64,000 nucleotides of DNA from Malacoraja senta (GCA_038087875.1 CM075989.1:5456001-5520000), one strand, 5' to 3'; positions 1 to 64,000 are shown, counted from the first letter of the stretch. Notes: a model not told the origin generated them from the letters alone. Numbers and translations are program-made.

Positions 1-667
1 TTTCCTCTTGTTGCTCTGGTTTCCCCCCACATCCCAAAGATGTGCAGGTTTGAAGGTTAATTGGCCTTGGTATATCGCCCTAAGTGTGTAGGGATGAGAA
101 AGTGGGATAACATAAAACCAGTGTGAACGAGTAATTGATGGTCAGCATGGACTTGACGGGCCAAAGGGCCTGCTTCCATTCTCTATCTCTAAACTAAACT
201 ATAAATAAACTGACGGTCCTGATTCGAAACGCCACCTATCCATGTTATCCAGTGATGCTGCCCTGACCCACTGAGTTACTCCATCATTTAGTGTATTATC
301 TGTTTGATGTTCTGATCACCATGAAAGCTGCACTCACTCAGTTGGGCCTATATGCATGACTTCAGGCCTGTGAAATAACTGAGGAAACTGGCCAGTGGTT
401 TCTGGTTTAGTTCCACTTTTGTGAAACAGCGCGGAAACAGGCCCTTCGGCCCACTGAGTCAGCGCCGACCAGCGATCCCCGCACAGTAACACCATCTACA
501 CACACTAGGGACAATTTACAATTATAACAAGCCAATTAACCTACAAACCTGTATCTTTGGTTGATGTGCCTGTCGTGATTCTTGAAGTCAGATCCAAAGA
601 CGTAAAGGTTTGTAGGATAATTGGCTGTGACATTGTCCCTGTTGTGTGTAGGGTAGTGTTAGTGTTA

Positions 668-1108
668 AAGTGGCAACTGTACCCGGTGAGAACGGCCAGG
701 AACATCGGGCCTCCATAGAGGCAACTGTGGAGGCCTCAATAGGCCTGACTCTGGGGAGAACTGGGGTTGGGGACTGGACATTGTGCCTTCCCCCACAGTG
801 GTAACCATTGTGGGGGGATGATTTTGTGTGTAGTGTGTACTGTCTATGTTAGTCTATATCCAAGATGGCGGTCGGAAGGGAGAGTGTACGCTGGCGTGGT
901 TTGGCTGCTGCTGCTCTCCCTTCACATTGTGTTTCTGAATTTTTTTGTTGTGTTTTTTTGGATCGAATTTCTGTCTTTAATTTGTGTATTAGTGATGTCT
1001 TTTTAACTTATTTTACTCTGATTATATGTTTCTATGTTAAATTTTGTAAGGTGTCCTTGAGACTTTTGTATAGGCGCCCTTAAATAAAATTTATTATTAT
1101 TATTATTA
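668..1108 (+). mobile_element. Short retroposon with L2-type 3' tail inserted in a V-SINE
   Basis: Ends ...gtaaggtgtccttgag...aggcgcccttaaataaaatttattattattattatta (L2-like stem-loop plus (TTA)n). It splits a SINE between tagtgttaa and tgtgcggggatcgctgg. Confidence 0.6.
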
Positions 1109-1914
1109 ATGTGCGGGGATCGCTGGTCGGTGCGGGCTCGATGGACCGAAGGGCCTGTTTGCGTGCTGTATCTCTAAACTAAACTAAAAGAACTGAAAGA
1201 TCACCATCACCTCCTCAAGGGGAACAGGAATGGAGTGATGGCTTTGTCAAGGATGTGTTGAACTATCACCTGAGAACAAGTAAATGAATGACCATGCAGG
1301 ACAAAAACTACAAAGAATATTATGGTTGTCTACATGTGGATTCAACCTAATGATATCACTAGCCTAAACCAAAGGCCCACAGAAGCAGTCTGCGATTAAA
1401 AAAAGTCACAAAAGCCCATTCAGTGACTGTGCTGTGTACGTATCAGTAGACTTCCCCTGTCTGAAGATAAGATTCAATAGTGGCCGTCAGTTTTCAGACA
1501 TCAAATGTGATGATAATATTTAAAACATATAGCAGAACCTGTAATTGTCTCAGCTATCCGAATTTTCAGATCACTTTTAGAGAAAAACAAGATGTAAAAT
1601 ACATATAATAAAGAATAATTAAATTGCAATCTGGATAAATTGCCATCAGGATAAAATGCATGCATACATACAGTATAAATGTGTGTCTGAATGAAACATT
1701 TTAGATATTGGACAGAATCAAGTGTGGATATGTTCTGTTACTTGTGGGGACATACATGTTTGTAGGATAATTGGCCTCGGTAAAAATTGTAAATTGTCCC
1801 TAGTGTGTAGTGTGGGTTAGGGTATGCGGGGATCGCTGGTTGGCGTGGACTTGGTGGGCTGAAGGGCCTGCTTCCGTGCTGTATCTCTAAACTAAACTAA
1901 AGTAAAATTGTGTG

Positions 1915-2140
1915 CTGGAAGGAGCTGCAGTTACTGGTTCACACCGAAGATAGACACAAAATCCCTGAGTAACTCAGCTGGACAGGTAGCATCTCTGGAG
2001 AAAAGGAATAGATGACGTTTCTGGTCTCGACCCTACTTCAAGAAGTAGAAGGGTCTCGACCCAAAACGTCACCTATTCCTTTTCTCCCGAGATGCTGCCT
2101 GTCCCCCTAACTTACTTCGGCATTTTGTGTCCATCTAAAC
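1915..2140. repeat. Penelope-derived palindromic short element (inverted pLTR pair)
   Basis: gaaggagctgcag...gacgtttctggtctcgaccc followed by its reverse complement. Similar copies at about 7585-7750, 8800-9015, 10270-10470, 23738-23940 and 54290-54490. Confidence 0.75.
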
Positions 2141-3450
2141 TAAGACAATATTTTTCCTGGACCCAGGACTAAACAGCCCTCTCTGTCACTGGATCCTGTA
2201 CCCTTGTGGGGAGTTGCACAACAGGGCAATCGTGGGAAATTCCCTTCATGATGGTATTTGCAGTGAGTTTGCTGTGCTTTAAAATAACCAACTCTGTAGA
2301 ACTCAGCTTCATTTTTACCCATTTTACCCAGGTTTAGATTAGTTTCGTTTATTATTATCACGTGTACCGAGATACAGTGAAAAGCTTTTATGTTGCATGC
2401 CATCCAGCCTTTTCACTGACTGGATAGTACAAAACAAAAAAGCAACACAAATACTTGATTACAATCATGCCGTCCACAGTGTACAGATACAGGATAAAAA
2501 ATATAACGCTTACTGCAAGATAAAGTCCCGTAAAGTCCGATTAAAGATAGACCGACGGTCTCCAATGACATAGATGGGACTCAATACAGAGGATGGTTCA
2601 GTTGCCCGATAACAGCTGGGAAGAAACTGTGGATTGCTAACATTTCAACTTGATTGCCAACTTTTTATTGACTGATTAGTGACCTGATAAAATTCAACGA
2701 CCATAAACCAGTACACAACAGAATTCATTGGACGCATTTGAACGTAAACATATCAACATCCAGTTAAAGATTTTCTTCTGGCGAAACAAGGAATTACAGA
2801 TGCTGGAATCTTGAGTATAAGTGCTGGAGTAACTCAGCAGGACAGGCAGCATCTCTGGAGGACATGGATAGGCGACATTTTGGGTCAGGGCCCTTCTTCA
2901 GATTTTTTCTTATTGTCTCTCATCTACAGGATAATGTGCTCACTTTTCCAGCTTGCTGTTTCTCACTCTGGTTTCCATCTTTGTCTTTGTCTAGACTTTT
3001 AAACTTTAGAGATGCAGCGCAGAAACAGGCCCTTCGGCCTACTGAGTCCACACCGACCACACTAACACTATCCTTCACACAAGGGACAATTTACAATGTT
3101 TTTTACCGAAGCTAATTAACCTACAAACCTGCAGGTCTTGGGAGTGTTGATGAAACCGCACCCGGAGAAACCCTCTGCCACCGTCACGGGGAGAACGTGC
3201 AAACTCCGTACAGACATGCGGGTTTGTAGTTTAATTGGCCTCTGTGGGTAAAGAGTGCTTGCAACCGTTGGGAAAAGTGTGAAGCAGTTATAAGGTCAGA
3301 TTGCATTCGGTGGGCCGAAGGGCCTGTTTCCATGCTGTGTCTATAATAGTCATGGAGTCATGCAGTATGAAAACAGGCTGTTCAGCCCAACTTGACCATG
3401 CCGATCAAGATACCGCACTCTACTAGTCCAACCAGCCTACATTTGGCCCA

Positions 3451-4344
3451 TCTATCATATCATATACTTATTAAATGTATCATATCATATCATATCATAT
3501 ACTTATTAAAAGTATGATCTTGTGTATATGTGGTTGTATATTGTGTGTGTATATGTGTGAGTATATGTGGTTGTCTTTACATCTTCGCAAAAACTCTACG
3601 CGATAACGAATACATTTTTACATATTCTGATTGACATTTTCCCCTCGAGGCAGAGAACACCTTCACAGAACATTTTATGCTTTATTTCTTGACTTATTCT
3701 CAACTTTATTGATTAAAAGACTTTGAATTTAAAACGACCAGCTTCAACTGATGATGTCACAATGGCTCGGCTAGCAGTGATCAGGTTCACTGAAGATTTC
3801 ATCCTATATTTGACATTATTTGTGATTAAAGCCTTACAAATGCCAACTTTCACAAGATTTTTACATATTCTGATTCACATTTTTCCCCTCTAGGCAAGAC
3901 CATCTTCACTGAACATTTTATGCTTTATTTCTCGACTTATTACTGATTAAAGTTTTAAAAAATCAAAAGACTTTGAATTTAGAAAGACCAGCTTCAACTG
4001 ATGATGTCACAATGGCTCAGCTAGCAGTGAACAACTTCATCCTATATTTCACATTATTCGCGATCAAAACTTAACAAATGCCAACATTCACAAGATTTTT
4101 ACTGTTAAAATCATTCCTGCCAGCTTCCAACACACTTCGATAAAATGTTGCAACACAGGAACACTCTGAACTTTTCATCTCACAGGAGGGCGAGGGCGAA
4201 TTGCTATTGCAACACGCAGGGCAAGTGCAATTCAACTGGGATCTTACGTTCAGGAATGGCTTGAGTTGGAATACCACGCCTCCCATGGGGGCTACAGGTA
4301 GGGAAAAGGTGTGCTTGGGGACCCCAAGTCTGCACTTGGTCCAG
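3451..4344 (+). mobile_element. Non-autonomous Helitron, unit A
   Basis: Starts A|TCtatcatatcatatacttattaaa and ends with a degenerate hairpin + ctgcacttggtCCAG. Contains a ~245-bp internal tandem duplication (about 3610-3855 and 3855-4100). Confidence 0.7.
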
Positions 4345-4371
4345 TATACTTATAAAACTCTTATCTTGTAT

Positions 4372-6201
4372 CAGGCACATGCCATGAGTGATTACTCAGG
4401 GTAGGCAGTCAGTCAGCTTTTGGCAGTCATTCGGGCATCCGCAAATTGTTCTCCTCTCCGTAAAAATAAAAATAAAGACAGTAACTATTCAATTTGGCCA
4501 AGGCTTCCAAGTCTCCTTCATTCTGAATTACTGAATGGGTGGGGGGTGAAGGGTGACGGCAGGTGGAGAGATGGTGGGAAAAACCGGAGCACACCGGGAC
4601 AAGTTGAATCAGTTGTCATCTTATTGAATGACAATACTTGTTCAAGGGACCAATTAGGGGGAGAGTTCCTTTCACAGCGTGTGGAGAGTCTGGCCAGGGG
4701 TAAAGTTGCGGGGAGGGCAGGAGTGTTAAGAAGGAGGGGGTCGGGGATCATGCCAGTAACTCACTCACCGCTGCTGCAGCGCTCCTGGCGCGGAGCCACC
4801 GCATTGTGGCCTGGGGAGAAGTAGCTCGGGGGGCTGCGAGCGGCCGCCGGCACCCGACAGCAAAACTGGCCGCCACCTCAGCGCCTTCTGCTGGTCCGCA
4901 CACCTCTGGAATTGCTCTCCGTCTGAACACCTCTCACCTGCCGCTCGCCGACCGCTCATGTCAGCCGCTTCCCGCAAATCGTTAAATTCTGACAGCCTAG
5001 TAACCTCAATTGGTCCCTTGATCGCGCTGTCAGAATTTAAGGAATTACGGGAAGCTGCTGACATGAGTGAGGCTGGCGAGCGGCAGGAGAGAGGTTTTCA
5101 GACGGAGAGCATTGCCAGAGGTGAGTGGGGGCCGGCAGAAGGCGCTGAGGTGCCGGCCGGTTCCGATGTCCGCTTCCGGCAGCCGCTCGCAGCCACCTGA
5201 GCTACTTCTCCCCCTGGCCACAATGCGGCGACTCCGTGCCCGGAGCGTCGCAAGTTAGTTACTGGCATGATCCCCGACCCCCTCCTTCTCAACGCTCCTG
5301 CCCTCCCCGCAACTTTACCCCTGGTCAGACTCCCCATATGCTGTGAAAGGAACTCTCCCCCCCCCCACCCCCACCCCAGGAAATACAGTATTTAAAAACA
5401 CATAGCACCAAGAAATGTACTTACCACATTGGCACACAAACTCCATTCTTCTCTCTTTGTTTCCTAAGATACTCTTAAGATAATGGCAATCCATATTTGA
5501 AAAACCCGCCAAGAAACTTGTGCTTCTTTGGAGTGTGAATGAAACTGCACCCAGAGAAACCCTCCTCCGCCGTCACAGGGAGAATGTGCAAACTCCGTAC
5601 ATACATGCGGGTTTGTAGTTTAATTGACCTCTGTAAATTAGCTCTGGTGGGTAAAGAGTGCTTGCAAACGTGGGAAAAGTGTGAAGCAGTTATAAGGTCA
5701 AATTGCATTCGGTGGGCCAAAGGGCCTGTTTCCATGCTGTGTCTATAATAGAGTCATGGAGTCATACAGCATGAAAACAGGCCCTTCAGCCCAACTTGAC
5801 CATGCCGATCAAGATACCCCACTCTACTAGTCCTACCAGCCTACATTTGGCCCCTCTATCATATCATATACTTATTAAATGTATCATATCATATAATTGT
5901 GTGAAGGATACTGCTAGTGTAGGCTGCTGCGCATGCGCAGTACTGCAAAAGCAGAATTTCAGCTGCCTTCAGCTCTTCCTGTCATTGACGGCTTGAAGCA
6001 GCGCTGACGGCACGTGGGCTGCACAGACCTTCATGTGATACAAGTACTACGGATGAAAGGCACGGAGAATGATGCCTACCTAAGAGATCGATCTTATATT
6101 GTCATTTTATAATTTTATAATTTTTATAATTATATTACCATTTTATAATTTTAGTCAGGGTAGGCAGTGCCTACCTTGCCTACACTGACGGCACGTGCCT
6201 G
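4372..6201. mobile_element. hAT-like non-autonomous DNA transposon nested in Helitron B
   Basis: TIRs CAGGCACATGCC ... GGCACGTGCCTG; 8-bp TSD tcttgtat (4364-4371) / tcgtgtat (6202-6209). Confidence 0.7.
4659..5360. repeat. GC-rich ~700-bp imperfect palindrome
   Basis: Arms of about 340 bp are reverse complements, centred near 5010 (ttaaattctgacagc...gctgtcagaatttaa). The ORF track shows mirrored peptides on both strands. Confidence 0.9.
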
Positions 6202-6405
6202 TCGTGTATGTACGTGTGTATGTATCTATGTGTCTGTGTATTTGTATCTTTGTCAAAATGCTATGTGGAAGCGCTGAAAGTTTTTCACATTCTTACTCAC
6301 ATTTTCCCCATCCACACCATAATCAGGTTCCCTTCAGATTTGATGCTATATTTCACAAGTTATTGATAATTAAAGTTTAAAAAAAACCAACTTTGAGAAG
6401 AATAA

Positions 6406-6967
6406 AGACTCTGTCCCACGGGTTTGCGGTCATTGGCGGTGAAGCGCGGCGTCGCCGGAAGAGGGGACCGCACGGCAACCACGAGAGCGCCGCACGGATG
6501 CTGCGCGGGGGGCCAAGTACGGCCGGTTCAACGAGCTTGCGGTTTCGGCTGATGACGTCTTTCGGATCGCGGGGCTGTGGCGGCGGCCGTGCCGCACACG
6601 TACCTCACTGTCGGCGGCTGTGCCGCACACGTACCTCACTGGCGGCGGCTGTGGCGGCGGCCGTGCCGCACACGTGCCTCACTGGCGGAGGCTGTGGCGG
6701 TGCAGGTTCGACTCACGGCGCTCGTGCCTCACTGGCGGCGACTGTGGCGGTGGCCGTGCCGCACTCGTGCCTCACTGGCGGCGGCTGTGCGGTAGGAACA
6801 TATTTTTGGACAGTGTTGGTTTTTTTTTAGCACCGTGCGGTGTTGGGAACAACGCCGCACGGCCCCGGAATTGTGCGTTTGACCGAGCCCGCGGTCTCTG
6901 GCGGCCCAGGAGCGGTAGATAGTTCCTGTTTCGCCGCCAATGACCGCAGACTTGTGAGACAGGCCTT
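6406..6967. mobile_element. PIF/Harbinger-type MITE with internal GC-rich minisatellite
   Basis: ~40-bp TIRs (agactctgtcccacgggtttgcggtcattggcgg / ccgccaatgaccgcagacttgtgagacaggcctt) and TAA TSD. Internal repeats of gccgtgccgcacacgtacctcactggcggcggctgtg. Confidence 0.85.
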
Positions 6968-7505
6968 TAACTGTGACTCTGCTTTGAGATTTCTCTGGCA
7001 GCTTCCTGTGATGACGTCACAATGGCATCTCACAGTCGTCTAATCACAATGGGATCGCATTTACATACGCAGCCAATGATGTCACAATGGGATTGTAGTC
7101 CTCCTAGCTCTAGCAGGGGTAAATGCATTTTTCCTTAATGTCACAGTACACTGAATTTTTTTCTAAAATGAAGGAGTCTGAATAAGGCAAAATGAGCAGC
7201 CCCTGCGCAGTTGGGGGCTATGGGTGAGTGGTGCAATATTGTGTTGGGGGTATGGGTTACATTGGGGCAATGGGTGTGGTGGAAACGAGTTGCATTGGGG
7301 GAACAGGTGAGTGGTGGATTATTGTGTTGGGGGAAAGGGGCCCAACGGGTCCCATTTGGTCTAGTATCCTTCTAAAACTTTCTGATGCATGTACCTGTCC
7401 AAATGTCTCTGAAATGTTGATATAGCACCTGCTTCAACTACCTTCTCTGGAGCTCGTTCCATATATCCATCACCTTCTGTGTAAAAAGGCTGCCCCTCAG
7501 ATTTC

Positions 7506-7516
7506 TATTAATCCTC

Positions 7517-7576
<60 letters not shown>
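7506..7576. repeat. (TCAA)n microsatellite
   Basis: Direct reading. Confidence 0.95.
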
Positions 7577-7577
<1 letters not shown>

Positions 7578-8499
7578 GTAGATTGTGTAAGAAGGAACTG
7601 CAGGTGCTGGTTTAAACCAAAGATAGACACAAAAAGCTGGAGTAACTCAGCGGGACAGGCAACATCTCTGGAGAGAAGGAATGGGTGACGTTTCGGGTCG
7701 AGACCTTTCTTCAATGACCCGAAATGTCACCCATTCCTTCTCTCCAATCAATGTAGATTAACTGACTACTGTAAATTATCCTTGGTGCAGGTGTTTGGTT
7801 GGCAAATTGGAAGAGTTGATAGGCAGGTGAGAGGAATTAGGTTACAGGGAAATAGATAAGAATAAGTGGGACATAGGAATACGCTGGTGGTATAGACTCG
7901 ATGGGCTAAATGGCCTCTATCTCTATGTAAGTAAATATATGACTATATATTGTGGACGGTCTACAGCAGGTGGCTTGTTGATGAACAACTAGGTATTTCC
8001 TGACTCAACGATGACCTGAATTCCCTTGCCATCCAGCTTCATAGAGGACCTGCTCTTAGTCTCATCCAAAATAGTCCAGGAGAAACAGTGAGATTGTATC
8101 CAGTGTGCTCTGTCCTTTTTTTAGTTCAGGATACGCACACTGGGCTATCTATATACTCATGTCAAGAGAATCTAATGATACTATTCAGTGTGAATGACCG
8201 GTTGTAAATTTGCAGATGCACTAATCCCAAAATAGGGCTAGAAGCACTGAGATTACTTTTGAATGAGTCACGCGGTGAACCAACTAGTGTGAAATCAACA
8301 ACATTCTGCCATGAATCAGCGTCCTGAATGTTTTTGTCAATTAACAGGCCACATTGTAAAAGTATAAACAGCTATAGGTCATTGCGGATGTGATCTGGAA
8401 CGCATTGCCTGCCTAAGGGTACTGGCAAATAGATTTAGTGGGTTGTAAACGAATAGAATGAACATTGAATGGAAAAAACAGGGGACATAGTTATAATTA

Positions 8500-8760
8500 T
8501 TTATTTAAAAAAATAAAAATCAAATATAATTTATTTAATTATGATCACTATATGAGGCAAAACCATGGTAACACGCCCGCCACCATTGTACAAAATCACC
8601 AAATTATCTAGACACTAAATTTTCAAACAACTGTGTTACAATCCTTACAAATATACGAAATAACTACTATACAACTATGTCCCTCTCTAACACCACCCGG
8701 GCGCGGACGTAACCCCGGTAAAGGGGCAAGCATCTCACTCGGGCAAAGCCCTCTTCCGCA
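8500..8760 (-). mobile_element. Tx1/L1 LINE 3' fragment
   Basis: 8683-8727 resembles 18661-18708 of the Tx1 ORF2 C-terminus (cggacgtaaccccgg..aaggggca). Confidence 0.55.
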
Positions 8761-9804
8761 GCAACTGTGGATGGAATGGACAGGCGACATTTTGAGGATA
8801 AACACACAATGCTGTGGTAACTCAGTGGGTCAGGCAGTATCTCTGGAAAGAAAGAATAGATGATGTTTTGGGACAGAACCCTTCTTCAGTCAGAAGAAGG
8901 GTCTCGACCCGAAACGTCATCTATTCCTTTTTTCCAGAGATGCTGCCTGACCCACTGAGTTACCACAGGATTGTGTGTTTATCTTCGGCGTAAACCAGCA
9001 TCTGCAGTTCCTTCCTACACAGGCGACATTTTGAGTTGTGAATATTCTTCAGGCTGATTCCAGAAGGCAGGGAAAGCTGGAAAGGAGGTGGGGTGGGACA
9101 AAGCCTGGCAAGCGGTTAGCGCTGTCCAAGTCATGCTTGTATGTAAAAATTCTCGCACGTTTCCAAATGCCTCGGCATCCCTGTGTTCATATCCAGCATT
9201 AATGCTCTTTATCATCACTACCTTACTCAGATTCGTGCCTGTCAGCCATCCCAAATTTAAAATCTCCGCCATTAGCAGACACATTCAGGAGCTTTCCTCC
9301 AATTATCATCGTTCTTTTACTTTGCTTTCAACCCCTCGGGAAAAATCGAGCTCTTTATCTGTCCGAATATCCCTCTTTACAACTCTGTGGCAGAATGTGT
9401 TTGATCGTGTCTGTGGATGATGCAGCTGGTTGTACTGTTGCCACCCAGCTCAGAGACCCTGGATTGATCCTGGCCTCGGCTGCTGTTTGTGTGGAATTTG
9501 CACGTTCTCCCCGTGACTGCATGGGTTTCCCCCGGGTGGTCCAACTCCCTCACATCCTAAAGGCGTGCACGTTGGTAGGAAAATCGACAGCTGTGAATTG
9601 CTGCTAGTTTGTCAGCGTTTGTAAAATATGGCAGGGCTTAATGGGAATGTGAGGAAAATAAAATGGGATTAGAATAGTATATTTCTTAACAACCCAGTCG
9701 CAGGCCATTCCACCCGTCAAATAAAGAGTCAAGAATCTTTTATTGTCAAGTATCCCGAAACGAAACAATGAAATTCTTACTTGAAGCAACATATAAATTT
9801 TTTT

Positions 9805-10120
9805 TAGTTTAGTTTAAAAATACAGTGCGGAAACAGGCCCTTCGGCCCACCGGGTCCGCGCCGACCAGCGATCCCCGCACATTAGCACCATCCTACACCC
9901 ACTAGGGACAATCTTTACATTTACCAAGCCAATTAACCTACAAACTTGTACGTCTTTGGAGTGTGGGAGGAAACCGAAGGTCTCGGAAAAAACCCACACA
10001 GGTCACGGGGAGAACGTACAAACTCCGTACAGACAGCACCCGTAGTCTGGATCGTACCCGGGTTTCCGGCACTGCATTCGCTGTAAGGCAGCAACTCTAC
10101 CGCTGCGTCACCGTGCCACC
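9805..10120 (-). mobile_element. tRNA-derived V-SINE (HE1-like), full length
   Basis: Reverse complement of a tRNA-like head, the V-domain (gagtttgtacgttctccccgtgacc) and a CR1-like tail with (CTAAA)n. Confidence 0.85.
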
Positions 10121-11039
10121 CAAAATATGTAAGCATAGTACACTGTAAAACCCATTAATAACAAAAAACGGTTCACTATATATATATATGTGTATATGAC
10201 CTGCTCCTCTTATATATATATATATATGTTTGTATATATATCAATATATATATATATGTGTGTGTGTGTGACTGCAGATATTGGTTTAAATCGAAGATAG
10301 ATACAAAATGCTCAAGTAACTCAGCGGGTCAGGCAGCATCTCTGGAGAGAAGGAATGGGTTACGTTTCGGGTCAGACTGAAGAAGGGTCTCGACCCAAAA
10401 CGTCACTCATTCCTTCTATCCAGAGATGCTGCCTGTCCCGCTGAGATGCTCCAGCATTTTGTGTCTATCTTATATCTATATGTATATGAAAGAAACAGAC
10501 AAATAAATGAACAATAATACCTTCAATAATAATAGCTTCATAAATGATGCCCCAAGTCTATATAATTAGGAGCCTATTTGGAGGTTGTAGTGTTTGTGGT
10601 GTAGGGAACCCACTGCCCACTAATTCTCCCTGTAATTTAATCGCCCTGGATTGGGGCAAATGGGCTGGCATGGACTTGGTGGGCCAAAGGGACTATAACC
10701 ATACCATATGACTATGTTTCTGTGAAGTGCCTGAAAGATTTGTGCAGCATTGAAGGCACTACCAACAAATATGTTGTCGCTGCTGCTGTGTTGGTGGCAC
10801 AGAACGCCAGGAAGTTCACTGATTTGCCTGAAGCTACAACCTTTCCTCATATTTTCCCCTCACCACTTGTTAGTGAACTCGTTCTGCTGTAAATTGCAGT
10901 ATTTTTTCAGGAGCTTTGGGGACTTTACGAGCCTGTTACCCACTCCCTGTATATTCAGCACCAGTAACTGAAAGGCCTTTTTCTCTTAAATGGCTGCACA
11001 GCCTTGCATAACACCATACTATCACAGTTCCATCTTATG

Positions 11040-11265
11040 GGGACTGTAACCATTGTGGAATTCTCTGCCACAGAGGGCAGTGGAGGCCAATTCACTGAAT
11101 GTTTTCAAGAGAGAGTGGGTAGCCCTTAGGGCTAATGGAATCAAGGGATATGGGGGGGAAGCAGGAACGGGGTACTGATTCTAAATGATCAGCCATGATC
11201 ATATTAAATGGCGGTGTTGGCTCAAAGGGCCGAAAGGCCTACTCCTATTTTCTATGTTTCCATGT
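11040..11265 (+). mobile_element. CR1 LINE 3' end
   Basis: tgtggaattctctgcc...ggctcaaagggccgaaaggcctactcct 3' UTR hairpin. Confidence 0.8.
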
Positions 11266-12444
11266 TTAACATCATAAAGATTTTTCATCAAAGATAGATA
11301 CAAAACTGCTGGAGTAACTCAACGGGTCAGGCAGCATTTCTGGAGAAAGAGAATGGGTGATGTTTTGAGTCTGAACCCTTCTTCAGACTGAAAATTGGGG
11401 GTGGCTGGGGGGGATGGTTGAAAGCTGGAGGTGAGAAAAGACCAGGGCCATTTATCAGGGTGAGCCACAAATGTTGCCTGGTAGTAGGTCCATCGTTGGC
11501 TTGGGAAGGTGTGATCTAAAGAGAAACAATGCAGAGCACTGTGGAAATGGGAAAGGAGGAAGGGGGAAAGGAGGAATGGGAGATGGGAGGGGAGTGTAAG
11601 ATGAAGTTACTTAAAATTAGAGAATTCTATGTTCATACTGCTGGGTCGTAAGCTGCCCAAGCAAAATATGAGGTGCTATTCCTCCAATTTGCGTGTGGTC
11701 TCGCTGGCAATGGAGGAGGCCCAGGACAGAAAAGTAAGTGTGGGAATGGGAACGGCAGTAGGAATGGTTGGCAACAGGGAAACCACACTGTTTTGTAAAT
11801 CAAATATTAGTTTGAATGTAAACGTTTGGAGTGAAGCAGTGTAGTGGACTGGGCGATACTGTGTCTTTCTGCAATTGGATTTTTTTTTTAAAGGAAAGAT
11901 TATAATTTTCATTGGAAGCACTTTTCAAAACTGTGACCTCCATGGCAGCCAGCACATGTGACTGCACCATTGCCAACCCAAGAACTTCCTTGATGAGGAA
12001 GAAATCCTAGTGGGCGTCACGGTGGCGCAGCGGTAGAGTTGCTGCCTCACAGCGCGAGAGGCCCGGGTTCGATCCGTCAACTATTTATGTCATATCTTGA
12101 TCTCCGTCCTATCATAGACATTCCCCTTCTTCTCTCCAACCCGCTCTCCCTCCCTGAAGCTGAAATTTACCAAGGTCTGACCAAAACGTTGTTAACCTGA
12201 AGCATCAACTCCAACGATCTCTCTCTACAGATGCCACCTAACCTGCTGAATATTTCCTGCATCATCTTATTGCAGATGGGAAATAATTCTTCATGTTGAA
12301 TTGAAACAGACCTTCACTTGAATCTTGTGATCGCACTTAGAAATTGCATCAAATGACTTTATCGTGGAGCTACCTGTGTTATACTCTATCATCCAATATT
12401 GGAATGGAGGCATTAGTGTAGAATAGTAAGATTGTTGTTGAACA

Positions 12445-12810
12445 TGTGTTAAAGGCATAGATAGAGTGGATGTGGAGACGATGTTTCCACTAGTGGGAGA
12501 GTCTAGGAGCAGTGGCCATAGCCTCAGAATAAAAGAATGTACCTTTGGAAAGGAGATGAGGAGGAATTTCTTTAGTCAAAGGGTGGTGAATGTGGAATTC
12601 ATTGCCACAGAAGGCTGTGGAGGCCAAGTCAATGGATATTTTTAAGGCAGAGATTGAAAGATTCTTGATTAGTACGAGTGTCAGGGGTTATGGGGAGAAG
12701 GCAGGAGAATGGGGTTGAGAGGGAAAGATAGATCATCCATGATTGAATGGCGGAGTAGACTTGATGGGCCAAATGGCCTGATTCTGCTCCTATCACTTAT
12801 GAAATGAACT
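12445..12810 (+). mobile_element. CR1 LINE 3' fragment
   Basis: Encodes an RVDVE.MFPLVGESR-type ORF2 C-terminus plus 3' UTR. Confidence 0.85.
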
Positions 12811-13184
12811 TATGACTAGTTCGAACAGAGAGATGAACACTGTTATCGCAGGTGAAATAGCATTTGGCAGCTGCTGTATTGATGTCTACAGGTCTGGCCT
12901 TTGAGGGCTAGACTGCAAAAATAAATCCAACGGGATTGAGTTAGGAGAGAAGAAGTAAATATCAACAATGGTAAAGACATCAGATCCCTTTTTGCATCGT
13001 CTCCACTCTTGGCACCAGTTGATTTATTGCTCTTCTGTTGGAAGGTGCGCACAGCCCTGTTTATTGACAAAACCTCTTTGTACAAATAGACTATTGGCAT
13101 CAATGTGACCAATGTTGAGACTATATTATGCGCTTGTTTGAAAGCCTCTGTCCTTGGCGCTGGGAAACCCGGTGAAGCTGCATT

Positions 13185-14330
13185 CTTCTTGGGCAGCTTA
13201 CATGAACGTTGACTTCTCTAACCCCTGCCTTCCCTCTCTCCCCTACCCCCCTCCCTCCCTTGAGATATCGATGAGACCAAGCCTAGACTGGGCGATCGTT
13301 TCGCTGAACACTTATGCTGAGACCACCTTGGCCAACACATTCGCCAAACATTTTGATCTCCCTTGCCCATGCCCATATTGAGCTTTCTGTCCTGGACTCC
13401 TCCATGGTCAGAGAGAGGCCACATACAAATTGGATAAACAGCACTTCATATTTCACTTGGGCAGCTTGCAACCCAGAGGTATGAATGTTGATTTCTCTTT
13501 CCCCTGCATTCCCTCCCACTGTCCTCCCCCACCCTAGTCATCCTACTAGGTCCACTGTTTGCATCCTTGTACACCTTCATTATCTCCGCTTCCCCAGCCA
13601 ACAATTCCCCAGTCTACATCGGTGAGACCAAGCGGAGGCTTGGCGATCGTTTCGCCGAACACCTCCGCTCGGTCCGCATTAACCAACCTGACCTCCCGGT
13701 GGCTCAGCACTTCAACTCCCCCTCCCATTCCGTATCCGACCTCTCTGTCCTGGGTCTCCTCCATGGCCACAGCGAGCAACACTGGAAATTGGAGGAACAG
13801 CACCTCATATTCCGCTTGGGGAGTCTGCATCCTGGGGGCATGAACATTGAATTCTCCCTATTCTGTTAGCCCTTGCTGTCTCCTCCCCTTCCACAGCCCT
13901 CGGGCTGTCTCCTCCCATCCCTCAGCCCTCGGGCTCCTCCTCTGCCTTTTTCCTTTCTTCTCCCCACCCTCCATCAGTCTGAAGAAGGGTTTCGGCCCGA
14001 AACGTTGCCTATTTCCTTCGCTCCATAGATGCTGCCGCACCCGCTGAGTTTCTCCAGCATTTTTGTGTACCTTCAATTTTCCAGCATCTGCAGTTCCTTC
14101 TTAAACACAACAATTAAGCATTATGGACTCCACCCTTCCTCGGTCATCTGTTGCCGGCCCTGCATTGTTCTGGCCTTTTCTCATCTCCAGTTCCTCGCCT
14201 CCCCCCCCCCCTCCCCCCTTCCCTATTTTCTGGTCTGAAGAAGGGTCCCATCCCAAAACATCACCCATCCTTTTTCTCCAGAGATGCCGCTGCCTGACTC
14301 GCTGAGTTACTCCAGCAATTTGTGTCCATC
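13185..14330 (+). mobile_element. Composite of Penelope-like retroelement 3' fragments
   Basis: Several GIY-YIG C-terminal fragments and pLTRs, bounded by the 10-bp direct repeat aagctgcatt (13175-13184 / 14331-14340). Confidence 0.8.
13606..13869 (+). pseudogene. Penelope GIY-YIG endonuclease fragment
   Basis: VYIGETKRRLGDRFAEH...VAQHFN...EQHLIFRLGSLHPGGMN. Confidence 0.9.
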
Positions 14331-15196
14331 AAGCTGCATTAGAAGTTTGGATTCGGTGGGAAAGTTTTTTTGAAACAAAGTTATCCGACCCTTCAGGTGC
14401 GTCACCAGTAATGTGAAGCGGGCAAATGGAATTGTACCTCTTGACAGAAGGCCTCAAGTCACAGGTCACCCAAGGCTGGAGAGTAACTGAAGTAGAACAT
14501 GTCGACCTCACTGCAGGGAAGTGGAGGGGCGGCTGCTGGCGGTGTTGACGGAGGTCCTACAGCAGCTGGGCGAGCGAGCGGATCCAGCGCAGTTTGCAGC
14601 AACTGCACAGAGCGGTGGTGGAAGGAGCCGGCAGCATCGCCCTGGGCCAGGCCGACCCTGGCCTTAAAGAGAGATGTATATGAATTGCACATCTCCTTGG
14701 ACCAAGCTTGGACTTTTCAGAGACTTGGAGGTAGCAAGGTGGTGCCAGAACATGGCGGCTCTCTGCATGCTGTTCCAGAAGAGGACCTATTGTCCTCATG
14801 TACTGTGTGATTTGACAGGACATCATGCAGAATATGCTGTTCACTGAATCTCTGTAGACATGACAGAATTGGAACCATTGAACAAATTAAGGTTCAAATC
14901 TACATTCACAAACACTAAACTAAACAGTCAATTGTACAAATAATTGACCTCCATATTTCCCCTTTGATACATCAGCACAATTCATACTCTGCAAAAGGGA
15001 AATTACCAGTAATGTACCAGCCCCTCATTTGTAACCATTGATGTTTGACACCATAATGAGTACAGAATCTCTGCCGCAGTTTTCAGGAGCTCGTGCCCAA
15101 TGTTGAAGATAGAGAGAGATACTTTTCAGGTGGTGTCCATTCAAGATACGTCTGGTCAGACATGGTTATGTCACCTAATTATTTTTAATTCTTTTA

Positions 15197-15614
15197 TCAG
15201 CCTGTCCCACTTAGGCAATTTTTTAGGCAACTACAGGCGACTAGTTTGTCGCCACATGTTCGCCGGTGGTCGCCAGGAGTCGTCTCCTCAGACGCGCGAA
15301 AAGTCGTAACGTCATTCTGGTCGCCGCTAAATTTTACACGTTGAAATTTTTTTGTCGACAGTGGGTTTGACGCCAATGAGCATAGCTTGACTTCTCCTGA
15401 CGTAGGTGCTGTCGTAGGTTGTCGCCAGGATGTCGTAGGTTGTCGCCAGTTTTTCGGCGACTTGTTACGGCTATATGTAGACAAAAATGGTGGAGAAACG
15501 TAGCGGGTGAGGCAGCATCTATGGAGCGAAGGAAATAGGAAACGTTTCGGGTCGAGACCCGACTATGACAGACGCCGGCAGTTGCCTAAAAAATCGGCAA
15601 GTGGGACAAGCCCA
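15197..15614. mobile_element. PIF/Harbinger-type MITE
   Basis: TIRs tcagcctgtcccacttaggcaattttttaggcaact / agttgcctaaaaaatcggcaagtgggacaagccca and TTA TSD. Contains a Penelope pLTR piece at about 15478-15560. Confidence 0.85.
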
Positions 15615-15952
15615 TTAGGGTTGTCAGCCCTCCAGGATTTACACAGGGTCTTCCGCTGGAAACTTTGACCAAATTACACAACACTTCAGGGACCACCCAG
15701 TGGAAACGCTGAAAAGCAAAACATTAGAGTTGTTAAAAATCTGACATAAAGAAAATAATATTCTAGAAATAGTCAGTAGAACAACGGAACGGAATCTGGA
15801 CGGAAAGAGATGAGAGGGGCAAAGTTTAAAGGAGATGTGTGGGGCAATTTTTTTAAACACAGAGGGCGGTGGGTGGCTGGTATACACTGCCAGCGGTAGT
15901 GGTGGAGGCAAATATGATAGTGGCGTTTAAGATAGTTTTAGATAGGCATGTA

Positions 15953-17552
15953 CAGTGGCTTGGAAAAGTATTCATACCCCTTGAACTTTTCCACATTTTG
16001 TCATGTTACAACCACAAACGTAAATGTATTTTATTGGGATTTTATGTGATAGACCAACACAAAGTGGCGCATAATTGTGAAGTGGAAGGAAAATGATACA
16101 TGGTTTTCAATTTCTTTTACAAATAAAAAACTGAAAAGTGTCGCGTGCATAAGTATTCAGCCCCCTTTACTCTGATACCCCTAAATAAAACCCAGTGCAA
16201 CCAATTGCCTTCAGAAGTCACCTAATTAGTAAATAGAGTCCACTTGTGTGTAATATAATCTCAGTATAAATACAGCTGTTCTGTGAAGGCCTCAGAGGTT
16301 TGTTAGAGAACATTAGTGAACAAACAGCATCATAAAGCCCAAGGAACACACCAGACAGGTCAGGGATAAAGTTGTGGAGAAGTTTAAAGCAAATATCCCA
16401 AGCTTTGAACATCTCACAGAACACTGTTCAATCCATCATCCGGAAATGGAAAGAGTATGGCACAACTGCAAACCTACCAAGACATGGCCGTCCACCTAAA
16501 CTGACAGGCCGGGCAAGGAGAGCATTGATCAGAGAAGCAGCCAAGAGGCCCATGGTAACTCTGGAGGAGCTGCAGAGATCCACAGCTCTGGTGGGAGAAT
16601 CTGTCCACAGGACAACTATTAGTCGTGCACTCCACAAATCGGGCCCTTATGGAAGAGTGGCAAGAAGAAAGCCATTGTTGAAAAAAAGCCATAAGAAGTC
16701 CCGTTTGCAGTTTGCCACAAGCCATGTGGGGGACACAGCAAACATGTGGAGGAAGGTGCTCTGGTCAGATGTGACCAAAATTTAAGTTTTTGGCCTAAAT
16801 GCAAAATGCTATGTGTGGCGGAAACCTAACACTGCACATCACCCTGAACACACCATCCCCACTGTGAAACATGGTGGTGGCAGCATCATGCTGTGGGGAT
16901 GCTTTTCTTCAGCAGGGACAGGGAAGCTGGTCAGAGTTGATGGGAAGATGGATGGAGCCAAATACAGGGCAATCTTGGAAGAAAACCTGTTAGAGTCTGC
17001 AAAAGACTTGAGACTGGGGCGGAGGTTCACCTTCCAGCAGGACAACGACCCTAAACATACAGCCAGAGCTACAATGGAATGGTTTAGATCAAAGCATATT
17101 CATGTGTTAGAATGGCCCAGTCAAAGTCCAGACCTAAATCCAATTGAGAATCTCTGGCAAGACTTGAAAATTGCTGTTCACAGACACTCTCCATCCAATC
17201 TGACTGAGCTTGAGCTATTTTGCAAAGAAGAATGGGCAAAAATGTCAGTCTCTAGATGTGCAAAGCTGGTAGAGACATACCCCAAAAGACTTGCAGCTGT
17301 AATTGCAACGAAAGGTGGTTCTACAAAGTATTGACTCAGGGGGGCTGAATACTTTTGCACGCGACACTTTTCAGTTTTTTATTTGTAAAAACATTTGAAA
17401 ACCATGTATCATTTTCCTTCCACTTCACAATTATGCACCACTTTATGTTGGTCTATCACATAAAATCCCAATAAAATACATTTACGTTTGTGGTTGTAAC
17501 GTGACAAAATGTGGAAAAGTTCAAGGGGTATAAATACTTTTGCAAGCCACTG
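15953..17552 (+). mobile_element. Full-length Tc1-like DNA transposon (Passport-like, IR/DR type)
   Basis: TA TSD; ~210-bp TIRs starting CAGTGGCTTG with inner/outer repeats (aagtattca); inserted in a CR1 fragment. Confidence 0.97.
16332..17334 (+). pseudogene. Tc1 DD34E transposase, inactivated
   Basis: HTH/GRPPK, WSD.TK, QDNDPKH and [11 protein letters not shown] motifs (34 residues between D2 and E). Lesions: ATG>ATA at 16332, a frameshifting deletion near 16390 and an in-frame TAA at 16783. Confidence 0.95.
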
Positions 17553-17584
17553 TAGATATGTTGGAAATGGAGGGATACAGATCA

Positions 17585-17885
17585 TGTTTAGTTTAGTTTG
17601 GTTTAGAAATGCAGCATGGAAACAGGACCTTCGGCCTACTAGTCCCAACTAGCGACGGCCCAACCATCACCCGTACACTAGTGCTAACCTACACGCTGGG
17701 GACAATTTACAGAAGTCAATTCATCTAAAAATCTGTACATTCTTGGAACATGGGAGGAAACCGGAGCATCCAGGGAATATCCACATGGTCACAGGGGGAA
17801 CGTACAAACTCTGTACACATAGCATCTGTATTCAGGATTGAACCCGGGTCTCTACGCTGTAAGGCATCCACCACTGTGTCACTGA
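17585..17885 (-). mobile_element. V-SINE (HE1-like)
   Basis: Same head, V-domain and tail as 9805-10120. Confidence 0.75.
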
Positions 17886-17934
17886 GCCCCGCACCAGTGC
17901 AGGCAAAGGAGATTAGTTTATCTTGGCATCATGT

Positions 17935-18436
17935 ACGTGGCATTTAGGAGGGTAGTCCGAGTAGACGTACCTCCGCAGGGTCCTGAGTCGGAGAGCCGCC
18001 ACCTGGGTACGAACACAGACCAGCGCCTGACCGCCCTCCTCCAACGGGAGACCCAGAACCCCAGCAAAGACCCAGTGGTTCCTCTCACCCCAGAAGAAGT
18101 TGACCAATCTCATCTGTAACCTGGTTATAAATAAAGAGGACGGGAGCATAGTGGCCAGCCGGTACCACAGCAGAGAGGCCACCAGCTGGTTTATAACTAC
18201 AGCCGTGCCCTACACCAAGGAGGCCTGACCAACGTCCCGGCAGGGAGTCCACCTCCCACTGACCCACCAAGAGTCCAGACACTTCCCCCAGTTGATCTTG
18301 GCGGAGGACGCAGCTGAGAAAACCTGCTGGCACTCACGCATCCTTCACAGGTCAACAGGGTCGGTGAACATCAAAATGGCATCATCGGCGTAGGCCGAGA
18401 GAACCACCTCCATCCCCAGCCCCGGCAAAGCCACTC
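17935..18436 (-). mobile_element. Tx1/L1 LINE fragment, second copy
   Basis: Homologous to 19570-20203 with internal deletions; abuts the poly(A) of the longer copy. Confidence 0.9.
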
Positions 18437-20203
18437 TTTTTTTTTTTTTTTTTTTTTTTTCCGTAAATGTTTTTTATTAGATTTTTAAACAAATGTACAA
18501 TTTACAATGGAGGGTAGAAAGCTCACACAATTTAAAAAACACTTAAACAAAATTATCAAATTAAAATATTAACATTTTTATCTATAATATATTCAACCTC
18601 CTGTGGTGACCAGCGTTCACAGAAGGCCTCCACAGTCCCCGTGGACACCGCGTGTTCCCTCTCTAGGAACACGCGGGCACGGACGTAACCCCGGAAAAGG
18701 GGCAGGCAGCCGACCGCTGTGCGGCCATCGACCACCCGCTGCCTGGACCCGCGAATGGCCATCTTGGCCAGGCCCAGGAGCAGACCGACAGGGAGACCCC
18801 CTCCTCCCTCCCGACCCTCCCCCCTCTGTACCGGGTGCCCATAGATTAATAGCGTTGGACTAAAATGTAGCCAAAACTTGAGGAGCAGCCCTTTCAGATA
18901 CTCGAACAGGGGCTGCAACCTCTCGCACTCTATATACACGTGGAACACGGTCTCTTCCTCACCGCAGAAATGACAAGCAGGGGAAGAGTCCGTGAACCGG
19001 CTCAAGTACCTATTACAGGCCACGGCTTTGTGCAAAACTCTCCACCCCAGGTCCCCGATGTAAAGGGGGAGGACTCCCTTGTAGAGAGACCACTGGGGAT
19101 CGCTCCCCTCGTCAGGTGGTAACACGGACCGCCAGGGTGTGTCTGGACGGATGACGAGGGCGAGGAAGTGGAGAGTGTGCAAGAGCAGCCTGTACAGTAC
19201 GCGCCTCTCCGCGCCACGGAATGGCACACTGGGCATCTCAGAAAGGCGGCTCATGTTGCATGGGGCCGGCTCTCGGGGAGGGTCCCGGGCCATGGGCCCT
19301 ATGAACAATTCCGACTGAGCGGGGGTAAGCTCGTCCGGAATCGCTCCATGCACACGCCTCTCCTCGACACCCACCGTCACAGCCACGACACCCCCCTCCC
19401 CCTGAGGAGCAGGGCCCTGGCTGAAGGTGACCAAATTCCTGGCCTTCAGGAGTTCACGGTAAAAGCCAGGCAACTCCCGCCTAGCGCGTCGACTCATGCC
19501 CGCTACCGGGAGCCGGGAGCCCTCCTGAAGGCACCGCCCCTGACGGAAAAAGTACGTCGCCAGCATGTGCCATTTAGGAGGGTAGTCCGAGTAGACGTAC
19601 CTCCGCAGGGTCCTGAGTCGGAGAGCCGCCACCTGGGTACGAATACAGACCAGCGCCTGACCACCCTCCTCCAACGGGAGACTCAGAACCCCAGCAGAGA
19701 CCCAGTGGTTCCTCTCCCCCCAGAAGAAGTTGACCAATCTCCTCTGTAACATGGTTATAAAATAAGAAGATGGGACCATAGTGGCCATCCGGTACCACAG
19801 CAGAGAGGCCACCAGCTGGTTTATAACTACAGCCCTGCCCCGGTAAGAGAGCACACCAAGTAGGCCTGACCAACGTCCCAGCCGGGCGACCACTTTCGCC
19901 TCCAGCTCCTGCCAGTTCGCCGGCCACCCCTCCTCAGCGGGACTCAGGTAGACCCCCAGATAGAGGAGGTGCGTGGTACTCCACGCAAAACCTGCCATCT
20001 CCTCCGGCAGGGAGTCCACCTGCCACCCACCCATCAAGAGACCAGAACACTTCCCCCAGTTGATCCTGGCGGAAGATGCAGCCGAGAAAACCTGCTGGCA
20101 CTCACGCATCCTCCACAGGTCAACAGGGTCGGTGAACATCAGAAGGACATCATCGGCGTAGGCCGAGAGAACCACCTCCATCCCCGGCCCCGGCAAAGCC
20201 ACT
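18437..20203 (-). mobile_element. 5'-truncated Tx1/L1-clade LINE with 3' UTR and poly(A)
   Basis: Poly-T run 18437-18460 on the plus strand; ORF2 C-terminal half is uninterrupted. Confidence 0.92.
18556..20202 (-). CDS. Tx1-like ORF2 C-terminal part (end of RT + zf-RVT), 548 aa uninterrupted
   Basis: SAYADDV, INWGKC, YLGVYL, LSYRGR, PLEEGG and CHFCGEEETVFHVYIEC motifs. Confidence 0.9.
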   Translation of the reverse strand: MALPGPGMEVVLSAYADDVLLMFTDPVDLWRMRECQQVFSAASSARINWGKCSGLLMGGWQVDSLPEEMAGFAWSTTHLLYLGVYLSPAEEGWPANWQELEAKVVARLGRWSGLLGVLSYRGRAVVINQLVASLLWYRMATMVPSSYFITMLQRRLVNFFWGERNHWVSAGVLSLPLEEGGQALVCIRTQVAALRLRTLRRYVYSDYPPKWHMLATYFFRQGRCLQEGSRLPVAGMSRRARRELPGFYRELLKARNLVTFSQGPAPQGEGGVVAVTVGVEERRVHGAIPDELTPAQSELFIGPMARDPPREPAPCNMSRLSEMPSVPFRGAERRVLYRLLLHTLHFLALVIRPDTPWRSVLPPDEGSDPQWSLYKGVLPLYIGDLGWRVLHKAVACNRYLSRFTDSSPACHFCGEEETVFHVYIECERLQPLFEYLKGLLLKFWLHFSPTLLIYGHPVQRGEGREGGGGLPVGLLLGLAKMAIRGSRQRVVDGRTAVGCLPLFRGYVRARVFLEREHAVSTGTVEAFCERWSPQEVEYIIDKNVNILI

Positions 20204-20326
20204 TGGCCCCACTCTGGGAGTAGAAGTGGGGGCAGACCTGCGCGGCCACACGATGCCCGTGCGCCTCAATGCGACGACGAGGTCGCGTAATTTGCGTGCC
20301 AAGGACACGTAAGTGGGACAGGGCCT
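20204..20326. mobile_element. Harbinger MITE remnant (right end only)
   Basis: aagtgggacagggcct followed by TAA, then a SINE head remnant. Confidence 0.6.
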
Positions 20327-20606
20327 TAAGGCAGCAACTCAATCGCTGCGCCACTGTGCTGCCTTTGTCAGGTCATACGATGAGACCTCCAGGAATCCGT
20401 CCAATAGAAGCTGGCAATCTTTGTCTGAGATGAAATAAGAATCGTGAAGTTTAAAAATAAATGTTTGGCCACATGAAGCAAAATTATAAACTCGCACAGA
20501 GGATGTACGTGGAACAGTGTGAAGAGATAAATTCCCAATGTACAACAATCTCTTCGATGATAACACCACAAGAAGGGGTGAAGGGTTACTTCATGAGTTT
20601 AATAAT

Positions 20607-20915
20607 GGGCGGCACGGTGGTGCAGCGGTGGAGCTACTGCCTTACTCCACCAGCGTCCTGGGTTCAATCCTGACTACGGGTGCTTGATGGAAGGAGTTTG
20701 TACGTTCTCCCCGTGACCTGAGTACGTTTTCTCCGAGATCTTCAGCTTCCTCCCACACTCCACAGACTTACAGGTTTGTCGGTTAATTGGCTTGGTATCA
20801 ATGTAAAATTGTCCCTAGTGTATGTCGGATAGTGTCAATGTTCGAGGATAGCTGGTTGGCGTGGACTCGGTGGGCTGACGGGCCTGTTTCGGCGCTGTAT
20901 CTGTAAACTAAGCTA
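20607..20915 (+). mobile_element. V-SINE (HE1-like), full length
   Basis: gggcggcacggtggtgcagcgg (box A), ggttcaatcc (box B), V-domain and tail. Confidence 0.85.
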
Positions 20916-21092
20916 AAGGTTAAAGCTGACTCGGGGGCTGTTAATGTTAATTCTGCGTACTTGGGGGTACTTCCAATTCTTTGCCAAGGCTTCCTTTATC
21001 TTGGCAACTACAGTTCACCAAAAAATAAATCAACGGTGAAGAGTTTAGATACTGTATATAAGGAGAAATTGTTTTAGTTGGCAGCAGGGTTG

Positions 21093-21331
21093 AGGGCCTG
21101 TCCCATTTTCACGACCTAATTCACGACCTTTTTTACTCGTGGACATTTTTCATCAGGCTAGAAAAAAACACCCCGACCTACTTGATGCCACGAGTACCTA
21201 CGACTAGCATCACGGCCTGCTATGACCTACCTACGACCTCCTACGACCTCGTGACGACCATGCTTTGAGTATGAATCAAGGGCAAACACGGCAGAGGTCG
21301 TGAATTAGGTCGTGAAAGTGGGACAGGCCCT
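21093..21331. mobile_element. PIF/Harbinger-type MITE
   Basis: TIRs agggcctgtcccattttcacgacctaattcacgac / gtcgtgaattaggtcgtgaaagtgggacaggccct; 3-bp TSD TTG. Confidence 0.9.
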
Positions 21332-22100
21332 TTGGTAAGCGGAAGACATAGGTTTAATTGAATTGGGACGAGTGGGAAGGGGTGAGTGAGACACTTATTT
21401 GTCAAGAATGAGTAAAGAGTTGGAACTCCCTGTCTGGAGAGGTCAGTGGAAGCCAAATTAATAGTAATTTACAAATGGTAACAGAGTCTTTTCCAGCATT
21501 GTCTGGATGGTGGGGAAACATGATTAATTAGCTTGCTCTTTCAAAGAGCTAGCACAAGCACAGTGGGCTGAATGGCCTCAAGCTGTGCAACCTAAATCAT
21601 ACTACATGAAGCACAAGAAAGTGAGTGTCAAAGATAAAAGTTGCAAAATAATTTCACAAGCATTATGGACCCAGCACTGACACAAAGCATCATCCTTGAT
21701 AATCTTCAATGGTGAAGAAGGCAGTGCTATTCCTACTTTCTAATCAACAGCTGGGTATTTTTGGTACGTTCACTAATTAATGCTTTCATTTCAAAATTCT
21801 CCTTTGCAACCCCACTCCTCCCAGATCTGCAGATCCTGCAAACTGCATTGCTCTTAACTGTCCCTTCTGCCCCGTCACCGGAATGAAGCGGAGGCTATGG
21901 AGAGGGTGCAGAAGAGGTTCACCAGAATGATGACTGGATCAGAGGGTACTAGCTACCCGGAGAGGTTGGACAACCCTGGATAGTTCTCTCTAGAACGCCA
22001 GAGGTTGCGGGGAGATCTGATAGAGGTATATCAAACTGAGAGGCGTAGATAGGCTAGAGAGTCAGAAGCTTTTTCCCAAGGTGAAAATGTAAAAAGGTTA

Positions 22101-22621
22101 AGGGGCTGTCCCACTTGGGCGACCTAATCCGCGAGTTCTGGCGAGTTTGCCCTCGACTCATACTCGCAGCATGGTCGACACGAGGTCGTAGGAGGTCTTC
22201 GTAACTCTCCTTTATGCTCGAGGGTGGTCTCCGCGTACTCGTGGCCTCAGCTAAGTCACGGCGGTTTTCTTCAATTTGTTAAAAAATGCCCGCGAGCAAA
22301 ATAAGGTCGCCATGGAAAAAATCGATACAATTTTTACTCGTAGGTTTAGTTGTTGTTGGTAATAGTAGGTCGGCATGTTAGTCGTAGGTAATCGAGGGTA
22401 GTCGAAGGTAGTCGTAAATAGTCTTCATCATAGCCGAAGGGAGGTCGAAGGAGATCGAAGGAGGTCGTCTTCACTCTCCACTATTCGGTGTCCAATTTTC
22501 CCGAAGTTAGTCGTAGCTAGTCGAAGATGGTCTTCAACATAGTAGAAGGAGGTCTTCAACATGACATTTTTTCAAACTCTTCTAAACTCGCCAATTAGGT
22601 CGCCCAAGTGGGACAGCCCCT
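22101..22621. mobile_element. PIF/Harbinger-type MITE
   Basis: TIRs aggggctgtcccacttgggcgacctaat / attaggtcgcccaagtgggacagcccct; TTA/GTA flanks; internal gtcgtag/gtcgaag repeats. Confidence 0.9.
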
Positions 22622-22904
22622 GTACAGTGCCTACTTTTAAGATGAGAGGAGGCATTCAAGCTGAGAGGGGCAAAGTTTGTGATGGGCAAGTTATTTACAC
22701 TGAGAATGGCAGCTGCCTGGAACACACTGCCCATGTAGGTGAAGCAGGCAGATATGATAGTGGCATTTAAGATCCTTCTTGATAGGCCCATGGATTTATA
22801 GGGAGTGGAGGGATATGAATCATATGCAGGCAGATGAGATTATTATGATAATCAGGTTCCGATTAAAATTTTCCCCTCTCACCTTTCAATCAATCAGTCA
22901 ATTT

Positions 22905-23227
22905 AGTTTAGTTTAGTTTAGAGATACAGCGCGGAAACAGGCCCTTCGGCCCACCGGGTCCGCGCCGACCAGCGATCCCCGCACATTAACACTATCCTAC
23001 ACCCACTATGGACAATTTTTACATTTGTACCAAGCCAATTAACCTACAAACCTGTACGTCTTTGAAGTGTGGGAGGAAACAGAAGATCTCGGAGAAAATT
23101 CACGCAGGCCACGGGCAGAACGTGCAAACTCCGTACAGACAGCACCCGTAGTCGGGATCGAACCGGGTCTCCAGTGCTGCATTTGCTGTAAGGCAGCAAC
23201 TCTACCGCTGCGCCACCTTGACCGCCC
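22905..23227 (-). mobile_element. V-SINE (HE1-like), full length
   Basis: Closely similar to 9805-10120. Confidence 0.88.
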
Positions 23228-24300
23228 AAAAATGTAGATCATAAGATCATAACTGATAGGAGATGAATTAGGCCATTCGGCCCATCTAGTCGTCTACGCC
23301 ATTCAATCATAGTTGTTCTATCTCTCCCTCCCAACTCCATTCTCCTGCCATCTCCCCATAACCCCTGACACCTGTACTAATCAAGAATCTATCTGTCTCT
23401 GCCTTAAATATATCCACTGACTTGGCCTCCACAACCTTCTGTGGGAAAGAATTCCACAGATTCACCGGTGCAGATTAACTTACTACTGTAAATTATCCTT
23501 GGTCCAGGCTTGTCGCTGGCAAATCAGAGGAGTTGATAGGCAGGTGAGAGCCAATATGTTGCAGGGCAATAAAGTAAGTGGGACTGATGGTAACACAGCA
23601 TAGACTCGATGGGCCAAATGGCCTCCATCTCTATGTATGAGAATACATGACGACAGATTCTCAACAGTCTCAAGGTGACCAGTTAATGCACAGATAGGTA
23701 TTTCCTGGCTCAATGCTCAGCTGAATTCCCTTGCATGGGAAGGAACTGCAGGTGCTGGTTTAAAGCGAAGATAGACACAAACTGCTGGAGTAACTCGGCG
23801 GGACCGGCAGCACCTCTGGAGAGAAGGAATGGGCGACGTTTCGGGTCGAAGAAGTGTCTCGAACCGAAACCTCACCCATTCCTTCTATCCAAAGATGCTG
23901 CCTGTCCCGCTGAGTTACTCCAGCATTTTGTGTCTATCTTGCCGTCCAGGTGCATAGATGACGAGCTATTTCCCTGCATTCGGCCCAATCTTTCCTAATC
24001 CATGGACCTGCCCAAATGACAATTAAATGTTGCTTAAAATATGTTTAACGGTGTTGAGACAATAAATGTGCCTCAACCACTTCCTCTGGAAACTTGTTCC
24101 ATTAACCCACTACCCTTCATGTGAAAAAGTTGCCCTGCAGATTCCTATTAAATCTTTCCCCTCTCACCTTAAAATCTTATTCTTGATTTCCCTCCTTCGG
24201 GGAAATAAAAAAAAGATTTTCAGCATTCACTCTATCTGTACTGTTTATGATTTTATACACCTCACCCCTCAACCTCCTGTGCTCCAAGGAAAAAAGTTCA

Positions 24301-24584
24301 TTCTCCCGAGTTTGACCTGAAGATTTACTCGAAGATTTACGGTAATGGTCGCTTGTGGGTACTCGGAGTTCTCGTGGACATTTTTCAACATGTTGAAAAA
24401 TCTTCACGAGTCTTCCCGAGCTTACCGCGTTTCCCGAGTACTTGCCGTTAGCGTTACGAGCCGCTAGGAGACGTCCCCGAGCTCCGAAGTACCCGCTACG
24501 TACATTCTACGTGCTTCCACGAGTTTGATTTTTTTTAAAACTTGGGAGAGCTCTTGAATGAGCTCGTACAGTGGGACAGCCCCA
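24301..24584. mobile_element. Harbinger MITE, left-truncated
   Basis: Right TIR cagtgggacagcccca + TTA; CpG-rich body. Confidence 0.65.
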
Positions 24585-25807
24585 TTAATGTGGAGTATGT
24601 GGACAGGTAGAAAATAACTCACACCTTCTGGCAATAGACATGAATGTCAAGTCAAGTCAAGTCACATTTATTTATATAGCACATTTAAGAAACAACTCTC
24701 GTTGGCCAAAGTGCTTTACATTTGTTATAAGAATAGCACAAACAAAACAAACTTCGTACATATATACATGTAGCCCTCACTCAGAGGACGTCAGGAAAGG
24801 CTTGGGAGTATAGGTCAGTCTTTAGACTTGACTTAAAAGAGTCGATGGAGGGGGTAATGTGAGGTATAAGTTATGTTTTGGAACATTTGAACACACCAGC
24901 ATTCGCACGTGTGCATTGAATTCTTGAAGAAGATTTAAAACTGCTTTTTTTAAAGACCTTGGAGAGAAAAAGTTATTTTTAATTTATTTGCTGGAAGTTA
25001 CCAGGAAAAATGATTGTCAGTGGGTGAAGTGATAAAAATAGTTTTGCAGGCTGTGACGTTTATTTTTTGGCGAGGCTCAGCAAACATAAAAATCTGAGGT
25101 TCCTGGGCAACCAATCTTGCAACAAAAATAATAATAAATAGATCAGGAAACGCTGACTGGTTTGGATCATAAGCAGGTCTCTGAGCTGAGCTCACTCTCT
25201 TCTTCCCTCTCCCATCGGGCAAAAGGTATAGAAGCGTGAAAACGCACACCTCCAGATTCAGTGTTTAAGAAGGAACTGCAGATGCTGGGAAAACGAAGGT
25301 AGACAAAAATGCTGGAGAAACTCAGCGGGTGAGGCAGCATCTATGGAGCGAAGGAAATAGGCAACGTTTCGGGTCTCGTGGACAGCATTTTTGTCCACCT
25401 CCAAAATCAAACTCGTGGACAGCATTTTTGTCCACCTCCAGATTCAGGGACAGTTTCTTTCCAGCTGTTATCAGGCAACTGAATCATCCCACTGCAACCA
25501 GAGAGCAGTCCTGAACTACTACTCTGAAGAAAGGTTTCGGCCCAAAACTTTGCCTATTTCCTTCGCTCCATAGATGCTGCCTCACCCGCTGAGTTTCTCC
25601 AGCATTTTCTCTACCTTCGATTTTCCAGCATCTGCAGTTCCTTCTTAAACAACTGAACTACTATCTACCTCTTTGGTGACCCTCGGCATATCCTTGACCG
25701 GACTTTGCAGGCTTTACCTTGCACTAAACGTTATTCCCTTATCGTGTATCAATACACTGTAAATGGATCGATTGTAATCATGCATTGTCTTTCTGCCGAC
25801 TGGTTAG

Positions 25808-26013
25808 TGTAAATCACTTCAAAGCATATAAGATTTACACACATCTTTATTCAGCACATTAACTTAGCAGCATTACAGGTCTAGGTGTTGTCAGTTCATC
25901 CTGGCTGCTTCAACTAACGGTGCTGGGAATGGGCGTTAGTATAAATGTTATAATGGGGTGGAGTTAGTGATGCTGGCTAAGTGTGATTGATTCACATGCA
26001 TCATCAATCTACA
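25808..26013 (-). repeat. Gypsy 3' LTR (206 bp)
   Basis: Minus strand reads TGTAGAT...ATTTACA, preceded by the PPT AGGGGAAAGGA, and contains AATAAA. Confidence 0.85.
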
Positions 26014-26085
26014 TCCTTTCCCCTAAAGATTAAAAGCATATTAAACATACTCGCCATACCTGTCTGGTGGTCTACTAACACGGCC

Positions 26086-27835
26086 CTAACGCGTGCGGAC
26101 CCAACCATCCCCTCCCTCAACTGAAGGATGAGGCGGGGAGGTTGAAGGTGAAAACCGCACGGGAGAGGATTGTGGTGACCGAGGGGAGAAACATGCGGTG
26201 GGTGAGACCCCGTGGTTATTGGAGACCGATAGACGTGGGGGAGTGGCAGGCATGCGGGAACGGGCAGGAGACATCGCGGAAGGCGGCTGGAACTGGAGCG
26301 GCGGAGCATAGGGATCGGCAGGCGGCGGTCGGGGCTCCTTCACAGCAAGCAGGTGTTGACGACTTCTCCGGTAAACCGCTCCCTCACAGTCCACAAGGTA
26401 TGATCGCGGCTCATCAGTCGGGCGCACAACAATGCCCAGACGAGAATGTCCAGTTGGAGTTCGTAGATGGACGACCTGGCCCGGCAGTAGAGGCTGGAGT
26501 GGTCTGCTGGAACTGTCGTATGACCGTTTCTGGGTATCGTGCTTCTCTTGGAGACGTTGCTGGATAGTGGCGGGCTTCAACACCCGAGGAACCAGCTGCT
26601 GTTGTGCGATGGGGACCGTAGACCTCGTCACCCTCGAGAGCAGCCGCTGTGCTGGTGACCCCAAGACTCCGTCTCTCGGAATGTTTCTGAGGTTCAGCAG
26701 ATCGAGATAGACGTCAGAGTTTGAAATGCGCGCTCCCTCCAGCAAGTGCTTGGCGCTCCTGACAGCGCGTTCAGCGAGTCCATTACTCTGTGGATACTCG
26801 GGACTGCTTGTGATGTGCTGGAAGTTCCATCGGTCAGCGAAAAGCTTGAACGAGTGGCTGGTGAACTGTGGACCATTGTCGGTTCTCAGAATAACAGGAA
26901 TCCCATGGTCTGAGAAATGTCTTTTCAGAATCTTGATGACCATCACCGACGTGAGGGAGGTCAGTTGGTCAAGTTCGAACCAGTTGGAGTACGAGTCGAC
27001 CAGAACGAGGTAGTGCTTACCGCACCATTCGAAAATGTCCGCAGCCATCGACAACCATGACAGGGCTGGTGAAGGTTGTTGCAGAAGGGGTTGCCGCTGC
27101 TGATGAGGTGCAAGATTGTTGCAAGTGGGGCAGGAGGCTACACGGTCTCGGATGTACGTGGCCATTCCAGGCCAGTAGAACAGATCCCGGGCGCGTGCCA
27201 GTGTGGAGTCGGCTCCTGGGTGACCACCGTGTACCTCTTTGAAGTACTCGTCTTGTAGCGATGCAGGTACAACTACCTTGTGGCCCTTGATGACCACACC
27301 ATCCTGAACCACCAGTTCATCGCGGACCAAGAAGTACGGCTGCACCTCAGTGGGCGTGTTGGATTGTCTGTCTGGCCAGCCTGTCTTGATGATGGACGAG
27401 AGGGCTTGAAGCGTAGCATCCTTGGCAGTGTGCGCGGCCAGGGAGCGCAGTTGCTTGCTGGAGATTAGACCGACACCGAGAACAGTGAAATCCTCCTGCT
27501 CGTGTGGGTGTTGTTCGCAAGATGTTCGAGGGGCACGAGAGAGTGTGTCAGCAACATGCATGTCCTTGCCCTTTGTGTAGGTAATAGAGAAATCGTACCG
27601 CTGCAGCTGCATCATCATGCGCTGTAAACGAGCTGGGGCGGCGTGGATAGGCTTGTTCAAGATTGTCACCAGTGGCTGGTGATCCGTTTCAACCATGAAC
27701 GTGTTGCCAAAGACGAAGTCGTGGAATTTGGAGCAGGCAAAGACGACCGCCAGCAGTTCCTTTTCCATTTGCGCGTAGTGCTGCTCCGTGTCGGTCATGG
27801 TGCGAGAGGCATACGCGACGGGTAGTAGGGTACCA
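26086..27835 (-). CDS. Gypsy/Ty3 pol fragment: RNase H + integrase, uninterrupted, 5'-truncated
   Basis: PVAYASR, EKELLA and ETDHQPL (RNase H); H..GHPG..C..C zinc finger; ADIF, TDNGPQF and QSNGLAERAV (DDE integrase). Confidence 0.93.
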
Positions 27836-28212
27836 TACGCGCAGTAAAAAGCTTTACACTGTACCTCGGTACACATGACAATAAACTAAACTGAACTGAA
27901 CACAGTAGTATTGAAAATATATCGTCCATGGCTAATAATACACGTATCTGGTAGGAGCTACCAACTTCATTCCCTTTGAAGAGGAAGACAAAATGAAGCA
28001 GATAGACAACAATTGTCTTTTCAAGTTTTATTGTTATTGGGATAAATTATATTCCTCGGGACTTTTGTCTCTCCTCCACTGGAATTTCCACAATCTCTTT
28101 TTCTTGCTTTTCTGGGATCTCTTCCTCAGGACCGACTTCTTCCTGCACCTTTGGGTTTTTTTTTACACTCATCCCTTTCGTTATCTGGTCCACTGTCTCT
28201 GGTTTAACCCTC

Positions 28213-29345
28213 ATAGATACATAGAAAATAGGTGTAGGAGTTGGCCATTTGGCCCTTCGAGCCATTCAATGTGATCATGGCTGATCATCCACAATCAGTA
28301 CCCTGTTCCTGCCTTCTCCCCATATCCCTTGATTCCGCTAGCCCTAAGAGCTCTATCTAATTCTCTTTCGAATGCATCCAGTGAATCGGCTTCCATGGCC
28401 TTCTGGGGCAGAGAATTCCACAAATTCACAACTCTCTGGGTGAAAAAGTCTTTCCTCATCTCAGTTCTAAATGGCCTACCTTAAGCTTAAACTGTGGCTC
28501 CTGCTTCTGCACTCCCCCAACATCGGGAACATGTTTTCTGCATCTAGCGTGACCAATCCCTTAATAATCTTATATGTTTCCATAAGATACCCTCTCATCC
28601 TACTAAATTCCAGTGAATACAAGCTCAGTCGATCCATTCTTACATCATATGACAGTCCCGTCATCCTGGGAATTAATCTAGTGAACATACACCAAACTCC
28701 CTCAATAGCAAGAATGTCCATCCTCAAATTAGGAGACCAAAACTGCATACAACACTCCAGGTGTGGTCTCACCAGGGCCCTGTACAACTGCAGAAGGACC
28801 TCTTTGCTCCTATTCTCAAATCCACTGGGTTATGAAGGCCATTATCTTTCTTCATTGCCTGCTGTACCTGCATGCTTACTTTCAGTGACTGATGTACAAG
28901 GACACCCAGGTCTTGTTGCACTTCTCCTTTTCCCAATCTGACACCATTCAGATAATAATCTGCCTTCTTGTTCTTGCCATCAAAGTGGATAACCTCACAT
29001 TTATCCACATTATACTGCATCTGCCATGCATCTGCCCACTCACCCAAGCTATCCAAGTCACCCTGCATCTTCATAGCATCCTCTTGACAGTTCACACTAC
29101 CACCCAGCTTCGTGTCATCTGCAAATTTGCTAATGCTACTTTTAATTCCTTCATCTAAATCATTAATATATATTGTAAATAGCTGCGGTCCCAGCACCGA
29201 GCCTTGTGGCACCCCACTAGTCATTACCTGCCTTCTGAAAGGGACCCGTTAATTCCTACTCTTTGTTTCCTGTCTGCCAACCAATTTTCTATCCATGTCA
29301 AGACCCTACCCCCAATATCATGTGCTCTAATTTTGCCCACTAACT
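28213..29345 (-). mobile_element. CR1 LINE 3' half (RT pseudogene)
   Basis: SGVPQGSVLGP, YINDL, KFADDTK and LVRPHLE..QFWSP motifs plus 3' UTR. Confidence 0.93.
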
Positions 29346-30644
29346 CTGCTAACTATCTAACTGCTAGCTATCCCTACACTCCGAGGCCTGCTTGACCAAG
29401 TTGCTGTCCACCATTTTGAAACTCTATTCCTCTCCTGGGCTTCGTAATGAAAATATAGGCGAATAAAATGAGACACCTTCTCTCAAAGAGATCTGGCACA
29501 AGGTTAGTTGTTTGGGACACTAAAATTAGTCCATGGGAGAACATTCCATTCTAGGATCAGGAATTTTGAGCTAGAATGTTATACTTGGACAGGGAGCTCC
29601 ACACACAACAGCAATGAGTGGGATGTAATTGGCTTGAAGACTGTATTTGGAAACAAGATTTTATCATTTGCCATAAATGCTTAAGAATTAACCTTTGGTT
29701 CTCAGGAGCACACTGTTGGCGGGATATTTTGAAGTGATAATATTTTAGTGCATGTAGCTGTTCACTTCGCATGGCCAAAGAAATTACCTTAATTGGCATC
29801 GGGGTGCACACAACCTGACTCTACAGTTGAGTAGTGTTGATGAATTAGCTGGGAATCTGACAACGCATGAGTGAGTTGGAGCAGGAGGCTGGAGTTGGGA
29901 AGCAACTGGCTGAACATCAGGTAGGCCGTAGGCCCAGTAACAGTAGAATAAAAAGTCAATGCATTTTCACGCTGAGGAGTTAAATTTTAAACCATGCCCA
30001 TCTTTGAGTCTCATGGATAAGTTGCCTCTCCCATTGAGAATTATTTTGAGAAAAGGACACAGTGCTGGAGTAAATCGACGGGTCAGGCAGCATCTCTAGA
30101 GAAAATGAATAGATGATGTTTTGGGTTGGGACCTTTCTTCAGACTGAGTCATAGATGCTTGATGTCAAACAACAATAGGGCAGTAATCTTGATCATCTTG
30201 TGTCTTCAGGAAGCCAGATTGTATAAATTTAGATGTGATGGTTATTGGATTATTAGTTTCCAGGTACTAATTTTGTACTGGCTAACATACTGAAGGCTAA
30301 ACATGGCATTTGTTTGTAGGTATGAATAGTATAATGGATATTGGGTCAGCAACCAGAACCTTGGACCATTGCTCCAGAGCCATACATTTGAATGGCAGCA
30401 AGGAAAATGTATCTCAGAACAACCATTGTTATGAAGCGGTGAAATCATCGGATTGTGTTTGAAACTATTTGTTTCACCATTGTCCTGAGCTCCAGCTTTT
30501 TAGCCAGGCTGGTCAATACATCACACTAGACCCCCCAATATAGCTAAATTAAACATGAGCAAGTCCTATCAATTCAAGAGGGAATGAAGGATGAACCACC
30601 AGTAACATTCATATTCTATGAGGAATTAAATAAAAAGATTTAGA

Positions 30645-31340
30645 ATCATAGAGTCATAGAGTGATAGAGTGTGGAAACAGGCCCTTTGCTCAACCTGTCC
30701 ACACCAGCCAACATATCCCAGCTACACTAGTCCCACCTGCCCATGTTTGGTCCATATCCCTCCAAACCTGTCCTATCCATGTACCTGTCTAACTGTTTCT
30801 TAAATGTCGGGATAGTCCCTGGCTCAAGTACCTCCTCTGGCAGCTTGTTCCAAACACCCACCACCCTTTGTGTGAAAAAGTTACCCCTCAGATTCCTATT
30901 AAATCTTTTCCCCCTCACCTTAAACCTATACCCTCTGGTCCTCGATTCACCTACTCTGAGCAAGAGACTCTGTGTGTCTACCCGATCTATTCCTCTCATG
31001 ACTTTATACAACTCAATAAGATCACCTCTCATCCTTCTGCGCCCCAAAGAATAGAGTCCCTGCCTTACTCAACCTCTCTCTGTAGCTCACACCCTCTAGT
31101 CTTGGCAACATCCCTGTAAATCTTCTCTGTACCCTTTATATTTTCTATACAACATATTTTCCATAACATGGTGCCCAAACTGAACACAATATTCTAAATG
31201 CTGCCTCACCAACATCTTATACAACTGCAACATGACCTCCCAACTTCTATACTCAATAATCTGACTGATGAAGGCCAATGTGCCAAATGCCTTTTTGACC
31301 ACCCTATCTACCTGCGACTCGACCTTCAAGGAACTATGCA
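30645..31340 (-). mobile_element. CR1 LINE 3' fragment
   Basis: MRGDLIE.YK, NFFTQRVVGVWNKLP. Confidence 0.9.
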
Positions 31341-31613
31341 CCAGAAAACATTTCAAACATTTACCTTCTCATGCATGTTTCTTTGCACTTCTTTTCAAAA
31401 ACCTGTCTTTGATTTTTAGGTTATTTGCACTCCTAACCAATTGAAATAGTTTATCTCTCTCTAACACATTAATTCACATTAAATCGTTAAAAATTTGGAT
31501 TTTTTTTTCCATATTCTTCAATATTCTACAGATACTAATGGCATAAATTTAAGGTGAAAGTTTAAAGGAGATGTGTGGGGCAAGTTTTTTATGTTAGAGG
31601 GTGGCGGGTGCCT

Positions 31614-32038
31614 CCGTGGATTGTCACCTTGTCGTGGCGGAGAAGCTTGTGTGGACCTGAGATCCTGAGAGCGATGCCGTCTGGAGCTATGCTCCAGGTA
31701 GGGCCACCCATAGCGGTAAGGTCGAGGGGGAGGATTCTGACAAAGAGCAATCCAACCAAGACCTCAACGGTGGAACAGGCAGAGGTCGATGGCTGACTTT
31801 AGTGGAGCGTCACAACGGCTGGGAAGGCGGATGAAGGCTGCAGCAGAAAAGGGTCTCCGGTCATCTTGGACTCAATGCCACTGGATCCTGACCCAGATCT
31901 GTCAAGGACCGTGCGGTGGCTGTCTGTGCACCAGCCTCCCCATGTTAAACAAAGTCACGGACAGGCGTCCTCCATATAGGGAATGGCACCCTTGAGACAC
32001 CCATGGTGAGCCATGACCGAAGGGGGCCTAAGATAAGA
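31614..32038 (+). mobile_element. RTE-derived bipartite non-autonomous retroposon
   Basis: 5' end caccttgtcgtggcggag..ctatgc..gtagggccaccca..tctgacaaa resembles RTE (BovB/Expander) 5' UTRs. Has a (TAAGA) tail and a 12-bp TSD tggcgggtgcct / tggtgggtgcct inside a CR1 fragment. Confidence 0.7.
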
Positions 32039-32399
32039 TGGTGGGTGCCTGGAATGCACTGCTACAGATGGTGGTGGAACCAATTATAACAGTGGCATTA
32101 AAGAGGTGTTTAGATAGATACATGGATGTGCAGATGATGGAGTGATATGGATCACATACAGGAAGATGAGTTTAGTTTAATTTGGCATCATGTTTGTTCC
32201 TGTGCTGTACTTTTGCTATTCTATGTTCTTATCCCTACTTTCTCTAATGGTTGAATTATAAGAGACTTCAAGGAGCAGAGGTTAAGATAGTAATTATCAG
32301 TGACACATGGAAGGGGAGACCAAGGACTTGTGGCTTCAGGTAGGACTACAAGGGACACAGATAAAACATTAACAAGACAGTTATATTCCCCTGGAAGGC

Positions 32400-32830
32400 T
32401 ATTTGGGCCTGAACTCGCTGGAGTTTAGAAGAATGAGGGGGAACCTTATTGAAACTTTGCAAATAGTGAAAGGCTTGGATAGAGTGGATGTGGAGAGGAT
32501 GTTTCCACTAGTGGGAGAGTCTAGGACCAGAGGCCACAGCCTCAGAATAGAAGGACGTACCTTTAGAAAGATGAGAAGGAATTTCTTTAGGCAGAGGGTG
32601 GTGAATCAGTGGAATTCATTGCCACACACAGTAGCTGTGGAGGCCAAGTCAATACGTATTTTTAAGGTGGAGATTGACAGATTGTTGATTAGTACGGGCG
32701 TCAGGGGTTATGGGGTGATGGCAGGACAATGGGGTTGAGAGGGAAAGATAGATCAGCCATGATTGAATGACAAGTTCCACTTGATGGACCGAATGGCCTG
32801 ATTCTGCTCCTATCACTTATGAACTTATGA
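32400..32830 (+). mobile_element. CR1 LINE 3' fragment
   Basis: LGLNSLEFRRMRGNLIE...WNSLP. Confidence 0.9.
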
Positions 32831-33734
32831 ACATGACTAGTTCGAACAGAGAGATGAACACAGTTATCGAAGATGAAATAGTATACTGTATTGGTGTCTA
32901 CAGGTCTGGTCTTTGAGGGCTTGACCTCATTGATTGGCGGGAGTACAGTTGATGGGCCGAATGGCCTAATTGTGCTCCTAGAACATGAATTGTCTTTGTG
33001 GAACCCACAAGAATGTAGCTCCCATAAGAATGGAACCCATAAGAATGGAACCCCCATAAGAATGTAGCTTAATTTAGCTGAAGCCTCTGATGAAGGAGAT
33101 TTACAGGAGGTATTGTCTGGGGATTTTGGCTCAGAATCTCCAATGCTCCTTCGAGCTGTCGATTGTTCTTGGCATTCAACTGTGCAACATGCAATGAGCC
33201 GAATGAGGTCGGACAAGTATGGCGTGAAATTGCCTTGGAACATAACTCGGGCCTAAAGTTCAGAAAGGCACTGTGACAACAGCCAAAGAAAGCCAGGGAG
33301 CAGAACCTGAACAACCTCTTCAAACTTCTGTGATCTCCAAGAGTTTATGTATGGCCTTTATTTTTTGGATTGCACATCTCCGCTGAAGAATTCTTGCTTT
33401 GAATCAAATGTTACCGAAAATGTTCTTGCAGAGTGCTGGTGAACATCCCCGTTGAATCTGTTATTGACATCTTACCTTGTGCAGTGCAGTAACGTGCCGT
33501 AACAACTGGAGCATGGAATTGAGGGAGAAGACTGCACTGTCAATATTAGCATGGGGGCGGGTGTGGTGGGAGTGGTGCCTACTTTACACTGTTAACACTG
33601 TTCATATTCGGGCTCGAAGATGAAGGATCTGTTCATGCAGTGAGACCATTTCCTCTTCCTCTCACCAATGGACCAATGGACTACCTGTTGTAGAAAGCGT
33701 CATCCAACCGCAAACCACAAATAAAACAGACAGG

Positions 33735-34170
33735 AGGCACGAAGGCGCAGCGGCGGAGGTACGGCACCGGAGACCTGGGCTCAATCCTGGCCTTGGGTGC
33801 TGTCTGTGTGGAGACTGCACGTTCTCCCTGACAGCATGGGTTTTCTCCGGTGTTTTCTCCTCTCACATCGCGAAGACGCGCAGGTTTGTTGGTTAATTAA
33901 CTTCTGTAAATGGTCCTTAATGGTTCTGTAAATAGGATAGAACTGGTGTACGGACGATCGCTGGTTGGAGCAGACTGGGTGGGCCAAGAGCTGTTTCCAC
34001 ACTGTGCAGCTAAACTGAACTAAACTGAACTAAACTAAACTAATCTAAACTAAACTAAACTAAACTAAACTAATCTAAACTAAACTAAACTAAACTAATC
34101 TAAACTAAACTAAATTCAACTCAACTCTACTTAACCTAACCTTAACTCAGCTCAATTCAACTAAACTAAA
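33735..34170 (+). mobile_element. V-SINE with expanded (CTAAA)n tail
   Basis: SINE body followed by ~160 bp of pentamer repeat (34010-34170). Confidence 0.8.
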
Positions 34171-34529
34171 GTGGTAACTCCTATATAAGCAATTGAAGCT
34201 CAAAGAACATTTAATACATGTTTTAAGCTTTGGATTGGCATTGGTTTAATGTTGTCAGGTGTACTGAGGTACAGTGAAAAGCTTTTGTTTTTGTGCTGTC
34301 CAAGAGAGATAGCCACTGATCCACTGTTAATACTAAATGTGTTTCTGAATCTCCTTGGCTGAAGTAGGGGAAGGAGAAGACCACTGTAGGTAGAATAAGT
34401 AGGAGTAAGGACAATGGCGGAACATCAACCGAAGGTGCCAAAATGTTAAGTGATAAATAAGCTAAAGTGTTAAGTATCGGGAATAGCTTCTTCCCCACTG
34501 TTATCAGTTTCCTGAACTTCCCTCAAGCT

Positions 34530-34940
34530 AGGGTGTAGAGGTGGAGCCTCGCCGGCCGATGAAGCCCGTGGACAACAGCCCCTGGATCTGCGGAGCCTGC
34601 GCCCGGGGCCTGGGTCGGTGACAGGGAGGCGCCGGAGAGGACCCAGCGGCAATAGTGGGGAGGTCGGTGTGGCGGTCGATGATGGTGCCGACCGACGGAT
34701 GTAGACAGAACATGTGGAAGTGAGGACGCCGCTGCCAGTGGAAGGAACAATGGAGGACCCGGCGTGTTGGAACGCCGGGACGGTGAGGGAGGGGGGGGGG
34801 AGAATAGAGTGGGACCTGGCGCGGGGATATTTTGTAACTTCGTAAGTGCCCTTTATTGCCGCCTATTTGCATACCTTGGGTATTCAAGCAAAGAATTTCC
34901 CTGTGACTTGTCACATGTGACGATAAAGTATTCATTCATA
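34530..34940 (+). mobile_element. GC-rich short retroposon with Rex1/L2-like tail
   Basis: CpG-rich body; tail aaagaatttccctgtgacttgtcacatgtgacgataaagtattcattca. Confidence 0.5.
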
Positions 34941-35527
34941 AAGATATTGGACTTTTACACTGGAACCTAAATGTATCAACTCTGTAAATCTAATGCTAGA
35001 CATGAGTGCAATCAAATCATACATAATAACAGTCGGTGCAAGGAGCAAAATACCAAAGTAGTTTTACAGAATGGATACTTAATATTTTGAAGAGTGAGAT
35101 TAAAAGATTTTATTTGGACATTTAGGGAATCTGGGATTATGCGATCAGGACAGTGTGGTGGAGAATCAATTGTATTCAATAAGGACACAAAGTCGAGGAG
35201 TAACTCAACAGGTCAGGCAGCATCTCTGGGGAACACGGATAGGTGACCTTTGTTCCCGACCCAAAACATCACTTTTCAATCACTTAACAATGCCCAACTA
35301 ACCTGTCAACAGTTAGTTCGACCCGAAACATCACCTATTTCTTTTCTCCAGAGATGCTGCCTGACCCACTGAGTTATTCCGCTACTTTGAATCCTTTTTC
35401 AAAAAGATCATGATTTACTCCAGCACTTTGTTATTCCAAGTTACTCCAGTACTTTGTGACCTTTTGTGTAAACCAGTATCTGCAGTTCCTTGTTTTTTAC
35501 ATTACCTTATCGAATGAGAGAATGAGA

Positions 35528-35880
35528 TAACCAACCTGATCTCCTGGTGGCTCAGCACTTCAACTCCTACTCCCATTCTGAATCCTGGGTCTCATTTGTA
35601 AATTGGAGGAGCAGCACCTCATATTTCGCTTGGGCAGTTTACACCCCAGCGGTATGAACATTGACTTCTCCAATTTCAGGTAGTCCCTGCTTTCTCCTCC
35701 CTTTCCCAGCTCTCCCTTAGCCCACTGTCTCCGCCTCTTCCTTACTTCTTCCCGCCCTCCCCCCACCTCCCACCCTCACATCAGTCTGAAGAAGGGTCTC
35801 GACCCAAAACGTCGCCTATTTCCTTTGCTCCATAGATGCTGCCTCACCCGCTGAGTTTCTCCAGCATTTTGTCTACCCTC
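35528..35880 (+). mobile_element. Penelope 3' fragment + pLTR
   Basis: Homologous to 13680-14070. Confidence 0.85.
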
Positions 35881-36478
35881 TTATTGAATGAGAGAGTCAG
35901 CTTGGTCGGTGTGGAGCGTAACTTGGCCACTCTTCCCTTCATCACTTATGTTCAGCCAATGCACCTTCACAAACTGCGATGAGATTTATTTTAAGCCTTT
36001 TAAATACTAATCCCAATCCTGCTCCTGACCCAAGCTTTGGCTGAAACATAGGACTTAAACACATAAGCAACAAGGATAACCCAATCTACAAAAGTTAGTA
36101 GAACGCTGTTCTCATTCATTGAATCTTCTTACTGAATCTTTGTGTCATTGAAATCTTGGATATGGAATAATGAACTGCATCCAACAGAACTGCAGCTCGG
36201 ACAGTAGATGTGAACAGTGTTTGGAACACAGTTTGACTTGTCCAGTCCACTGTAGCAGCTCATTGATTAACCAGACAGTACGGTATTCTGCCCAGTCCAA
36301 ACGCTGGTTCCCAGAAATCCTATTACTCACATCAGTGTGTGAGAGAGGGGAAAGAGGCAAGTGTGGAAAAAATAAGATCACATGGGATTGCTTCGCTGTC
36401 AAGCTACGATCTTGTATTAAAATAGAAAACGACCCAAAACAACAATGCAACATAACTATATTTAACAGCATCTTATAT

Positions 36479-36678
36479 NNNNNNNNNNNNNNNNNNNNNN
36501 NNNNNNNNNNNNNNNNNNNNNNNNNNNNNNNNNNNNNNNNNNNNNNNNNNNNNNNNNNNNNNNNNNNNNNNNNNNNNNNNNNNNNNNNNNNNNNNNNNNN
36601 NNNNNNNNNNNNNNNNNNNNNNNNNNNNNNNNNNNNNNNNNNNNNNNNNNNNNNNNNNNNNNNNNNNNNNNNNNNNNN
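36479..36678. other. Assembly gap (200 N)
   Basis: Run of N. Confidence 1.
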
Positions 36679-37630
36679 CTATCTTTAAGAGTTCTATCTA
36701 ACTCTCTCTTGAAAGCATCCAGAGAATTGGCCTGCACTGCCTTCTGAGGCAGAGAATTCCACAGATTCACAACTCTTTGGGTGAAAAGGTTTTTCCTCAT
36801 CTCCATTCTAAATGGCCTTCCCCTTATTCTTAAACTGTGGCCCATGGTTCTGGACTCCCCCAACATCGGGAACATATTTCCTGCCTCTAGCATGTCCAAT
36901 CCCTTAATAATCTTAAATGTATCAATAAGATTCCCTCTCATCCTAAATTCCAGTGTATACAAGCCAGGTCGCTCCATTCTTTCAACATATGACAGTCCCG
37001 CCATCCCGGGAATTAACTTCGTGAACCTATGCTGCACTCCCTCAATAGCAAGAATGCCTTTCCTCAAATTTGGAGACAAACTGCACACAATACTCCAGGT
37101 GTGGTCTCACTAGGGCTCTGTACAACTGTAGAAGGACCTCGGTGCTCCTATACTCAACTCCTCTTGTTATGAAGGCCAACTACTATGAGCTTTCTTCATT
37201 ACCTGCTGTACCTACATTCTTACTTTCAGTGACTGATGAACAAGGACACCCTGATCATGTCGTACTTCCCCTTTTCCTAACATGACACCATTCAGATAAT
37301 AATCTGCCTTCCTGTTCTTGCCACCAAAGTGGATAACCTCACATTTATCCACATTAAACTGCATCTGCCATGCATCTGCCAACTCACCCAACCTGTCCAA
37401 GTCACCCTGCAACCTCATAGCATCCTTCTCACAGTTCACACTGCCACCCAGCTTTGTGTCATCTGCAAATTTGCTAATGTTACTTCATCTAAATCATTAA
37501 TGTATATTGTAAATAGCTGTGGGGTCCCAGCATCGAGCCATGCGGTACACCACTAGTCACTGCCTGCCATTCTGAAAGGGACCCGTTAATCCCTACTCTT
37601 TGTTTCCTGTCTGCCAACCAATTTTCTATT
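36679..37630 (-). mobile_element. CR1 LINE, 3' part of the copy split by DIRS
   Basis: RT C-terminal motifs; continues at 49129. Confidence 0.92.
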
Positions 37631-38763
37631 TTACTTCGGAGTCACGTGAGTGACTACGTGAAGAACCCCGCCAGTGCGCCTGGGCGTCATTACGTCAGAC
37701 GCATTGGCGCAAACGGATGCGAGGAGCTAGTGGAATTCCTCTAGTGGAATTGTAGTTTTCAACTACAAGGTAAGTATAAACTTTTTGAAAGTATTTCTGT
37801 GTCCGTTTGCTATGGGTCTGTGGGGATTTTTTCCACAGGCATCATGGAAAAAACGGGCAAGTGGAGGAGGCGAGCGGCACAGCCGGTATAAAGTCGCAAT
37901 ATTGCGGTCGGCGACCAGCCGCCACTGACCACGGTACAGTCGACAGCATAGCGACTGTGGATATTGGGGCTGAAGGGAATTTAGTCAGCACCAGTGGGGC
38001 AAGGCAAAGCCGATAAAAAGCTGCGGGAATGCGGTCGGTAAAGGACTGCCTCATACCCTACAACAGTCGCCGGCTGGGAGCGGGGCGAACTGTGGACATG
38101 TGCATTAAAGAACGGAGCCAGCGTCCGTTGGGTGCTAGGCAACATACAAGTCAGGGTCATGGAGCAAGAGTCAGTTTAGGATTCACCTCCAAGGCTGGAT
38201 ACCACTTTCTGAAGTGGATATTCCAAATGGAGAACCTGTACACAGGTTGCTCCAACGAAACATACTCCAGGAGGAGTGATGTCAGAGCCAGGCTCCAGAA
38301 GCCAGGTCAGCAGCACCTAGTAAAGGGCTGCTTGATAGCACCCTCATTGATGAGGCGTGTGCACAGGGTCAGCAGAGTTTCCAAAATAAGCGAAGACGGC
38401 AGCTGCCAGATGGGCTATTCCTGGCAGTACGATTTGCTGCTCTGTGAGAGTTCTGACCCTGAGTCTGACGGTGAGGCCGATACAAGCGAAGACGGCAGCT
38501 GCCAGATGTTTTATTCCTGGTAGTACGATTCGCTGCCCCGTCAGAGTCAAGAGAGCCACTGGAAAGGACGTGGCCTCTGTGATCAACTATTGTGTCTACC
38601 ATCAGCTCTAGTAGTTTACGATGGATGAAAATGGCAAAAAAGCACGAGATCCAAAGGAACTGCGTATTGCTGAAAGTACTAGCAGTGAACCAAGATAAGG
38701 GGTCAGATGGGCGAAGGCATGTAAGCCTAAGGAAAGTAAACTGCAGAGAATATTGAAGCTGCT

Positions 38764-41440
38764 CGGTTCTTGGTTCTTGGTTCTTGGTTTCTTGGTCCTC
38801 CAAAATATTCCAAATGGAATTTAAACTGGAGGTGGTGGAGGGAGGACTTAAGCCAGAAAGGGTTTTTGGGAAGAAAGAGCTACCTTAAATGTAGTTGCAT
38901 CTGGTTGGGTAACTATGGTAGGGTGGAGATTATTCCATACTTTAATTGTGCGGGGGAAGAATGAATTGCTGTACACATCTGTCTTGGTAGCTGGAATCAC
39001 AAATTGGATCGAATGCCCTCGTCTGCTCCTAATTGGTTTGGGTTTGGTGTAGGTCTTGTAATCTATGTCGAGCTGACCATTTAACATTTTGTAAAAACAG
39101 GTCAAACGGTGAGCTTCACGTCTGTCTTGGAGAGGGTTCCACCCCAGAGAATTCAGAAGTTTGGTAACACTCGCTTCTCTCTCATAGGTGTTAGTAACAA
39201 ATCGAGCTGCCTGTCTTTGGACACGTTCGATGGAAGAAATGTTTTTATTTGTGTATGGGTCCCATGCTGCAACTGCGTAGTCCAAATGAGGTCTAACGAG
39301 GGTGAAGTATAGCTTCTCCTTGACAGAAGTTGAACAATGATGAAAGTTGCGCCTCCGAAAATTTAGGACACCTGTTGCTTTCACCGTTGCATGATGAGTC
39401 TGACCATTCCAACGCAGATCATTCTGCAATTTGATGCCAAGATACTTGGTTTGTTTGGATTCTTCAAGGGTGGTACCAAGTATATTGTACGATGTTTCGC
39501 CTGGATTCCTCTTTCTGGTGACACGCATGGTTTCACATTTGGAAGGGTTGAACTGCATGCCCCATTGGTGTGACCACTCAACCATTGTATCGCGGTCCTT
39601 TTGGAGAGCATCTTCATCATCAGCTGACTTAATTGGACGGTACAGCAAACAATCATCAGCGAATAGTCTGGTCGTGCTTGCGACTTTTTCATGGATGTCG
39701 TTTATGTAAAGCAAAAACAGATGTGGGCCAAGTACTGTGCCCTGAGGTGTACCACTCAACACTGGATGCCAATTGGAGCTCTTTCCGTTCACACACACAC
39801 ACGCTGAAGACGTTTTGTCAGGAAACTGGAAATCCATCGTTTCGTGTTGGAACGAATACCATAGAAGTCAAGCTTCCGAAGCAGTCTCTGGTGTGGGATG
39901 ACATCAAATGCTTTAGAAAAGTTCAGCACTACTAAATCCGTGATGACATTACCATCAAGATGTTTGGCCAGGTCATTTGTCGTCAGGATAAGCTGAGACT
40001 CACATGATCTATGCCTCCTAAATGCATGTTGGTTGTCAGCAAGAATATTATGTTTGCTCACGTGTCGCATCAGATTACTATCAATTACATGCTCCAGTAA
40101 TTTGCAGCAAGTACTTGTTAATGAAACAGGATGATAATTCGCTGGGTTGGTGGTTGAACCTTTCTTAAAGAGAGGAGTGATGTTAGCCTTCCTCCAATCC
40201 AGCGGAACTTCACCTGAGTCAAGCGATTGTTGGAAAATGAACTGCAAAACTGGAGCCAGTTCTTCGGCCGCGATCTTGAGGGCTTGATTCTGTATCTGAT
40301 CTGGTCCAATTGCTTTTGTGGTATTGATGTTGAGCAATAACTTCTTGACACCTTCAACCTCAATTTTAATAGCAGGCATATCAGCATACGGGCTGGGCGG
40401 TAGAACTGGAAATGATGAAGGCTCCATATCTTCCCGGGTGAAAACGTGTTGGAATTGGTTTGCAAGAGCTTCTGCTTTCGCCTGGTCCTCAGTGATCAGA
40501 CAGTTGTTCACTTTAAGCATCTGGACACCAGTGTTGTCTATCCGTCTGGATTTCACATATCTCCAAAAAGCCTTGGGTTGCTCTCCCCCAACAATAGAAG
40601 AAACATGTTGTCTATGAGCACTCCTAATAGCACGATCGACTTGCTTTCGCATTCTAGTAAAATTGTCCCAGTCCAGTTTTGTACCCCTTTTTTTGGTACG
40701 GATATAAGACTTCTCTTTCTTACTGCAGAGACGTTTCAGTTTTGCCGAAAACCAAGGAGAACGCGTACGGCCCTTAATGAATTTTTGAGGAACTTGATTT
40801 GTAACAATATTATTTAAAGAGTTTCTCAGCCACACCCAGTTGTCATTTACGGATCTTTTATCTGGTTGCAGGTTGAAGAAATCTTTTCCCAGTTTTTTTG
40901 CTAAGACTTTAAATTCCTCGCTGTTCACTTTTCTCCAGAGGGAAATTTTACGTGGTGGCTTTGAAGGAACTTTAAGCTTTGTGTGCAGTTTTGCTTGGAT
41001 AATATAATGATCGCTAATTCCAGCACACGATGAAACTTCCGAAATTAAATCTGGGTGAGAAGTGAACAATAAATCTAGAGTATTTTCGGTGCCACTTGTC
41101 TCATCACGTCTGGTAGGGAAAGTGACTTTTTGGGACAGGTGATTTTCCAGAGTAAGGTCAGCTAGGGCTTCCTGGAGAGCTCCTTTTGGTTCACTTTGTA
41201 TGCCGTCAGACCAATCTACACCTGGGACATTGAAATCGCCCCACAGGATGATAAGTGGAGAGCGTGACGAGGCATAAATTTTGGAGATGATTGATCCAAG
41301 GTCTAAAAGAGGCACCATTTTCATGTCAGGTGGTCGGTAAAAGCTTCCGATCTGTAACGACTGACCCTCGAGTGTAGCTTGACACCAGATTTGCTCAGAG
41401 TCGCTGTCTAAGTCTGTACGTTCAAAACAAGGAATGGTAT
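38764..41440 (-). mobile_element. 5'-truncated CR1-group LINE of invertebrate-like type nested in DIRS
   Basis: (CCAAGAA)n 3' tail at 38764-38795; TGCT at both junctions; EN + RT ORF2. Confidence 0.9.
38848..41440 (-). pseudogene. APE endonuclease/reverse transcriptase ORF2 with one frameshift
   Basis: FYRPPD, GDFN, TLDL and SDH (EN); PVSLTS, FSKAFD, PQGTVLGP, FADDC and SFFPRT (RT). A +2 slip in (GT)n near 39790 splits ORFs 39789-41480 and 38848-39837. Confidence 0.93.
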
Positions 41441-42099
41441 TGCTAACTCCGATGATGAACAACTGCAATTTGCAAAACAATGGATGGAGGCCATGGATGG
41501 AGATGCATCAAGTGGCACTAAGGTTGCTATGTAGCGCCCACTTCAAGACTGCTATGTTGCTATGTAGCGCCCACTTCAAGATGAATTGTTTCAGGAAGTA
41601 TGCCATTCGGTCCACCATCAACCCAAAGTTGCAGCAATTCTGTAAAGCCCAGCAATGTGCAGTCATTCAACTTATTCTTCAGAGAAAAAACCTCATGAAT
41701 CGTGGGAAAGAGTTGGATAATGGGGCAAAAACAGCAAAGTTGATCACAACATCAATGGTCGTCAAGTCTGCAAAGAGGACGTATCCTTTCAGACATCATA
41801 CAAAATCCTGGACCGACATCAGGAGCAAATCGACCATTGAAGCAGGTATGCAGTTGATGTCCTGCAGCAGGAAAACGAAAAAGCGTGGGTTTTGCCTGCC
41901 AGGAGCCAGGGACCACAGGTCACTCAGATGACAAAGGAGGTAGGTGGACCTGGTTCTTATGGGAACATATTAAGGCAAAAACAGCCAAATATTGGAAGCA
42001 AATTACTTCAGTTATTATTCTGAGTATTATAGAAAGGTTTCTAATTGATTCGATTCAAATACTGATTTGCCATCCAGCATGTTCCAAGCAGAACACTCC

Positions 42100-43269
42100 A
42101 ATTTCACATAAAAATAATTGATGGAGGTTCAAGCTGAATTGAAAACTTGTTTATAAACAAGTAATTGAAAGGTCGGTTTATCAAAACCACCAAATTGTGT
42201 TTAAAATTTCTCAACCTAAAAAGGTGAGGAGTATTTTAGATCTGACAAGTCTTTAAAATTTTGTGAAGTATAGACACTTCAAAATAGAGACTTTGAGACT
42301 GCCAAACAATTTATTTCAAAAAAGATGTTTTATGGCACTTATAGATCTGAAAGATGTATATTACTTAATGTTTGTTCATTTATAAGATAAAATTATCTAA
42401 AGGAACAATTATGGCAATTCAAAGTTCTGTCTAACGGGTTAACTTCAGTTCCTAGAATTTCACTAAATTGGTAAAAAAAAAATTGCGGCTAATTAGAGTC
42501 CAAGGACAGATGTGGATGGCTTAACTGGATGATGTCCTAATTAGGATGAACAAGAGAATTCGTGAGTTATCTCTCTCAAATTATTCAAACCACTTTTGAA
42601 AGTTGGGTTTAATTCATCCAGAGAGAAATTAAGTTAACAATACTTACAACAATTGATTATTTGATTCAATTGAAAAGGTAGTAATTTACCCAGGGTAAAG
42701 GGTAAAGCTAATTGATGGTTGTATTAAGCAGTTGGAAAAGCAACAATCTTCAATTAAGACAGGTGGCCAGCTTGTTAGGAGAATTAGTGTTATTTCCAGC
42801 AATACAATATGGGCCATTGGACTACCAGCAGCTGCAGACTGCTAAAAGAAAAAACACTAAGATGCATGATGGCCATTTTTTGATAGGCCATGCAATTAAA
42901 CAACAAATGCTGCTTCTGATTGCAGTAGTGGATTTAACATGTCTTCAGTAGTTCAAGCAAGATACGGATTGAACAGCCTTCCATGGTCTTAACAGACTGA
43001 TATCAGTGTACTAGGATTGGTGCCACTGAAAAGGTATCCATCTGTGGAGAGATGGAATATGGAAGAAGTATTATTTTACAGACATGGAGAATCGACGTGT
43101 AAAAGTCTATTGGAAGGCTTATGAGCTACAAGCTTGTTGTTAAATACAACTAATCTGCATGTTCAGTTTCAAATTAACAACACTACAGCAATGTCATGTA
43201 TTAATTGTATGGGTGGAATTTCCATGATAACAAAGAATGGATGTTTAACCTTAAGATTTTTAAATGATA
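42100..43269 (+). pseudogene. DIRS RT / RNase H, heavily degenerate
   Basis: Manual translation gives IDLKDVYY (~42340), FKVLSNGLTSVPRI (~42420), A*LDDVLI (~42520), QTDISVLG (~42995) and HVQFQINNTTAMSCINCMGG (~43160). Confidence 0.85.
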
Positions 43270-46200
43270 CTAGACCAAGTGCAGACCCGTTGGGTCTGGA
43301 CACCGAACGTGCATTTGTTGGGGGGGGGGGGGGGGAAGGCTGTGGCGTCACACTAATCACCCCCTTTCCTCCAAAGCACGTCATCCGGCACCCACAAACA
43401 CATAAACTCATCACACCCCTTGATATTATTTTAATTTTTTAATTTGCTTCTTTTATCCCATCTCCACCCTATCCACTGATGAATAGCCCTCACCTCTCAG
43501 ATGCGTCTAGAGGTGTTGGGGCAGAGGGAAAATTTAATGTTAGAAAAAAAAAATTTGAAGAGGGGGAGGAGGAGGGTCGAGAGGAAGGGGGAGAGAGGAG
43601 AGGGGTGGAGAGAGGAAAGAGAGGATGGGGAGAGAGGTGAAGGAGGGGGGTTGGAGCGGGCGTGCATGAGTCGAGTCATGGGCTGTGAAGAGAGAAGGGC
43701 AGAGAGAGAGAGAGAGAGAGAGATGGGAGAGACAGAGAGACTGGTACACAAAAAAAAGCTTGAGAAACACAGCGGGTGCAGCAGCATCTATTGAGCGAAG
43801 GAAATAGGCAACGCTTTGGGCCGAAGCCCATCCTCAGACTGGTTTTCTACCGAAACGTTGCCTATTTACTTCGATCCATAGATGCTGCTGCACCCGCTGA
43901 TGATATACAGGTTTTTTTTGTGTACCTTCGATTTTCCAGCATCTGTAGTTCCGTCGTAAAGACAGAGAGACTGTTGGCGGGCTGTTTTCCCAACGCGCGT
44001 TTGTGGGAGGGGGGGTGGGCTGCTGCATCACACTCACACTAACCACCCCCCAAACTCACACTAACCACCCCCAAACACACTCGGGGGGGTGGGGTGAGGA
44101 GGGGAGAGGAAGACGGGGTGGGGAGAGAAGAGGGGAGAGGGAGACGGGGTGGGGAGAGAAGAGGAGAGGGGGAGGGAGGGGAGAGGGGGAAGAGGAAAGG
44201 GGAGAGATTGGGGAGGGAGAGGAGATCAGGGTGGGTGAGAGGGAGGGGGAGGAGAGTTTGGAGTGGGAGGAGAGCGGGGAGGGCAGGAAGGGGGGAGAGG
44301 GGGGAGGGGATGAGGGGAAGGGGAGAGGAGTAGGGGGAAGAGAGGGAGAGTGGGAGGGGGAGGGAGAGAGGTGGGGGAGGGAGAGGGGAACAGTGGGGAG
44401 TGAGGGGCAGAGGGGTAGTGGGGAGTGGTGCAAGAGAGAGGTGAAGGGGGTGGGGGGGAGATGGGGATGAAGAGGGGTGGTGGAGGGGGAAGAGAGGGGG
44501 TGGGAGGGGAGGGAGGGGGAGAGGAGAGAGGGGAAGTGGGGAGGGAGAGTTGAAGTAGGAGGGGTAGGGACAGTCCATCTGTTTCCCATTCCCTATCCCC
44601 CCCCCAATCCTCTTTCTCTATTGCCACAAACGTGACGACGCCCTTCGACACAGGCTACGGGGGTGGGGGGGGGAGGGGCTGGGGCTGCTGCAAAGGCATA
44701 TGTAAACGGATTCATTACGATTGGACATCTGTGAGCATTGTGCATTGTGACATCACACAACGGAATCTTTCCTAACATTCTATGGCTGAGCTGTTTTTTT
44801 TAACATTTTGAAATGTTTGGTTTGGGGGGGGGGGAGAGGTATTTTATTTTAAAAAGTGTACATAAACACGACCAAATTTAATCAGGATTGTCTATTCGTA
44901 AAGATAAACGTAATCTCTTTAGAAACGGTAAAAAATATTGGCGTTTCCGCATGCTGTGTGGGCCTAGAGCGGTATCAAAGGGGATTTGTGACACGTCAGG
45001 CGGATGGCAGACACAAGTCAGGCAGACCAAGTGCAGACCCGTTGGGTCTGGACACCGAACGTGCGTTTGGGGCGGGGGGCTGTGACGTCACACTAACCAC
45101 CCGTTGGGTCTGTACCTCCAAAGCAGGGTTGCGGGGTGTGAATCTGGCACCCACAAACACACACACTCATCACACCCCTTGATATTATATTAATATTTTA
45201 ATTTTCTTCTTTTATTCCATCTCCACCCTATCCACTGACGAATAGCCATCACCTCTCAGGTGCGTCTCGAGGGGGGGGGGTGGTGCAGAGAGAGAAAATT
45301 TAATGTTAGAAAAAAAAATTGTGAGGTGGGGGAGGAGGAGGGTTGAGAAGAAGGGGGGTGAGGAAGGTGGGGAGAGAGGAGGGTGAGAGAGGAGAGGGGT
45401 GGAGAGAGGAAGAAGAGGATGGGGGAGAGAGGTAAAGGGGGTGGGTTGGAGCAGGCGTGCATGAGTTGAGCCGTGGGCTGTGAAGAGAGAAGGGCAGAGA
45501 GAGAGAGAGAGGGGAGAGACAGATAGACTGGTACACACAATAAAACTCGAGAAACACTGCGGGTGCAGCAGCATCTATGGAGTGAAGGAAATAGGCAATG
45601 CTTTTGGCGGAAACCCATCCTCAGACGGGTTTTTTCACGAAACGTTGTCTATTTCTTTTGATATAGATGCTGCTGCACCCGCTGAGGTTATGAAGCATTT
45701 TTTTGTGTACCTTTGATTTTCAAGCATCTGCAGTTCTGTCTTAAAGACAGAGAGACTGTTGGCGGGCTGTTTTCCCAACGCGAGTTTGTGGGAGGGGGGG
45801 GCTGCGGCATCACACTCACACTAACCTCCACCCAAACACAGGCAGGGGAGGGGTGGAGAGGAAGACGTGGTGGGGAGAGAAGAGGGGAGAGGGAGACGGG
45901 GTGGGGAGAGAAGAGGAGAGGGGGAGGGAGGGGAGAGGGGGAAGAGGAAAGGGGAGAGATTGGGGAGGGAGAGGAGATCAGCGTGGGTGAGAGGGAGGGG
46001 GAGGAGAGTGGGGAGTGGGAGGAGAGCGGGGAGGGCAGGAAGGGGGGAGAGGGGGGATGGGATGAGGGGAAGGGGAGAGGAGTAGGGGGAAGAGAGGGAG
46101 AGAGGGAGGGGGAGGGAGAGAGGTGGGGGAGGGAGAGGGGAACAGTGGGGAGTGAGGGGCAGAGGGGTAACGGGGAGTGGTGCAAGAGAGAGGTGAAGGG

Positions 46201-47294
46201 GGTGGGTGGGAGATGGGGGTGAAGAGGGGTGGTGGAGGGGGAAGAGAGGGTGTGGGAGGGGAGGGAGGGGGAGAGGAGAGAGGGGGAAGAGTGGGGAGGG
46301 AGAGTTGAAGTAGGAGGGGTAGGGACAGTCCATCTGTTACCCATTCCCTATCACCCCCAATCCTCTTTCTCTATTGCCACACACGTGACGACGCCCTTCG
46401 ACACAGGCTGCGGGGTTGGGGGGGAGGGGCTGGTGCTGTTGCTGCTGCAAAGGCATATGTAAATTGGTTCATTTCGATTGGACATCTTTGAGCATTGGGC
46501 ATTGTGACATCACAAAACGGAACCTTCATTAACATTCTTTTGCTGAGAGCTGTTTTTTTAAAACATTTTGAAATTTCCCCATTCCCTATCCCCCCCACAC
46601 ACGTGGCGACGCCTTTCGACACAGGCTGTGGGGTTGGGGGGGAGGGGCTTGGGCTGTGGGTGCTGCAAAGGCATATGTAAACGGATTCATTTCGATTTGT
46701 CACACGTGTCGCAGGGCGTCGCCACGTGTGTGGGGGTGATAGTGAATGGGGAAATTTCAAAATGTTAAACAAACAGCTCTCAGCAATAGAATGTAAATGA
46801 AGGTTCCGTTTTGTGATGTCACAATGCCCAATGCTGCGGGGGATGGGGGGGAGGGGCCGGGGCTGGGGCCGCCGCAAAGGCATATGTAAATGGCTCCATT
46901 CCGATTGGACATCTGTGACCATTGTGCATTGTGACATCACACAACGGAATCTTTACTAACATTCTACGGCTGAGCTGTTTTTTTAAACATTTTGAAATGT
47001 TTGGTTTGGGGGGGGAGAGGTATTTTATTTTAAAAAGCGTACCTAAACACGACCAAATTTAATCAGGATTGTCTATTCGTAAAGATAAACGTAATCTCTT
47101 TAGAAACGGTAAAAAATATCGGCGTTTCCGCGCACTGCGCGGGCGCGGGGCGGTATCAAAGGCGGGACAAGTCAAGCAGAACGTTGGACGTACAGACGTA
47201 CAGACGTACAGACGTACAGACGTACAGACGTACAGACGGACGGCAGCCAGAGAGTTTTAAAAGTATATAGATAGATAGAAGATAGATAGATAGA
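43270..47294 (-). mobile_element. Non-autonomous Helitron nested in DIRS, internally duplicated
   Basis: Minus strand A|TCtatctatc..tatatacttttaaaactc start and cagacccaacgggtctg hairpin + cacttggtCTAG|T end. Removing it restores DIRS coding sequence (gatA|Taatagtcaga). Confidence 0.88.
44080..44570. repeat. Polypurine G/A-rich tract (duplicated at 45845-46325)
   Basis: About 480 bp of almost pure G/A with many G-runs. Confidence 0.95.
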
Positions 47295-48610
47295 TAATAG
47301 TCAGATTTAGGAAGCCAGATATGACTTGTTTCCATCCAGACTCAATCACCAGTTACAGAGATATGTGTTATGGGACTACATCGGGAGACAGTAGCGATGG
47401 ATGTTTCTCGCTATATTAGGATGGTATGTTGTTATATGCATTTTACTTCATCCTGTCTCATAAATCGGTGTCTGCTTAAAACGAAGCAGTATGCTGCCTC
47501 TAGGGGTATTCGTGGTACCAGACGGGTCTACGCAGCCATGGTTCCCTTTGATATTGAAATTTATGACACAGTTTCTGATAAATGTTCCCAAAAGAAGGAA
47601 TTTACTGGTGTATTCGATAATTGGAGAGTAACATCCATCATCTGCCTGTATGGATGCAGGGTTTAAAAAAAGAGGATTGTCTGGGCATGCTGTGGACCTG
47701 CTTACAGCAGTCTGGCGGAAGAGTACTCAAAAGCAGTACATTTGTGAATCTGAGTTGTGACTCTGTAAATACTGCTTTCCCATTATGTAAAGAATGAGGG
47801 GAAAAAATTTCTGTGTATAAAAGAATATGGAATGTTGTACGGCACATGTCTCAAATATCTTGGATTGACCTCTATTTAATGGGTTGAGGTATAGTGCGAT
47901 TTATTCACACAGAAGTATATTATTCCTCGCTTTTATTTGATGAGGTTGGAAAGACATCCTGTTGAGTCTCGTTCTTTTATTTCCAGATTAATGAAAGGAA
48001 TTTTAATTCCAGACCTTCTAAACCTAGGAGGGAATCTGGAATATAGAATTGTTTTAAGCTACTTCAGCAAAGGAGTCTTGGTACGATTCTGAATTGGTCA
48101 AGTTCAGCATGAAGGTACTCATGTTTATGGCACTTGTAACATTACAAAGTTACAGATTCACAGAAGTACCTCAGGATTATGTTATGTTTTACATTTTATG
48201 AACTACTCAAATGAAGTAGGATCAGGTGTGACAGGATTCAAGATTGTTTTATTAACATATTCTATGGATCCATGTCTATATGTTAAGACATATTTATTGC
48301 AAAAAATTGAGGCTACAAAGATCTTATGAAAACAAGATTGTTTATCATTCACGAAAAACCATACAAGATAGTGTCAGTTTAGACTATTTTAAGATGGTTA
48401 AAAACAAGTTTTAGTTGCTGCACGTGTGAACATTGATGGTTTTACATTCCATTCAGTTTAGCAGCAACATTGACGACCAGGGCGAAGGAAGTCCCGTCAA
48501 TCATATTCTCACAGCCGCCGGGTGATCTAATAAGTTGGTGTTTCAACACTTTTACCATCGGGCTATTGCCAATACGGGGCTGTTTGCAGATACTATATTA
48601 AGTTCTGCTT
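47295..48610 (+). pseudogene. DIRS methyltransferase-like domain and tyrosine recombinase, degenerate
   Basis: KPD.DLFPSRLNHQL (~47310), VVPD.STQPWFP (~47510), LMKGI..SRPSKPR (~47990), F.FHSV.AA (~48440) and ILTAAG*SNKLVFQHFYHRAI (~48505). Confidence 0.85.
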
Positions 48611-49128
48611 AATTTTCCCTGGGTAAAGGGGATACTATTAATTATTTTATTCAAATAAATGAATTACTGCATTTGTGGTACAAATGTTATTATTAATGCA
48701 TTATTGAATATTCTCGTTCCGAGTCAATCAATGCAGTGAGAAGCCGGGATTTGTCTGCGGCATGAAATCACAAAGCTTTAAAATCTTCACGTAGTCACTC
48801 ACGTGACTCCGAAGTAAAATAGTAAGATTAAACGAGAACTTACCTAAGTTTGAAGTTTGATCTTTATTTTATGAGGAGTTACGTAGGTGATTACGTGCCC
48901 ACCACGACCCAACCCTCTATCATAAAGGTCAGATGGAAGTTCTTGTATTACTCATTTTATTATGATACTATATTACTTCGCTTGTTGTTTTTTGTGATTT
49001 CACACCGCTGCTTCGAAGATTGATGCGCAGGCGCACTGGCGGGGTTCTTCACATAATCACCAACGTAACTCCTCATAAAATAAAGATCAAACTTCAAACT
49101 TAGGTAAGTTCTCTTTAATCTTACTATT

Positions 49129-49885
49129 CATGTCAGTACCTACCCCCAATACCATGTGTTCTAATTTCGCCCACTAATCTCCTATGTGGGACCTTATCAA
49201 AGGCTTTCTGAAAGTCCAGGTACACTACATCCACTGGGTGTCCCTTGTCCATTTTCCTAGTTACATCCTCAAAAAATTCCAGAAGATTAGTCAAGCATGA
49301 TTTCCCCTTCGTAAATCCATGCTGACTCGGACCGATCCTGTTACAGCTATCCAAATGTGCTGCTATTTCATCTTTCATGATTGACTCCAGCATCTTTCCC
49401 ACCACCAATGTCAGGCTAGCTTGTCTATAATTCCCTGTTTTCTCTCTCCCTCCTTTCTTAAAAAGTGGGATAACATGAGCTACTCTCCAATCCACAGGAA
49501 CCGATCCTGAATCTATAGAACATTGGAAAATGATCACAAATGCGTCCATGATTTCTAGAGCCACTTCCTTGAGTACCCTGGGATGCAGACCACCAGGCCC
49601 TGGGGATTTATCAGCCTTCAGTCCCATCAGTCTACCCAACACAGTTTCCTGCCTAATGTGAATTTCCTTCACTTCCTCCGTCACCCAAGGTCCTCTGGCC
49701 ACTCGTACATCTGGGAGATTGTTTGTGTCTTCCTTAGTGAAGACAGATCCAAAGTACCGGTTCAACGTCTGCCATTTCCTTGTTCCCCATAATAAATTCA
49801 CCTGTTTCTGTCTTCAAGGGACCCACATTTGTCTTAACTATTTTTTTTCCTCTTCACATCCCTAAAGAAGCTTTTACTATCCTCC
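49129..49885 (-). mobile_element. CR1 LINE, 5' part of the copy split by DIRS
   Basis: KSPGP.GLHPRVLKE, PLFKKG, QHGF and DFQKAFDKVPH. The junction matches the intact copy at 29270-29340. Confidence 0.92.
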
Positions 49886-49889
49886 ATAA

Positions 49890-50220
49890 ATGGAGTGGAT
49901 GCGGAGAGGATGTTTCCACTGGTGGGAGAGTCTAGGACCAGAGGTCATAACTTCAGAATTAAAGGGCGCTCTTTTAGAAAGGAGGTGAGAAAGAACTTCT
50001 TTAGTCAGAGGGTAGTTAATCTGTGGAACTCATTGCCACAGAGGGCTGTGGACGCCAAGTCAGTGGATATTTTTATAGCAGAGATAGACAAATTATTAAT
50101 TAGAATGGGTATCAAGGGTTATGGGGAGATGGCAGGAAAATGTGATTAGGAGGCACAGAACAGCCATGATTGAATGACGGAGTAGACTCGATGGGCTGAA
50201 TGGCCTAATTCTACTCCTAA
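49890..50220 (+). mobile_element. CR1 LINE 3' end
   Basis: MFPLVGESRTRGH...RVVNLWNSLP. Confidence 0.88.
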
Positions 50221-50599
50221 AATGGAGCACCTATAAAGCCTAGCCTGCGGCCATGATAGATATTAAAGAAACGCAACAAAATGAAACAATGCATTGGAGT
50301 AACTGAACGGGGCCGGTGGAGAACATGGATAGGTGGTGTTTTGGGTCGGGACCCTTCTTCAGACTGATTTCTAAACGCAAGTTCTTCATGAACATGGAAG
50401 GGCCACCATCACATTTGCAAATTGCCAAGATCATAAAAACACAAACTTCTGGAGTTACTCAACGATCCGGCAGCATCTGGGGAGGGAATGGACAGACGAT
50501 GTTTCAGGTCGGGACCATTCTTCAGCCTGAAAGGGAGCGTAGTCATGCCTGCATCAAGAAGGCTTGCGAACATCTATAGCAAATTCCACACTTCAGACA

Positions 50600-50865
50600 T
50601 TACTTTAGACTTTAGAGATACAGCGCTGCCCACCGCGTCCGCGCCGACCAGCGATCACCCCGTACACTGGCACTATCCTACACACTAGGGACAACTTACA
50701 GAAGCCAATTAACCTACAAACCTTCACGTCTTTGGAATGTGGGGGAAACCGGAGCACCCCAAGAAAACCCACGGGGAGAACGTACAAACTCCATACAGAC
50801 AGCACCCGTAGTTAGGATCGAACCCGTCACCGTCAGGCAGCCTCTCTACCGCTGCGCCACCGTGC
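50600..50865 (-). mobile_element. V-SINE (HE1-like)
   Basis: Family consensus motifs. Confidence 0.8.
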
Positions 50866-51619
50866 ATGTTTATAAATGTGCTTTCCAGATTTGTGAGCTT
50901 ATGTGACCTTCCTGCATGCATATCCAAAATTATTTTTTATATATTTGGGGGTACTTCAATAAAAAACCTCATTGCATGCCTTTCCTTGAAATCATCGAAA
51001 AACGATCTCTGAAAATGGGCTCTGATTCAAAGCCACATGGGCGGTCTGCTTATCCAGAATTGACCACAGCTATTACAGTACAGGATAATCATTAGTTCTT
51101 CATTCAATCCTGTGGAGTATTAATGGGTTCATCTCACCACAAGATAGTCTTCGAAATTACTTGAGGTTGTGAGCTCAAAGCAGAAAGTAAACATTTAACA
51201 TTTTTTGAACATGTACTTGAGGCTATTTTTGTGAGGTTTAACTAACTGTTTTAGTTCAAATAAAAGCTTAAAGATATGTCTTCTTTTTGTTTTTTTAATA
51301 AGTTTAATTACAGTGTGATTCTGTGCAAAGACACACAGTGCCACAGAAGTGTACCATTGTCTATGTCTGAGGGTACAATCTATGGAGACACATGGAATTG
51401 CAGATGCTGGAATCTCGTGTTGAATCCAAGTGCTGGAGTAATTCAGCGGGTCAGGCATCATCTCTGGAGGTCATGGACAAATAATGTTTAGGATCGGGGT
51501 CCTTCTTCAGACATTGTAGTGGGGGGGAGGGGGGGGGAGGGGAGGGGGGTGGGGAGGAAGCAGGAAAGGAGGTGGAGGTGAGAAAAATCCCGGCAAGTGA
51601 TAAGTGACAGAACCTACGC

Positions 51620-52157
51620 CAGTTTAGTTTAGAAATACAGCGCGGAAACAGGCCCTTCGGCCCACCGAGTCAGGACCAACCAGCAATCCCCGCACATTAA
51701 CACTACCCTCTACACACACTCGGAACAAAACTTTTTCACCCAGAGAGTTGTGAATTTGTGGAATTTCCTGCCACAGTGGGCAGTGGAGGCAAATCACTGG
51801 ATGGATTTAAGAGAGAGTTAGATAGAGCTCTAGGGGCTGGTGGAATCAAGGGATATGGGGAGAAGGCAGGCAACTGGTTATTGATTGGGGACGATCAGCC
51901 ATGATCACAAAGCTGGCTCGAAGGGCCGAATGGCCTCCTGCACCTATTTTCTATTTTTCTAATTTAAAATTTTACCAAGGCAATTACCCTACAAACCTGC
52001 ACATCTTTGTAGTGTGGTAGGAAACTGAAGATCTCGGAGAAAACCCATGCCGTCACGGGGAGAATGTACCAACAGCACCCGTAGTCGGGATTGAACCCAG
52101 GTCTCTGGTACTGTAAGCACTGTAAGGCAGCAACTCCACCACTACACCACCGTGCTG
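51620..52157 (-). mobile_element. V-SINE interrupted by a CR1 3' fragment (51720-51960, +)
   Basis: SINE halves flank CR1 tail sequence. Confidence 0.75.
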
Positions 52158-53589
52158 CCTGCTGGAACAATGAAAATATGAGCAAAGTATCAGATACCAA
52201 ACATTTGGGCGGCACAGAGACACAACTGGTGGAGCTGCTACCTCACTGCGTTAGTGACCCAGTTTCAATCTTGACCTCCGGTGCTGACTGTGTGAAATTT
52301 GCTCGTCCTTCCTGTGACCATGTGGGTTTCCTCCGGGTGCTCTGGCTTCCTCCAACATCCCAAAGACGTATGGGTTTGCAGGTGAATTGGCCTATGTAAA
52401 TTGCCTCTGGTGTGTGGGGAGTGGAAGCGAAAGACACGATGACATAATTATGAATCACTTTAAAATAAATAGATTAAAACCTTAGTTAAAATAACATTCT
52501 ATGAATCTATTATGCACATGTGCGTTTGCAGATGACGCTAAGATTGCTGGGGCCGCAGACTTTGAGGAAGGCTATCAAAACACACAGTAGGACGTGGATC
52601 AGGTGTGGAAATGAGCGGAGAAATGGCAGATGGAGTTTAATCTTCGCACGTGTGAAGCATGAAGTGTTGTACTTTAGGAGATCAAATGTAAGGGAGAAAT
52701 ATACAATTAATGGCATGACCCTTAACAGCATTGATGTACAGGGTGTCCAAGTCCACACGATCAGCCATGATCACAATGAATGGCGGTGCTGGCTCAAAGG
52801 GCCGAATGGCCTACTCCTGCACCTATTGTCTATTGTCTAAAACTCCCTGAAAGTGGCAACACAAGTAGATCGAGTGTTAAAGAAGGCATACAGTATGGTC
52901 TACACGGGCTAGGACACAAGATGCTGGAGTAACTCAGTGGGTCAAGTAGCATCTCTGGAGAGAAGGAATGGGTGACGTTTCGGGTCGAGACCCTTCTTCA
53001 GAATGGTCTGCTTGGTTTTGTAGGTCATGGCATTGAGTATAGGAGTCTGGAAGTTATGATGGAGCTTTATAGACATTTGTTTCGGCTGCATTTTGAGCAT
53101 TGTGTGCAGTTCTGGTCTCCCCATTATAGGCAACATGTTGGGGCGTTGGAAAGGCTGGAGGGGAGGTTTTCCTCCCACACTCCAAAGATATGTAGGTTTG
53201 TAGGTTAATTGGTTTCGGTAAAAATGATAAATTGTTCATAGTGTGTAGGATAGTGCTAGTGTATGGAGTGATCGCTGGTCGGCACGGAATCAGTGGGCCA
53301 AAGGGCCATTTTCCGCATTGTAGCTCAAAACTAAACTAGTGAAGACTGAACCTTGATTATGAGTAGGTTTTCCACTGGTGGTACAGGCATTGGCCAACTT
53401 TCCCACTCTGAAGTTAAATGCCCTAAATGGGTGTTAGATAAAACAGCCATGCTCCCTCTCTCAGTGTGTTAACATTCATCATCAAGATGAACACAAGTTG
53501 TGAAAGTATAGTTTAAGGCAATTGTTTACACCATCATTCAGAGCATAAGATCATAAAAGCATAATATCATAAAACATACGTTATTGTTC

Positions 53590-54160
53590 ATATGTTTTCG
53601 GGGCAGAATTAGGCCATTTGGCCCATCACATCTACTCCGCCATTCCATTGTGGCTGATCTATCTTTCCCTCTCAACCCCATTCTCCTGCCTTCTCCCCAT
53701 AACCCCTGACACACATACTAATCAAGAATCTGTCAATCACCGCCTTAACAATATACAATGACGTCCCCCACAGCTATCTGTGGCACAGACTGACTAAAGA
53801 AATTCCTCCTCATCTCCGTTCTAAAGATGCATCCTTTTATTCTGAGGCTTTGCCCTCTGGTCCTAGACTCTCCCACTAGTGGAAACATCCTCTCCACATC
53901 CACTCTATCCAAGCCTTTCACTATTCTGTATGCTTCAATGAGGTTCCCCCTCATTCTTCTAAACTCCAGCGAGTACAGGCCCAGTGCCGACAAACGCTCA
54001 TCATAGGTTAACCTATTAATTCCTGGGATCATTCTTGTAAACCTCCTCTGGACCCTCTCCAGAGCCAGCACATTCATTCTCAGATATGGTGCCCAAAATT
54101 GCTCACAATACTCTAAATGCTGCCTTGCCAGCAACCTCAGCATTACATCCCTGTTTTGGT
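53590..54160 (-). mobile_element. CR1 LINE 3' fragment
   Basis: HLEYC.QFWAP, LERVQRRFTRMIPG. Confidence 0.9.
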
Positions 54161-55204
54161 ATACAAGCCCTCATCTAGGCCTTCAGTGGGCTTTAATGAG
54201 ATCCCCCCCCTCCCTCCCCCTCCCTGGGGTGGGGTCTTGCATTTACATAGATTGCTGGCATCAGACAAATCAGTGAAGTTAGATTTTTGTGTAGGAAGGA
54301 ACTGCAGATGCTGGTTTACACCGAAGATAGACATAGAATGCTGGAGTAACTCAGTGGGACAGGCAGCATCTCTGGATAAAAGGAATGGGTGACATTTTGG
54401 GTGAAGAAGGGTCTCGACTCGAAACGTCACCCAATCCTTCTCGCCAGAGATGCTGCCTGTCCCGCTGAGTTGCTCCAGCATTTTGTGTCAGTCTAAGGTA
54501 GATTTTTGCCTGTGAGCCGGCTACTTGCTGGAATGGCACATCACAATGAAATGGATGTGAGATGTTAGGTCACCCTATGTGAACCACAACTGCAGTCAAA
54601 CAAGGATCAGTGCTGAAATGAACCGTGGAAAAATACAGGCCGCAACTCAGCGTTTACCTACACAGAGAGAATCAAAAAAAGCTGAGCCAACTAGTCGCAC
54701 AGACTCGAAATTCTTTGGTTATAAATAAACTTTATAACAAGCAATGAAAAACACTTTTGCCAATATCCCACAGCAAGACAGGACTTGTCACATATTGTGA
54801 AGGAAATTAAGAGTTAATAGCATTTGCAATAACTTTGGGACTTTGTACGTTTTGAGCAATGACTTCATAGTTCGCTGATTCTAATCGCGTGTCCGACATT
54901 TGTTTTATTTTATTGGTGAGTAGTTCTCTCCTTCTGACTTCCCACCTCAGTGTCCAGACACTGAATAAACAGTGAGGCTGAAATAGCTCGGATTTGGGAA
55001 AAGATTCAAGATACCTCTGAAATAATAAGGCACTGTCTGCCCCTGGTATCTTGCCACGAAAAAAAAAAATGGCCATTGTTGTTCATTGCCAGAAATGAGA
55101 TGCTGACTAACGCAAACCTCATGGTCACCTAGAATGCACTAACTCTAACATACTGACCTGTCAAACAGCAAACTTCCCAGTTTGCTTCACATCAAACCTA
55201 ATTG

Positions 55205-55675
55205 AAATATTGTATTGTATATCTTTATTGTCATTTCCTGAGTATTCACATACCCAGAGGAAACAAAAAAAACGTTCCTCAACCAGTGTCCATTTCAGTG
55301 TGCAGTAAAAAATAAATAGAAGTAAAAATACATATATCATGAACAAATTAACACTCTACTCTACTAAGCATCAACAGGCGTTCCGATCGGCAGCGGCACG
55401 ACAGTGGCTCTGCTGCAGTGTGTCCAGGTTGGTGGTTGGTGCACGATACTTTGGCAGGGGGCAAAGTCCGTTTATCAGTCTTATAACCTGCGGGAAGAAG
55501 CTGAGGAGCATCCTGCTGGTTTTGCACCTAATGCTCCTGTACCTCTTCCCAGATGGCAGGATGGAGAATATGTGATGCGGTGGGTGGTAGGGGTCTTTGA
55601 TGATGGAGATGGCTCTGCTGATACATCTCTTCCTGTATATGTCCAGCAGGAAAGGGAGTGGAGCACCAATAAATA
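55205..55675 (-). mobile_element. Rex1/Babar LINE 3' fragment
   Basis: Reverse strand encodes an IIKDPYHP.H..F..LPSGKRYRSI..SFFPQ-type C-terminus; (CAATA)-like tail. Confidence 0.75.
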
Positions 55676-55714
55676 GAGAGCATTCATGAACCTAAATCTA
55701 CCTGAATCAATTTG

Positions 55715-56560
55715 AAACATAGAAACATAGAAAAATAGGTGCAGAGTAGGCCATTCGGCCCTTCGAGCCAGCACCAACATTCAATATGATCAATGCTGAT
55801 CATCTAAAATCAGTACAACGTTCCTGCCTTTCCCCCCATATCCCTTGATCCCTTTAGCGCTAAGAGCTAAATCAAACTCTCTCTTGGAAATGCCCAGTGA
55901 ATTGGCCTCCACTGTCTTCTGTGCCAGAGAATTCCACAGGTTCACAACTCTCTGGATGAAGAAATATTTCCTCATCTCAGTCTGAAATGGCCTACCCCTT
56001 ATTCTTAAACTGGCCCCTGGTTCTGGACTCCCCCAACATCGGGAACATCTCTCTGGGTGAAAAAGTCTTTCCTCATCTCAGTTCTCAATGACCTACCCCT
56101 TATTCTTAAACTGTGGCCCTTGGTTCTGGACTCCCCCAACATCGGGAACATGTTTCCTGAATCTAGCCTGTCCAAACCTTTAAGAATTTTACATGTTTCT
56201 ATAAGATCCCCTCTCATCCTTCTAAATTCCAGTGAATACAAGCCCAATCGACCCATTCTTTCATCATATGTCAGTCCCGCCATCCCGGGAATTAACCTGG
56301 TGAACCTACGCTGCACTCCCTCAATAGCAAGAATGTCCTTCCTCAAATTAGGAGACCAAAATTGCACACAATACTCCAGGTGCAGTCTCACCAGGGCCTT
56401 GTACAACTGCAGTAGGACCTCCTTGCTCCTAAACTCAAATCCTCTCGCAATGAAGACCAACATGCCATTAGCTTTCTTCACAGCCTGCTGTACCTGCATG
56501 CTTACTTTCAGTGACTGATGTACAAGCACACCCAGTTCTCATTGCACCTCCCCTTTTTCT
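55715..56560 (-). mobile_element. CR1 LINE 3' fragment with ~110-bp internal tandem duplication
   Basis: ORF 56005-56529 carries CR1 motifs; 55950-56048 is repeated at 56052-56150. Confidence 0.9.
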
Positions 56561-56919
56561 AATCTTTAGAGAGCCTTTCAAGGATGATTTCCATTTTCCA
56601 TGACTTAAGTTCCTATGTTAGTTTGGCTATTAGTAGTAACTTAATTTTGCATTTTTAGCTTAGAGATACAGCACGGAAACAGGCGCTTCGGCCCACCGAG
56701 TCCGCACCAACCAGCGATCCCCGCACACTAACACTAGGGACAATTTTTACACTTACACCAAGCCAATTAACCTACAAACCTGTTGGTCTTTGGAATGTGT
56801 GAGGAAAGCGATTTTCTCGGAGAAAATCCACGCGGTCACAGGGAGAATGTACAAACTCCTAACAGACCAGGATCGTAGCCAGGATCGAACCTGGGTCGCT
56901 GGAGCTGAATTCACTGTAA

Positions 56920-57768
<849 letters not shown>

Positions 57769-58927
57769 TAAGGCCGCAACTCTACCGCTACACCACCGTG
57801 CCGCACTGAATCTTTTCTGCTCTTCCTAAATGCTACCTGTACGCAAAAGAGAACCACCGGAATGTCCTCCGTCTTTTGTTTTCCACATATTCAACATCTC
57901 TAATGGTTTTCTAATGTGCTTCTGTCAAGGACAATCTGAAATGTCCATCACCCTGCTGACACTTGCAGGCTTCCCTAAAACCATTCAATGGGAGTGAATA
58001 TCCCATGATGAAAGTGGCAACCTTTATGACATCTCCTCTGGGTAGAAGCTTATTACATTCAGATTATCTTGTCATCCAGGGCTCTCCACCCTGTGTTATG
58101 TGGACATGAAGAGAATTCTACTGTTGACTGCCCTGTAGCTTATCAAGCATTAGTTTAGTATAGTATAGTTTAGTTTAGTTTAATTTAGTTTAGTTTAGTT
58201 TATTGTCACGTGTACTCAGGTACAGTGAATAAGGGTCCCGACTCGAAATGTCACCTATCCATGTTCTCCAGAGATCCATGTCCTCCTGTCCAGCTGAGTT
58301 ACTCCAGTACTTTGTGTCTTTTTGTGTAAGCCAACAACTGACGTTCCTTGTTTCTACAGTTTCAGTTCAGGTTAGTTTATTGTCACGTGTACCGAGGTAC
58401 AGTGAAAAGCTTTTGTTGCGTGCTAACCAGTCAGCGGAAAGACAATACATGATTACAATCGAGTCATCCACAATGCACAGATACATGATGAGGGAATAAT
58501 GTTTAGTGCAAGATAAAGTCCAATCAAAGATAGTCTGAGGGTCTCCAAATGAGGTGGATAGTAGTTCAGGGCAGCTCCCTAGTTATGCTAGAGCTGGTGT
58601 CCCAGTTAGTGGAGCACTGATTACTCATGTGGTTCAAGCAGCGAGATGTGCTGATGAACAGCAATGTGCTGAGATAGATGGCTCTTGGGCCACTGTATCA
58701 ATGCACTACCACATTGCAATGAGCTTAGGTTGCACAAACCAGGCTGGCCATCTCCTGGTGTGAGTCTCGTGGGTGTCGCTGGGCTAGTTGTTGACTGTTA
58801 CACACTAGTTATGTCTAACCCTGTCTTTATTCAGTGACCAAGCCTTTCCTTAGTAGGGGATATACCAGTCAAGTCTAAGCAGACACTTGGATCTCCTAAG
58901 AGTCTACTGCTAATGTGCATGGAGAAG

Positions 58928-59245
58928 TGGGCGGCACAGTGGTGCAGCTGGTAGAGCGGCTGCCTCACAGCACCAGAGACCCGAGACCGATCCTGACCTC
59001 AGTTGCTGTGTGTGTGGAGTTTGCACGATTTCCCTGTGACTGCGTGGAATTCGTTCAGGTGTTCCAATTTCCTCCAACATCCCAAAGACATGCGAGTTTG
59101 TAGGTTAATTGGCCTCTGTAGATTAGTATGTAAGGAGTAGATGAGAACATGGGAAAACATAGAACTAGTTAGAATGGGTGATCAATAGTCGGTGTGGACT
59201 CAATGGGTTGAAGGGCCTGTTTCCATGCTACCGCTCTCTAATCTA
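58928..59245 (+). mobile_element. V-SINE (older subfamily)
   Basis: tRNA head, V-domain and tail. Confidence 0.75.
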
Positions 59246-59524
59246 AATGCATAGGACAGGAGGGAACCGGAGAAACATTTATAGAACTTGGCCGTGAATA
59301 AATAGAGAGAAGCTGCCACCTCAAATAATGTGACATGACTTTTATTCCCTAAGAATAGACTTGGTTATATTAATCCAACTGATAACTACCTTGACATACT
59401 GAACATTGGGACTGATCCAGTCATTTGTATGCCACTTATGCACAAGGGAGATCTGCAACGAGATGCCAGAAGAAGTGGTAGAGGCAGGTACAATTACGGC
59501 AATTGAACGACACTTGCCGCAGCC

Positions 59525-60062
59525 TGAGGCAATGCCACAGGCAATGATGGTACAATTCTATACAGCCATCGTAGAGTCTGTCCTCACCTTCTCCATCATG
59601 GTCTGGTTTGGCTCAGCCACCAAGCACAATATCTGGAGGCTGCAGCGAATCGTCCGATCAGCTGAGAAGGTTATTGGCCGCAACCTTCCCCCCATTGATG
59701 AACTGTACACTGCAAGGGCCAGGAAGCGAGCGGGCAAGATCATCTCTGACCCCTCTCACCCTGGCCACAAACTCTTTGAATCACTTCCCTCTGGAAGGCG
59801 ACTCCGGATTGTCAAAGCTGCCACAGCCAGACATAAAAAGAATTTTTCCATGAGCTCTACTCAATAACCAAAAATCTGTAGCCTCCTTTTGCTCTGGTAT
59901 TTTATTTAATTAACATGTTTAATCGATAATGTTTTATTATTAATGTTTAATGTTTTATGTGTCATTCCTAACTGTCACTGTATGTCATGTTGTCACTTGC
60001 GGGAGGAGCACTAATGCAAATTCCTTGTATGTGAATACGTGGCCAATAAACGTATTCATTCA
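59525..60062 (+). mobile_element. Rex1/Babar LINE 3' fragment
   Basis: FYTAIVESVLTFSI.VWFG, LQRIVRSAEKVIG, DPSHPGH.LF..LPSGRR; (ATTC)n tail. Confidence 0.88.
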
Positions 60063-60215
60063 TTGGGCAGGTACATGGATAGAACTGATTTGGTGGGATA
60101 TGGCTCAGGCACAGGCAAATGGGACTAGCTTGGTTAAGCCGATTTGGTCGGCATGGACATGTTGGGCTGAAGGGCCTCTTTCCAGGCGACATAACTCTAT
60201 GATTCTACAACTTCT

Positions 60216-60520
60216 GGGCGGCAAGGAGGCGCGGTGGTATCGTTGCTGCCTTCCAGCACCAGAGGCCCGGGTTCGATCCTGACTACGGGTGCTGCCTGTA
60301 CGGAGTTTCTATGTTCTCCCCGTGACCTGCATCCGGGTGCTCCGGTTTCCTCCCACACTCCAAAGATGTACAGGTATGCAGGTTAATTGGCTTCTGTAAA
60401 TTGTCCCTAGTGTGTAGGATAGTGTTAGCGTGCGGGGATCGCTGGTCGGCGCGGACTCGGTGGGCCAAAGGTCTTGTTTCCGCGCTGTATCTCTAAACGA
60501 AACCAATCTAAACTAAAACT
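60216..60520 (+). mobile_element. V-SINE (HE1-like)
   Basis: Family consensus motifs. Confidence 0.85.
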
Positions 60521-60987
60521 CTAGGCCCCTACATTCAATCACAAACTCATTAGGTTGTCAGGTCTGCAGTGAGATGAATGCTCTGCACCACAATAATTGT
60601 GGTAGTTTGAGGAGATGAGATACTAATTATACACAGTTAGAGTTATTTTGGAGTTTAGAATTAAATAAATCAGAATGAGCAGATTTTAAGAGCATTCCTG
60701 AGTTGAGCTGTTGGTTTTATTTAGAATAATTTGGGCTTATTTAATTGAGCCGCCTATTTTTACATTGTTTCTACCCCATGGTAATTATTTTTATTCCAAC
60801 AGACAACTTGAAACTATGAAACAGGACTTTATTTTATGGGAAACATGGTGTTAAGGATCATGATATAATCTCTTAGCCTGATATTACATCTTGTAGCATG
60901 TTATTAGACGAGTAAGTCCAGCTTGCTTTCAAAAGAATCCAGATAAGTGTGTGATGGGGAAGGATTTACAGCTGTAGGTAAAAGGGG

Positions 60988-61512
60988 GGTGCATCACAGC
61001 CTGGTTTGGGAACAGCTCCATCCAAGACTGCAAGAAATTGCAGCAAATTATGGACGCAGCACAGACCATCACACAAATCAACCTCCCTTCTATTGACTCC
61101 ATTTACAGCTCACGCTGCCTCGGCAAGGCCAGCAGCTTCATCAAGGATGATTCGCACCCCAGCTACTCCCTCCTCTCCCCTTTCCCATCAGGCAAAAGGT
61201 ACAGAAGTGTGAAAACGCACACCTCCAGATTCAGGGACAGTTTCTTCCCAGCCTTTATCAGGCAACTGAATCATCCTACCACAACCAGAGAGCAGTGCTG
61301 AACTACGATCAACGTCATTGTTGACCCTTGGACTGTCTTTGATCAGACTTTGCTGGCTCTACCTTGCATTAAACATTATTCCCTTATCATGTATCTATAC
61401 ACTGTAAATGGCTCGAATGTAATCATGTATTGTCTTTCTGCTGACTGGATAGCACGCAACAAAACATTTTTCACGGTACCTTGGTACATGTGACAATAAA
61501 CTAAACTGAACT
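60988..61512 (+). mobile_element. Rex1/Babar LINE 3' fragment
   Basis: LPSIDSIYSSRC..KAS..IKD.SHP..PSGKRYRS..TSRFRDSFFP. Confidence 0.88.
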
Positions 61513-61979
61513 GAGATGGTGACTGGTTGGTGGCTTGCTCATGCAAAGGGCTAGTACAAGCATGATGGACAGAATGGATTTCTCCAACATCATATTAATC
61601 CATTTTCAGTTTGGGATAAAGTAGGATTCAGGACTGGCTCTCCATACCCAAGTTCAATGAACCAAGCAAGTTTCAGAGGTGATCATTCTGACTGGAGCCA
61701 TCACAGAGGCAAAGAGAATTAGTCACTGCTCGTGCACTTATGTCAGGTCCTGCTGGTTTCTCAGTGGAGAATTGGAAGGACCCCATGGCAGAAAAATGTT
61801 AAATGCTCTGAAGTGGCACCAGTTATTCAACGTGAGCCCCAGGATCTCTCATTGTTGCAAGGTTCACCTCAGATTAGACTTCAACAACCATTGCTGTGAG
61901 AAACTGAAGAAAAAAGTGCAGACGTTTGAAACTGGATGAAGAGTCAATGACCTGAAAGGCTGACTCTGTTTCTTTACCT

Positions 61980-62292
61980 TTAGACTTTAGACTTTAGAGA
62001 TACAGTGCGGAAACCGGCCCTATGGCCCACCGAGGCCACGCCGACCAGCGATCCCTGCACACTAACGCTATCCTACACGCACTAGGGACAATTTACCATT
62101 TTACTGCAGCCAATTAACCTACAAAACGTTGTGTCTTTGCAGTGTGGGAGGAAACCGGGGCACCCGGAGAAAACCCACGCAGGTTACGGGGAGAATGTAC
62201 AAACTCTGTACAGACAGCACCCATGGTCAGGATCGAACCGGGGTCTCAGGCACTGTAAGGCAACAACTCTACTACTGCGCCACCATGCCGCC
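61980..62292 (-). mobile_element. V-SINE (HE1-like)
   Basis: Family consensus motifs. Confidence 0.85.
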
Positions 62293-63309
62293 CCACATTT
62301 AGTACATTGGACTTCATTGCAGGAAGCTTTGAGCACTTGAATAAAGATATCTTGTTGCAATATCCTAGGACCACACCTGATGAACAGTGTACACCTCGGT
62401 TTTAAGTTTACATTTGCTATTGCCAATGTATCGAGATACAGTGAAAATCTTTTGTTCTATCTAATCAAAGCAGATAATACCATACATGAGTCCAATCAAG
62501 CCATACGTAAGTACAACAGGTAGGGTGAAGAGAAAGATACCAGAGTGCAGAATATAGTTTATCAGCATTGCAACATATCAGTTCCAGAGATAAAAGACCA
62601 ATGTCCCCAGTGAGGTAGGGTGCAGAATCGTGACTGTACCCTAGCTTATGGAAGGACCATTCAGAAGTCTGATAACTGTGGGGAAGGAACTATTCCTGTG
62701 TCTGGTGGTGGGCACTTTCAAGCTTTTGCATCTTCTGCCTGATGGGAGCGAGGAGAAGAAGGAATGACTAGGGTGGGTCATTAACTATGTAGTTGGTACC
62801 TACGTGGTAGAGGGAGTGAAACAAAGGTTCACCACGTTAAACGATTCACCAGATTCATCCCCTGTGGGTCAGTAAGTAGACTGGGTTTAGAAGGGGGAGA
62901 AGTGATCGCATTGAAATGCAAAATGTTTAAGAAGGAACTGCAGATGCTGGAACAATCGAAGGTAGACAAAAGTGCTGGTGAAACTCAGCGGGTGAAGCAG
63001 CATCTATGTAGCAAAGGAATGGGTGACGTTTTGGGTCGATACCCTTCTTCAGACTGATGATGGGAAGGGGGGGGGGGCGAAAGGAAGAGGCGGAGGTAGT
63101 GGGAGAGCTGGGAAGGGAGGGGAAGGAGGGGAGAAAGCATGGACTGCCTGAAATTGGAGAAGTAGTCGAATTGAAATATAATGTTCTTATCGGGTGTGGT
63201 GCAGAGATGATATTTTGTCTGGTCATAATGCCCAGAACCAGGATTATACCTCAATATAAAAAAATAAGATGAGAGATTGCTCAACCCAAAAGGTGATGAA
63301 TAGATTTAT

Positions 63310-63780
63310 AGAGTCATTGAGACATACAGCACAGAAAGAGGCCCTTCGGCCCAACTTGTCCATGCTGAACAAGATGCCCATCTAAGGTTCCTTTTGGTCC
63401 ATATCCCTCCTTTCTAATCCATGTACCTGTCCATGTGATTTTTTTTAAATTGTGTAATAGCACCTACCTCAACTACCTCCTCGGGCAGCTCGTTCCATGT
63501 ACCCACCACCCTGTGTGAACCTCCACGTTCCCATAAATCTTGCCCCTCTCACCTTAAACTTGTGCCCTCTGATTTTTGATTACCCTACTCTAAGTGAAAG
63601 ACTGTCCGTGCATCCTATCTATTCCCCTCATGATTTTATACACCTCCATAAGATCACCCCTCAGCCTCTTGTGCTTCAAGGATTAAAGTCCTAGCCTGCC
63701 CAACCCCTCCTCAAACACAGCTTCTCAAGGCCTGGAAACATCCTCGCAAATCTTCCCTGCACTCGTTGCAATTTAATGAC
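63310..63780 (-). mobile_element. CR1 LINE 3' fragment
   Basis: Homologous to 30650-31130. Confidence 0.8.
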
Positions 63781-63919
63781 TTAAATCTTTTGGAATTTTC
63801 TACACAGGAGGAGTGTGGAGGCCCATCCCGATGATCATTCTCTTAACCCCAATCTTCTTGGCAACTACTTTTTATCTCCTTCCCAGTTCTGATAAAGTGT
63901 CTTCGATGTGAAACTTTAA

Positions 63920-64000
63920 AGGGGCTGTCGCACTGCGGTGACCTAATCCGCGAGTTCAGAAGAGATTAGGAGAGTTTGAAAAAATGTCATGTCGAAGACC
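63920..64000. mobile_element. Harbinger MITE left end (runs off window)
   Basis: TAA + aggggctgtcgcactgcggtgacctaatccgcgag. Confidence 0.75.

Follow-up and report, generated by a model that had tools for sequence, protein, structure and literature searches.

The mollusc elements LgDIRS1, LgDIRS3 and AcaDIRS1/2, as given in Table 3 of Piednoel and colleagues (Piednoel et al., 2011; PMC3266345), share with the element described here ATT...ATT ends and an AAT circle junction, and are of similar dimensions. The ICR measures 37 + 80 nt in our element against 39-86, 42-86 and 44/45-88 in the mollusc DIRS1-like elements, the right extension 47 nt against 48–49, the ITR about 62 nt against 66–70, and the net length about 4.8 kb against 4.7–5.8 kb. 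Unlike the mollusc elements, ours lies in what its CR1 suggests is a cartilaginous fish, has had all of its ORFs destroyed and carries two nested inserts. The vertebrate elements of the same table differ from it, with ITRs of 132–167 nt and extensions of 26–34 nt, and the short-ITR design of our family is otherwise listed there for molluscs, a resemblance that brought horizontal transfer of the family into consideration.

Dictyostelium DIRS-1, in the experiments of Malicki et al. (2020; PMC7192593) considered here, is alike in having an ICR complementary to both tips, gag, RT/RH/MT and YR, and an RT that acts in trans; its endogenous proteins also integrate supplied cDNA. It differs in its ITRs of about 316 nt and its TTA junction (PMC3266345, tabulated values). 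In the same experiments full trans-mobilization of a coding-dead construct was not achieved, a truncated DIRS-1 construct falling short of complete retrotransposition, which was attributed to failed marker splicing; the cDNA was mainly linear and circle-junction PCR failed (PMC7192593). TOC1, a non-autonomous DIRS-order element of Chlamydomonas, offers a precedent, being a retrotransposon of the tyrosine-recombinase kind that is mobilized with no proteins of its own (PMC9940879). However, the TOC elements are grouped with the PAT superfamily, with other repeats and no ITR/ICR design in the comparison of PMC3266345, and the copy described here, unlike TOC1, is full-length and eroded by point lesions.

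Among intact relatives, four loci (L017, L067, L071 and L072) gave the best nucleotide matches to the ICR plus right extension (79–93% over 52–101 nt), and two of these (L017 and L067) are also among the top pol matches. Their aligned protein pieces are mostly 25–50% identical to ours, so that they represent different families. In the literature outside subscription journals and Repbase, we found neither a report of our DIRS family in cartilaginous fish nor a trans-mobilized, full-length, decayed element of the ITR/ICR type.

A full-length DIRS1 element inside a CR1 repeat

The window, a stretch of 64,000 nucleotides whose positions are counted from its first letter, contains at 37628–49128 a full-length retrotransposon of the DIRS1 superfamily, inserted in a CR1 LINE at an ATT. 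It has non-identical ITRs, an ICR complementary to both tips, ATT ends, RT/RNase H followed by MT, and a 3' YR. Not counting the LINE and the Helitron-like insert nested in it, its net length is ~4.8 kb. A preliminary description had placed its span at 37626–49128; the end holds, whereas the element begins with the ATT at 37628 and the preceding CT is target DNA. The features of the locus are as follows.

36684–37627, minus strand: host CR1 LINE, downstream part of the RT ORF (316 codons, 4 frameshifts, 1 stop)
37628–37689, plus strand: left terminus and left ITR, with ATT at its start and its first 37 nt mirroring the left ICR
37760–38764, plus strand: gag-like ORF1 region, 5' part, placed by position only, lying between the left ITR and the downstream gag match
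about 38765–41450, minus strand: insert 1, a 5'-truncated APE + RT LINE (Pfam Exo_endo_phos_2 and RVT_1) with a 7-bp tandem tail
41554–41655, plus strand: conserved C-terminal stretch of the gag-like ORF1 (profile of 25 relatives, iE 3e-6)
41978–43238, plus strand: RT and RNase H, broken (profile match at 41978–43235 and frameshift-aware alignment)
43270–47294, minus strand: insert 2, a composite Helitron-like element with a 5' TC and a 3' hairpin + CTAG, between A and T
47323–47637, plus strand: MT domain, broken; the pol profile match begins before insert 2, at 43217–43264, and continues at 47314–47646
47662–48609, plus strand: tyrosine recombinase (YR), broken (profile of 21 relatives' ORFs, matching at 47647–48606)
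48784–48897, plus strand: ICR, made up of left ICR (48784–48820) and right ICR (48818–48897) with an AAT overlap
48898–49020, plus strand: spacer between ICR and right ITR, departing from the family majority at 4 positions in the rows listed
49021–49128, plus strand: right ITR (49021–49081) and 47-nt right extension, ending ATT
49129–49884, minus strand: host CR1 LINE, upstream part of the RT ORF (249 codons with 2 frameshifts and no internal stop; the junction carries a TGA)

The termini bear out the earlier statement that the reversed ICR equals the right end fused to the left end, and with it the identification of a DIRS1 element whose ICR holds the circle junction. The left tip (37628–37664) is identical to the reverse complement of 48784–48820 at 37 of 37 positions (39 of 39 if the CT before the ATT is included), the right tip (49050–49128) matches the reverse complement of 48818–48897 at 77 of 80 (2 substitutions, 1 gap), and the AAT at 48818–48820, where left and right ICR overlap, is the circle junction. 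The short ITRs (37628–37689 and the reverse of 49021–49081) agree at 53 of 63 positions, including 23 of 25 in the last 25 nt of the left ITR. The ICR and right end together form a long stem (z -18.6; 0 of 100 shuffles equally stable), and the ICR is 86–93% identical over 55–79 nt to distant families. Exact terminus patterns had no match in metagenome and viral contigs. Membership of PAT or Ngaro, which have split direct repeats, was considered and rejected, as a self-search of the DIRS parts matched the ends to each other in inverted orientation and revealed no direct repeats there.

Coding capacity is hidden by damage. Pfam searches of nine raw DIRS frames matched none of RT/RNase H, MT and YR (a single hit, at E 0.066), word-indexed protein searches with the RT stretch (13 candidates) and the YR stretch (2 candidates) found no relatives, and the pol alignment found none among 91 candidates in viral contigs. 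A phmmer search with one DIRS frame gave 397 hits, and among 24 long homologues scanned RVT_1 was present in all 24 and Pfam Dam in seven. Profiles were then built from ORFs of relatives' loci (21 YR, 30 pol, 25 gag), the loci being the best 80 of 314 confirmed that were retrieved with an alignment of 22 related proteins; the YR label of the 21 downstream ORFs rests on an HSTR-type motif named in PMC3266345. These profiles found collinear matches in the window to gag, RT/RNase H, MT and YR, with best iE values of 3e-6, 6e-22, 2e-15 and 3e-9, respectively, and so confirm the RT, RNase H, MT and YR motifs that had been read by manual translation, though they are invisible to Pfam in the raw frames. 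The gag evidence is one 34-codon match at iE 3e-6, with no significant match in the 5' part of ORF1, while YR matched four segments (iE 3e-9 to 4e-5). Pol profile positions 549–564 fall before insert 2 and 573–683 after it, and MT there resumes the frame that stops at 43264.

Frameshift-aware alignment counted 26 frameshifts and 21 stops in 823 codons of the DIRS genes, distributed over RT/RNase H (11 frameshifts and 12 stops in 416 codons), MT (4 and 2) and YR (11 and 7 in 302 codons). The Tyr of YxDD in the RT is a stop; in the YR, the first Arg motif is deleted, HSTR is broken and the Trp of AAGW is a stop. All of these we take to be catalytic motifs. With the RT and YR motifs of this copy destroyed, helper proteins supplied in trans are the natural reading of any movement it made in this state.

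Both nested inserts of the preliminary description are present. The LINE is near-intact, with 1 frameshift and 0 stops in 839 codons at 34% profile identity. Insert 2 is named from its TC start, its hairpin + CTAG end and its position between A and T, which we assume to be Helitron hallmarks; it has a second 3' end at about 45024 and a GA-rich duplicated block whose units diverge by 8–12%. Target-site duplications sought for both inserts were none above 7 nt. The LINE and the Helitron-like element probably arrived after the DIRS insertion.

The flanks rejoin a CR1, as had been noted, with 0 bases gained or lost relative to a paralog at about 29286. The host CR1 differs from this paralog (28350–29292) by 11.4% substitutions, or up to about 6% per copy; its upstream part is 91% identical to protein P0156 over 179 aa, and among named proteins it comes closest to one of the stingray Hypanus sabinus (77%), from which the genome is probably that of a ray or skate.

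The insertion site and the crossover core

CTATT does stand at both genomic junctions, at 37626 and 49124, and from this a crossover in a 5-bp CTATT core had been proposed. The CR1 copy at 29285 that had been named for comparison does not read CTATT but ttttCTATCcatgtc, i.e. CTATC. The empty CR1 site is likewise CTATC in loose-end consensuses at 49140 from two sequencing runs (63 contigs of X5 and 1 contig of X1), and in a third (X6, 36 contigs) it reads ctctATCc, again with C. The T at 49128 is therefore derived, and it converts a CR1 Trp codon to TGA. The CR1 target most likely had ATT before the insertion, as judged from one case among the relatives, locus L064, whose mismatched junction keeps the probable third base of the target.

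A required or favoured 5-bp identity between circle junction and target appears highly improbable, even though the two junctions and the ICR all contain CTATT. In the CR1 family the site reads CTATC. Among 24 of 1342 loose-end rows, a subset that leaves longer matches uncounted, left ends of the family stop at ATT (48820 when aligned to the ICR) in 214 X5 contigs, with a flank agreement of 0.35, and in 3 contigs of X1. In relatives, too, the match mostly ends at ATT or one base beyond it. Inverted repeats were found in 53 of the 80 loci (the best 80 of 314 relatives; L033 was dropped as an unrelated repeat), and 42 left junctions were examined, of which one was skipped, leaving 32 after duplicates were merged. 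Twenty-nine of the 32 begin ATT and three GTT; in the 29, the match extends beyond ATT by 0 nt in 11, 1 nt in 13, 2 nt in two and 3 nt in three. Right junctions end ATT in 10 of 11 cases and ATA in one, with an extension of 0 in all 11. What related elements seem to read is a purine followed by ATT, and not extended identity: once the three GTT rows and two probable duplicates are set aside, 26 of 27 sites have a purine immediately before ATT, among them all five at which the element's own base is a pyrimidine.

On the other hand, the window site, T-ATT-C, is atypical in having a pyrimidine before ATT, and extra identity could have aided integration at this one site. A match at both -1 and -2 occurs at 4 of the 27 related sites, and a 2-nt extension is thus not rare. 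The crossover core fits the published 3-bp ATT, and the extra CT match is most likely due to chance. In the elements surveyed in PMC3266345, 23 of 28 begin and end with NTT, ATT is the commonest DIRS1 terminus, and integration is described as proceeding via a 3-bp junction.

Lesion contrast and family copies

The CR1 that was interrupted provides a yardstick for the damage in the element. It is older than the insertion, both have presumably decayed neutrally since, and yet the CR1 is the less damaged of the two, with 6 frameshifts and 2 stops (one of them at the junction) in 565 codons, a count that is the same with near and distant profiles. The lesion rate of the DIRS genes is 4.0 times that of the host CR1 (p 2.6e-5), the ratio being 3.0 for frameshifts (p 0.007) and 7.2 for stops (p 0.0008), and 2.85–3.2 under four stricter penalty settings (p ≤ 0.0033). 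Mutational opportunity is alike in a rough model (stop 0.042 in DIRS vs 0.041 in CR1, homopolymer load 1.33 vs 1.25). The aligner made 0 calls on a held-out intact element when unmutated; simulated decay in pol of 4%, 8% and 12% gave 7–12, 14–17 and 24–30 lesions per about 630 codons, respectively (three replicates each). We considered assembly error as a source of the lesions and rejected it on the ground that both the CR1 and the nested LINE are near-intact.

The DIRS copy was thus likely broken when it inserted. We favour, with moderate confidence, a history in which it was already non-coding at insertion and was copied and integrated by the proteins of an intact family member. In the published model, DIRS RNA would be reverse-transcribed, the left ITR rebuilt from the right ITR, both tips rebuilt on the ICR to give a circle, and the circle integrated by a recombinase crossover in the 3-bp ATT. 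Here the RT and YR would have been supplied in trans by a helper, and the rebuilding would have reset the ends, so that they may date the last jump while the interior keeps older damage. Under this replication model the divergence of the ends is 5 differences in 284 nt (1.8%, 95% CI 0.6–4.1%), giving an order of ends (about 2%) below host CR1 (about 4–6%) below interior. The duplicated block of the Helitron-like insert, if formed in place, would make the insertion older than the end clock indicates; together with the CR1 paralog it leaves room for an insertion age near 5%.

Sequencing runs supply further copies of the family. Words of 47310–49128 are present in seven runs, and contigs of four of these were compared over 47245–49300. 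X6 and X7 contain many family contigs, and at several interior sites nearly all of their depth has another letter than the window, which indicates that the window copy itself is not in these two runs. Indel rows at 47374, 47502, 48000, 48032 and 48324 coincide with independently called frameshifts (among 12 of 21 rows), and a joint at 47743–47804 marks family copies that do not have a roughly 40-bp insertion. Altogether at least 5 of 15 called MT/YR frameshifts, and this insertion, are missing from high-depth family contigs, while loose ends of X6 and X1 at 48132 carry the YR Arg motif that the window copy lacks. The dominant family is thus less broken than our copy, a possible helper and not the dead lineage that had been predicted.

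Run X1 contains contigs that share lesions with the window copy. One of depth 2 (47937–48092; 4 substitutions and 2 gap letters) has the window letters at 48067, 48071 and 48075 and the deletions at 48000 and 48032; another (47305–47437; 9 substitutions, no gap) has the deletion at 47374 in common with it. Together these two interior contigs differ from the window copy at 13 of 287 positions, and in having no flanks they fit an ortholog and a sibling copy equally well. An X1 contig of depth 65 shows 0 substitutions over a 100-nt ICR stretch. In a comparison that mixes runs, five interior pieces of X6/X7 have 73 differences in 739 positions, compared with 7 in 242 for ICR and spacer pieces of X1. 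Majority differences in X6 number at least 88 in 2056 bases (4.3%, a lower bound from 40 of 126 rows), a figure that alone holds little contrast between interior and ends. One X1 contig continues unlike the window upstream of 48657. Contig depth rises far above that of the interior towards the ends, and X5 covers only 22 of 30 bins, a pattern that would suit short non-autonomous derivatives; depth and holes cannot rank the parts, however, and were not used as evidence.

Competing histories and what the copy implies

The simplest competing history, an ordinary autonomous insertion followed by neutral decay in place, strikes us as unlikely, although several observations are compatible with it. 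The lesions missing from high-depth family contigs would be expected, as would the A/T bias of the window against the X6 majority (A>G 25 and T>C 17 vs C>T 7 and G>A 4), and the lesion-sharing X1 contig is compatible with orthology. The young-looking ends would then owe to chance, to low methylation of CpG-rich, promoter-like ends (CpG o/e is 1.0–1.7 at the element ends vs 0.16–0.64 in pol and YR) or to local conversion of ICR and termini by one another, with lesions simply gathering faster in the AT-rich interior. Against this stand the older CR1, with 2.9–4.0 times fewer lesions at similar mutational opportunity, and the rarity of change in the ICR and ends (228 nt in all), where three or fewer events would have a probability of 0.02 under 4% decay and of 0.0006 under 6%; the near-intact LINE within the element also argues against a local hypermutable zone. 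Cut and paste, with a helper recombinase cutting out an old, decayed copy as DNA and inserting it elsewhere without an RNA step, would likewise leave a damaged element in a CR1 younger than itself, joined precisely at ATT, but its ends, never reset, should have diverged like the interior, and the 3 differences in 114 paired positions make it the least credible of the histories considered.

A mosaic we regard as improbable, more so than decay in place. In such a copy a young 3' end (ICR, spacer and right ITR, and hence a rebuilt left end) would have been combined with an interior that was old and decayed, either through a template switch while the RNA was being reverse-transcribed or because an old copy later converted the interior. 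The low divergence of ICR and spacer relative to the interior suits a mosaic, the spacer being little changed though it is not rebuilt on the ICR, and one X1 contig has 8 differences from the family in 48694–48757 and 0 in 48758–48813. However, the same contig is also free of differences in 48657–48693, the left-end breakpoint is not mappable, and selection on cis signals over repeated mobilization predicts the same picture. Of the earlier proposal of mobilization in trans after coding decay, the host-CR1 contrast, a test that the proposal had not named, lends moderate though indirect support to a copy that was non-coding on arrival, whereas a multi-copy non-autonomous lineage is not proven. 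A coding-dead full-length DIRS1 sub-lineage, kept moving on helpers in a ray- or skate-like genome with selection acting on the ICR, spacer and ITRs only, is a tentative possibility, less likely than not.

The structure and the ATT rule were already known for DIRS1, and it is the dating that this locus contributes. A copy that carries more damage than the repeat around it had probably lost its coding capacity before it arrived, and this points, at this one locus, to complete mobilization in trans of a DIRS element of the ITR/ICR type; the experiments of PMC7192593 considered here established trans action for the RT step only. If the sub-lineage reading is true, it would prove from genomic evidence that DIRS1 elements can complete their entire cycle, including integration, in trans, and the mismatch between ICR and tips would become a usable insertion clock, like dating by comparison of LTRs. 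Should sibling copies confirm it, the family would map the minimal cis signals of such elements, and host-repeat and ICR clocks together could serve as a general test for DIRS fossils.

Surroundings and nested inserts

Four features lie around or within the decayed DIRS element (37628-49128), which is inserted in a host CR1.

36479-36678, assembly gap of 200 N, ~950 bp left of the DIRS element
38765-41450, minus strand, nested APE+RT LINE, 5'-truncated and nearly intact
43270-47294, minus strand, composite Helitron-like insert
49886-50140, plus strand, second CR1 3' fragment, opposite in orientation to the host CR1 and adjoining its 5' end

The gap hides the 3' end of the host CR1. The nested LINE, which has one copy within the window and only 32-34% identity to CR1 profiles, is a young, distinct family. 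The Helitron-like insert has two 3' ends and carries a duplicated block of ~1.6 kb, palindromic SINE-like pieces and a fold-back at 46491-46835, with (GACGTACA)n/(GATA)n repeats close to its 5' end.

Within the element's own coding sequence, ~35-37 codons are absent from the RNase H-MT linker (43220-43238) relative to intact relatives. The gag region contains a short tandem duplication at 38388-38547 (96-nt period, 87.5% identity) and, read by eye, a near-exact second one at about 41523-41581 with a repeat of ~26 nt.

Target junctions of related elements

Among related intact elements (L004-L080, from the best 80 of 314 confirmed loci), a purine precedes ATT at 26 of 27 target sites, regardless of the element's own base; these are left junctions, counted after dropping three GTT rows and two probable duplicates. 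GTT starts in three of 32 left junctions and an ATA end in one of 11 right junctions suggest that crossover in these elements occurs within the trinucleotide, with mismatches tolerated.

The ICR and right extension

Over 55-79 nt, sequence from the internal complementary region (ICR) and right extension (48810-48880, 49070-49128) shares 86-93% identity with the families of three related loci (L067, L071 and L017), despite proteins that are mostly only 25-50% identical to those of the element, which points to a strongly constrained cis signal. The ICR and the tip change together: a variant of the family in which 2 nt are missing from the ICR and likewise from the right extension (48845, 49101) is common in four sequencing runs whose contigs carry the family (X5, X6, X7 and X1).
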